Part shown: in pieces, positions 1 through 64,000 of the stretch | Numbering within the stretch: position 1 is the stretch's first letter | Layout: every line of letters starts with the position of its first letter | Assembly (NCBI GenBank): GCA_964016885.1 | Contig: OZ024744.1 | Location: forward strand, 64,294,001-64,358,000 | From: Eledone cirrhosa | Lineage: Eukaryota | Length of the DNA: 64,000 nucleotides | Reading direction: 5' to 3' | The notes under the pieces: model-generated | The model's input: the letters and a program-made list of their open reading frames with translations, nothing else | Told to the model about the DNA's origin: nothing | Databases searched by the model: none | Position numbers and translations under genes: made by a program

Positions 1-485
1 GAATACTATATGTATAGGAAAACGTTTGGTTAAGATATAACCACATATTGAATGGAGAGTAGGAGTGAAAGGAAGAAAGAGAGTTGAAAGCATGAGATGA
101 GAAATGAGAGGGGTATAGAGAGAGAGAAGAAAAGAGAAAAGGAGAAGAGAAAAGTGGGAAGGAGATTGATGGAACAGAACTTCTGGAGATTTGCGAAAGA
201 GGATAAAAATAATGGAGAAAGGATGAAGAGAGTAACTAGAAAAATAGAACAATGTATATAAATCTAGCCAACACAACAGAACCTAAATTTCTGTTGTTCA
301 GATGCTGGAACAGGGGAACAAGAGAGAAGTGGGGCATGTCTAACCCAAGCTATGATCAACAGGAAAAGAGGCTGTTGGTTATTCTGACAAGGACAACAGC
401 AGCAGTAGGTGACATAGAGCAGACACATCAGCAGCAGCAGCAGTGGTAATAACAAAGGAGAGGAAATAGTGGGAGAAACAAATAT

Positions 486-1636
486 ATCATCATTATCATC
501 ATTTTACATCCGTTCTTCCATACTAGCATGGGTTAGACGGGTTGTCCTGTTATGGGCAGTGTCCGGTTGGCTGACCTTGTCTTGCTTATACAGGAACTGA
601 TTCTGGCTTGATTTCTACAGCTGGATGCCCTTCCTAGCACCAACCTCATTTACAGTGAGTGCTGGGTGATTTTTTTCCGTGGCGCCTACACGTCCATTTT
701 GCAGTGGGAGAGGATGGGGGCATATTGTCTATATGCTTCAGCTTCGGCTTGATCATGTGGGAAGTCAGGTCTTCTGTATTACTGCGTAACGTCAGAGGTC
801 TCGGTCCTTTGAGAGGTGCAATTGGGCAAGGTCGGCTTTTATCACCTCATCCCAGGTCTTCTTAGGTCTCCCCACTCCACGGCTTCCATCAACTTTTAGT
901 GCTCTGCACCTTTTTATGCAGCTGTCATCCTTTATACGCATCACAGGTCCATACCAACACATCCTCCTCTCCTGCACACAGCATTTGATTCCTCCTATGC
1001 TCAGTCTCTCTCTCAATTCATTTATGCTTTGTCGTTCGTGTATATTACTATTACACATCCATCGGAGCATGCAGGCTTCGTTTCTTTCTAATGTACGCAA
1101 GTCTTCTGCACACAGTGCCCATGTCTCACTACCATATAACATTGCTGTTCGTATGCACGCATCATACAGTCTGCTTTTCACTTTGAGGGAAAAGCCTTTT
1201 GCAGCTAGCAGTGGCAGTAGCTCCTTGAACTTCTTTCATCCCGTTCTTACCCTAGTTATTGTACTTTCCAAACACCCACCTCCATTGCTAATTTAGTCAC
1301 CTAAGTAGCAAAAGCTGTCTAATGTTTCTACAGAGCCCTCCCAGAGTTTGGTGATACTTGTTTCCTGTGGTGTTTGCTGCTTGCTGTCCCGGCACAGCTG
1401 CTGCATGTAAAACCTATATTCTTAGCTAAGCTTCCTGAGATCCCATTACATCTCTTGTGTGCCTATTGTTTGCATTTGGGACAGAGGATGGAGTTCCTAC
1501 CTACACCTTTCTACATACTGAGCAAGGCTATTTCTCTGAAGGGATCTGGGTTCTGTTTTCTCTTCTACTTACGAGGACCTTAGTCTTTGTCAGGTTGACT
1601 TTGAGACCCTTTCTTTCTAGTACCTGCTTCCATGTT
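486..1636 (-). mobile_element. 5'-truncated, decayed RTE LINE (family B, long 3' UTR, (GAT)n tail)
   Basis: Minus ORF 792-1181 is the RTE C-terminus (RLYDACIRTAMLYGSETW...RGVGRPKKTW). PHD-like remnant near 1400-1530. 3' UTR carries the AGGAAGGGCATCC module. ATC-repeat tail at about 486-502. Confidence 0.9.
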
Positions 1637-1667
1637 TATATATATATAATGTAGAAATTTAAAAAAA

Positions 1668-4600
1668 TTTTTTTTTAATGACCATGCTGTAAAATGGAGG
1701 GGTAGAGAGGGCCCTTGAGTCTAGTAAGACATCCTCTCTAGTGCTGGTGGCACAAATAGAAGCACCCAGTCCATGCTGTAAAGTGGCGCTGGTGTTAGGA
1801 AGGGCATTCAACCAGTGTATCAATGCCAAAACGCTTATCAGCACAGCAACAAATAGATAGGAACAACAACAAAATATGAAGACATCGCATCTCAGAGTTG
1901 CAACACTTAATGTTGGCACTCTCAGAGGTAGATCTGCTGAAATAGCGGAGATGCTAGAGAGAAGGCAGGTGGATGTGTGCTGCGTGCAAGAGGTGAGATG
2001 GAGAGGTGCCTCTGCGAGACTAGTCGCAGGCAAACATCTTAGCTATAAGCTATTCTGGGTAGGTAAGGATGATGGGTTAGGGGGAGTAGGCATTTTCCTG
2101 GCTGAGAGATGGATCAATAAGACAATAGAGGTAGTTCGAGTTAGTAATCGAATAATTAAGCTTAGATTAGTTGTAGGCAGGAGACTACTGACAATCATCT
2201 CGGCCTATGCTCCTCAAGCAGGCCTAGGCAAAGATGAGAAAGACTGATTTTACGAGCAACTTTTACAAACAACCGCAATGACAGAGGATGGAGACATCGT
2301 TATGCTAGCAGGGGACTTCAATGGTCATGTTGGACAGCTCCAGGATGGTTACACTGGGGTACATGGTGGGCACGGTTACGGCTCAAGAAATGAAGAAGGA
2401 GTGAGACTTCTTGAATTTTGTGATGCAAGTACACTGACTATTTGCAACACAAACTTCCAGACACCTGCCAACCACCTAACAACCTACAAATCTGGTGAGC
2501 ACATAAGCCAGATTGACTTCTTACTAGTTAGGCAGTGGCACAGGCAGATAGTGTCTAATACCAAGGCATACCCTGGAGAAGAATGTACCCCCACAGCATA
2601 GGTTAGTCGTTAGTGAGATCTCAGTAAGCAGGAGATGGAATGAGACATACAGGAAGGTGTGGAGAAGAAAGGTCTGGAAGATAAAAGACCTTTCACTAAA
2701 ATACAAATTTAGGAAAGCCCTTCAAAATGTGTATGACGAAAAAGAAGACAACCTAGAGACGTATAACATAGATAATAACTGGAATTTCTTACGTGACAAA
2801 TTACTGCAGACTACTGATGAAACTTGTGGTTAGAGCAGAGCTCCAACCAGACAGAGAATAACCTGGTGGTGGAACAACACAGTAGATAAGGCCATTAGAG
2901 ACAAAAGACTAGCATGGAAGACTTGGAAAAAGGGTGGGAGTAGGGAAGAATATACAGCCGCTAAGAGAGAAGCTAGACGTCAGGTGTACTTAGCATGCAG
3001 GGAGGCTGAGAGTAGGAGGTTTGCCAATGTTCTGTGATGGGAAGATCAGAGGCATGCGGTGTTCCACATTGCAAGGCAATGTGTCAATGCAAATCAGGAT
3101 GTTGTTGGAGATAAATGTGTCCGGAACGATGCCGGTGTACTTAGTGTCACGAATGATAAAAAAAAGGAGGCCTGGAAATGTCATTATGAGAGACTGATGA
3201 ATGTGGAGAACGAATGGAAGAGAGAGAAATTACTCTCAGTAGATCCGACAGAGGGACCAGCTATTGAGATTGACGAATATAGGGTCCAAGAGGCGATGAA
3301 GAAAATGAAAAATGGTAAGGCTGCTTGACCATCAGGAATAGTTGCTGAGATGCTGAAGGCATCAGGGGACGTAGGCACTAAACTGGTTGCATGCATCATC
3401 AATCAAGCTATATATGGGGGTGTCATACCCAAAGACTGGTGCAGCAGTATTCTCATAAATTGCTACAAAGGTAAAGGGGATGCTCTGGAGAGGAGCAATT
3501 ATAGGGGTATAAAACTGATGGATCAGGTTATGAAAGTGGCAGAAAGGATATTAGCACAACTAATTAGAGAAAGGGTCAAACTAGATGAGATGCAGTTTGG
3601 TTTTGTGCCGTCAGGGAAATGGCCATGTTCGATATGCAGAAAAGGAACTGGTATAAATTCTATAAAATGTACACAAGAAGAGTACAACAGATGCCCTCTT
3701 CTTGGTGAGACAATTGCAAGAGAGGTTCTTAGAGAAAAATAGGCCCCTATACTTAGCCTTTGATGACCTAGAGAAGGCCTTTGATAGGGTACCCCGATCT
3801 GTCATCAGGTGGTCCCTAAGGAAACTGGGTGTTGAGGAATGGCTTGTGAGGACAGTGCAAACTTTGTACAGAGGTACTCTCAGTAAAGTCAGTGTAGGAA
3901 TGAAGTTTAGTGAGGAATTCCAGATACAGGTAGGAGTACATCAGGGTTTGGTCCTCAGCCGCTCTTGTTCATTATAGTTCTCCAAGCCATAACAGAGGAG
4001 TTTAAGACTAGCTGTCCATGGGAACTTCTCTATGCTGATAATCTGATTCTTATAGCAGAATTAGTAGAGGAGCTAGAGAATAAATTCTGGCTATGGAAAC
4101 AGCAGTTGGAAGCAAGAGGACTGAGAGTGAACCTAGCTAAGACAAAAGTGTTGATGAGTAGAAAAGAGGACAAAACTCTGATTCCGTCAGGGAAATGGCC
4201 ATGTTCGATATGCAGAAAAGGAACTGGTATAAATTCTATAAAATGTACACAAGAGATATAGCGGGATAGCAGACAAACTAACAGGTAGGGAGAAATACGT
4301 ATGCAGTAGATGTACAGGGAAATTAGACAGTAGAAGTCGTATTGATAGACATATTTTTCAAATGCAGGAGGGTGCTATAGAAGTGGTGGATAGCTTCCGG
4401 TACCTAGGAGATCAGATTAGCATGGGAGGGGGTTGTTCCGAGGCCATAGTATCTAGAATAAGGACGGGTTGGAAGAAGTTTAGGGAGTTGCTTCCTCTGC
4501 TGACGAAGAAGGGTTTCTCCCTGCATACGAAAGGCCGGTTATATGATGCCTGTGTGAGGAGCGCGATGTTGCATGGTAGTGAGACATGGGCAGCAACTGC

Positions 4601-5012
4601 AGAGGATATGCGACGGCTGGAGAGAAATGAAGCAAGCATGCTCCATTGGATGTGCATTGTTAATGTGCGTGAACGACCCAGCATGAATGTGTTGAGAGAG
4701 AAACTGTGTCTGGGAGGGATAGAATGTAGTGTACGGGAGAGGAGACTGAGGTGGTATGGACATGTGATGCGCATGGAGGATGACCGATGGGTGAAGAAGT
4801 GCCAGGAAATGCCAGTTGAAGGAAGATGTGGTAGAGGTAGACCACGAAAAACATGGGCAGAGGTGGTGAGAACAGACCTCAGATCGCTGAAGCTCACAGT
4901 CGAGATGACGAAGGACCGTGACAAGTGGGGAGATGCTGTGCTGAATAAGACCCGTCCCACCCTTGCAAGCAGGAGAAAGCGGACGTAAAATGATGATGAT
5001 GATGATGATGAT
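1668..5012 (+). mobile_element. Full-length but inactivated RTE LINE (family A)
   Basis: Colinear with the intact ORF at 26969-30037 (MKTSHLRVATLNVGTL, GDFNGH, QGxVLS, YADN, ending RRKRT*), with several stops and frameshifts. 5' UTR starts after a T-run; (TGA)n tail at about 4991-5012. Confidence 0.95.
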
Positions 5013-5349
5013 ATTGCTTCAACAGGACTAGAACAGTTACATTCGGGAAAAATCATCAGGAAGCCAACTGTCCAAGTAAAATGGTAGTATTTATATATTT
5101 TCTGGTGGTAGGAGGGGGTGGAGATTGGGGTGGGTGGAGGTCTTTGGTTGATGGATTTAAAGAAAAGGGAATTCTTGAAAAACTATATTTAGAGTAACAA
5201 AGGCAGACAAAAATTCAAGCTATAGACAAATTCACACTGGAGGGGGGGGGGGGGGGGGAGACTCCTGATTTTTAAGGTTCATTTATTTCAAGCAAACAAT
5301 AGCTATTCATTGGTGAGGTCTGCCAAAATGGTCAGGTGTCTACAATCAC

Positions 5350-5657
5350 ACATGCACACACACACACACACCCTCACACATGTGCACACACACAAACACA
5401 CATATGCCCACACTCACATATATATACATATACATACACATACATACATATATATATATACACACATATATATACACACATATATATATACACCCATACA
5501 CATGTATATACACATACTCACACATATACACATGTATACATATGCATATACATATATATATATATATATGTGTGTGTATAAATGTATATATGTATGTATG
5601 GGTATGTATATATGTATGTGTATGTATGTGTATATGTATGTATATATATATACATAT
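5350..5657. repeat. CA/TA compound microsatellite
   Basis: Direct reading. Confidence 0.9.
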
Positions 5658-5849
5658 ATCTAGGGAGTGTAACGCAGAGTTACTGTAGGTTCACCTGGGT
5701 GAACACTCGATGTTTAGGTTCACGTCTGTATCGAGGTGTAGAATTAGACAGAGTGTAGTATAATAAAATAAAACAAGGAGTCCTTTTTTTTCTTCATTTG
5801 AATTTGGCAAAGCTGGCCATTAATCACTCGTATACAGGAAACTGACTGG

Positions 5850-6145
5850 CCTGTCTGCTGATATGCAAATCTGGCTGATCAGTGGATCTGCTAATATACC
5901 GATCTGGCTGATCAGCCAGTCTGCTAATATGCAAATCTGGCTGATCAGTGGATCTGTTAATATGCAAATCTGACTGATCAGCCAGTCTAATATGCAGATC
6001 TGACTGATCAGCCAGTCTGCTAATATGCAGATCTGGCTGATTAGTGGATCTGCTAATATGCAGATCTGACTGATCAGTGGATCTGCTAATATGCAGATCT
6101 GACTAATCAGCCAGTCTGCTAATATGCAAAACAGGCCGATCAGTC
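5850..6145. repeat. ~33-bp tandem repeat, about 9 copies (TCTGCTAATATGCAGATCTGGCTGATCAGYSRR)
   Basis: Direct reading; CAGTGGA and CAGCCAG variants are interspersed. Confidence 0.9.
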
Positions 6146-6195
6146 ACTGTATATTTTAGAAAATATGAATTTTCACTAGCTCTGACAGTTGGCAG

Positions 6196-6261
6196 GTGAA
6201 CAGAGAACTGTACTGATGAAGGGTGATACCCAGAAACATTAGTGTCTGCAGTTCTGTTTAC
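6196..6261 (+). ncRNA. Type I hammerhead ribozyme motif (family 2)
   Basis: Stem I AGAACUGUA (6204-6212) / UGCAGUUCU (6247-6255); CUGAUGA 6213-6219; stem II GGGU-GAU-ACCC; GAAA 6233-6236; stem III ACA-UUAG-UGU; GUC cleavage triplet 6244-6246. Confidence 0.85.
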
Positions 6262-6386
6262 ATGCCAACACAAGAGCAAGAATGAAGTGTTCATTCTACT
6301 AACATGGCTTTTAAAAAGAGGCTTGTTTGCATGATTGCAAACGAATCGAATGTTATTATTACTATTTGAAAAAATCAGATTACATT

Positions 6387-6448
<62 letters not shown>

Positions 6449-6594
6449 AAATAAAACAAGGACACCTTGTTTTATTTTATTATACTACACTCTGTCTAGC
6501 TCTACACCTCGATACAGACTTGAACCTAAACATCGAGTGCTCACCCGGATGAACCGTAACTTTGTGGCACACTCCCTGGATATATATATATATA

Positions 6595-6820
6595 CTAGCT
6601 GGCCTGTCCGGCTGGTGCCCAGCTAGGTATACCTGCCCCCACCACTCCACTGCAAAGATACCACACACCCTCCCGTGTCACATTGTCCTTCCGACTCTCT
6701 CTCTCTCTGAATAACTAACACATTAATTGTATCTCTCTCTGTCTAACAGCCTATCTCTCTCTTTCCCCTCCCTCTGTTTTTCTGTCTCTCTCTGTAGATG
6801 TGTGTGTGTAGTTTTCCTAA

Positions 6821-6905
<85 letters not shown>

Positions 6906-7190
6906 TCTCTCTCTATGTGTATATATTGAAGGGAGATACGGAAACTAAACAGTGTTGTCATATAGAGAGTGAAGAGCAACAGAGAGAGTAAAGCAGTTAA
7001 ATTATAGAGAGGGGGAATGATCTTACATACATACATACATACATATAAAGTATAGATATGTGTGTGTGTGTGTGTTTGTGGATGTGTATGTGTGTTTGTG
7101 TATGTGTGTTTTGTTTTGATGTTATCCGGCAATTGCCGAAATCAGGTGTGAAAGTATGTGTATTTGTGTGTGTGTGTGTGTGTGTGTGTA

Positions 7191-7237
<47 letters not shown>

Positions 7238-7874
7238 GTGTTACTTATGTGAGCGACAACAGAGAAAGTGTATGGCATACATCTATCTATCTATCTAAGG
7301 CAGGTAAAATTCCCGAGATCCATGGACGAGTTCTCTCCAGCGGTCTCTGTCCCTCATTATCACTGCCATGTCCTGCATCTCCAACAGACCAGTGTCTGTC
7401 CTTGGGGCATCAACATACGTTAACCTTGGTCTTCCTCTTCTAGTGTGTCCATGTAGAGGCTCCCACAGGTATACATACATTATTATATTTGTCTGTATTT
7501 TCGTTCTGCAACCATTATATTATGATATTTGTATCCAAATGATTTTAGATGTATGTATTACCTGCTTTCCCGTCCCTCTGTTTCTCTTTCCCAGTCTCTC
7601 TCTCTCTCCTCTCTCCTCTCTCTCTTTAGATGTGTGTGTGTAGTTTTCCTAATCTGTCTCTTTCACTCTCTGTCTCTCTAAGAGGATTGTATTTTGATGT
7701 ATGTATTTACCTGCTTGTGTGTTGACCGAATTTGAAGGAGGTTATCCTTTTGAAATAAACATACATATGATGCTCATCTCCATGTTGATATATTGAAAGT
7801 AAAAGAGTGTTGTCATATAGAGAGTGAAGAGAGAGAGAGAGTAAAGCAGTTAAATTATAGAGAGGGTGAAAGAG

Positions 7875-7926
<52 letters not shown>

Positions 7927-7933
7927 TGAGGAG

Positions 7934-7970
<37 letters not shown>

Positions 7971-8444
7971 GCGACGCTCAGCTTTATAATATTAAAGAGT
8001 GAAAAGCGACAGAAAGAGTAAAGCAGTTAAATTATAGAGAGGGGGAATGATTTATTATAGAGAGAGGGAAGAGCGACGGAGAGAGTAAAGCTAAGAAACT
8101 ATAGGGAGGTGTGTAGGATACATACGTGTTGACCGAATTTACATACGACGCTCATCTTTACGGAAAGTAAAAGAGTGTTGTCATATAGAGAGTGAAGAGA
8201 GACAGAGAGTAAAGCAGTTAAATTATAGAGAGGGTGAAAGAGGGAGAGAGAGAGAGACGACGCTCAGCTTTATAATATTTGAGAGTGAAGAGCGGCAGAG
8301 AGAGTAAAGCAGTTAAATTACAGAGAGGGGAAATGATCTATTATAGAGAGAGGGAAGAGCGACGGAGAGAATAAAGCTAAGAAACTATAGGGAGGTGTGT
8401 AGGATACATAATACATACACACGACACTCAGCTTTATAATATTA
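6595..8444 (-). mobile_element. Probable non-autonomous Helitron with internal GA-rich duplications
   Basis: Minus-strand 3' end: degenerate GC hairpin, then CTAG|T at 6595-6598. 5' AATATTATAAAGCTG motif at about 8430-8443, repeated near 7980 and 8268. Repeated GAGAGTAAAGCAGTTAAATTATAGAG blocks. Confidence 0.5.
7295..7470 (-). mobile_element. RTE-like LINE 3' fragment (family distinct from A/B/C)
   Basis: LWEPLHGHTRRGRPRLTYVD...DTGL...MRDRDRWRE resembles an RTE C-terminus. Confidence 0.7.
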
Positions 8445-8956
8445 CTAGCAGTAAAGCCCGGCGTTGCTCGGGGTCGCTCAGTAGCTGTGTTAAAGTTACA
8501 ATGTTAAGTTTCTTTTTTGGCTTAAAAGCTGTAGTGTCTACTGTGCAGACTTGCATGTGGTGTTTTTGATTAATATTCCCTCAACCAACAATATGCCTTA
8601 TGAAGTTAAGAAAACATAACGATAACCCGAATGTTATAACAAAAGAGGATGCTGGGGATAAAAACTGCACTGGTTATTTATTAACAAAGATCGAAAATGT
8701 AAACACTGCAACGCAGAGAAAAACAACGTAAGACGCTCAATGTAAACAGAACAAAGGGAAATAACTCGTCACTTACGCTCAAAAATCGATACATTAGATT
8801 CGATTTCGTCACATAGGGTGGGTCAATTTGAAATATTTTTTTTCCGATGTCTTCGCTAGGGCTCAATGTACAAGTATAGCAATTTCGGTGCAATTCCGTC
8901 AGAGATTCTAAGAGGAGATGTGTGCCAAAAATCGATAGACAGACAGACAACCACAG

Positions 8957-8970
<14 letters not shown>
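8445..8970 (-). mobile_element. Non-autonomous Helitron
   Basis: Minus strand ends with the hairpin CCCGAGCAACGCCGGG, a short spacer, then CTAG|T. It starts TATATAAAGCTGTGGTTGTCTGTCTGTC, typical of Helitron-N 5' ends. Confidence 0.7.
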
Positions 8971-9045
<75 letters not shown>

Positions 9046-9521
9046 CACATACATACATACCCATACATATATATACACACACACACATATAGATATACTA
9101 TAAGGATAAGGAACAAGGATTCAGTATTGCATCATAACATATCTAATAACATATTACATATGTTTCACTATCGATCAGCTCGAAACAAGACCTATTATAG
9201 ATCGAACCTGACTCTGTAATCGAAAAGTCGTCAGATATGCTTAGTATATGAATGTGTCTCCGATTCTGTGTGTTCAAATCTCTAGCTATTAGCTATCTAC
9301 AGTATATATTAACATCATGTTATTCTACATCCATTGATTGGTTCAATTATGCCATCATCATCATCACTCTATCCTCGAGGTAACAGCTGTCTGTCCTCTG
9401 GTCAAGTTGTTGTGTGCGTTCATGCGTGGGGGGTTGTTGGCCTGCCATTTACTGCTATATTTAATGTTCATATATCACCGATATCTCCACGTATATATGT
9501 ATATATATGTATGTATGTATA

Positions 9522-13110
<3,589 letters not shown>

Positions 13111-13286
13111 TCCAGATTTTTTTTTTCTTCTCTAACTCTCCAGAATTCTGTAGTCCATCCATCATATCGAAAGGCAACCAGGTAAGTGATAGCGTAGGCC
13201 GCTGACTTATGATTGGCCCACGTAATAATGGTGGTGCGTGGGGGCAGGTGGGAGGGATATGGGGTAGTTAGCGATATATATATAGC

Positions 13287-13366
<80 letters not shown>

Positions 13367-14219
13367 TAACAAATTAAAGTTTAAGCAAAGAATCGCTGCT
13401 TTCACCCTTAACGGGATCTTCTGAAACTAACAAAGTCAATCTGTAAACGCAGAAGTGGATATTTCAAAACACGTTGCAACCGAAGGAAGACAGGAAGACG
13501 ATACTTTGGTTCGTGGAAACGTTCCCTTCACAAAACGTACAGGTAATATATACTTACCTATGCAAATAAATAATGGTATAAACATAACATATACTTAGCT
13601 ACCACATCAAGACGTAAAATATCCACGTATAGATCGTACTATCCGTTAGGGTATAACGTGGGGCTGTAATACAGGAAAGTTTTGTGCAATTTATGTTTAC
13701 AAGCCGAAATTGCCTCAGATTTTTTGTTTAAGATGTGGTCTGTGGCGTAGAGTATTTCCAGGGCCCCAGCGGAGCAGAGGTCACATGGTCTTTTATTTCT
13801 GTTATACGATCATGCCCGATGCACATGTCCGCTTTGTACGGCTTTTGGAGGAAGGAGTGGCCAGCAGTACGTTGTTCAGTATTATTATGAAAAGGTGTAG
13901 CAGAGAATCCTGCGTGAACTAACAACTCAGGAGGAAACTGCTTACCTCGAAGATTCATTCACCATCGTTCTTGTCAACATTAAGGAATTAGTATTTGTGA
14001 GGATAAAATAAAGTATATCTTATACTTTGATTAATGTCTAAGGATGGAAGATTAAAATAAAGTATATCTTATAGTGATTAATGTCTAAGAAGACAACAAC
14101 AGAACCAATAACTACAACAATAACTACAACAACAACAGTAACATCAATAACAACAAATACAACAACAGCAGCAACAACAACAGCAACTATAACAACAATA
14201 ATAACTACAATAACAACAA

Positions 14220-16285
14220 TCATCATCATCATCATCATCATCATCATTTTAAGTCCGCTTTTCCTTGCTTGGAAGGGTGGCACTGGTCTTATTCAGCACA
14301 GCATCTCTCCATTTATCACGGTCCTTTGTCATCTCCTCTGTGAGCTTCAGCGATCTGAGGTCAGCTCTCACCACCTCCACCCATGATTTTCGTGGTCTTC
14401 CTCTACTGGGATTTCTTGGCACTTCTTTACCCAATGGTCATCCTCCATGCGCATCACATGTCCATATCGTCACAGTCTTTTCTCCCGTACACTACAACTT
14501 ATCCCTCTTATACACAGTTTCTCTCTCAACTTGTCTATGCTTGATCATTCATGCACATTGACATTGCACATCCAACGGAGCATGCTTGCTTCATTTCTCT
14601 CCAGCTGTCGCATATCCTCCACAGTTGCTGCCCATGTTTCACTACCATGCAGCAATGTGCATCTCACACAGGCATTCATTCATAGAGAGAAACCCTTCTT
14701 TGTCAACAGAGGAAGCAGCTCCTTAAATTTCTTCCAACCCGTCCTTATTCTACAAACTATGGCCTCGGAGCACCCTCCTCCCTTGCTAATTTGATTACTT
14801 TAGGTATCAGAAACTATCAACCACCTCTATAGATCCTACCTGCATTTGAAAAAGGTGTCTATCAATGTCACTTCTGCAAATTTCCCTGAACATCTATTGC
14901 ATATGTAGTTTTCCCTACCTGTTAGTTTGCCTGCTATCCCACTACATCTCTTGTGTATCCAAGATCTGCATTGTGTACATTCTATAGAATTTATGCCAAC
15001 TCCTTTTCTACATATTGAACATGGCCATTTTCCTGATGGAATCAGAGTTTTGTCCTCTTTTCTACTCATCAGCCCGTCTGTCTTAGCTAGGTTCACTCTT
15101 GATTCCAACTGATGTCGCCATAGCCAGAATTTATTCTCTAGCTCCTCTACTGATTCTGCTATAAGAACCAGATCGTCAGCATAGAGATGTTCCCATGGAC
15201 AGCCAGTCTTAAACTCCTCTGTTATGGCTTGGAGGACTATGAACAAGAGCGGGCTGAGGACCGAACATTGATGTACTCCTACTTGTATCTGCAATTCCTC
15301 ACTAAAGTCTATTCCTACCCTCACTATACTGACAGTACCTCTGTACAAAGTTTGCACTGTCCTCACAAGCCATTCCTCAACACCTAATTTCCTTAGGGAC
15401 CACCAGATGACAGACCGGGGTACTTTATCAAAGGTCCTCTCTAGGTCAACAAAAGTATAGTAGCTTATTCTTCTCTAAGACCCTCTCTTGTAGTTGCCTC
15501 ACTAAGAAGAGAGCATCTTTTGTACTTTTCCCTGGCACAAAACCAAACTGCATCTCATCTAATTTGACCCTTTCTCTAATTAGTTGCGCTAGTATTCTTT
15601 CTGCCACTTTCATAACCTGATCCATCAGTTTTATGCCCCTATAACTGCTCCCCTCTAGAGCATTCCCTTTACTTTTGTAGCAATTTATGAGAATACTGCT
15701 GCACCAGTCTTTGGGTATGACTCCGCCATATATAGCTTGATTGACGATGCGTGCAGCCAGTTTAGTTCCTGCTTCTCCTGATGCCTTCAGCATCTCAGCA
15801 ACTATCCCTGATGGTCCAGCAGCCTTACCACTTTTCATTTTCTTAATTGCCTCTTTGACTCTATTGTCATCAATCTGAATAGCTGGTCCCTCTCTTGGGT
15901 CTTTTGGGAGTAGTTTCTCTCTCTCCCATTTGTTCTCAACATTCATCAGTCTCTCATAGTGACATTTCCAGGCCTCCTTTTTCTGATCATTAGTGACACT
16001 AAGTGCACCAGCATCATTTTGGACACACTTATTTCCAACAACATCCTGATTTACACTGACACACTGCCTTGCAATGCAGAACACCACACGTCTCTGATCT
16101 TCTCATCGCAGAACATTGGCAAACCTCCTACTCCCAGCTTCCCTGCGTGCTAAGTAGACTTGACATCTAGCCTCTCTTTTAGCGGCTGAGCATCGGTCTC
16201 TTCTCCCACTATTTTCATAAACCTTCCATGCTAGTCTTTTGTCTTTAATAGCTCTATCTACCGTGCTGTTCCACCACCAGGTCAC
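14220..16285 (-). mobile_element. 5'-truncated RTE LINE (family A-like) inserted in an AAC-rich microsatellite
   Basis: ORFs 15446-16087, 14836-15366 and 14249-14434 are homologous to the intact copy. (ATC)n tail 14220-14246; AAC repeats on both sides. Confidence 0.92.
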
Positions 16286-16468
16286 AATAATTACAACAGC
16301 AGCAACAATAACAACAATAACTACAACAATAATAACAACAGAACCAATAACTACAACAGCAATAACAACAACAATAACAACAACATGAACATTATTACAA
16401 ATATCAACAAAATTACAAAGAAATGAAACACCATAAAATCAATGGATACAAAGAAATAACAAACCTAC

Positions 16469-16509
<41 letters not shown>

Positions 16510-16513
<4 letters not shown>

Positions 16514-16672
16514 GTTTCTACTTTAGGCACAAGGCCAGCAATTATCCAGTACATTACTGGTACTTTATTTTATCGACCCCGTAAGGATGAAAGGCAAAGT
16601 CAACCTCGGCGGGATTTGAACTCAGATCGTAAAGGGATGTAACTATGCTGGAAAGCATGGCGTCCGACCCTC
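16510..16672 (-). mobile_element. tRNA-derived SINE family N (5'-truncated)
   Basis: B box GAGTTCAAATCC, central GCCTTTCATCCTTACGGGGTCGATAAAATAAAGTACC, tail GGCCTTGTGCCTAAAGTAGAAACAAT. Confidence 0.8.
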
Positions 16673-17239
16673 TAAATAAATAAATAATTAAATGAGAAAT
16701 GATAAGTTGTTGACAAAACTATTATGTATCCCATTACTCCTGATAGAGTCGTAGGGGTGTCATATTGACATATAACGTTTCTTGGGCATTTTAAACCTGG
16801 CGGAGCCCATCCCTCTCCAGGCCTGAGTACAGCAGATTTCTTCTAGAGAAAGATAGAAAGTGAGAGAGAGGAAATGAGAAAGAGATATAGAGGAAGATTC
16901 GGCCCCAGTATTAGACTAGTACTTTTTTATTGACCTCGAAAGGATGAATGACAAAGTTGACCTTGGCAGAGAGTGAGAGCGAATACCATAAAATATTCTA
17001 TCTGATGGTCTAATGACTCTACCAATCTGACGGTCTAATGACTCTACCAATTTGCCACCTAAAACTATCATAGAAAGAAGGAAATTGTAAAAGTTTCAGG
17101 ACGAAGAAGACAATATTATTGTTTAGCAGGTAAGACTTGATTAAAACATACCTATGATTAAATATTTTCAAGTCATGCCCATTCTATCTTTTTAAGAAGT
17201 CCAAGTTATATCATGGTGGTGCCAATAATAAGACAACTA

Positions 17240-17737
17240 AGATCTAAGATCTAAAGTCTGTTTTAACCCTTTAGCATTTAAACTGACTGTATCTGGCCAG
17301 AATTGTTTCACCTCTTTCTGTTCAAACTGGCCATAACCAGTTGCTCATACTGATGTTAAGATATTGTTCTCAAAATAAATAGTATCAAAATCTCATAGAT
17401 TTGTTATTATGTGAGATAATGATGTGAAATAAAGTGTTTACCGAAAAAAATACAATAGTAAATAGTGATGTAAATGTTTAAAGGGTTAAGCCAGAAGGCT
17501 CGTTAGGCCGGTGCTTATTCCAGTTTCATGGCGTGAGGCAACAGAGAGTACAAGACTTCCCACTGGACAGGATGGCAGTCCATCGCAGGGTTAAATCCCC
17601 AGCTATTGTTGGTACTTATTTTCAGCTGAGTATATTGAAGCAATGTGAAATGAAATGTTTTGCTCAAGAACACAACACGCAACCCTTGACATTATGATCA
17701 TAAATCCAACACCTTTACCACTAGGCCATGTACCTCC
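17240..17737 (-). mobile_element. CORE-type SINE family 2, with a MITE inserted in its tail
   Basis: tRNA-like head; CORE-like TTGAGCAAAACATTTCATTTCACATTGC; 15-bp TSD ATAATAAGACAACTA at 17225-17239 and 17738-17752; homologous to 49501-49765. Confidence 0.8.
17263..17489. mobile_element. piggyBac-type MITE (~220 bp)
   Basis: TTAA|CCCTTTAGCATTTA ... TAAATGTTTAAAGGG|TTAA. Confidence 0.85.
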
Positions 17738-17935
17738 ATAATAAGACAACTACCATATTATAGTCACCACTGACTTCTTGCTGAATGGGAGAAAACTCCA
17801 GCTTAAAAGCTAGGAGTAACATCCTTTGCTTTCATTAGAAATTCCAATAGAATTATGAATTCAATGAAATTTACTGTAAAATTTATAGTAACATTTACAT
17901 TAAAATGTTGTGGAATAGTATTAGCAACTAATAGC

Positions 17936-18152
17936 TTAACCCTTTAACATTTACATTGCTCTATATTTACTATTATATTTTCACAATAAAAGCTTTACCT
18001 CACATAATTATCTCATAATATCGAATCTATGAGGTTTTGATATTATTTATTTTGAGAACAATACCTTAACATCAGTATGAATAGCTGGTTTGAACAGAAT
18101 AAATTGAGAAAATCCTGGCTGGATAGGGCCAGTTTAAATGCTAAAGGGTGAA
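17936..18152. mobile_element. piggyBac-type MITE, same family, opposite orientation
   Basis: TTAACCCTTTAACATTTAC ... TAAATGCTAAAGGGTGAA. Confidence 0.8.
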
Positions 18153-18524
18153 GATTAGTGAAAACAGAAACATACTAATGGAAGCAGTATGAAAGTTCAA
18201 TCTTCTTGTTAAGGGATGCAGCACTGTTGCAATATGTGTAGTTTCTTAGAGAGGCAAAGATGGCAGTTATGTGATGAATTTGAAACCTTGTTGAGAAGAA
18301 TAATGATGGGCGGAAAAGGGGACAATGGGGATGACAGTAATGATGGAATTTTGGTGTCAAATGTGATGATAGTAGTGATTACTGTGTTGGCATTGATGAT
18401 AGTGATGAGGATGATGGTGGTGATAGCAGAAATGGCAGTATGACTGACAGCAAGATGATAAAAGAGATATAAAATGTAAGCAAATTTAACTTCTAATTCA
18501 GATACGGGGAATATTTCTCATCAC

Positions 18525-18603
18525 TAATTAGGCCTGTCCATTACAGGAATAATTAGGCCTTCCCATTACAGGAATAATTAGGCCTTCCCATTACAGGAAT
18601 AAT
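18525..18603. repeat. 25-bp tandem repeat x3
   Basis: Unit TAATTAGGCCTTCCCATTACAGGAA. Confidence 0.85.
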
Positions 18604-18780
18604 TTAACAAACACCATAGGTAGTATATTCTTTTTATTATTATTATTTGGGGAATTAGCCAGCTCCACCAAACCTTGTTTGGACTAAAACGTGAGTGAAG
18701 GGGAGAGAAAGAGAACTGAAATTGTTCAATAAACAGACAATATTTATGTTACAAAATTTTAGTAAATAATTAATAATAAT

Positions 18781-18963
18781 AATTGTTTCTACTTTAGGCA
18801 CAAGGCCAGCAATTTGAAGAGGAGGGGAAAGTTGATTAAATTGACCCTGGTGCTTTATTTTATTGACCTCAGCAGGATTTGAACTCAGAACGCAGAGGGC
18901 CACAACTCTATGCTGCAAAGCATGGTGTCAGATGCTCTACTGATACTGCCAATCTATTGCCCG
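18781..18963 (-). mobile_element. SINE family N (internally deleted)
   Basis: Same head, B box and tail as the other copies. Confidence 0.75.
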
Positions 18964-19227
18964 GTGGTATAATCTACTAATATAATAGCCTTGTCTATTT
19001 GTCTGTCACACACTACAATGACTGAGGAAGGAAGGGGTGATTATGTTGACTAAAGAAGGAAGGGGTGTCTAATACACACACATCTATGTGAAGACTGAGG
19101 AAGGGGGAGGGTGTGAGAAACTATAGAAGTCGAGCATTATAAGATTCTTATCACTTGTGTGAGTGAGCACGAAGAAACCAAAAAACCAACAAACAAACAT
19201 CTTTTTTTATATTATGTATAGATATTA

Positions 19228-22200
19228 CATCATCATCATCATCACCGTTTTACATCCATTCCTCCACATTAGCATGGGTTAGACGGGTTGTCCTGTTGTG
19301 GGCAGTGTCTGGTCAGCTGGCCTTGTCTTGCTCATACGGGAACTGATTTTGGCTGATTTCTACAGAAGGATGCCTTTCCTAACACCAACCTCATTTACAG
19401 TGAGTGCTGGATGCTTTTTTTCCGTGGCGCCTACATGACCACTTTATAGTGTGGGCTGGGTGCTTTTTTGCCGTGGCACCTCCACGACCACTTTGCAGTG
19501 GGAGGGTGTGGGACATATTGTCTATATGGTTCAGCTTCAGCTTGTACCTGGGGGAAGTCGGGTCTTCTGTATTACTGCGTAATGCCAGAGGTCTCGGTCC
19601 TGTGTCATGCCTTTGAGAGGTGCAATTGGGTAAGGTCGGCTTTTATCACCTCACCCCAGGTCTTCTTGGGTCTCCCCACTCCACGGCTTCCATCGACTTC
19701 TAGTGTTCTGCACCTTTTTATGCAGCTGTCATCCTTCATATGCATCACATGTCCATAACAATACAAGCTGCTCTCCTGTACACAACATTTGATTCCTCTT
19801 ATGCTCAGTCTCTCTCTCAATTCGTTTATGCTTTGCCGTTCGCGTATGTTACTATTACACATCCATTGGAGCATACAAGCTTCGTTTCTTTCTAATCTAC
19901 ACAAGTCTTCTACACACAATGCCCAGGTCTCACTACCTTGTAACATTGTTGTTCGTATACACGCATCATACAGTCTACCTTTGATTTTGAGGGAAAAGCC
20001 TTTTGCAGCTAGCAGTGGCAGTAGCTCCCTGAACTTCTTCCATCCCGTTCTTACACTGGCTACTGTACTGTCCAAACACCGACCTCCGCTGTTAATTTGG
20101 TCTCCTAGGTAGGCAAAAGCTGTCTACTGTTTCTACAGAGCCCTCCCAAAGTTTAATGGTGTTTGTTTCCTGCGGCCGTTTGCTGCTTGCTGTCCTGGTG
20201 TAGCTGCTGTATGAAAAGCCTATATTCTTAGCTAAGCTTCCTGAGATCCCACTACATCTCTTGAGTACCCATTGTTTGCATTTGGGGCAGAGGATGGAGT
20301 TCCTACCTACACCTTTCCTATATACTGACCAAGGCCATTTCCCTGAGGGGATCTGGGCTCTGTTTTCTCATCTAGTTACGAGGACCTTAGTCTTCGTCAT
20401 GTTGACTTTGAGACCCTTTCTTTCTAGTCCTTGCTTCCATGTTTGGAATTTCTTCTCTAGTTCCACTATAGATTCAGCTATAAGTGTGAGATCAACCGTA
20501 TACAGGAGTTCCCATGGGCATCCGGTCTTAAACTCCTCTGTTATTGCCTGCAATGCTATAATGAACAAGAGAGGGCTAAGAACAGAGCCCTGCTGGACAC
20601 CGACCTATATGCTAAATTCCTCGCAATAGTCATTGTTAACCCTAACTTTGCTGACTGCTCCCCTGATCTACTTCTAATTTTCTAAGAGTCCAACAGATTA
20701 TAGCGCGAGGCACTTTGTTGAAAGCTTTTTCCAGATTGACAAATGCCAGGTAGAGTGGCTTACTTTTAGCTAGGTACTTTTCCTGAAACTGCCTCACAAG
20801 GAAGAGTGCATCAGTGGTGCCTTTTCCTGGTACAAACCCAAATTGCATCTCGTCTATATTCACCCGGTCCCTAATCAACTGTGCTATAACTCTTTCTGTT
20901 ACTTTCATGACCTGGTCCATCAACTTTATACCTCTATAGTCTCCTCTATCTAGTGCATCACCTTTACCCTTGTAGCAGTTGACAATGATGCTGCTGCACC
21001 AATCCTTTGGTATGACACCCTCTAGTATTACCTGGTTAACGATACGTGTGGTTATAGTGTGACCTACAGATCCAGATGCTTTCAGTATCTTGGCAGCTGT
21101 ACCTGATGGACCGCTTGCCTTCCCCATCTTCATATCTTTGATTGCCTTACTTACTACGTTGCTGCTGACTTGTACTGCTGGTCCCTCTAGAGGGTCCACT
21201 TAGGGTAGGGTCTCTTTCTCCCATGCATTCTCCTCATTTAGAAATCTTTCATAGTGGCTCTTCCACATATCTTTCTTCTCGGCACTTGTGAGGGCAAGCT
21301 CACCTTTATCATTCTGGATACACTTCTCTCCAATGACATCACAATTTCCTCTAACATACTGCCTCGCAATCTTGAACACCTCCTGTTTCTGGTCCTCACA
21401 CAGCAAAACATGCTTGAATTTTCTATCCTCTGTTTCCCTTCTAGCTAAGTATACTTGTCGCCTAGCTTCCCTCCTGGTCTTCCATGTAATGTACCTTACT
21501 ATCCCTGGTCTTCCATTCTTTCCATGCCTGTCTCTTAGCCTTAATTGCCTCATCTACCTTATTGTTCCACCACCAAGTCACTCTCCTCGTCCATCGCCTT
21601 TAGTAAGTTATTTTTTAAGAACTTCCAGTGTCTTCTACATTGAATGTCTCTATCTGGTCTTCTTTACTGTCACAGGCATCAAGTAAAATATCTTTAAATC
21701 TGTTACTGGCTGAGGGGTCTTTCAGCTTCCAGATCTTTCTTCTCCAAGTTGCCTTCTGTTTCCAAGTTCGTCTGGTTCTGACAATGAGGTTACTGACAAC
21801 TAAGTTATGTTGGAAGTACATTCCCCACTAGGGAAGGCTTTTGTGTTTACAACCGTCCATCTATCTCGCCCTCTGATGAGGATAAAATCTATCTGACTAG
21901 AATGCTCCCCTGATCTATAGGTGATCAGATGGTTGTCGGGTTTTTTTAAGTTTGTGTTACATATCGACATGTCATTGGCATCGCAGAATTCTAGAAGCCT
22001 GAAGCCTTCTTCATTTCTTGTGCCAAACCCGTAACCTCCATGGACTCCACAGAAGCCGCCAGGGTGTTTACCTACATGTCCATTAAAGCCTCCTGCAATG
22101 ATTAGGAAGTCACTGTTGTTTGTTAGGGCAGTGGTGTGCATAAAGGACTCGTAAAACCTATCCTTAAGTTCGTCTGGCAACCCCGATTGGGGTACATAAG

Positions 22201-22481
22201 CTGATATGATTGTGGCAATTGTTTTATTCAGACTAGTCTGAATTTAATGATTCTTGCTTCACCCTGTTCACTGAGATTACCTTATCTACCCATTTGTCAG
22301 CTAATAGCATACCTACACCACCCATCCTGTTGTCATTTCCCACCTAGAAAAATTTGTAGAACTGATTTTTGCCTACAAGGACTCTAGCAGACTCTCCTCT
22401 CCATCTAGTCTCTTGCACACAGCATACATCAATTTTCTTTCGCTCTAGTATCTCTACGATTTCTCCTGCTCTTCCTTTCAT
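19228..22481 (-). mobile_element. Near full-length decayed RTE LINE (family B)
   Basis: ORFs 21800-22180 (endonuclease), 20642-21199 and 20368-20568 (RT), 19605-20075 (C-terminus). 3' UTR closely similar to 486-790. Confidence 0.92.
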
Positions 22482-22522
22482 TAGCTGTTATTTTTGGCAG
22501 CATGGGGCCAGCTAGTAATAAT

Positions 22523-22708
22523 TGTTTCTACTTTTGGCACAAGGCCAGCAATTACCCAGTGCATTACTGGTACTTTATTTTATCGACCCCGTAAAGATGA
22601 AAGGCAAAGTTAACCTCGGTGGGATTTGAACTCAGATCATAAAGGGACGTAACTCTATGCTTCAAAGCATGGCGTCCGAATCTCTACCGATACTGCCAAT
22701 CCACCGCC
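22523..22708 (-). mobile_element. SINE family N, full length
   Basis: Head GGGCGGTGGATTGGCAGTATCGGTAG with A and B boxes; TSD CTAGTAATAAT at 22512-22522 and 22709-22719. Confidence 0.88.
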
Positions 22709-22789
22709 CTAGTAATAATAATAATAATAATAATTGTTTCTACTTTAGGCACAAGGCCAGAAATTACCCAGTGCATTACTGGTACTAAT

Positions 22790-23118
22790 AATAATAATGG
22801 TTTCATTTATTGTCACAAGGGCCGATGTATAGGAGACAATACAATAGACAGAGACAGGGGGGGGGGTTACATAAAAATTGAGTAATAAATAGGAAAACAA
22901 TAACAATAAACAAGAAAAATACAACAATGAAAATTCTCCAATTGGGGGTGGGGGGATAACCACCCAGGGTTGATTCAGGTACCCCACCAATCCTGAACCA
23001 CCCAATGCTTCGAGGGCACCTCGGAAAAGCACTCCTTTCCTCCTCAAATTCACCAGCCTACAGGCGCATGATCAGAGTAGGCCCACTCACACAGGCCATT
23101 CTCACCACATTCACCCAT
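22790..23118 (-). mobile_element. Probable L1/Tx1-like LINE 3' end
   Basis: Minus strand reads WVNVVRMACVSGPTLIMRL*, then a pyrimidine-rich UTR ending CCCTTGTGACAATAAA and an (ATT)n tail. Confidence 0.45.
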
Positions 23119-23990
23119 TATCATTTTTACACCTGATTTTTCCTGCTAGCATGGATTGAATAAGTTTTTTTTTAGAGGCAGGTATTCTACAGTTCGATGC
23201 TCTTCCTGATATCAACCCATATATCATTTTTTTTTTTAGGTATGGCACTTATTCTACTGATCTTTGTTGAACCAATAAGCTGTAGAACATAGTGTTTATG
23301 TGGGATATAATCAAATGGCACTGTCTGTTTAAAAGGTACATACATCAAGACAGAAAGACACACACACACATGTACGTGCACATGCGCACACACACACATG
23401 CACTCACACACACAAACACACATACATATAACTACGACCGACAATTGACTTAACTTGAACATAAACAAATCTACATTAATCCACTCAACAACATATTGAA
23501 GGTCATATTCAAAATCAGCTGCCAATTCCACATTTATCAAACATATCGGACTTACCAGAATAAAGAGTTAGGTCATCAACATAGATACCAAGCTGAGAAA
23601 ATATGTAATTGGGAAAATCAATGATGAAAATTAAGAACAGTATAAGACCCAGGATAGATCCCTGAGAGACCCCTGTATTAATGTGGAAAGATCTAGAAGA
23701 CTGGTCATTGAAGACAACCTTCAGTTTGGGATTTGATAAGAAAGGCTCAAATATTTTGAAAATTCAATCAGAAACGCCACAGTCCCTCAAATTATGAAGA
23801 AGACTAGCATGCCAAACCCTATTAAAAGCCTTGGAAATATCTATGGCAACAGCCCTAGCTTCACTAGATTTATCCAAAGCAAGAAACTCTCTCAGCAATT
23901 ATGGTTAAGACATCAGCAATTGATCATGAGAAATGAAAGTCATATTGTTTACTTGAAATAAAACTCAGTGTTTAACCAGTTAAGAATTGA

Positions 23991-24448
23991 TTCACCCTTT
24001 AGCATTTAAACCAGCTGTATCCAGCCAGAATTCTCTCACCTCTTTTTGTTCAAACTGGCTGTAACTGGCCATTGATACTGATGTTAAGGTATTGTTCTCA
24101 AAATAAATAACATCAAAATCTCATAGATTCAATATTATGTGGGATAGTTATGTAAGATAAAGCCTCTATAACAAAAATACAATAGTAAATATAATGGTTT
24201 CTTATATAGGCACAAGGCCAGTAATTTTTGAGGAAGCGAAAGTCAATTAAATCGACCCCAGTGTGTGACTGATACTTTATTTTATTGACCCCGTACGGAT
24301 GAAAGGCAAAGTTAACCTCTGTGGGATTTGAACTCAGATCATAAAGGGTCGTAATTCTATGCTGCAAAGCATGGCATCCAACCCTCTACCGATACTGGCA
24401 ATCCACCACCCTACAATAGTATATATAATGTAAATGCTAAAGGGTTAA
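23991..24448. mobile_element. piggyBac-type MITE containing a SINE
   Basis: TTCA|CCCTTTAGCATTTA ... TAAATGCTAAAGGG|TTAA. Confidence 0.82.
24196..24411 (-). mobile_element. SINE family N nested in the MITE
   Basis: 18-bp TSD TACAATAGTA(A/T)ATATAAT at 24178-24195 and 24412-24429. Confidence 0.85.
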
Positions 24449-24917
24449 AGATTCAAATATTTTGCCAAAAGGAGTAGAAAACTAGTAAACTGATAGTTGG
24501 AAGGATCTGACAGTTTCTCAGAGTTGTTAAAAACTGAAACAACAGAAGAGGATTTCGAACAAGAATTATGAAGGCAATTGTTGAAAAGTTCAGATAGAAT
24601 AGGAGCTAGTCCAGGAGAACAATTCTGCAAGACTATGATCGGAACACCATCAGGACCACATGTTTTATGAGAATCAAGATTTGAGATGACAGAAACAATG
24701 GTGGGAGTAAGATGCATACGATACAATTCAAAGTGGAAAGTCAGGCAAAGATGTTACAGATAATAAAGTCAAGAGTAGAATTAAAAGAAAGTTTTTCTGT
24801 GATACATTCAACTCTTTCAATAAAGTAGAATTTTTCTCAACATGCTGACATATATGTATGTGTGTATGTAGATTGTATACACAAGTGTAGTGAATATTAG
24901 ATGCTGTTTTTTGTAGT

Positions 24918-25181
24918 TTGTCATCACCCCTTCCTTCCTCAGTCAACTCTAGTGCGTGACACCATTACCCCTTCTTTCCCCAGTCATCTCTAGTGCGTGA
25001 CGTCATCACCCCTTCCTTCCTCAGTCATCTCTAGTGCGTGACGTCATTACCCATTCCTTCCTCAGTCATCTCTGATGTGTGACATCATGTCTAGTGTGTG
25101 ACGTCATCACCCATTCCTTCCTCTGTCATCTCTAGTGTGTGACAGAAGGATTGACAGAGTCACTTAAATTTATATATAGAT
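24918..25181 (-). mobile_element. ~41-bp tandem repeat (x5) within a probable Helitron-N 5' part
   Basis: GTCATCACCCCTTCCTTCCTCAGTCATCTCTAGTGCGTGAC units; minus strand begins A|TCTATATATAAA. A related copy lies at about 18972-19110 (+). Confidence 0.55.
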
Positions 25182-25840
25182 GTTCTATATGAGCGAGACA
25201 CGGTCACCTTGCCTCAAGGGGGACAAGCCCGTCCAACCCATGCTAGTGTGGAAGATGGATGTTAAACGATGATGTTAGCACTTCAAATTGATTAAAAAGA
25301 GGAGGAATTGGGAACTTAACCCTAATTCAACATGCTGTTACATAGCTACAAGTAGTCATGAGAGCTGAACTATTGAGAAGTAATAAGATCACTCATTCTG
25401 TTGGCAAACAACGATTTAGCCTCAATCAGGAAAATGCTTACAGTTATGGCTTCTGTTATAATCAGAACAATCACATTGATATTTCCGGTAAACATGATTT
25501 CTGTATTACCTACTTTCTATATTACAATGAAGTTTTATACAGTTTCCATTTAACAAATTCCTTTACAAGACTGTGGTAGAAGAAAGACACTTGCCCAAGA
25601 TGCCACATAATGGGATCAAACCTGACACCCACTTGGCTGCAAAGAAAATTTTGTAATTGCACAATCATGCTTGTGCCTTGTTATGGTTAATATAATCATG
25701 ACATTACATATGCCACAGGAAAAGTCAGAAAAGAACCACATGCATACCATGTGTTACAGGTTGGCCTTCGCTGTCTATCTCCATTCTACAGTTCATTTAA
25801 CAACTCTACCATTTCTCTCTATGTCTGTCTGCCTGTCTGA

Positions 25841-25889
<49 letters not shown>

Positions 25890-26934
25890 TTTTCTCTCTC
25901 TCTCTCCTTCCTTCATCTCTTACCTTTTTGTATCCCTTATCTCTATCTTTCTCCCACTCTCTTTCTCTCTCTCTCTCTCAGTCTTGCCATTTGCCATTCT
26001 TGCCATCTCTTGCCATTTTGTATCCCTTATCTCCCTCTATCTCTCACCCACTCTCTTTTTTCTCTCTCTCCTTCCCCTCTTTTTATTTTATTTGTTTTAT
26101 TTTATTTTATTTTATATATATATCTTTTACTGTTGCAATATCTTGTATGAATCTTCCAAAATCCCATTTCAAAATCCCAAGATTGAATTATTTTATCTTT
26201 TAGAAAATACAGAAATGAAGTTGAAGTGTTTTTGCTGAGGAAAAGGTGTTTAAAATTGATAACATCTAAATGGCAGTGCCAAATTTTCTTAAATCTCTGG
26301 AATGTAAGATTAGTCAGCAGTTTTTGGTTTTGTAGTTGTTTTTACAAAATTCTTTACATTTTTGAAGATAAAATAATTGGTGTCATTCACAATTCACTTT
26401 AAACCATTTTTGCATCATTAAATATTTTAATAATAATTTCTCCATTAACTCTTAACATCCTGAAATGACTTAAGTGGAAAATATCTAAAAACAGTTTGTT
26501 AATTCAAATGTTTACTGTATCTTTACTAATGGGCTAATCATTGTGAAAATTTGTAGTATTATAGTAAAAACTTTAATTGCTAAAGCGATGCAATCATGGT
26601 GCTGTTTTGTACTTTTTGAGAATCTCTTGGTGATGCAGTTTTATGTTAAATGATATTTCATTTAAACTTTGTGTAAATTTCCTCTGAGTTTCAGTGTAAT
26701 CTGATAAAAATATTTTAGATCTATCATCTGCTTTAAAGGTCTGTATACCAGCAACTAAATCATTGCTGAAGTTCAAACCCTCACAATTCCTATCATTACA
26801 TTTAGACACATCCACAACATTCCAGTATATTTCTACAACCACCATCCTAACAACATTATCTTTTCTACTAAGTTCTTCCTACAATATGTTTAGATATTGA
26901 TTAACCCTTTCATTACCACATTTACAATACAATA

Positions 26935-26967
<33 letters not shown>

Positions 26968-29900
26968 TTTACGTCCGCTTTTCCCTGCTTGCAAGGGTGG
27001 GACGGGTCTTATTCAGCACAGCATCTCTCCACTCGTCACGGTCCCTCGTCATCTCCACCGTGAGCTTTAATGATCTGAGGTCTGTTCTCACCACCTCCGC
27101 CCATGTTTTTCGTGGTCTACCTCTACCACGTCTTCCTTCAACTGGCATTTCCTGGCACTTCTTCACCCATCGGTCATCCTCCATGCGCATCACATGTCCA
27201 TACCACCTCAGTCTCCTCTCCCGTACACTACATTCTATCCCTCTCAGACACAGTTTCTCTCTCAACACATTTATGCTGGGTCGTTCACGCACATTTACAC
27301 TGCACATCCAACGGAGCATGCTTGCCTCATTTCTCTCCAGCCGTCGCATATCTTCTGCGGTAGCTGCCCATGTCTCACTACCATGCAGCATCGCGCTCCT
27401 CACACAGGCATCATACAACCGGCCTTTCGTACGCAGGGAGAAACCTTTCTTCGTCAACAGAGGAAGCAGCTCCCTAAACTTCTTCCAACCCGTCCTTATT
27501 CTAGATACTATGGCCTCGGAACACCCTCCTCCCATGCTAATCTGATCTCCTAGGTACCGGAAGCTATCCACCACTTCTATAGCGCCCTCTCGCATTTGAA
27601 AAATGTGTCTATCAGTGCGACTTCTACTGTCTAATTTCCCTGTACATCTACTGCATACATAGTTCTCCCTACCTGTTAGTTTGCCTGCTATCCCGCTACA
27701 TCTCTTGTGTACCCAGGACCTACATTGTGTGCATTTTATAGAATTTATGCCAGTTCCTTTTCTGCATATCGAACATGGCCATTTCCCTGACGGAATCAGG
27801 GTTTTGTCCTCTTTTCTACTCATCAACACTTTTGTCTTAGCTAGATTTACTCTCAGTCCTCTTGCTTCCAACTGCTGTTTCCATAGCCGGAATTTATTCT
27901 CTAGCTCCTCTACTGATTCTGCCATAAGAGCCAGATCGTCAGCATAGAGAAGTTCCCATGGACAACCAGTCTTAAACTCCTCTGTTATGGCTTGGAGGAC
28001 TATAATGAACAAGAGCGGGCTGAGGACCGAACCCTGATGTACTCCTACTTGTATCTGGAATTCCTCACTAAACTCCATTCCTACCCTGACTTTACTGAGA
28101 GTACCTCTGTACAAAGTTTGCACTGTCCTTACAAGCCATTCCTCAACACCCAGCTTCCTTAGGGACCACCAGATGACAGATCGGGGTACCCTATCAAAGG
28201 CCTTCTCTAGGTCAACAAAGGCTAAGTATAGTGGCTTATTCTTCTCTAAGAACCTCTCTTGCATTTGTCTCACCAAGAAGAGGGCATCTGTTGTACTCTT
28301 CCCAGGCACAAAACCAAACTGCATCTCATCTAGTTTGACCCTTTCTCTAATTAGTTGTGCTAAAATCCTTTCTGCCACTTTCATAACCTGATCTATCAGT
28401 TTTATACCCCTATAATTGCTCCTCTCCAAAGCATCCCCTTTACCTTTGTAGCAATTTATGAGAATACTGCTGCACCAGTCTTTGGGTATGACACCATCAT
28501 ATATAGCCTGATTGATTATGCGTGCAACCAGTTTAGTGCCTACGTCCCCTGATGCCTTCAGCATCTCAGCAACTATTCCCGATGGTCCGGCCGCCTTACC
28601 ATTTTTCATTTCCCTAATCGCCTCTTGGACCCTATATTCGTCAATCTCAATAGCTGGTCCCTCTGTCGGATCTACCAAGGGTAATTTCTCTCTCTCCCAT
28701 TCGTTCTCCACATTCATCAGTCTCTCATAATGACATTTCCAGGCCTCCTTTTTCTGGTCATTCGTGACACTAAGTACACCGGCATCATCCCGGACACATT
28801 TATCACCAACAACATCCTGATTTGCATTGACACACTGCCTTGCAATGTGGAACACCGCACGCCTCTGATCTTCCCGTCGCAGAACATTGGCAAACCTCCT
28901 ACTCTCTGCCTCCCTGCGTGCTAAGTACACCTGACGTCTAGCTTCTCTCTTAGTGGCTGTATATTCTTCCCTACTCCCACCCTTATTCCAAGCCTTCCAT
29001 GCTAGTCTTTTGTCTCTAATAGCCTTATCTACACTGCTGTTCCACCACCAGGTCACTCTCTGTCTAGTTGGAGCTCTGCTCCAGCCACAGGTTTCATCAG
29101 TAGCCTTCAGCAAGTTGTCACGTAAGAACTTCCAGTTATTATCTATGTCATACGTCTCTAAATCGTCTTCTTTTTCGTCATATACATCTTGAAGGGCTTT
29201 CCTAAATTTGAATTTTAGTGAAAGGTCTTTTAGCTTCCAGACCTTTCTTCTCCACACCTTCCTATATGTCTCATTCCATCTCTTGCTTACTGAGATATCA
29301 CTAACAACTAACCTATGCTGTGGGGTACATTCTTCCCCAGGGTATGCCTTGGTATTAGACACTATCTGCCTGTCCCGCTGCCTAACTAGCAGGAAGTCAA
29401 TCTGGCTTATGTGCTCACCAGATTTGTAGGTTATTAGGTGATTGGCAGGTTTCTGGAAGTTTGTGTTGCAAATAGTCAATGTACTTGCATCACAAAATTC
29501 AAGAAGTCTCACTCCTTCTTCATTTCTTGAACCGTAACCGTGCCCACCATGTACCCCAGTGTAACCATCCTGGAGCTGTCCAACATGACCATTGAAGTCT
29601 CCTGCTAGCATAACGATGTCTCCGTCCTCTGTCATTGTGGTTGTTTGCAAAAGTTGCTCATAAAAGCAGTCTTTCTCATCTTTGCCTAGGCCTGCTTGGG
29701 GAGCATAGACCGAGATGATTGTCAGTAGTCTCCTACCTACAACTAATCTAAGCTTAATTATTCGATTACTAACTCGAACTACCTCTATTGTCTTATTGAT
29801 CCATTTCTCAGCCAGGAAAATGCCTACTCCCCCTAACCCATCATCCTTACCTACCCAGAATAGCTTATAGCTAAGACGCTTGCCTACGACTAGTCTCGCA

Positions 29901-30227
29901 GAGGCACCCCTCCATCTCACCTCTTGCACGCAGCACACATCCACCTGCCTTCTCTCCAGCATCTCCGCTATTTCAGCAGACCTACCTCTGAGAGTGCCAA
30001 CATTAAGTGTTGCAACTCTGAGATGCGACGTCTTCATATTTTCTATGCTGTTTTGTTGCTGTGCTGATAAGCTTTTTGGCGTTGATACACTGGTTGGATG
30101 CCCTTCCTAACACCAGCGCCACTTTACAGCATGGACTGGGTGCTTTTATTTGTGCCACCAGCACTAGAGAGGATGTCTTACTAGACTCAAGGGCCCTCTC
30201 TACCCCTCCATTTTACAGCATCGTCAT

Positions 30228-30260
<33 letters not shown>
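26935..30260 (-). mobile_element. Full-length, apparently intact RTE-clade LINE (family A)
   Basis: ~195-bp 5' UTR after a T-run, uninterrupted ORF, (GAT)n tail immediately after the stop. No clear TSD found. Confidence 0.95.
26969..30037 (-). CDS. RTE ORF: APE endonuclease + reverse transcriptase with an inserted C4HC3 PHD-like finger, 1022 aa
   Basis: Endonuclease motifs LNVGTL, VQE, VYAP, GDFNGH, IDF and QHR (variant of SDH). RT motifs AAGPSG, NYRGI, QFGF, FVDLEKAFD, GVHQGSVLSP, LYADD, FRYLG. RTE C-terminal RWYGHV and RGRP. Confidence 0.95.
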   Translation of the reverse strand: MKTSHLRVATLNVGTLRGRSAEIAEMLERRQVDVCCVQEVRWRGASARLVVGKRLSYKLFWVGKDDGLGGVGIFLAEKWINKTIEVVRVSNRIIKLRLVVGRRLLTIISVYAPQAGLGKDEKDCFYEQLLQTTTMTEDGDIVMLAGDFNGHVGQLQDGYTGVHGGHGYGSRNEEGVRLLEFCDASTLTICNTNFQKPANHLITYKSGEHISQIDFLLVRQRDRQIVSNTKAYPGEECTPQHRLVVSDISVSKRWNETYRKVWRRKVWKLKDLSLKFKFRKALQDVYDEKEDDLETYDIDNNWKFLRDNLLKATDETCGWSRAPTRQRVTWWWNSSVDKAIRDKRLAWKAWNKGGSREEYTATKREARRQVYLARREAESRRFANVLRREDQRRAVFHIARQCVNANQDVVGDKCVRDDAGVLSVTNDQKKEAWKCHYERLMNVENEWEREKLPLVDPTEGPAIEIDEYRVQEAIREMKNGKAAGPSGIVAEMLKASGDVGTKLVARIINQAIYDGVIPKDWCSSILINCYKGKGDALERSNYRGIKLIDQVMKVAERILAQLIRERVKLDEMQFGFVPGKSTTDALFLVRQMQERFLEKNKPLYLAFVDLEKAFDRVPRSVIWWSLRKLGVEEWLVRTVQTLYRGTLSKVRVGMEFSEEFQIQVGVHQGSVLSPLLFIIVLQAITEEFKTGCPWELLYADDLALMAESVEELENKFRLWKQQLEARGLRVNLAKTKVLMSRKEDKTLIPSGKWPCSICRKGTGINSIKCTQCRSWVHKRCSGIAGKLTGRENYVCSRCTGKLDSRSRTDRHIFQMREGAIEVVDSFRYLGDQISMGGGCSEAIVSRIRTGWKKFRELLPLLTKKGFSLRTKGRLYDACVRSAMLHGSETWAATAEDMRRLERNEASMLRWMCSVNVRERPSINVLREKLCLRGIECSVRERRLRWYGHVMRMEDDRWVKKCQEMPVEGRRGRGRPRKTWAEVVRTDLRSLKLTVEMTRDRDEWRDAVLNKTRPTLASREKRT

Positions 30261-30262
<2 letters not shown>

Positions 30263-31187
30263 TATTGACACGACTCACACACTAATACTCATGCATACAA
30301 ACCACAACCACACATACCAACACTCATTCATGCATACAATCACGCACACCACTCACAAACATATATATATATACATATATTACCGACAGTACTGATACAA
30401 AATCAAAATCAAAGTCAAAATCGTCAAAATCACTATCATGTCAACTGTTGACCTTTCCCAGTCCAGTTCGGCTTGTATATAATAACAATAACAATAATAA
30501 TTGTTTGTTTACGCTGGTAATGGCGGTGGTGGATGGTGTCAGTGTGGTGGTGGTGTCAGTGTGGTGGTGGTGTCAGTGTGGTGGTGGTGGATGGTATCAG
30601 CGTGGTGGTGGTGGATGGTCAGTGATGGTGGTGGCAGTTGTTGGTGCTGTAGTTGTTATTGTAGTTGTTACTGTTGTTGTCCTTCATTTCACTGCTGCTG
30701 TTGCTGCAGACAATGGTGTTGATGCTGTTATTGCTGTCGCATATATACAAATACATACACACACATTCAACACAGACGATGGTGTTGTTGCTGTTGTTGT
30801 TGTTGTTGGTGTTGCTGCTGTTGTTGTTGTAGTTGTTGCTGTGTTGAAATCTGGTCGCATCCACTGAGATATACATATACACACACATACACATATGTAT
30901 ATACACATACATACATCAAAAGAGAGTCAGCAGTATGTCAACAGGGGACAGGACAGCGATCTTAGAGTAATGTGGTGATGGTGGGGAGCGAGTGTAGGCG
31001 TTATTGTTATTGTGGTGACGGGGGGATCAGTGAGATGTTACAAGTTCATAGATCACAATAATACACACTATTCCAATTAATTAATGAAGAGTTTTGAGTG
31101 ATTTACTAAAAATTATTAATTATTTCATTACAAAGATAGTAACTTAACATATGGCTCTTATATAAAATTATACTGGAAGATATTAAT

Positions 31188-31426
31188 TTAATCCTTTAGC
31201 ATTTACATTACTCTATATTTACTATTATATTTTCATGGTAAACGCTTTACCTCACATAATATCTCACGTAATATCTCACATAATATCAAATCTATGAAAT
31301 TTTGATATTATTTATTTTGAGAACAATACCTTAACATCAGTATAAGTGACCATTACAGCTGGGTTGAAAAGAAAAAGGTAAGAGAATTCTGCCTGGATAT
31401 GGTCAGTTTAAATGCTAATGGCTTAA
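31188..31426. mobile_element. piggyBac-type MITE
   Basis: Family body sequence with degenerate TTAA/CCCTTT ends. Confidence 0.78.
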
Positions 31427-31499
31427 ATTACTACTTTGACGCTAAACTCTGCCAGTTGCAGACTGCGTATCAGCACAAGGTATTTTTCTCCACAAACAG

Positions 31500-32160
31500 C
31501 AGCGTTTAAAGAGCAAAGATCAAGTCCAGTCCAAAGGTTCACATTATCAAGCCATCGTTTTGATGCCGACCTCTGCTTCTCTTACCAGCCAACCTCTGCT
31601 TCTCTTACCAGCCAACCTTCCTTCCAGGCATAACCTACTCACATCATGAGTTGATCTTTTTATATAACTGTATAGTTTGAGAACTCTTGACTTGAAAATT
31701 GATATAGTTGGTCTAAGTTTGGTAATGTTGAGCAGCTCACTGACACATATACGGTCACTGAGCTGCTTGCCAGCCATAAGTCTCATGATGTGGTTCTAGA
31801 ATGTAGAGAGTTTCTGAAGTGACCGTGTCGTCCAATTAACACAGTCAAGACCATATAACACAACTAGTAGGATGTAAGTATCAAAGATCTTAGCCTTCAA
31901 ATGATAGGAAACTCGTTGAAAGCTGCCCAAACCTAGAGCGATGCGATACTGTGCAGCAACCATTCCATTGTTGTTTGATGTAGTTTGTGCCCGAGATATA
32001 CAAACTCCGTAACTCGAGCAATTTGCTGGTTGTAGATTGTGAGTTGGAGATTGGTATTGTTTCTATCAGTTGTCATACATCAGTTGGAGATGTTGATGTG
32101 TAAGCCAGCCTAGAGCGAATGTTTGGCCAGTACATTCTGAAAGTCTTGCAGATCATTAAC
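31500..32160 (-). mobile_element. Old RTE-like LINE C-terminal fragment
   Basis: HIMRLMAGKQLSDRI...LCLEGRLAGKRSRG on the minus strand, heavily decayed. Confidence 0.55.
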
Positions 32161-32339
32161 AGGAAAAGGGGTTAAATTGGATTGCTATCAAGGGTTGGAT
32201 TGCTATTAAAAATCAATAGTTAAGTCAGTTTTAACAGAGTAAATTAAAAAGCTAACTTGAAGTAACTAACAAACTTAAATATTATTTCTCATGCATAATT
32301 TATTTCTTTTTAAAGTTATTTATCCTTGTCTTGCTACAT

Positions 32340-33300
32340 GGTATTGGTGTTGTAACTGATTTAATCACACTTCCTGTCAGACTGCAATCTGCAGTATAGG
32401 ACGAGAAACATTTTTGTTCCTTCTCCTATTAAGGGCCTTCCGTAATGTTTATATCTGTTCTTACTTTATGTCAAGGACTTTCATGATTTTTCTTGCTGAT
32501 CCCATTAAACAATATTTTGCCACTGTATCTCCTCCCAGATTAAAGTCTAACTTTGTAAGTTTTACTTCCAAATTCTATGTTACAGTTCCCAAGGCTCCAA
32601 TGACAATTGACAGGATCAGGACCTTGTCGATTTGTTTATTCCAGTATTTGAGAATTTTGTATTTCAAGTCTGTATAATGGTATCAAATGGACATTCTGTA
32701 TCAACTGCCAGGCTCTCTTCTTCTTATCAACGATCACAATATCTGACTTGTGCAGTATTTTCCTTTCAGTTTGTTGGGAAAAGTCTTTTAGCAACTTCAT
32801 TCTTTTGTTTTCAAGGACCTTATTTCTGTTTCCATAAAATGTTTTTTCGCCTCAATTTCTAGTAGTCTAAATACTTAAATGCTTCATCAGCACTTTCTAT
32901 GTTTCCACTCCTCACCTCCACCATACCACATTTCTCAACATTAAATGTCATCTCAATATCACTATTAAAAACTCATAGAGTCTCTACCAAAGAATCCAAT
33001 TGAGTCATCCATGAAAAAAAGATGATTCATTTCCCTTCTATAATTTCTCAGGTAAAATCTTTTTTTAGCTTTGTTTAGAATAACTAACGAATAACTGAAC
33101 ATGATAGGGGACAGAGTGTCCCTTCGAAAAAATACTCTTCTAAGCCATACAGCTCCTTTTTTAACACCCCTCCTGTTTATCAGAATCAATTCTTCCTCAT
33201 GTAGATGTTGGTGTATCTCTACAGCCATTATTCCTCTTAAGAGTTTCCACATGATGTGTAAATATTTCTGTCATTCAATATGTGGCATCTCTTCCTTTAG
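32340..33300 (-). mobile_element. Decayed R4/NeSL-like (RLE) non-LTR fragment
   Basis: RRDTLSP (degenerate QGDSLSP), NHLFFMDD, EMTFNVEKC, and C-terminal IVIGALG...LMGSARKI. Confidence 0.65.
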
Positions 33301-33404
33301 TTAACCACAATATTGGAAGGGCATCCAAACATAGAAACCAAGCCAAAAAAGGAGTGTATAAACAAAACATAGTCACTTGACAACCTGTCTAACCCATGGA
33401 AATT

Positions 33405-35290
33405 ATCATCATCATCATTTAACATCTATTTTTCAAACCTTACATGGGTTAGATTATGAGACAATTCAGGACAAGTGTATTTTGGCTTTGTTTCAACCAT
33501 TGGATGCCCTTCCTAATGCCAACCACATTGCCGTGTGGACTGGGTGCTTTTTTCATAGCACCAAAATGACCATCTAATAGGATGGATTGGGTGCCTTTTC
33601 ATTGTGTTACCAACATGAACAACTTACAGGGTTGACTGGGTGCTTTTTTTCGTGTCACCAACCCAACTACTTCACAGGGTGGACTGTGTAATTTTTTCTT
33701 GTGCCACCAATATGACCATTAAACAAGATGGACTGGGAGCCTCTTATGTCACCAGTACGACCACCTTACAGAGTTGATTGGGTGTTGCCTCTTGTCATGT
33801 TATCAACACAACCATCTTATAAGGTGAACTGGGTGCTTTTTTATCATGTCACCAGCACAACCACCTCACAGGGTGGACTAGGTGCTTTTTTCTCATGTCA
33901 CTAACACAACCACTATACAAGGTGAACATAGTGTTTTTTTGTGGTAGCAACAGCAATGGGGGAGAGCGGATGTGGAGGGTGCCTAGCTTCCATGCTTGTA
34001 TACATAAGTTGAATAAAAGAGGCGTATCAGGGGTGAGGAAGGTGAGATCTGAAGGAGGGACAAGTATAGGAAGTTGGATAAAGATGAAATGAGTGAGATA
34101 TTTAGCTGGTGAGGAGTGGGTGGGTATTAAGACTAGGAAAGGTGAATGGGGGAGGGGTAGGGAGAAGGTTAGTGCAGACTTGTGTCCTGTACATATTTGT
34201 TTCATCCTGTGCACATGGGAAGGTGGTTTTTCCACAGTACTGCATATTGCCAAAGATCTTGATACAGTGTAATCTCCTTGGATAGGCACAATTGTGAAAG
34301 GTCAGCTATTATCACTTCATCCCAAGCTTTCCTAGGTCTTCCTCTTCTATAGTTTCCATTAACTTTTAGTTCCTACACCATTTTAGTGACATGCAACACA
34401 TATCCATATTACTACCATCTCTTCTTCTGCACACTACATCTGACCCCTCTTAAGCCCAGTTTCTCTCAGTTTATAAACACTTCACTATTCATGCATTCAT
34501 GCACACTACTATTACACCTCCATCAAAGCATGCAAGCTTCATTTCTTTCCAATCTCTATAGGTCCTCTGCACACAGTGCCCAGGTCCCACTACCATGCAG
34601 TATTGCAGTTTATACTGAAGTATCATACAATCTGGCTTTCATTTTGAGGGAAAAACCTTTTGTAGCTAGCAGCACCCACCTCCACTGCTAATTTAATCAC
34701 CCAGGTAACAGAAGCTACCAATTCTTACTGAGCATTTAATAGTTTGTTTTCTGTGAGCTCTTGCCACTTACTGTTCCCATGCATTGACCACATATAACAC
34801 TTACATTCTTTGTTAGTTTGCCTGAGATCTCACTGCATCTCTTGTGTATCCATACTTTGAATTTGGGACTTAGGATGGAATTTCTATCCACACCGTTCCT
34901 GCATACTGAACAAGGCTATTTCCTTGAAGTGATCAGAGCCCTGTTTACTTTTCTACTTAGAAGGACTTTAGTCTTTACTAAAATGACTCTTTTGCTTCAA
35001 ATCTATGCTTCCAGGCCTGGAATTTCCTCTTTAATTCTGCCATAGATTTTGCTATACGAGTTAGATCATCAGTATATAGGAGTTCTCATGGACAACTAGT
35101 CTTAAACTCTTCTGTTATAACCTGGAGGATGATAATACACACGGGAGAGCTAAGAACCAAGCCTTGATGGACTTCTACTTTCACATTAAATTCTTCACTA
35201 TAATCATTGCTGATAGCTCATCTGTACATAGCTTGTACCACCCTCACAAGCCACCCATTTACCATTAGTTTTCTAAGAGCCCACTTGATT
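33405..35290 (-). mobile_element. Decayed RTE LINE 3' half with an expanded ~48-bp 3' UTR repeat
   Basis: RT, PHD-like and C-terminal remnants; about 9 TGGGTGCTTT-type units at 33500-33950; CAT tail. Confidence 0.8.
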
Positions 35291-35539
35291 AGGTGTTGAA
35301 CAGTGGTGATGATGACAATAAATAGTATACCTCCACTGCTTTTACAGGTGCTATCAACACCACAAACACCACAGCAAATGCAAATACAATCAAATTCACA
35401 CTCATACAACTAACAACAGAACCCAAAAGGTAACCACAAATAGCCAACCATTTGCTTTGTCCTTCAATATAAGTCAATGTATATAATTTGCAATATAAAT
35501 CAATTTCTTTCTTTATTTAACTACAGTAGTACATCCACA

Positions 35540-36150
35540 TATGTGACATACACTCATATCAGACATATACTCATATGAAACATATACTAATATGAGATAT
35601 ATACTCATATGAGACATATACTAATATAAAACATATCCTCATATGAGACATATACTCATACAAAACATATCCTCATATAAGATATATCCTCATATGAGAC
35701 ATATACATATAAGATATAACCTCATATGAGACATATACATATATAAGACATATCCTCATATGAGACATACATATGAGACATATACATATAAGATATAACC
35801 TCATATGAGACATATACTCATATAAGGCATATCCTCATATGAGACATACATATGAGACATATACATATAAGATATAACCTCATATGAGACATATACATAT
35901 ATAAGGCATATCCTCATATGAGACATACATATGAGACATATACATATAAGATATAACCTCATATGAGACATATACATATATAAGACATATCCTCATATGA
36001 GACATATACATATGAGACATATACATATAAGATATATCCTCATATGAGACATATACTCATATAAGTTATATACTAATACAGCATATGTCTCATATAAGAC
36101 ATATCCTCATATAAGTCATATACTCATATGAGCATATGTCTCATATAAGA
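35540..36150. repeat. Degenerate 14-18-bp minisatellite (CATATGAGACATATACT)
   Basis: Direct reading. Confidence 0.9.
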
Positions 36151-36663
36151 CACATGCTGTATTGCAATGACTTCATGGAGATTGCTAAACTCCACAGTAA
36201 AACTTGTACAAAATCTGATCTGGCAACTTTCTAATTTCTAGCCCTTTTCAACTGTTTTCATATTTTTGTTTTTACTCCTCCAAATTGAGAGATCACAGCT
36301 CCGATACTATGGACATGTGGTTAGAATGTCTGAGGAAAGAATCACTGGATAGATTTTATGGGAAAAACCAACTGGCAGGAGACCCAGGTTGTAGCCCCTG
36401 AGCAAGATGGTTGGATAACATCCATGAGCTTGGTGGTTTTTCCCATAAAATCTATCCAGTGATTCTTTCCTCAGACATTCTAACCACATGTCCATAGTAT
36501 CGGAGCTGTGATCTCTCAATTTGGAGGAGTAAAAACAAAAATATGAAAACAGTTGAAAAGGGCTAGAAATTAGAAAGTTGCCAGATCAGATTTTGTACAA
36601 GTTTTACTGTGGAGTTTAGCAATCTCCATGAAGTCATTGCAATACAGCATGTGTCTTATATGA
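36141..36663. repeat. 230-bp inverted duplication with a 63-bp spacer
   Basis: 36141-36370 is the reverse complement of 36434-36663; no mismatch noticed by eye. Confidence 0.92.
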
Positions 36664-36745
36664 TGGTGACGCTTAGGGATCTAGCCGGATCAGTTGGAGA
36701 TGGTTGCTTCTGACAGGACCCGCTGGAAGGAGTGTTTGAGGAATA
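36275..36745 (+). mobile_element. RTE-like LINE 3' fragment split by the inverted duplication
   Basis: LQIERSQLRYYGHVVRM...PTGRRPR...RWLDNIHELG, resuming after the duplication as RLGI*PDQLEMVASDRTRWKECL. Confidence 0.75.
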
Positions 36746-36844
36746 AGTGGGTGAAGAAGAGAAAGAAAGGAAGAATGATAGTAAAAACCTTGTTCTTCAG
36801 CATTTACTGTGTGATTTTCCACTTACTTTATCGACTGTGTCTTA

Positions 36845-37062
36845 TGCTTGGTAATATTGGTAGAGTGTCGGACAACCTGCTTCACAGCATAGAGTTATGG
36901 CTCATTACATTCTGAGTTCAAATCCTACTGAAGTTAGCTTTGCCTTTCATCCTTATGGGGTCGATAAAATAAAGTACCAGTAATACACTGGGTTGATATA
37001 ATCGACTTTCCCCTCCTCCTCTTCAAATTACTGGCCCTATGCCTATATCAGAAACCATTATT
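36845..37062 (+). mobile_element. SINE family N
   Basis: B box GAGTTCAAATCC plus the central motif. Confidence 0.78.
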
Positions 37063-37464
37063 ATGCTTGGCATTTATGTCCAAAATCTCTCCCCGAAACA
37101 GTTTGCTTTTTTTCAACATACAGTATATGGTTTTATGATAACCTTTCTCTCATTTCCTTCAAGAATATCAAATAACTGTTTCTGGTTGTTTGAAAAAGGC
37201 AAACAACAAAAGATTAATGAACCACATAATCAACACAAAACACATAATTACACAAAATTACTACATCACACCACAAAATAAAATACAAACAAATAAATAT
37301 CTGGATGGAATTGGAGATTTTTGAGGGATAATCAATAAAGGAATTTATATAGACTTACACATGCAGTTACCAACAACCAGCTAGAAGGATGGATTATCTG
37401 TCCTTCCTACAGGAATGAGGTAAATGGTCCTTCTCACTTTTACATTCTTTCTTCAACATAGACT

Positions 37465-39200
37465 TACTTAGAATTGGCAGTGTGAATACATGTGGTCTGG
37501 GGTTGCCTTGGAAGCAAGGTCACCTGCTCAACAACTTCAGGTTACTAGATATAGATGTGATGGCCAACAGCAAGACCAGAATTGTTGAGGCATGAACCTT
37601 TGGCAGTTACTAGGTGTATTCATTTCCAAGTCAACTGGGATCAGGAAGCAGAGTCACTGTGTTGTTTCAGAAAGGCTTGGATCTTGTGATACGGACCATC
37701 TTCCTGGATCTGGAAGGTAAGACAGTGGTGTTGAAATATGTCAACAGAGAAGATTATGCCTTTACATGAGTAGCCACCTACAAACCCAATAGAGGCAGGG
37801 TGGCCAGATTTCTTCAGGTGTCTAGAGGCCTTCCTATGAAGGTCCCACTCTTCAGTATTGGTGGGAGATTCAAATGGCATCTCAGATGCACACCTTGACC
37901 GTGTGGAATTAGTTGATAGGAGAGTGAAGTGCAAAGGCCTTGCAAACCTGTTCGGATGTTTCCAACTGTCTGACAGGTACCAACCAGATTTTCTAAATGT
38001 GCTAATGTGGACATGGATAAATTACATCAGATCATCTAGATCAGGGGTTCTCAACCTTTTTTTCACTGTGGACCACCAAAATAAGTAATTTTTTCCTGTG
38101 GACCACCTAAACTTTTAAATCTTTTGTAATAGAACTGCTACTTATAAGCATCAGTAGATGTTTTTTTTCAATGAATTATAAAATGCTATTATCATGTCGC
38201 AGTGCCTAAAAATCTACGCAAACAAACAGCTGAAGTACTTATGTGAAGAATAAGAACAGCGCTTTAAGTCAAATGCATGGATCAAAAAATAATTTGCTAT
38301 TGAAAATTTTCTGTGGACCACCTGAATTTTCCTGTGGACCACTAGTGGTCCACATGGACCAGGTTGAGAACCCCTGATCTAGATCATACCTAGACATGAT
38401 AGTAGATAGGTAGGGATAGCAGAGGGTGTCCATAATTTAAAGTGGTCGACTACACAAACTACAAATTTGTGATCTGTACAGTCAACCTACATAGGTTTCA
38501 TAGACAAGGATCCAGTTACCGGAAGTTGAATGTGTTGTTCCTGATGCATAAAGCTTACAGAGATTGAATTAGCAAATAGGTTCAGTAGGTATTAACTAGA
38601 GCAATCATCAACAATAAATGGTGGCTCACTCTGAAAATCAATAAATATAGAGAAAACTAAATTAGAGGGAGAACTAGTTGGAAACTTAGAAGATTTTAGG
38701 AAAGGCATCATGACCAACGTGCATGCAGCTGCATTGTCAGAGCTAAGGCACATGGGTCCAAGTGGCAGAAATGCAGCATGATAAAGCCACAATTTGGTCT
38801 TTGATAGACCACGATGAGTGTATGCTACTCAATTCTATACATATGTATGCAGATTTTAAGCAAAATTTTCTTCAATTGTTCAGAATGAGTTGCAGGCTAG
38901 ATTGCAGGTTGGATATTAGTACCTTCCTTGATGGCCTTCTGTGACTCTCAACAATGGAGGTGGAATGTTGGGAAAAGTGAATAACAGCCACTGGAATATG
39001 GGTAGGACTCTCATCAACTTAGATCAATGAAAAGTTTCCAAGAGGGTCAATTATCGGTACTTGGTGACTGTATTCAATATAGCCAATTTTGGTTGCATCT
39101 TCAGGGAAAGGTTAGCTGCAATATACAGTGACATCTGTTTGGTGGTCAGAGTAAACGGCTACATATCAGAGATCTTTAGTGTCATGCACTTGGTTCATCA
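37465..39200 (+). mobile_element. Decayed Tx1/L1-like LINE (endonuclease to RT remnants)
   Basis: IGSVNTCGL, LVGDSNGISDAHLDR, SRSYLD (split by a hAT MITE), LINLDQ*KVSKRV, VRVNGYISE. Confidence 0.65.
38042..38376. mobile_element. hAT (Charlie-like) MITE, 335 bp
   Basis: Perfect TIR CAGGGGTTCTCAACCT; 8-bp TSD ATCTAGAT at 38034-38041 and 38377-38384; subterminal GTGGACCAC repeats. Confidence 0.92.
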
Positions 39201-39536
39201 GAAATCTTGCCTGTTGAAACAATGTTTCAACAATATGTTTTACTTTGCTCCAAAAGTAGATCTCAATTTGTTGATATTTAAATCTGTTTTGGATTCTGAA
39301 AATATCCTCTTTTGTATTTTGCGATTTAAGGAAACAACCCCTTTTGTAGGCGCCAGTTAGATTTATTCCCTTCTGTCTTTAGGGGCAGAAATTACAAAAA
39401 CATCTGTGAAATTTCAAACAACAAAAAAAAAAAATATGACTTCGAAAATGTTTTCATCCTCTCTAACATTTGTTCTTCTTCGATGTCGCAAAATGCATGT
39501 GCAAATGTCATTACTGCCACCACCACACTCAATAAG

Positions 39537-42500
39537 TTGACCCTTTAGCATTTAAACCGTCCGTATATGGCCAGAATTCTTACACCTTTTCTGTTCAAAC
39601 CCGCTGTAACCGACTGTTCATACTTATGTTAAGGTTTTGTTCTCAAAATAAATAATATCAAAATCTCGTAGATTTGATATTATGTGAGATAATTATGTGA
39701 GGTAAAGCCTTTACCATGAAAATATAATAGTATATATAGAGTAATGTGAATGTTATGTGAGGTAAAGCCTTTACCATGAAAATATAATAGTATATATATA
39801 TAGTAATGTGAATGTTATGTGAGGTAAAGCCTTTACCATGAAAATATTATAGTATATATAGAGTAATGTGAATGTTATGTGAGGTAAAGCTTTTACCATG
39901 AAAATATAATAGTATATATAGAGTAATGTGAATGTTATGTGAGGTAAAGTCTTTACCATGAAAATATAATAGTATATATAGAGTAATGTGAATGTTATGT
40001 GAGGTAAAGCCTTTACCATGAAAATATAATAGTATATATAGAGTAATGTGAATGTTATGTGAGGTAAAGTCTTTACCATGAAAATATAATAGTATATATA
40101 GAGTAATGTGAATGTTATGTGAGGTAAAGCTTTTACCATGAAAATATAATAGTATATATAGAGTAATGTAAATGTTATGTGAGGTAAAGCCTTTACCATG
40201 AAAATATAATAGTATATATAGAGTAATGTGAATGTTATGTGAGGTAAAGTCTTTACCATGAAAATATAATAGTATATATAGAGTAATGTGAATGTTATGT
40301 GAGGTAAAGCCTTTACCATGAAAATATAATAGTATATATAGAGTAATGTGAATGTTATGTGAGGTAAAGCCTTTACCATGAAAATATAATAGTATATATA
40401 GAGTAATGTGAATGTTATGTGAGGTAAAGTCTTTACCATGAAAATATAATAGTATATATAGAGTAATGTGAATGTTATGTGAGGTAAAGCCTTTACCATG
40501 AAAATATAATAGTATATATAGAGTAATGTGAATGTTATGTGAGGTAAAGTCTTTACCATGAAAATATAATAGTATATATAGAGTAATGTGAATGTTATGT
40601 GAGGTAAAGCTTTTACCATGAAAATATAATAGTATATATAGAGTAATGTAAATGTTATGTGAGGTAAAGCCTTTACCATGAAAATATAATAGTATATATA
40701 GAGTAATGTGAATGTTATGTGAGGTAAAGTCTTTACCATGAAAATATAATAGTATATATAGAGTAATGTGAATGTTATGTGAGGTAAAGCCTTTACCATG
40801 AAAATATAATAGTATATATAGAGTAATGTGAATGTTATGTGAGGTAAAGTCTTTACCATGAAAATATAATAGTATATATAGAGTAATGTGAATGTTATGT
40901 GAGGTAAAGCTTTTACCATGAAAATATAATAGTATATATAGAGTAATGTAAATGTTATGTGAGGTAAAGCCTTTACCATGAAAATATAATAGTATATATA
41001 GAGTAATGTGAATGTTATGTGAGGTAAAGCCTTTACCATGAAAATATAATAGTATATATAGAGTAATGTGAATGTTATGTGAGGTAAAGCCTTTACCATG
41101 AAAATATAATAGTATATATATAGTAATGTGAATGTTATATGAGGTAAAGTCTTTACCATGAAAATATAATAGTATATATAGAGTAATGTGAATGTTATGT
41201 GAGGTAAAGCCTTTACCATGAAAATATAATAGTATATATAGAGTAATGTGAATGTTATGTGAGGTAAAGCCTTTACCATGAAAACATAATAGTATATATA
41301 TAGTAATGTGAATGTTATGTGAGGTAAAGCCTTTACCATGAAAACATAATAGTATATATATAGTAATGTGAATGTTATGTGAGGTAAAGCCTTTACCATG
41401 AAAACATAATAGTATATATATAGTAATGTGAATGTTATGTGAGGTAAAGTCTTTACCATGAAAATATAATAGTATATATATAGTAATGTGAATGTTATGT
41501 GAGGTAAAGCCTTTACCATGAAAATATAATAGTATATATAGAGTAATGTGAATGTTATGTGAGGTAAAGCCTTTACCATGAAAATATAATAGTATATATA
41601 GAGTAATGTGAATGTTATGTGAGGTAAAGCCTTTACCATGAAAATATAATAGTATATATAGAGTAATGTAAATGTTATGTGAGGTAAAGCCTTTACCATG
41701 AAAATATAATAGTATATATAGAGTAATGTGAATGTTATGTGAGGTAAAGTCTTTACCATGAAAATATAATAGTATATATATAGTAATGTGAATGTTATGT
41801 GAGGTAAAGCCTTTACCATGAAAATATAATAGTATATATAGAGTAATGTGAATGTTATGTGAGGTAAAGCCTTTACCATGAAAATATAATAGTATATATA
41901 GAGTAATGTGAATGTTATGTGAGGTAAAGTCTTTACCATGAAAATATAATAGTATATATATAGTAATGTGAATGTTATGTGAGGTAAAGTCTTTACCATG
42001 AAAATATAATAGTATATATATAGTAATGTGAATGTTATGTGAGGTAAAGCCTTTACCATGAAAATATAATAGTATATATATAGTAATGTGAATGTTATGT
42101 GAGGTAAAGCCTTTACCATGAAAATATAATAGTATATATAGAGTAATGTGAATGTTATGTGAGGTAAAGCCTTTACCATGAAAATATAATAGTATATATA
42201 TAGTAATGTGAATGTTATATGAGGTAAAGTCTTTACCATGAAAATATAATAGTATATATAGAGTAATGTGAATGTTATGTGAGGTAAAGCCTTTACCATG
42301 AAAATATAATAGTATATATAGAGTAATGTGAATGTTATGTGAGGTAAAGCCTTTACCATGAAAACATAATAGTATATATATAGTAATGTGAATGTTATGT
42401 GAGGTAAAGCCTTTACCATGAAAACATAATAGTATATATATAGTAATGTGAATGTTATGTGAGGTAAAGTCTTTACCATGAAAATATAATAGTATATATA

Positions 42501-43545
42501 TAGTAATGTGAATGTTATGTGAGGTAAAGCCTTTACCATGAAAATATAATAGTATATATAGAGTAATGTGAATGTTATGTGAGGTAAAGCCTTTACCATG
42601 AAAATATAATAGTATATATAGAGTAATGTGAATGTTATGTGAGGTAAAGCCTTTACCATGAAAATATAATAGTATATATAGAGTAATGTAAATGTTATGT
42701 GAGGTAAAGCCTTTACCATGAAAATATAATAGTATATATAGAGTAATGTGAATGTTATGTGAGGTAAAGTCTTTACCATGAAAATATAATAGTATATATA
42801 TAGTAATGTGAATGTTATGTGAGGTAAAGCCTTTACCATGAAAATATAATAGTATATATAGAGTAATGTGAATGTTATGTGAGGTAAAGCCTTTACCATG
42901 AAAATATAATAGTATATATAGAGTAATGTGAATGTTATGTGAGGTAAAGTCTTTACCATGAAAATATAATAGTATATATATAGTAATGTGAATGTTATGT
43001 GAGGTAAAGTCTTTACCATGAAAATATAATAGTATATATATAGTAATGTGAATGTTATGTGAGGTAAAGCCTTTACCATGAAAATATAATAGTATATATA
43101 GAGTAATGTGAATGTTATGTGAGGTAAAGCCTTTACCATGAAAATATAATAGTATATATATAGTAATGTGAATGTTATGTGAGGTAAAGCCTTTACCATG
43201 AAAATATAATAGTATATATAGAGTAATGTAAATGTTATGTGAGGTAAAGCCTTTACCATGAAAATATAATAGTATATATAGAGTAATGTGAATGTTATGT
43301 GAGGTAAAGTCTTTACCATGAAAATATAATAGTATATATATAGTAATGTGAATGTTATGTGAGGTAAAGCCTTTACCATGAAAATATAATAGTATATATA
43401 GAGTAATGTGAATGTTATGTGAGGTAAAGCCTTTACCATGAAAATATAATAGTATATATAGAGTAATGTGAATGTTATGTGAGGTAAAGTCTTTACCATG
43501 AAAATATACTAGTATATATAGAGTAATGTAAAGGTAAAGGGTTAA
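39537..43545. mobile_element. piggyBac-type MITE with a large internal tandem expansion
   Basis: Left TTGA|CCCTTTAGCATTTA plus the normal MITE body; right TAAAGGG|TTAA; satellite in between. Confidence 0.88.
39695..43530. repeat. 60-bp satellite, about 64 near-identical copies
   Basis: Unit TATGTGAGGTAAAGCCTTTACCATGAAAATATAATAGTATATATAGAGTAATGTGAATGT; the period matches the 60-nt line width. Confidence 0.98.
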
Positions 43546-43567
43546 AAGTGATGAGGCAAGCAATAAT

Positions 43568-43755
43568 TGTTTCTACTTTTGGCACAAGGCCAGAAATTAC
43601 CCAGTGCATTACTGGTACTTTATTTTATCGACCCTGTAAGGATGAAAGGCAAAGTTAACCTCGGCGGGGTTTGAACTCAGATCATAAAGGGACGTAACTC
43701 TATGCTTCAAAGCATAGTGTCCGACTCTCTACCGATACTGCCAATCCCCCGCCCT
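43568..43755 (-). mobile_element. SINE family N, young copy
   Basis: Perfect 16-bp TSD TGAGGCAAGCAATAAT at 43552-43567 and 43756-43771. Confidence 0.9.
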
Positions 43756-43774
43756 TGAGGCAAGCAATAATGAT

Positions 43775-43855
43775 AGCAACAACTACTCTACAACTGTCAC
43801 TGCAACTACAACAACAACAACAACAACAACAAAAGTAGCAGCAGCAACAGCAGCT

Positions 43856-43903
<48 letters not shown>

Positions 43904-43909
43904 GTAGCA

Positions 43910-43941
<32 letters not shown>

Positions 43942-43970
43942 AACAGCAGCAACAGCAACAACAACAGCTG
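43775..43970. repeat. CAA/CAG microsatellite
   Basis: Direct reading. Confidence 0.9.
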
Positions 43971-44081
43971 CAGAAAAATGTAACAGGCATGGATATAAAC
44001 AGTGAAAGGGTGAAATGATCTGAAAACAAACTGAGGCCACCACCACCACTACCAACACAGAGAAGCTTATTAATATTAATA

Positions 44082-44306
44082 GGCTGGTGGGGTGGCAGAA
44101 TCGGTAGAGCGTCTGACACCCTGCTTCATGGCATGGAGGTATGGCTCTTTCCATTCTGAGTTCAAATCCCACCAAGGATAGCTTTGCCTTTCATCCTTAT
44201 GGGGTCGATAAAATAAAGTACCTGTAATGTACTGGGGTTGATTTAATCGACTTCCCTCCTTCCTTTCAAATTGTTGCTATTGTGCCAAAAGTAGAAACAT
44301 TTATTA
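44082..44306 (+). mobile_element. SINE family N
   Basis: Head TGGCAGAATCGGTAGAGCG, B box and central motif. Confidence 0.82.
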
Positions 44307-45795
44307 TGCAACTTTCCAGTGCATCGCCAGACATGCACATCCATGTTCCCATGTTCCTAAGGTCTCTACAATATTTTTGGTTTTCAGTAGGTTGACCCAC
44401 ATTAGTATATTACATTTGCTGGGTTTTTCTTCTTTTTTTTTTTGTATTATTTTAGTGTTGTTTCTTCTGCTGTATAGGTTATATGTTGTATTATTTTCTT
44501 GAATGGTGATTGTGTTGAGTATGTAGTATGTTTCAGTTTGTGCAGTATTAATAAGTTGCAGCTGTATAGAATATGAGCTGTTGGTGTTTAGAGTCAGGTA
44601 TCAGTTAAGTAGGAATGTGTATTGTATTATTTTATTAGGTCTTGATCATGAGAGCAAAGGTTCTCAACCCATTTCTCAACCCTCGAAATCATGAAACGCC
44701 CACCTACCCTATTTTTCCATTTTTCAACATACTACTGATTTTAATATCAGTAGATTACTGGGCCAAATCAAGTTATGTTAGAATCTTTAAAAAAATCTTT
44801 AAAAAATACTCGTACGAATTAAATACAAAAAAGTTTCAGTCCAAAACAAAAGCAAGCTATTTCAAATTATATATTTTTGAACAATAGACGTGAATGTTCT
44901 CAAAGATTTGATCTCAGTCAAAAAAGCTATATTTTTAAATTCTATATTTCACTGTTAGCTGTTGTAATATTTTGAGTAGATAGACAATTCTACAATTCAA
45001 ACTGTAAAGTCAAAATACAAAATAGTACCTTGCAAAATAAAGTGCCTCGATCACAAATTTCATTGCAACGAATGAATTGAGATGCTTAGTGACAGTGAGC
45101 AAACAATATCTGTATCCCTTATATATATATACATAGATAGATACACACACTCATATACGCGCGCACACTAACACACACACACAAACAAATTTGTGTGTGT
45201 GTGTGTTAGTGTGCGTGCGTATAGTGTGTCTGCGTGTGCCTTGTATTTGGTACAGAAAGAATTTTGTCTCAGTTTTTATTTTGGGCCACTGCTCTTTTCA
45301 ACAACGTCAAATAACAACACCATATATATATATATGTATATATATATATTATTTCTGAAGACAGCATATATATGTGAAGGTATGTATATTCTCTTTGATA
45401 GTTTGTATAATTTTGTACATAGATCTTTTGAATATGCATACCAATTCTAACACATATATGTCCTAGAAACGATCGTAAAATAATGAACTTTTTTTGTTTA
45501 ATATAAGGAACTGTTTCTTTGTTTATTCATTATTTTTTTAATATTTTATCTTGACTCTGTATTCCGTTTATCTTTCACCGAAAGTGATTTTTGAATGCAT
45601 CTCTTCTTTTCATGATATCCGGATTACATTCAGTTCTTCATACGGATTGGACACTACCGTAAACTTTTGGTAGATTTATCTACAATATGTGTATATATAT
45701 ATAGTGAGAGAGAGAAAGACAGAAAGAGAGAGAGAGACAGAGAGAGTAAGAAATGTGTGTGTGTTTGGTACACGTCTATCTATCTATCTTTCCAA

Positions 45796-46182
45796 CAGGG
45801 GCTCAAACATGCGGCCCGCGAACTACTTTTCTATGACCCGTGGTAGAACCAATATTTCATATTCCATTATAACTGGTGAAAATAAGGCAGTAAGCTGGTG
45901 GAATTGTTAGCTCATCTGGTGAAATGCTTAGCGGTACTTCTTCCGTTTTTACGTTCCGAGTTCAAATTCTGCCGATCTCAACTTTGCCTTTCATCCTTTT
46001 GGAGTTGATAAATTAAATACCAGTTGTGAACTGGGATCGATGTAATCGACGGGACCCTAAACCCTAAATTTCATGCCTAGTGCTTATAGTAGAAATTATT
46101 AAAACTGGTGAAAATCTTCAACCACCACCACGTTTGGCCCAGTGCGTAATGGCCCTTTTATGTCCTTGAGTTTGAGACCCCT
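45796..46182. mobile_element. hAT-like MITE with a nested SINE family N copy (45884-46102)
   Basis: CAGGGGCTCAAAC..GCGGCCCGCG start and GAGTTTGAGACCCCT end; SINE TSD AACTGGTGAAAAT at 45871-45883 and 46103-46115. Confidence 0.7.
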
Positions 46183-46191
46183 CTTCTACAT

Positions 46192-46226
<35 letters not shown>

Positions 46227-46450
46227 CACTTTACTTTTTTTCTGTCTCTGGACTACGCCCATGCTGGAGCATCACCTTGGTAAGTTATGGGGACGTCAAC
46301 AAACCAACAAGCATTGGTGGGTGGGCAAACACAAACGCAAAGACACACACAGACATATATACATATATATGATGCGCTTCTTTTAGTTTCGGTCTATCAG
46401 TGGGGGTGAATCCGGAAACATGTGGTTGGGAAGTAAGCTTCTTGTCACAC

Positions 46451-46511
<61 letters not shown>

Positions 46512-47035
46512 TATCAAGTTAACAAAGAAAATAAAAAGAACAAAGTCAAGTTACTTTATAACTTTGTTTTTATTTTGTTGTTTTTATTCGTATTGTTAAT
46601 TTAATACCTAATATCTGACTCTGTATCTAAAGAATTAATTCAGCGAAGCAGAACTTCTCTATGGATTTTACAAGATTACATTGAGTCCTATCTACGGTAC
46701 GGACCCTACCACCAGAGGTACACCAGACTGAAAAAAGACAAAAATAAAAAATAAAAATAAATAAAAATATATATATATATATAAATGTAAGTATGCATGT
46801 ATACGTACATACATATATGTATACAGACGTACAGTAGCATGCACACATATATATATATATATATACATATATATATACATATGCATACAGGTACACATAC
46901 ATATATGCACGTATCAGTTTAGCGGCGCTTATTATAACGTCGCTTTGTTCGTTTGTAAACAAAATGAACAGCCTGAATTTATGCCATACGGTGTTAAGGC
47001 AACCACGTCACCTTTTTGTTCAACACTGACACAGG

Positions 47036-47080
47036 AACGATGTACTAGTTTCAAGCTTGTTAGCTATCATCAGCACCGTT
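47036..47080 (-). ncRNA. Minimal type I hammerhead ribozyme (family 1)
   Basis: Reverse complement of 47191-47235. Confidence 0.82.
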
Positions 47081-47190
47081 TACCCATCTGCCGATTTAAC
47101 TCACTCAATATGCAAATTAGGCTGCTCAGCCGTTAATTTTCATAAGGAAAGTATATACTTTCGAACGTTCAACTATCTGGCAGATGGGTA

Positions 47191-47235
47191 AACGGTGCTG
47201 ATGATAGCTAACAAGCTTGAAACTAGTACATCGTT
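47191..47235 (+). ncRNA. Minimal type I hammerhead ribozyme (family 1)
   Basis: AACGGUG-CUGAUGA-U-AGCU-AACA-AGCU-U-GAAA-CUAG-UA-CAUCGUU. Stem I AACGGUG/CAUCGUU; palindromic stem III ACUAGU; GUA triplet 47226-47228. Confidence 0.85.
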
Positions 47236-47538
47236 CCTGTGTCAGTGTTGAACAAAAAGGTGACGTGGTTGCCTTAACACCGTATGGCATAAATTCAGGC
47301 TGTTCATTTTGTTTACAAACGAACAAAGCGACGTTATAATAAGCGCCGCTAAACTGATACGTGCATATATGTAAGTGTACCTGTATGCATATGTATATAT
47401 ATATATGTATATATATATATATGTGCATGCTACTGTACGTCTGTATACATATATGTATGTACGTATACATGCATACTTACATTTAAGTAAGTGCCATACT
47501 ACGAGTGAGAATTGAAAATTTGTTTTCATTTTGTTTCA

Positions 47539-47580
<42 letters not shown>

Positions 47581-47625
47581 TTGTCTCTGTGTGTGTGTGT
47601 GTATATAAATATATATGTGGCACAT

Positions 47626-48016
47626 GGAGGCACATGGGTTAGTGGTTAGAGCATTGGCCTTGCAATCGAAAGGTTGTGAGTTCAATTCTCAGACCGGGTG
47701 ATGTGTTGTTTCCTTGAGCAAGACACTTTATTTCACATTGCTCCAGTTTACTCAGCTGTAGAAATGAGATGATAAGGACTGAGGTCCATATCATTCCACT
47801 GCAAAGTGGTCGTGGAGGTGCCATGGCAAAAAAGCACCCAGCCCACACTGCAAAGTGGTTGTGGAGGTGCCACGGCAAAAAAGCACCCAGCACTCACTGT
47901 AAATGAGGTTGGTGTTAGGAAGGGCATCCAGCTGTAGAAATCAAGCCAGAATCAGTTCCCGTTCCACCCTTGCAAGCAGGAAAAAGTGAACGTAAAATGA
48001 AATGATGATGATGATG
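47626..48016 (+). mobile_element. CORE-type SINE family 1 with RTE-derived body and tail
   Basis: tRNA head (TAGTGG, GAGTTCAATTC); CORE-like CCTTGAGCAAGACACTT...CTCAGCTGTAGAAATG; two 49-bp repeats; AGGAAGGGCATCC module; RTE-A 3' end with (TGA)n. Confidence 0.88.
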
Positions 48017-49179
48017 TGTGCGTGTGTTTGTCTGTGTGGGTGTGTATAATATATATATAAATCTACATACATATATACATAGATTTATATATATATATTA
48101 TACACACACACATCATTTATACATTTGTATATATATACATGCATTTATATTTAAGTGTGTAAGGATGTTGACTTGATTTATGTTATTTTTTGGTAAGGAG
48201 AGAATTTTGGCTCCAGATTTTATTACCTAGGAAGATTAAATACCACAGCTCTGGCTGAAAGCTGACCAGTATGTATGTATGTACGTATGCATGTGTGTTT
48301 CATCACCATTGCTTCTTTTTCTTGTCGTTTCTGTTGTTCTTGTAACTGTTGTAAAAGTTGCGTTGTCCTTATTTTCATTTTCTTTGATTTCTTTCGTTTT
48401 TCTTTTATCTCCCTAGGGAATTCGTTGACAAGCTTCTTTTATTTATTTTCTTCGTTTTCTTCATTCAGATGCATTCACACTGGCTGTCTAAGAGACTACA
48501 AATATGACTTATAAAACTTACCTAAGTAAATAGCCTAGCACCCCCAAAGCTTCAAACGCCCCTCTAACGCCCCCTTGCTCTAAAACGCCCCCCCCCCCCC
48601 AATGGAACTCTGAAACGCCCCCTCCCCCTTTTTTTTGAGAACCTTTGATGTAGAGCATGTGCTTGTGTGAGTTGTGCTATTTTAATGGGTCGTTATTGTA
48701 CAGGGCAGGGGTTGACAAACTTTTATGTTGTCTTTATTGGAAATATTTTTATATCTTGTGGGCTATGGGGAATAAAAAAGGAAACCATGATCATTTGAGT
48801 CTATGGAAATAGCTTGTTTTTTTGTTTTCTTTTGTTTTTTTAATCCCTCTTATGTCTTTACTGATAATCGTTTATCGTAGAATAAAATAAATATTTTTCA
48901 CTGGTGATAGAAAGAATAACCAAAAAAGCAAGTGTACCTGAAAACCATAACATTGTTTAATTATGTTTATAAAAACAATTCTTTTGCTAAGCCACAGCAG
49001 GCTCAGAAATTCAACACAGAATAATGCATATGAACAGATTACAACAGTGAAAATATATACCTACATAATACTAGATTTATAACAATAAGGAAACAATATA
49101 ATAGAATAAAATGTACAAATGACAACAATAATTGGTGTTGTTAAAGGTTGTTCAAGACAAATGTTTTAGTTTTAATATA

Positions 49180-49500
49180 TAATATCATGATATCACACTG
49201 TATAATATCACAATATCTATCACAATATGTAATATCCTAATATCACAATATATAATATCACAATATATATCACAATATATAATAACACAATATATAATAT
49301 CATAATATCACAATATATATCACAATATATAATAACACAATATATAGTATCATAATATCACAATATATATCACAATATATAATAACACAATATATAATAT
49401 TGCAATATATAATAATATAATATTACAATAAATATTATCACAATATATAATATCACAATATTACAATATATAATATCACAATATCACAATATATAATATC
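49180..49500. repeat. AT-rich minisatellite (ATATCACAATAT-type)
   Basis: Direct reading. Confidence 0.85.
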
Positions 49501-49765
49501 TAGTCTAAGTATAAAGTCTGTCTTAAGTCAGAAGGCTTGTTAGGCCAGTGCTTATCCTGGTTTCATGGCGTGAAGCGACTGAGAGTACAAGACTCCCCTG
49601 TGGACAGGAAGCCAGTTCATCATGGGGTTAAACCCCCAGTTTGCTGGTACTCATTTGGAGCAATGTGAAATGAAGTGCTTTGCTCAATAACACAACACGC
49701 AACCCAGGAATCGAACCCATTATGATCGTAAATCCAGCATTCTTACCACTGAACCACATGCCTCC
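49501..49765 (-). mobile_element. CORE-type SINE family 2
   Basis: Homologous to 17240-17737; B box GGTTCGATTCC; flanked by ATATATAATATC. Confidence 0.8.
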
Positions 49766-50066
49766 CATATATATAATATCAGTTTCATATCAGTTTAGAT
49801 AAATTTGTGGCGTCACGCATGAGTGGTAGGACAGCTACTGACAAAGGTTTAGCAACAAAATCCTGTATCACAAAAGTTTTTACTATTATCACTAGATATT
49901 TTTTCAATACTAAATTTTAACCCCTTCGTTAATCATATTTGTAATGAAACAATGATGACCAGCTTCAAAGTTGATTAAAATACTATAATGGTGCTTAATT
50001 TTACAATGAGACTAACTGCATACAGATATGCAGGGCTGGAGTAACCATTAATCCTTTAACATTTAA

Positions 50067-50281
50067 CCTGTTGACTGCCACATATATTTTACACAGCTAC
50101 AGTCGCAGTGCCGGTAAAATGACTATTTTGATTGACAAGTGTCACATCAATAAACTAGTAACCCATCTAGCTTTGATGTTATGAACTGTTGGAAACGAGT
50201 TCATAACTTTGAAGTTATGAACTGTTGGAAAGGAGTTCAAACATGTTGGGATGAGTTATCTCATCTGCGACATTGAAGAGG
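50067..50281. mobile_element. Second TTAA-flanked element inserted in a MITE end
   Basis: TTAA at 50063-50066 and 50282-50285; degenerate TIR CCTGTTGACTGCCAC / CCTCTTCAATGTCGC; the flanks rejoin into the MITE terminus. Confidence 0.55.
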
Positions 50282-51015
50282 TTAAACTGGCCATATCCAT
50301 TTAAAAACAAAACTTAAATTTAAAATATCATTGAAAAAAAAATTAAAATAAATAAAATCTTTTAATAGAAATAGTTTTGTTTAAAATATGTAGATAGGAT
50401 AGGGTGGGTTTCTTTTTTTTTCACAAGTTTTGTTTAAAAAAAAAATAAAAGAAGGTGATAGTAAAATGTTGTCTTTCCTAAGAGTTGCAATAAAGAGATG
50501 TAACTTGCCTAAGGTGATTAAATGTGAATCTTCTGAAGTAAGTGAACAATTTTGTAACATCAGCATTATGTATTCACTTGGAAATTTCTAAATAAATAAA
50601 TAAAACAAAAAAAAAACTTATGAAACTGGAACTACTTGCCAATAGCTACGTACTATTGGGTATGGGGAGGTCATATGATAAAGTAATTCCTTTGATGAAA
50701 GGAAAAAGGAAAAGAAATATGAAATTCAAAAAATCCTTCTGAATGTCACTTTGCTGGCAGCAGTTCAACCAAAAACCTGTTTATTTTATTTATTTATTAT
50801 TTTCTCTTTCCTACATCCGTTCTGGCTCAAACATTGTTTAATACAATCACTTTAACTACTTGAGACTTTCAAAATGTTAGTTAGATTTTTTTTTCCCCAA
50901 GGTTATCCATTATATTTATCTGGAAATATCACAGTTACGAATATGAAGACTTTCAAAAACTTACACACACACATATATATATATATTCTATGTATATATA
51001 TATATACATACATAT

Positions 51016-51346
51016 ATCATTTTTCATCATTTCATTTTACGTCCGCTTTTCCCGTGGGACGGGAACTGATTCTGGCTTGATTTCTACAGCTGGATGCCTT
51101 TCCTAACACCAACCTCATTTACAGTGAGTGCTGGGTGCTTTTTTGCCGTGGCACCTCCACGACCACTTTGCAGTGGAATGATAGGGACCCCAGTCCGTAT
51201 CATCTCATTTCTACAGCTGAGTAAACTGGAGCAATGTGAAATAAAGTGTCTTGCTCAAGGAAACAACACATCACCCGGTCTGAGAATTGAACTCACAACC
51301 TTCCAATTGCCAGTCCATTACTCTAACCACTAAGCCATGTGCCTCC
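51016..51346 (-). mobile_element. CORE-type SINE family 1
   Basis: Close reverse-complement match to 47626-48016, with one repeat unit fewer and a tail deletion. Confidence 0.88.
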
Positions 51347-51677
51347 ATATATATATGTATATTCTATGAACATATATACATATATATATATAAAACTATG
51401 AATAAATAAATAAATAGTAGGGATAAAGGACGTTAAATAAGGATGATTATATATATATATATATATATATAAGTATGTATACGTACATACATATATGTAT
51501 ACAGACATACAGTAGTATGTATATATATATATACATACATGCACACATATATATATGTACGTATGGATTCACCGAACATTTATTATAATGCTCGGTGTGT
51601 TTGTAAACAAACATCCCGAATTAAGCCGTACAGTGTCTAGCAACCATCGTTGCTCATTGTTCAACACTGACAAAGGA

Positions 51678-51720
51678 ACGCTGTACTAGTTTCAAGCTTA
51701 TTAGTTATCGTCAGCAACGT
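51678..51720 (-). ncRNA. Minimal type I hammerhead ribozyme (one stem II mismatch)
   Basis: ACGUUG-CUGACGA-UAACUAAUAAGCUU-GAAA-CUAGUA-CAGCGU. Confidence 0.75.
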
Positions 51721-52174
51721 ATACCTTCCTGCCAGATTGTTGAACGTCTGAAAGTATATACTTTCCTTATGCATATTAATGGCTGAGCAGCCTAATTTGC
51801 ATATCGAGTGGGTTAATCGGCCGGGGTACCGTAAACGATAAACGGAAAAAATGAAACGAAATTTCATTTCTCACTCTTAGTACGGTTGTTACTTATATAA
51901 GTATGTATACGTACATACATATATGTATACAGACGTACAGTAGTATGTATATATACATACATGTACACATATATATATATGTACGTATGGATTCACCAAA
52001 CATTTATTATAATGCTCGGTGTGAAAAATGAAATTTTGTTTCATTTTTTCCGTTTATCGTTTACGGTACCCCGGCCGATTAACTCACTCGATATGCAAAT
52101 TAGGCTGCTCAGCCATTAATATGCATAAGGAAAGTATATACTTTCAGACGTTCAACCATCTGGCAGGAAGGTAT

Positions 52175-52217
52175 ACGTTGCTGACGATAGCTAATAAGCT
52201 TGAAACTAGTACAGCGT
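52175..52217 (+). ncRNA. Minimal type I hammerhead ribozyme (family 1)
   Basis: ACGUUG-CUGACGA-U-AGCU-AAUA-AGCU-U-GAAA-CUAG-UA-CAGCGU; stem I covaries relative to locus 1. Confidence 0.85.
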
Positions 52218-53100
52218 TCCTTTGTCAGTGTTGAACAAATGAGCAACGATGGTTGCTGGACACTGTACGGCTTAATTCGGGATGTTTGTTTACAAACACA
52301 CCGAGCATTATAATAAATGTTCAGAAACAAGCTGTGCATCATTACATCTAATATTCCTATCAATATGAATATTCCTGTCAAAAGCTGGCTATACAAGTTT
52401 TCTATGTAAGAATGCAGAAATGCCACAAGTTGAATATAACCAATTCCTTGCAGCTTAGACATGTGGGACATGTGGCAGAACATTTTTGAATAAGTCAGGA
52501 ATTACAAGGCAATCTAAAATAAATGGGGAGGTGGGAGGTGAAGAGATAACATGTTCATCACATTAGTATTGATAAACTAAGAAAATTAACAAAGATGGGA
52601 CAAAACAACAAATGAAAAACAATTTTTTAAGCGGAAACCTTAAAAAATTATTTAAAAAAAAAATACAAATGAAGGTCACAGAACTCCGCGGTTATCAGCC
52701 ATTGAGATGGACTTTGGCAGTTTCAATGCCTACCAACGGTACTGCTGGTCGACCTGAGATCATAGCATCTGAGTCAAGCCAAACAGTGGAGTAAGAGATA
52801 AAAGACAAAACATTAATCTATAGCAATTAAGCTACAAGTACACATAGAATTTTATGTGGTTCAGGGAAAAGTGTGGTGCTCTTATATATATGACATCATC
52901 ATTATCATCACTATCAGAAAAACCACCCCTCGGGTGGTTTTTCTGCTAGCATGTGTATATACATGTAGATACGATACATCAAATAAAATCGTAATTGACA
53001 ATATATAATACATAGAAATTGAACGAAGACTGAATTACACTGTCTTATTTAATCAGTAACGTAATCTATGATACATTCAAAAAGACGATATTATATATAA

Positions 53101-53484
53101 AAATCCCGCCGAGGTTGACTTTGCCTTTCATCCTTACGGGGTCGATAAAATAAAGTACCAGTAATGCACTGCGTAATTGCTGGCCTTGTGCCTAAAGTAG
53201 AAACAATTATATATAAACCGTATTAGGAGAAAATTAGTATGTTTATTTAAGCGATGGCCAACCGGTAGTGTTGACATTTCAGAAATTTTAAAGAAGTGAA
53301 TCTTTAAATAAACAAAATATATTTAATCAACAGCCATGAAATTTAGTAGATAAATTATGTAATATTCATTCATTATTTATTCAAAGTTAACTTTGCCTTT
53401 TATCCTTACGGGGTCGATAAAATAAAGTACCAGTAATACACTGGGATAATTGCTGGCCTTGTGCCTAATGTAGAAACAATTATT
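53101..53484 (+). mobile_element. Two 5'-truncated SINE family N copies (53101-53210, 53384-53484)
   Basis: Central motif and tail only. Confidence 0.8.
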
Positions 53485-53569
53485 TATTCAAAGTAATCCA
53501 ACTTATTTTACTAATGGGATAAAAAATTATAAACCGTACGCAGTCCCGCGCTCATTACTTTATTATAGT

Positions 53570-55400
53570 TTAGATTTAACATCCATTTTGTCCTGTTGTA
53601 AGACAAGCCAGGTCAGATGACCATGTCGTGCTCATACAGAAATGATTTTAATTTGGTTTCTAAGGCTGGATACCCTTCCTAATGCCAGCCACATTTACAG
53701 TGTGCACTGGGTACTTTTTGTCATGACACCTGCATGACTACTTTACAGTGTGGGTTGGGTGCTTTTTGTCATGTCACCATCACGACCACTTTACAATGTC
53801 GATTAGGCTCTTTGGTGAGAGAGGTATGTGGGGATTGGGGAAATAGATATAGGGGTATGTGTGTGGGATGGGGTGTTAGAATACGGCTGGGGTGTTAAGA
53901 TATGGAAGGGGGATGGAAGTGAAGGTGGTGTATACTAGATATATGCTTCAGCCTGTGCATATGGGAAGGCAGGTATTCTGTATTACTGCATAAGGCCAGA
54001 GATCTTGATCCTGTGTCATCATCTTTGAGAGGTGTAATTGTGCAAGGTCAGCCTTTATCACCTCATCCTAAGTCTTTCTAGGTCTTCTTACTCCATAGCT
54101 ACCATCAATTTTGGGGGCCCAGCACTTTTTTAAACTGTTGTCATCCTTCATACACATCACATGTCCAAACCACCACAATCTCCGCTGCTGGACACTGCAT
54201 CTGTTCCCTCTTATGCTCAATTCCTCTCTCAGATCACTTATGCTTTGCCATTCTTGCATATTACTATCACAAATCCATCGATGCATGCAAGTTTAATTTC
54301 TTTCCAATCGTCACAGGTCCTCTGCACACATCACCCAGGTCTCACTAACATGCAACATTGCTGTTCGTATACACGCATCATACATTCTGCCCTTCATTTT
54401 GAGGGTAAAGCTTTTTGTAGCTAGCAGTGTTAGTAGCTCCCTGAACTTCTTCCATGCTGTTCTTATCTGGCTACTGTAATTTCAGAACACCCACCTCCAC
54501 TGCTAATTTGGTCACCCAGGTAGCAAAAGCCTTCTACTGCTTCTACAGAACCTTCCAAGAATTTGATAGTGTTTGTTTACTGCTCCCATGCAACGGCCAC
54601 ATGTAATACCTATGTTCTTAGCTAAACTACCAGAGATACCACTACATTTCTTGAGTATCCATAGCAGCTATTCTCGATGGGCTGGCTGCTTTCTCGGTCT
54701 TCATATCCTTAATTGCCTTACTTACTACACTGCTGCTGACTTGGACAGTTGGGCCCTTTGTTGGGTCTACTTGGGGTAGACTATTTTTCTCCCATGCATT
54801 CTTTTCATTCAGTAATTTTTCATAATGGGTCTTCAATGCTACTTTCTTTTCAGCGGACACACTTCTCTCCAATGACATCACAATTTTCACTAATATACTG
54901 CCTCACAATTCTGAATCCTTCACGCCTCTGTCTTCACATTGAGAAACATGCTTAAATTTTTTATCTTCTGCTTTCCTCCTTGAAAAGTATATTTGTCACC
55001 TAACGTCTTTCCTGGCCTCCAAGTAGTGAACCCTACTTCTCCCATTCTGCTATTCTTTCCATGCCTTAATTGTCTTATCTACCTTACTGTTCCACCACTA
55101 AGTCAATCTCCTTTTCTCTGGAGCCCTGCTCCAGCCACAAATCTTGTCTATCACCTTCAGCAGATTATCTTTCAGGGACTCCCAATACTCTTCTATATTG
55201 AATATTGCTATTTGTTCTTTCTTACAAACCAAGAAAAATACCTCTGAATTTGTTACTGGCTGAGGGCTCCTTTTATTTCCATATCCTTCTCCTCAAGGTT
55301 ACTCGCTGTCTTCAAGTTTGTCTACTTCTAACAATGAAGTTGCTAATTACTAGGTTATGTTGGGAGTTGCATTCCCCACCAGAAAGGATTTTGTTTCGTA
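53570..55400 (-). mobile_element. Decayed, internally deleted RTE LINE (family B-like)
   Basis: ORFs 54068-54286 and 54642-54890; RT core deleted near 54660; 3' UTR module present. Confidence 0.85.
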
Positions 55401-55834
55401 TATAACATATTCTTTTTTATTTTACGACTTTGATAATGATTGGTGAAAAAATTGCAATCAGAGCCATTTTACACTCTCTGTGGACTGTGGACAAAAGCAC
55501 TGAAAGCAAGAGCTGTGGCAAAAGAAATTAATGATGTGGAAGGCCCAGAATTTGTTAGATCAACTGATTTACATTATGAAATGAAAATACTGCATAATCC
55601 AGGGACAACACATATATATTCCAGGAATACCAATTTATCCAGTGAATTGGAACATGCCACTGCAGAGTACAATAAAAGTAAACAATAAAAACATCAGTAT
55701 AACAATCCTGCTTTCAGCTGTTGTATTATGCAATGGTTTATGCACAAGGAATTGCATAACTAATTATAGCTGGATTCAAAGGATTTTGTTACTTCATCAG
55801 GCAAATATAAACTGATCTGAATTCAGAATCAATA

Positions 55835-56935
55835 TATTGTTAAATATATTGACAGTTTTTAAATATATCCTGAAAACCTTTTTCTAAGTTTACTTTTAGG
55901 CCTTTAAACAATTCTAGATTTTTCTTCCATGCTTTAATTTTCCCCATTAACACTTGCATTGAATCAGCTGTAAGGAGTAAATCACCAGCATATAAAAGTT
56001 TATAGCCTGAAGAACAGTGATAAACAGAAGGGGACTGAGGACTGAGCATTGGTGGGCCCCCACCTGTACTTCAAATTCAACACTGTACTCATTGTCAACT
56101 AGCACCTTGCTGATTACACCTCTATACATGGCAGATTACAGAACAGAGAGCTCTGTCAAAGGCCTCCTCCAGATCCACAATGGAACTTGCAGAGGTTAAG
56201 TACCTCTCCTACAGTGGTTTCACAAGGAGTTCATTGGTAGTACCCATACCTAGCATAAAGCTGAACTGCATCTCATCTAACTTAATTATGTCTATAATTA
56301 GTTGGATTATAACCCTTTCAGTAACTTTCATGACATAGTCCATCAACTTGATTCCTCTGTAGTTACCTCTCTCTACTGTCTCCTTTGCCCTTGTAGCAGT
56401 TTGCAATGATACTGCTGTGCCAGTCATTGGGTATGACATCTTGAACTACTTGATTAATTATACATCTGACTAACTCATAACCTATCACGCAGGATGTTTT
56501 CAGCTGCCTTAATCGCTTTGACTAACAAACTGCTGTCACCTTTTATGACAGGTCCCTCAGCTAGGTCTACATGGGGTAGGCTCTCACTGTCCAATTTAGT
56601 CTTTTTGTTCAGCAATCTCTTGTAGCAAGACTTCTATGTCTCTTTCTTTTCAGTATCAGTCTTAGAAAGTACATCACTAACATTTCAGACACACTTTTCC
56701 CCAACAATGACCATATTATTTTCTTTTGCACACTGTCTCACAATCCAGAACACCTCATACGTCTAATCTTCACAACATAGAACATTTGTAAACTTCTTCT
56801 TATCTACTTTTCCTCTTTCTAAGTATACCTGGTGCCTAGTCTCTCTTCTAGCTATTCGATATTGCTGTCTGTTTCTTCCTCCTCTCTAGTCATTCTAGGC
56901 TTGTCTGTTTGCTTTCATTGCCTTGTGCACTTCTT
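55835..56935 (-). mobile_element. Decayed RTE LINE RT fragment
   Basis: NYRGIKLMD...DEMQF, QVGAHQCSVLSP, LLYAGDL. Confidence 0.82.
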
Positions 56936-58119
56936 GGACAGGCTTGATTGTTGACACTTCTGTGTTGGTAGAGTTTCCTTTGAAATGGTAATGCCCCCAC
57001 TCACTGTAGCACTGCCATATTAAGGATTTTTGGAAATTGTCCATAATCCCGACCTGAAAATCTTACTGAATATTCTGCTCAAACTGTCCTCATCAATGAA
57101 TGCCCAGAGCTAGTCAAATGCTATTATTGTTCATACCCTACATTATTTTTTTAAAGTTTTCCAGGCTACCAATTGCACTGTCTAGCTGCTAAAGTGTTGT
57201 TGGTGCCTGGCAACATTCTAGATGCCAGAAAAATATGTATGGAACTAAAACTGTTCTTTATTAACCCTCATTCTAATAAAATTCACATTGTGAAATTGTT
57301 ACTGTCTGTTGAAATATTTCACAAGCAAAACTTTTTACCTATTTTTTTCCTTTGTCTATTTTACTTTTAAATATTCACATTAAGTTAATATAAAAAATAT
57401 AAATACATATATATGTATATAACAAGTTTTTAACTCAGTTAAAAAAATCCTGCCTACTTAAAGGCAGAGAAGTAGGGTCTCTACTCATTACCCTCACCAC
57501 TAACCAACCGGCCAGCCAGCCAGCCAGCTAGCCAGCCAGCCAGCCAGCCAGCTAGCCACCCAGTCAGCCAACCAGCCAGCAAGCCCTGATATTGTTGTTA
57601 TCTGTCTGTTTTTACACCTCCCCCCTATGCACCATTGACTGTTATCAAAAGAACTAGGGGCTAGGCTTAGTCATGTTACATTCTGTGATTAGTTTTATCA
57701 TCACATATTACCACTGTGTTCAAGTTGCCATCAGCAGAAAAGCCAAATGTGTCAGTTTTATCTTTCTTGACAACTTTGCTATTTGTTTTAAAAGTTAAAG
57801 GAGAAAAAAAGAATGATAAATAAAAAAAACACCCAGAAATTTAAAAGTTCACAATGTCTTATAAAAAAAAAAAAAAAAAAAAATTAAAAAAATGTAATTT
57901 TTAAAAGTGGCTAAAACAGTATTTTGCATAGATGAATACGTATTAGCCCCCCCCCCCCCCAAAAAAAAAAAATTTGTATTTAATACATTTTCACTGTAAA
58001 CCATGAACATTAAAAACAAAAATGTACACTCCTAGACATTTCTTTTCTGATGATGCTTTCTGTCACCCCATCCCATCCACCCAATGTCAAGATTTTGCCT
58101 CTCATTATGGCAGCTCATC

Positions 58120-58300
58120 AACTCTGTTATTTATTCAATACTGTGATCGGTGGAGACTTCTGATGTCCTTGGCCCTAGGGCCACCTCCCTACTCACCAAC
58201 ATAGGCGCTGAGTTGGCCAGCCACAGGTGTGAGCTTAGCGAGCTGAAATGGTTCTTCCAGTGCATTTCCCTCACCATCCTCTGGGGAAACGCCAGGGGCC
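58120..58300 (+). mobile_element. RLE-type (CRE-like) non-LTR C-terminal fragment
   Basis: VETSDVLGPRATSLLTNIG...WFFQCISLTILWGNA resembles the CRE-clade VET.G..G...WL.QR.S....RGNA motif. Confidence 0.55.
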
Positions 58301-58590
58301 ATGGGCCAGCTAGCGCATGGGACCCCATTTGTTCATAATAGTGAGAGATGGGAAGGGCGAGAAAGATGGGGGGGGGGGCGATAACAGTGGGAGTTCAGCT
58401 CCTTTTAGTTCGGACCTGGTGTACATGTGTGTGTATTTTTACACTATCAACCCTAATTTACTGTATTTTAAAGAATGTAAATTATGTTGAGAATTCAGTA
58501 GATATAAATTTTTTCCTGAAAATACAATTAAAAAAACAACATTATTTCATGTCCCAACTTATATTTTCTGGAATACATTTAGTTTATATT

Positions 58591-58742
58591 TTAACCCTTT
58601 AGCATTTAAACCAGCCATATCCAGCCAGAATTCTCTCACCTCTTTCTGCTCAAACCAGCCATAACCGACTGTTCATACTTATGTTAACGTATTGTTCTTA
58701 AAATAAATAATATCAAAATCTCGTTGAATGTTAAAGGGTTAA
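58591..58742. mobile_element. piggyBac-type MITE, internally deleted
   Basis: TTAA|CCCTTTAGCATT ... AATGTTAAAGGG|TTAA. Confidence 0.85.
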
Positions 58743-59004
58743 TTCAGCTTCTGCATTCACATTGAATCATACTAGGATATAAGTTAGTAAAGTTTCCATT
58801 TGTACTGTTTTACTTGAAAAATCTACTTAACTGCACAGTGTATATTGTAGTTTAGTTCTTAATTAGTACGACCAAGCAGAGTTAAGAGCTCTGATCAAGA
58901 ACATTTCATCCATGACCATCTTGATTTATTGTAAGATATAGTATACCTAAAACTACTTTATCCTATGTGTCTTCAACTGGTTTGAAGATTTTGTTGCTAT
59001 TTCT

Positions 59005-59274
59005 GGTATACATACATGTATACATACATGCATACATACGTGCATTCATACATATATACATATACATACATACATGCATACATACATACATACATACACA
59101 CATACATACATACATACACACATACATACACATACATACACATACATACATACATACATACATTCATACATACATACATACATGCATACATACACATACA
59201 TACATACATACATACATACATACATACATACATACATGCATACATACACATACATACATACATACATACATACA

Positions 59275-59305
<31 letters not shown>
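59005..59305. repeat. (CATA)n microsatellite
   Basis: Direct reading. Confidence 0.92.
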
Positions 59306-59307
<2 letters not shown>

Positions 59308-59789
59308 GATGGCTGCAACTCAATTTCGCGTAATGGCATTGCTTGATACTTAAGCATGAGCATCACAGACGTGGCTTTTTAATCCTGCTAGGGACTTGCC
59401 TATGGCCAGCAATACCATATATAGCAATAAATATCACATTTCAAGCGATGCCTGTGCCTGAAACTTTTTTAAGTGAGGAAAAGCTTTGCATGGGGCCAAT
59501 CCCACTCTCTGAACTTTAAATGCAAAGAACTGGTCTACATCATTGGATGAAGTCACAGGTTTTATATCAGAGTGACCTTCTCCTAGAGAGATGTCTTAAT
59601 GAAGAATGATGAATAGGGGGTCTCTCGCTCCCCCCCCCCCACAAAAAATCATACATACGTGCGTACATACATACGTACATACATACGTATGTACATACAT
59701 GCTTTCATACATACATATGTATGTACATAGACACATACATACACATTACATACACACACATACATCCATGCACACACACACACATACAT

Positions 59790-60423
59790 ACCATATACAT
59801 AATATGAAAGAGTACAAGTGGAATGTTCCAGTAGAAGCCCCAATAAAATGCAGGCATAACAAACCAGATATAATGATATGGGACAGGGAAAAGAAAGCAT
59901 GCACAGTAGTGGAAGTTAGCTGCCCAGCAGATGCCAATATAATATCAAAGATTAGCGAAAAGGAGAATATTTATGCAGAACTGATGAGAAATCTGCAGAT
60001 ACTCCACCCTGATTATACCTTCAGATTTATACCTGTGATTATTGGGGCACTGGGGTATGTTAGTAACTGCCTCAATACAAATCTTGAGAAGCTAGGCTTC
60101 ACAGGAACAGAAAGAACACAACTAGTTAGGAAATTACTAGTACAATCCATTAATGGAACAGTAAAAATATGTAAAACATTCCCAAAATTCTGCATCTAAT
60201 AACTGCATATACACATGTACAGATTCAAAGCATATACACATGCACACATACAACTCAAAACATACACATCCACACATACAATAACATCCATATCTACACA
60301 TGCATACATACATATCTACCTAGTTGATGTTGTGTAAATTCCAATGAGAGAGTCTTGTGTCTATGTTAGAAACCGACTCTCTCTCTATTGGTAAAACTTT
60401 GTGAAATTATAAAACCAGAAGAA
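59790..60423 (+). mobile_element. R4/Dong-like non-LTR 3' fragment (restriction-like endonuclease + 3' UTR)
   Basis: HNKPDIMIWD...VVEVSCP...EKENIY...IPVIIGALG, open to the stop at 60199; 3' UTR hairpin; flanked by (CATA)n on both sides. Confidence 0.8.
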
Positions 60424-60818
60424 CATACATACATACATACATACATACATACATACATACATACATACATACATACATACATGCATACACACATATATAC
60501 ATATATACATACATACATATATACATACATACATTCATACGTGCACATACATACACACATACATACACTCATACATACATACATACGCATACATTCATTC
60601 ATACACACATACATATACATACTTACATACATACATACATATATACATACATACACACACACAAATACACACATACATACACACACATACATGCACACAT
60701 ACATACATACATACATACATACAGACATACATACATACATGCATGCATACATACATACAGACATACATACATACATACACATATACATACATACATACAT
60801 ACATACATATACACACAT
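60424..60818. repeat. (CATA)n microsatellite
   Basis: Direct reading. Confidence 0.92.
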
Positions 60819-61134
60819 AAGGCAATAGAACTGAGTGGTTAGAAACACATGACCCACATCAAAACAATTTTTATAACTAATTAAGGAAATTTGAAACGGA
60901 AATTTTGTTCCCCTTCATTCTGTACTAATTCACATAACCGACTTAATATCATATTTGTATGCATTTTTATGGAAAAAATAAATAGTAGCTCACCTGCTGT
61001 ATTGCAGATTAGCATTATAACTGGGGGGAATTAGTGCCACGCTCCCATCTCACTTTTGAACTGCTGCGCCTCACCTCCAGAATGTAATGGCCCTTTTGAG
61101 TTTTGAGTTTGGGACCCCTGCAATAGAATATGAT

Positions 61135-61702
61135 TTAACCGTTTAACATGTACATTACTCTATATATACTATTGTATTTTCATAGTAAAGGCTTTATTTC
61201 ACATAATTATCTCACATTATATCGAATTTATGAGATTTTGATATTAATTATTTTGAGAGCAATACCTTAACATAAATATGAACAGCCAGTTATGGCCGAT
61301 TTGAACAGCAAGAGGTGAGAGAATTCTAGCAAGATATGGCTGGTTTAACCATTTAGTATTTACATTACTCTATATTTCATTATCATCATCATCATTATCG
61401 TTTAACGTCCATCTTCCATGCTAGCATGGGTTAGACAGGTTTGTCCCATTTAGAGGCAAGTTGGGTTGGGTATGGCTGGTTTTCTACTGCTGGATGCCCT
61501 TCCTAACACCACATTTACAGTGTATGTTGGGTGCTTTTGCTGTTATATTTTCACATGAAATCAAATCTATGAGATTTTGATATAATCTATTTTGAGAACA
61601 ATACCTTAACATAAGTATGAGTGGCCAGTTATGATCAATTTGAATAGAAAGAGGTGAGAGAATTCTGGCTGGATGTAGCTGGTTTAAATGCTAAAGGGTT
61701 AA
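61135..61702. mobile_element. Two joined piggyBac-type MITEs; the second is interrupted by an RTE/SINE tail (about 61378-61540)
   Basis: The first copy ends at the internal TTAA (61345-61348) where the second begins; final TAAAGGG|TTAA. Confidence 0.75.
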
Positions 61703-61763
61703 GGGAAAGCTGGGTGTTATTTCTAGCTAGTCTAGTCATCATGTAAATGTAATCTTTTTTGGC

Positions 61764-61991
61764 TTAACCCTTTAATGTTCAAACCGGCCAAAACCGGCCA
61801 GAATTCTCTACCTCTTTCTGTTGAAACTGGCTGTAACTGGCTACTCATACTGATGTTAAGGTATTGTTCTCAAAATAAATACTTTCAAAATCTCATAGAT
61901 TCAATATTATGTGAGATAATTATGCAAGGTAAAGCCTTTTCATTGAAAATATAATAGTATATATAGAGTAATGTGAATGCTAAAGGGTTAA
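61764..61991. mobile_element. piggyBac-type MITE (clean monomer)
   Basis: TTAA|CCCTTTAA ... TGCTAAAGGG|TTAA; contains a single copy of the 60-bp satellite unit. Confidence 0.88.
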
Positions 61992-62551
61992 TGCATAGGC
62001 ATGGTCTTGTGCTAAGTTGACCGAACTAAACAAAATATTTTTGCTCTGGCAAGGGTTCAACCCATGCTTGTATTTCTAGCTCTACAATGTAGATTTTAAT
62101 CTTCTTATATACCAAGCATTCTCATTTCAATGGAAATAATTCTTATAATTAACACCCATTTCAATTATTTTGGTTAGAATTCACTATCATTAAGGAACCA
62201 CTATGGGTGTGTGTGTCTGTGTGTACATATGTAGTGGGTGCAAATCACTTAACCTATTAGAAACAGCAACAAGATCTCCAGTAAACCACACCCTATTGTT
62301 TTAGAAAAATATACAGTGGATAATGTGTTCTTGGGTGCACATTTCATGACAAAAAGATGGGATAGTCATGGCTGGAATACCTTTGTTCATCAATCTACTT
62401 GATCACATCTGACCAAGAGTTTTAAAAAAATCATTGGTAGAAATATCAGATAAACAACTCCAAAATCACACCCTACTGTCTTAAAGATGGAAAGGACTCA
62501 TTTAGGATAATGTAGTTCAACATATCTCTAAAAGCATGGGATGATCACAAC

Positions 62552-62714
62552 CATTGCCAGATTTACCATTGTGCTTAGGTCTGCTTTAGCACAAGGCCCT
62601 GTTGACCAGGGCGGGCCCTTTCTCCCTGCCAAAAAAATTTTTATGATGAATTCTTTACAAGTGGCTTCATAACTTAACTAGCACAGGGCCTCGTTTGTCT
62701 TAAATCTGACACTG
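62552..62714. mobile_element. hAT-like MITE, 163 bp
   Basis: 8-bp TSD ATCACAAC at 62544-62551 and 62715-62722; imperfect TIR CATTGCCAGATTTA / CAGTGTCAGATTTA. Confidence 0.75.
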
Positions 62715-62997
62715 ATCACAACGGAACAGTTTTTTATTCTATGCCTCTCAATTAGGATTAAACAAAGGTTAAACAACAAGAACTACAGAACTAGCCATAT
62801 TATAATAAATATTATAAATATTCAAGGCAGGATTTAAACTTGGAGAGTTTTCTTGTTAATAAATTACACCTGAAGATTTCATAAAAATTGAAAACAAGTC
62901 TGCCTTTTAATTATTTGGAGGCCCCTGAGAATTGTGAAACCCTAAGTTTTAGCTTGTTTAGATTTTGTCTAACTGTGGCACTTCTAATCGTTAACTT

Positions 62998-63213
62998 TTA
63001 ACCCTTTAGTATTTACATTACTCTATATTTATTATTGTATTTTCACGGTAAAAGCTTTATCTCACATAATATTGAATCTATGAGATTTTGATATTATTTA
63101 TTTTGAGAACAATACCTTAACATAAGTCTAAGCAGCCAGTTACAGCTGGTTTGAACAGAAAGAGGTGAAAGAATTTTGGCTGGATATGGCTGGTTTAAAT
63201 GCTAAAGGGTTAA
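62998..63213. mobile_element. piggyBac-type MITE
   Basis: TTAA|CCCTTTAGTATTTAC ... TAAATGCTAAAGGG|TTAA. Confidence 0.88.
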
Positions 63214-63711
63214 AGACATTTCCATGGTTCTAGGAGAGAACTGTCACCAGATTGACAGTTCCCTGCCAAGTTTCATGAAATGTTATACTGTATAAGTTTA
63301 TAAATTTTGTTCCCAAAACTAAGAGATCATTAAAGGCATCCCTTTATTTTACAATGGATGAAAGTGTACAAGTGCAGGCTGGAGCAAGGTTCTTTTCCTT
63401 TCTTTTTTTTTATGGAATATCAGCAGAAACCCATGTATGCAAGTCTCCCTTCTCCATACAACTGATGCAAGGCAAGGTCCAATACAGTTTGGATCTAGTG
63501 TTGCTGCAGGATTTACTTTCATGACATAAATAACCTATTTACCCAATTTCACTCACAAGGCATGAGACACCCTGAGGCTATGGTAAATGATACTGGTCCA
63601 AGATGCCATGCAATGGGATTGAAACTGGGAACTAATATTTGTGAAGCAAACTCCATAACTATTTGGCCATACTGCATCTATAGCAGTAATAGTAGCATTG
63701 GTATGTATGTA

Positions 63712-63743
<32 letters not shown>

Positions 63744-63759
63744 AGTATGTATGTATGTG

Positions 63760-64000
63760 GTAACATGTATCCCAGTACAACCTGTCTCATGGTTGGGTCG
63801 TTGGCGACTAAACTGGCAACCCCACCAATGTTTCTTGGTGAGGAGGGTGACTTTGGACATCCTGCAGGACTAAAAACAAAACCTGTCAAAGGGCAAAGGA
63901 GCTCTTAAGAGTCAATGGCCATCCAAAATCACCGGGAGAGATGACCCCCTTAGCCTTTGTCAAGGCAGAATTCTAGGAGAAGGAAAACTCTGATATAACA
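63760..64000 (+). mobile_element. Probable RTE 5'-UTR-like or SINE segment running off the window
   Basis: GGTTGGG...GCAACCCCACC and CTAGGAGAAGGAAAACTCTGAT; a related reverse copy lies at about 59558-59588. Confidence 0.45.

Follow-up and report, generated by a model that had tools for sequence, protein, structure and literature searches.

The 64,000-nt stretch of Eledone cirrhosa DNA analysed here (the window) contains two loci, A and B, that are head-to-head palindromes built from one 428-bp non-coding unit. What kind of element left them, and how was it copied into DNA? We propose, with a probability of roughly 0.6, that A and B arose as separate palindromic insertions of what is likely a non-autonomous retrozyme, for which a Penelope-like RT/endonuclease acted in trans, and that the RNA copied was probably a re-ligated circle.

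Layout of the two loci

The features of both loci, and of a distant relative (C), are collected in Table 1. The unit length given by the initial annotation is borne out, since 51466-51599 recurs at 51894-52023; the GC content of the unit is 36%, and within the window only locus B has a complete one. At both loci two 5′-truncated copies face each other head to head and have 3 nt in common at the palindrome centre; at A one arm carries a tail and the other is tail-less. The inverted pairs noticed earlier at each locus are there, and so is the partial tandem at B, which extends to 1.3 units head to tail; what had been taken for a tandem junction at A is a 53-nt tail, its homology resting on alignment to 51830-51905(-). 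Left and right arms differ at 2 of 307 aligned bases at A and at 6 of 301 at B, where the tandem overlap differs at 3 of 128, and each locus appears to derive from one template.

Table 1. Positions in the window of the parts of loci A and B and of relative C
Feature	Position	Strand	Remarks
(TA)8 target, left of locus A	46768..46783		
Locus A left arm	46782..47092	-	5′-truncated; starts GGCAG 49 nt upstream of cut site
Type I hammerhead A-	47037..47079	-	core 47073; predicted cut 3′ of 47043
Locus A right arm	47090..47485	+	3 nt (47090-47092) common with left arm at inversion centre
Octamer-like ATGCAAAT (47110) to TATA-containing palindrome (47147-47162)	47110..47162	+	locus A
Type I hammerhead A+	47192..47234	+	core 47198; predicted cut after 47228
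Tail, locus A right arm only	47486..47538	+	53 nt; homologous to next unit's first bases; then (AT)n
(AT)n target, right of locus A	47539..47566		
(TA)12 target, left of locus B	51448..51471		
Locus B complete 428-bp unit	51466..51893	-	ends at first fixed 3′ end
Hammerhead B-	51678..51720	-	core 51714; cut site 51684; helix II broken at 51705
Locus B partial preceding unit	51894..52023	-	last 130 nt; head-to-tail; 3 substitutions/128 vs outer copy
Locus B right arm	52021..52323	+	3-nt overlap at centre (52021-52023)
Octamer-like motif and palindrome of B+	52093..52145	+	same block on - strand starts 51802
Type I hammerhead B+	52175..52217	+	core 52181; predicted cut after 52211
Distant relative C	5830..6390	+	octamer block (tandemly amplified), palindrome, GGCAG, hammerhead; ends at (TA)n

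At A the tail belongs to the longer arm; at B the longer arm has none. The right arm of B (+) ends 112 nt past the cut site, with neither tail nor TA tract, which can be accounted for only if part was deleted afterwards or the end was aborted. The left arm of A (-) terminates at the first fixed 3′ end without a tail. The tail of A begins with the splice-donor-like GTAAGT, which is not kept at B (GTAAC). Joint duplication of A and B together with their adjoining SINEs was considered and rejected: the SINEs are alike at 309 of 324 positions, against 142/159 between the units from octamer to hammerhead and 72/111 in their 3′ hairpins, and the similarity does not extend beyond the SINEs.

A (TA)n target, an inverted 5′-truncated copy and a one-sided tail are known marks of Penelope (PMC8557442, PMC3846280). 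The footprint here is of that type, with a (TA)n target, an inverted 5′-truncated arm, a partial tandem and a tail on one arm, which measures 53-56 nt as against the published 30-40 nt. In line with the initial annotation, neither a Penelope RT nor a GIY-YIG domain was found among 80 window frames scanned (76 non-low-complexity frames beyond 30100 and 4 others, of 262 frames of at least 65 aa). The RTs found in the window belong to AP-endonuclease LINEs, and the loci lack the RT + GIY-YIG ORF between pLTRs of an autonomous EN+ Penelope element. The idea that a 69-aa frame at 52025-52231 is a coding remnant was rejected; the frame has no Pfam match and, among 1.84 billion proteins, a lone repetitive/low-complexity phmmer match (E 1.5e-4).

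The hammerhead and its surroundings

Four type I hammerheads had been placed at these loci by the initial annotation, and all four were located with their cores and cut sites, the predicted cleavage falling 3′ of A17 in each. The family pattern, itself drawn from the four motifs, matches four times in the window and not once in any of 100 shuffles. A family-blind type I descriptor also gives four window matches, against one in total over 300 shuffles; three are known motifs and one is new, with its core at 6213. It misses 51714(-) because helix II is disrupted there by a private change at 51705, where 98% of raw reads in one sequencing run (X21) and 99.5% of the contig depth in another (X1) have the paired base. 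The earlier remark that the stem II change lies in the loop holds between the loci and overlooks this break in B-.

The motifs have the core CUGANGA, GAAA and UH with helices I, II and III, helix I being open, as in type I hammerheads, and three of the four copies are intact. Helix I has 6 bp (in A+ it extends via bulges across 47167-47253), helix II 4 bp, and helix III 2 bp with a palindromic loop. Helix II has U.U at its base instead of the usual G10.1-C11.1 pair; since U.U is also found in the active axolotl HHR_Amex2, the missing pair leaves type I membership standing. A min-HHR is defined by the lack of helix III and loop 3, a helix II of 7-8 bp and a helix I of 4-5 bp, although some PLE variants listed in the same paper have a helix III that is small and palindromic (PMC4209133). 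By these definitions the predicted motifs are canonical metazoan type I hammerheads, and the label 'minimal' given to them earlier has to be dropped. In the proposed check against Rfam models nothing in the window reached the gathering score; the 129 weak window matches include HH9 (18.5 bits, E 0.87), which picks out A- and A+ but neither motif of locus B. The Rfam miRNA matches are TA hairpins. Two matches from a metagenome pattern scan are attributed to chance, both lying inside a 779-aa ORF in DNA of 21% GC with no likeness to the unit.

Over the 87 nt of the hammerhead region, A and B differ by 10 substitutions, none at a conserved core position, and 29 of 29 base pairs are kept, two of them altered on both sides. 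Both the core conservation and the stem I covariation reported earlier are recovered, the latter as a G.U/U.G exchange. The simulated probability of sparing core and pairs is about 4e-5 to 4e-4, the distal pairs among the 29 having been derived from the same two sequences, and the hammerhead appears to be under selection. Among the 40 variant rows listed, of 68, for four runs (X1, X21, X4 and X6), the only variation within the core falls at the free position N7. At the covarying pair of stem I, base frequencies, which are marginal counts with the two sides unlinked, agree from side to side in X21 (65% vs 65%) and X6 (86% vs 85%) and disagree in X1 (52% vs 24%) and X4 (15% vs 2%). Core and helices are also kept across subfamilies and in relative C, which is only about 57% alike and whose hammerhead (6207-6252) has a GUC site at 6246.

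A monomer would need a 2-nt loop to close helix III, which ViennaRNA disallows, while an intermolecular helix III duplex is predicted at -6.8 kcal/mol. The predicted circular fold of the unit has a z of -7.7, with helix I of the hammerhead still formed; the antisense strand reaches -6.0 and two of six flank controls -4.3 and -4.0, and the modelled fold offers weak support.

Upstream of the hammerhead, the octamer-like motif of locus A stands 69 nt, and the palindrome 32 nt, before GGCAG, and in relative C the block has near-identical spacing. The octamer-palindrome block is a likely candidate for an internal promoter. The promoter of newt satellite 2 reportedly contains an octamer.

Copies, proposed route and rival explanations

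The unit family is abundant and multi-copy in the host genome. Matches to the unit over 341 bp number 9,853 in 16.5 M contigs of X1 and 64,568 in 12.5 M raw records of X21, figures that are counts and not copy numbers. Of 20 data sets that share sequence words with the stretch, three contain at least half of those words and come from one sample of one organism; X4 and X6 were drawn from the 17 with smaller shares. A second 3′ end recurs, as at 51838 51 contigs of X1 and 4 of X6 change from unit sequence to (TA)n, and strand inversions occur in 12 of the 15 joints listed (of 44). A third 3′ end at 51858-51860, with about 23,800 RAD reads and mixed loose ends, was rejected as a likely restriction and ligation artefact, because all read-end piles in that run (51619, 51794/51797, 51863) lie at the stretch's three AATT sites; the same effect biases the RAD read share.

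The view of a non-autonomous, Penelope-mobilised hammerhead family put forward initially fits the non-coding unit, its hammerhead and the Penelope-like insertion anatomy. It fails for circles arising from A and B: with one hammerhead per strand at each locus, neither can release a monomer or circle, and both are dead ends for circle production. The source would be tandem copies elsewhere, transcribed, in our proposal, from the promoter inside the unit (octamer, conserved block and TATA-containing palindrome). Two hammerheads are predicted to pair through the ACUAGU palindrome and excise a monomer, to be ligated into a circle. A Penelope-type enzyme would then make a double-strand cut in a (TA)n tract and copy the RNA at each of the DNA ends, using two fixed start sites separated by 53-56 nt; the truncated copies, one with the tail and one without, would meet head to head over 3 nt. 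In favour of this route, a Penelope protein has been found to cut AT-rich DNA and extend both strands, with two internal start sites bounding the tail (PMC11167929). Against it, cleavage proved dispensable for insertion in that study, and in vitro only 1 of 9 predicted dimers cleaved (10.64898/2026.07.22.740005). Since the cut site is spanned in each of the four arms, the template was either a circle or an uncut linear multimer, the circle being somewhat the likelier. It is tempting to go further and to see here a self-promoted cephalopod retrozyme lineage, in which a single RNA circle serves as template at the two ends of a (TA)n double-strand cut, with start sites about 55 nt apart and a 3-nt microhomology join, and in which, thanks to the octamer-palindrome promoter, every lap that goes beyond one unit yields a further source copy; this fuller scheme we hold tentatively, at rather less than even odds.

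An unlikely competitor holds that an autonomous Penelope-like element left the loci as its end stubs (pLTR, inverted pLTR and tail); the arm of 1.3 units would be a partial tandem from one insertion, with no dedicated retrozyme RNA. The layout of locus A is exactly pLTR + inverted pLTR + tail (PMC3846280). Moreover, Penelope copies are mostly 5′-truncated, an array of two full units was not found in the window, and single contigs (X4 at 51871, X6 at 51825) depart from the unit in its 5′ part and continue with 255 nt of different sequence. However, the tail of Penelope is the start of its ORF, whereas here it runs on into the octamer block of the next unit, at locus B and in diverged copies (X1 records 7-8, X4 records 13 and 15); no protein trace was found with Pfam or phmmer; and the hammerhead has the canonical form found in retrozymes. 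The listed loose ends at 51895 (59 X1 contigs) and 51899 (43) likewise carry on with the TA-rich end of the unit itself; the listing covers 24 of 526 loose ends, and a few copies attached to a Penelope ORF could lie among the remainder.

Somewhat less probable again is a Penelope-dependent element copied from linear read-through of tandem copies, its inverted arm self-primed by fold-back and its hammerhead weak or idle, with no circle. An uncut multimer explains arms crossing the cut site equally well, the 3-nt overlaps at both centres fit the fold-back model (PMC3846280), and the main in vitro substrate was uncut RNA (PMC11167929). Against this, core and helices are conserved across the subfamilies and relative C, and the tail sits on the longer arm at A but not at B, for which two independently primed ends are simpler, two loci being all that can be compared. 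Long palindromes and TA-rich ends are recombinogenic, which is what speaks for a fold-back or satellite repeat that spread as DNA, by recombining at (TA)n tracts, and whose hammerhead is a fossil; yet fixed 3′ and variable 5′ ends, a tail on one side only and compensatory changes all point to reverse transcription of a structured RNA, and we regard this last account as very improbable.

Relation to known systems

This kind of element is already described, as animal non-LTR retrozymes (PMC7229834; 10.64898/2026.07.22.740005), and on its sequence features the unit family is a further member. Examples are the mussel retrozymes of 350-390 bp and axolotl Rtz353 with HHR_Amex2 (Cervera and de la Pena 2020, PMC7229834). 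Like them, the 428-bp unit is non-coding and within 150-450 bp, has a GC content below 50%, a single canonical type I hammerhead, a head-to-tail arrangement as far as its 1.3 units go, and a strongly self-paired predicted circle (PMC7229834); with HHR_Amex2 it shares the U.U at the helix II base and the 2-bp helix III. Unlike them, it has 1.3 tandem units only and a helix III loop of 2 nt instead of 4. Its arrangement as head-to-head palindromes that bear a tail and sit in (TA)n sets it apart as well, the word 'inverted' being absent from the main text of PMC7229834. A search of the open-access literature, with Repbase and Dfam outside it, found no paper on a cephalopod retrozyme.

Animal retrozymes have been treated as non-autonomous PLE derivatives, with monomers and partial copies as dead offspring, in a sample of vertebrates, three insects and a coral (Li, Clavereau and Pollet 2026, 10.64898/2026.07.22.740005). 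The proposed Penelope-like dependence and the dead-end copies agree with that account; two consecutive units with complete motifs, by which it calls an element active, are found at neither of our loci, which are aged and short. The unit also resembles newt satellite 2, a hammerhead repeat for which an internal snRNA-type promoter is reported (Coats, Zhang and Epstein 1994, as cited in PMC2220036), in having a conserved octamer-like motif upstream of the hammerhead as a candidate promoter.

With EN+ Penelope-like insertions the loci share the partial tandem, the inverted 5′-truncated copy and the one-sided tail (PMC3846280, PMC8557442, PMC11167929), the AT-rich or microsatellite target and a hammerhead upstream of the RT start sites, hammerheads being known in PLE pLTRs (PMC4209133). 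They differ in having no ORF, a 53-56-nt tail continuing into the next unit, and a canonical, not minimal, hammerhead. If the reading of a circle copied from two ends is true, these insertions record an unsettled step of Penelope transposition. The unit offers a small substrate for an in vitro Penelope assay (circle versus linear, one end versus two). The copying of animal retrozymes into DNA has so far been proposed from co-occurrence and pLTR homology (10.64898/2026.07.22.740005); here, a closed non-coding unit with the Penelope tail-and-inversion footprint links retrozymes and Penelope at the insertion ends.

Hammerhead motifs and constraint on their RNA

From its sequence, the 428-bp non-coding repeat is predicted to be an animal non-LTR retrozyme family with Penelope-type insertion ends. 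Its unit, motif and abundance are those of a retrozyme, and a partial tandem of 1.3 units lies at locus B. The four hammerheads that the initial annotation had placed at loci A and B are all present, and a family-blind type I descriptor adds a fifth in element C, which is distantly related to the unit and whose motif has a GUC site (see the table). That descriptor matches four motifs in the window, three of those at A and B plus the one in C, versus one in 300 shuffles combined; at the Rfam gathering score, the check proposed earlier detected no motif in the window.

Two bases are common to loci A and B, the U that directly follows helix I on its 3′ side and the final A of loop 2; they may form the usual tertiary pair. 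Each of the four motifs at A and B has a helix I of 6 bp, the core CUGANGA, a helix II of 4 bp on a U.U mismatch, GAAA, and a helix III of 2 bp inside the palindrome ACUAGU, and A17. Beyond a 3-nt/1-nt internal loop, helix I runs on into three more helices, and the earlier description as a "minimal" type I hammerhead is not borne out: the architecture is the canonical metazoan one as PMC4209133 describes it. Among described variants, axolotl HHR_Amex2 comes closest: it shares the U.U, and its cleavage is better in dimeric form (PMC7229834). The dimer model is reviewed in PMC6765202.

Across the 87 positions of the hammerhead domain, A and B show 10 differences. Five differences fall at unpaired or free positions, including N7 and loop 2; at the five paired positions every pair is kept, two pairs having changed on both sides. 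Random placement matches this pattern with P 4e-5 to 4e-4, a test flattered by the distal helices being read from the same two sequences. Two downstream hairpins form in both A and B with quite different stems, their alignment being ambiguous. When four sequencing runs were aligned to 51560-51900, N7 was the sole core position varying among the 40 of 68 variant rows listed. U-G, G-U and A-U versions of the covarying stem I pair are all present, and the frequencies of its two sides match in the raw RAD reads (X21) and one whole-genome contig run (X6), not in the other (X1) or in contigs under a second organism label (X4). Helix II is disrupted in the left arm of locus B by a change at 51705 private to this copy. 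The circular fold of the unit gives z -7.7; since the antisense gives -6.0, and two of six flank controls about -4, we give folding energy little weight.

Abundance and genomic setting

On 341 bp of the unit, matches were found in 9,853 of 16.5 million X1 contigs, 102 X6 contigs and 64,568 of 12.5 million X21 raw records. These counts point to thousands of copies or more and are no copy-number measurement, contig depths being summed and the RAD library biased by AATT sites and, by our reading, GCATGC sites. X4 has 20 contigs covering 28 of 29 bins, mostly at least 90% alike, and represents either a relative or contamination.

The window is repeat-rich animal DNA with AP-endonuclease/RT LINEs, SINEs, microsatellites and a 60-bp satellite. 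Its open LINE frame is presumably RTE-like, and several decayed relatives lie in the first 1-30 kb of the window. The two tRNA-headed SINE copies are inverted, 3 kb apart and alike at 309 of 324 positions; their 3′ end matches that of the window's LINEs. The 230-nt inverted repeat contains CTGAGGA and GAAA, yet gave no type I descriptor match. The frame at 59603-60199 had no Pfam match; a motif in its second half looks like that of the restriction-like endonuclease at the end of a non-LTR element. Hammerhead-pattern matches in two AT-rich metagenome contigs (L001/L002, 1-6034) were rejected as chance and unrelated to the unit; these contigs, presumably giant-virus-like, have long N-rich ORFs and encode a C-terminus that resembles topoisomerase II.

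Features of the window and their positions
Feature	Position	Strand	Remark
Inverted repeats flanking element C	5661-5798 / 6445-6580		90% over 111 nt
Element C	5830-6390	+	distant relative of unit
Amplified block in C	5850-6140		~30 nt, in tandem about ten times
Hammerhead, C	6207-6252	+	GUC site
LINE frame, 1045 aa, open	26969-30106	-	Pfam RVT_1, Exo_endo_phos, PHD
Inverted repeat, perfect, 230 nt	36141-36370 and 36434-36663		63-nt spacer; beside short-period tandem repeat
60-bp satellite	39770-43570		~64 copies, 96-99% identity, strong strand skew
Locus A	~46782-47540		hammerheads 47036-47080 (-), 47191-47235 (+)
tRNA-headed SINE, copy 1	47624-48008	+	adjoins locus A
tRNA-headed SINE, copy 2	51024-51347	-	adjoins locus B
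Locus B	~51470-52323		hammerheads 51678-51720 (-), 52175-52217 (+)
Frame	59603-60199	+	

Element C and a candidate promoter

The surroundings of C's hammerhead align collinearly with A (154 of 277 columns) and B (158 of 275), and none of 1,500 control segments scores as high. When the stretch upstream of the hammerhead is taken by itself, its score exceeds all 3,000 controls, for A narrowly. All six matches to ATATGCAAAT in the window lie inside the A, B and C elements (0.54 expected). An octamer-like motif lies 67-69 nt, and a palindrome exactly 32 nt, upstream of the GGCAG opening the outer helix, and this fixed spacing suggests that the unit carries a candidate internal promoter acting at the DNA level, for which newt satellite 2, with its reported internal promoter, offers a likeness (as cited in PMC2220036). 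The left arm of locus A starts exactly at GGCAG, a single case given no weight.

The amplified block of C bears its octamer. The inverted repeats on both sides of C and its (TA)n tract may be the 3′ part of C itself, inserted as a palindrome, or belong to a distinct fold-back element into which C inserted.

Insertion anatomy, template and the Penelope comparison

Each locus is a head-to-head pair of 5′-truncated copies with 3 nt common at the centre. A (TA)n tract surrounds locus A, where the left arm ends at the unit's fixed 3′ end and the right arm extends 53 nt more, into the next unit's start. At locus B, the left arm is 1.3 units long and likewise reaches the unit end and (TA)n; the right arm breaks off early and has neither TA nor tail. 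The second end, that of the right arm at locus A, recurs in other copies: 51 X1 and 4 X6 contigs exit the unit at 51838 into (TA)n, 56 nt beyond the first. Strand inversions make up 12 of the 15 joints listed of 44, two of them also in X1 contigs, though at the likeness setting used repeats can produce such joints. Divergence between arms (2/307 and 6/301) and in the tandem overlap (3/128) fits one template per locus. A and B belong to different subfamilies, and since the diagnostic bases of both are frequent in reads, they are separate insertions.

Upstream of the predicted cut site the arms reach 49, 138, 190 and 339 nt, lengths that a circle or an uncut multimer can yield as template but a cleaved linear monomer cannot. 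That the unit is a closed, non-coding repeat follows from the tail, which leads on into the octamer block of the following unit, both at locus B and in further diverged contigs (X1 records 7-8, X4 records 13 and 15), and from finding no protein trace in the unit by Pfam or phmmer. Against closure count that no full dimer was seen and that the loose ends listed were 24 of 526. Each strand of either locus bears a single hammerhead, so no monomer could be released from them, and neither would count as "active" in the sense of 10.64898/2026.07.22.740005, a work whose supplements, by its main text, list no molluscs. No cephalopod retrozyme paper was found in the open-access literature.

The insertion layout is the one known from endonuclease-bearing Penelope elements (PMC8557442 and PMC3846280). 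A Penelope protein, as PMC11167929 shows, cuts AT-rich DNA and extends both strands, with two internal RNA start sites bounding the tail. In Penelope elements this tail is the ORF start, whereas in the Eledone unit it runs on into the next unit's octamer block.
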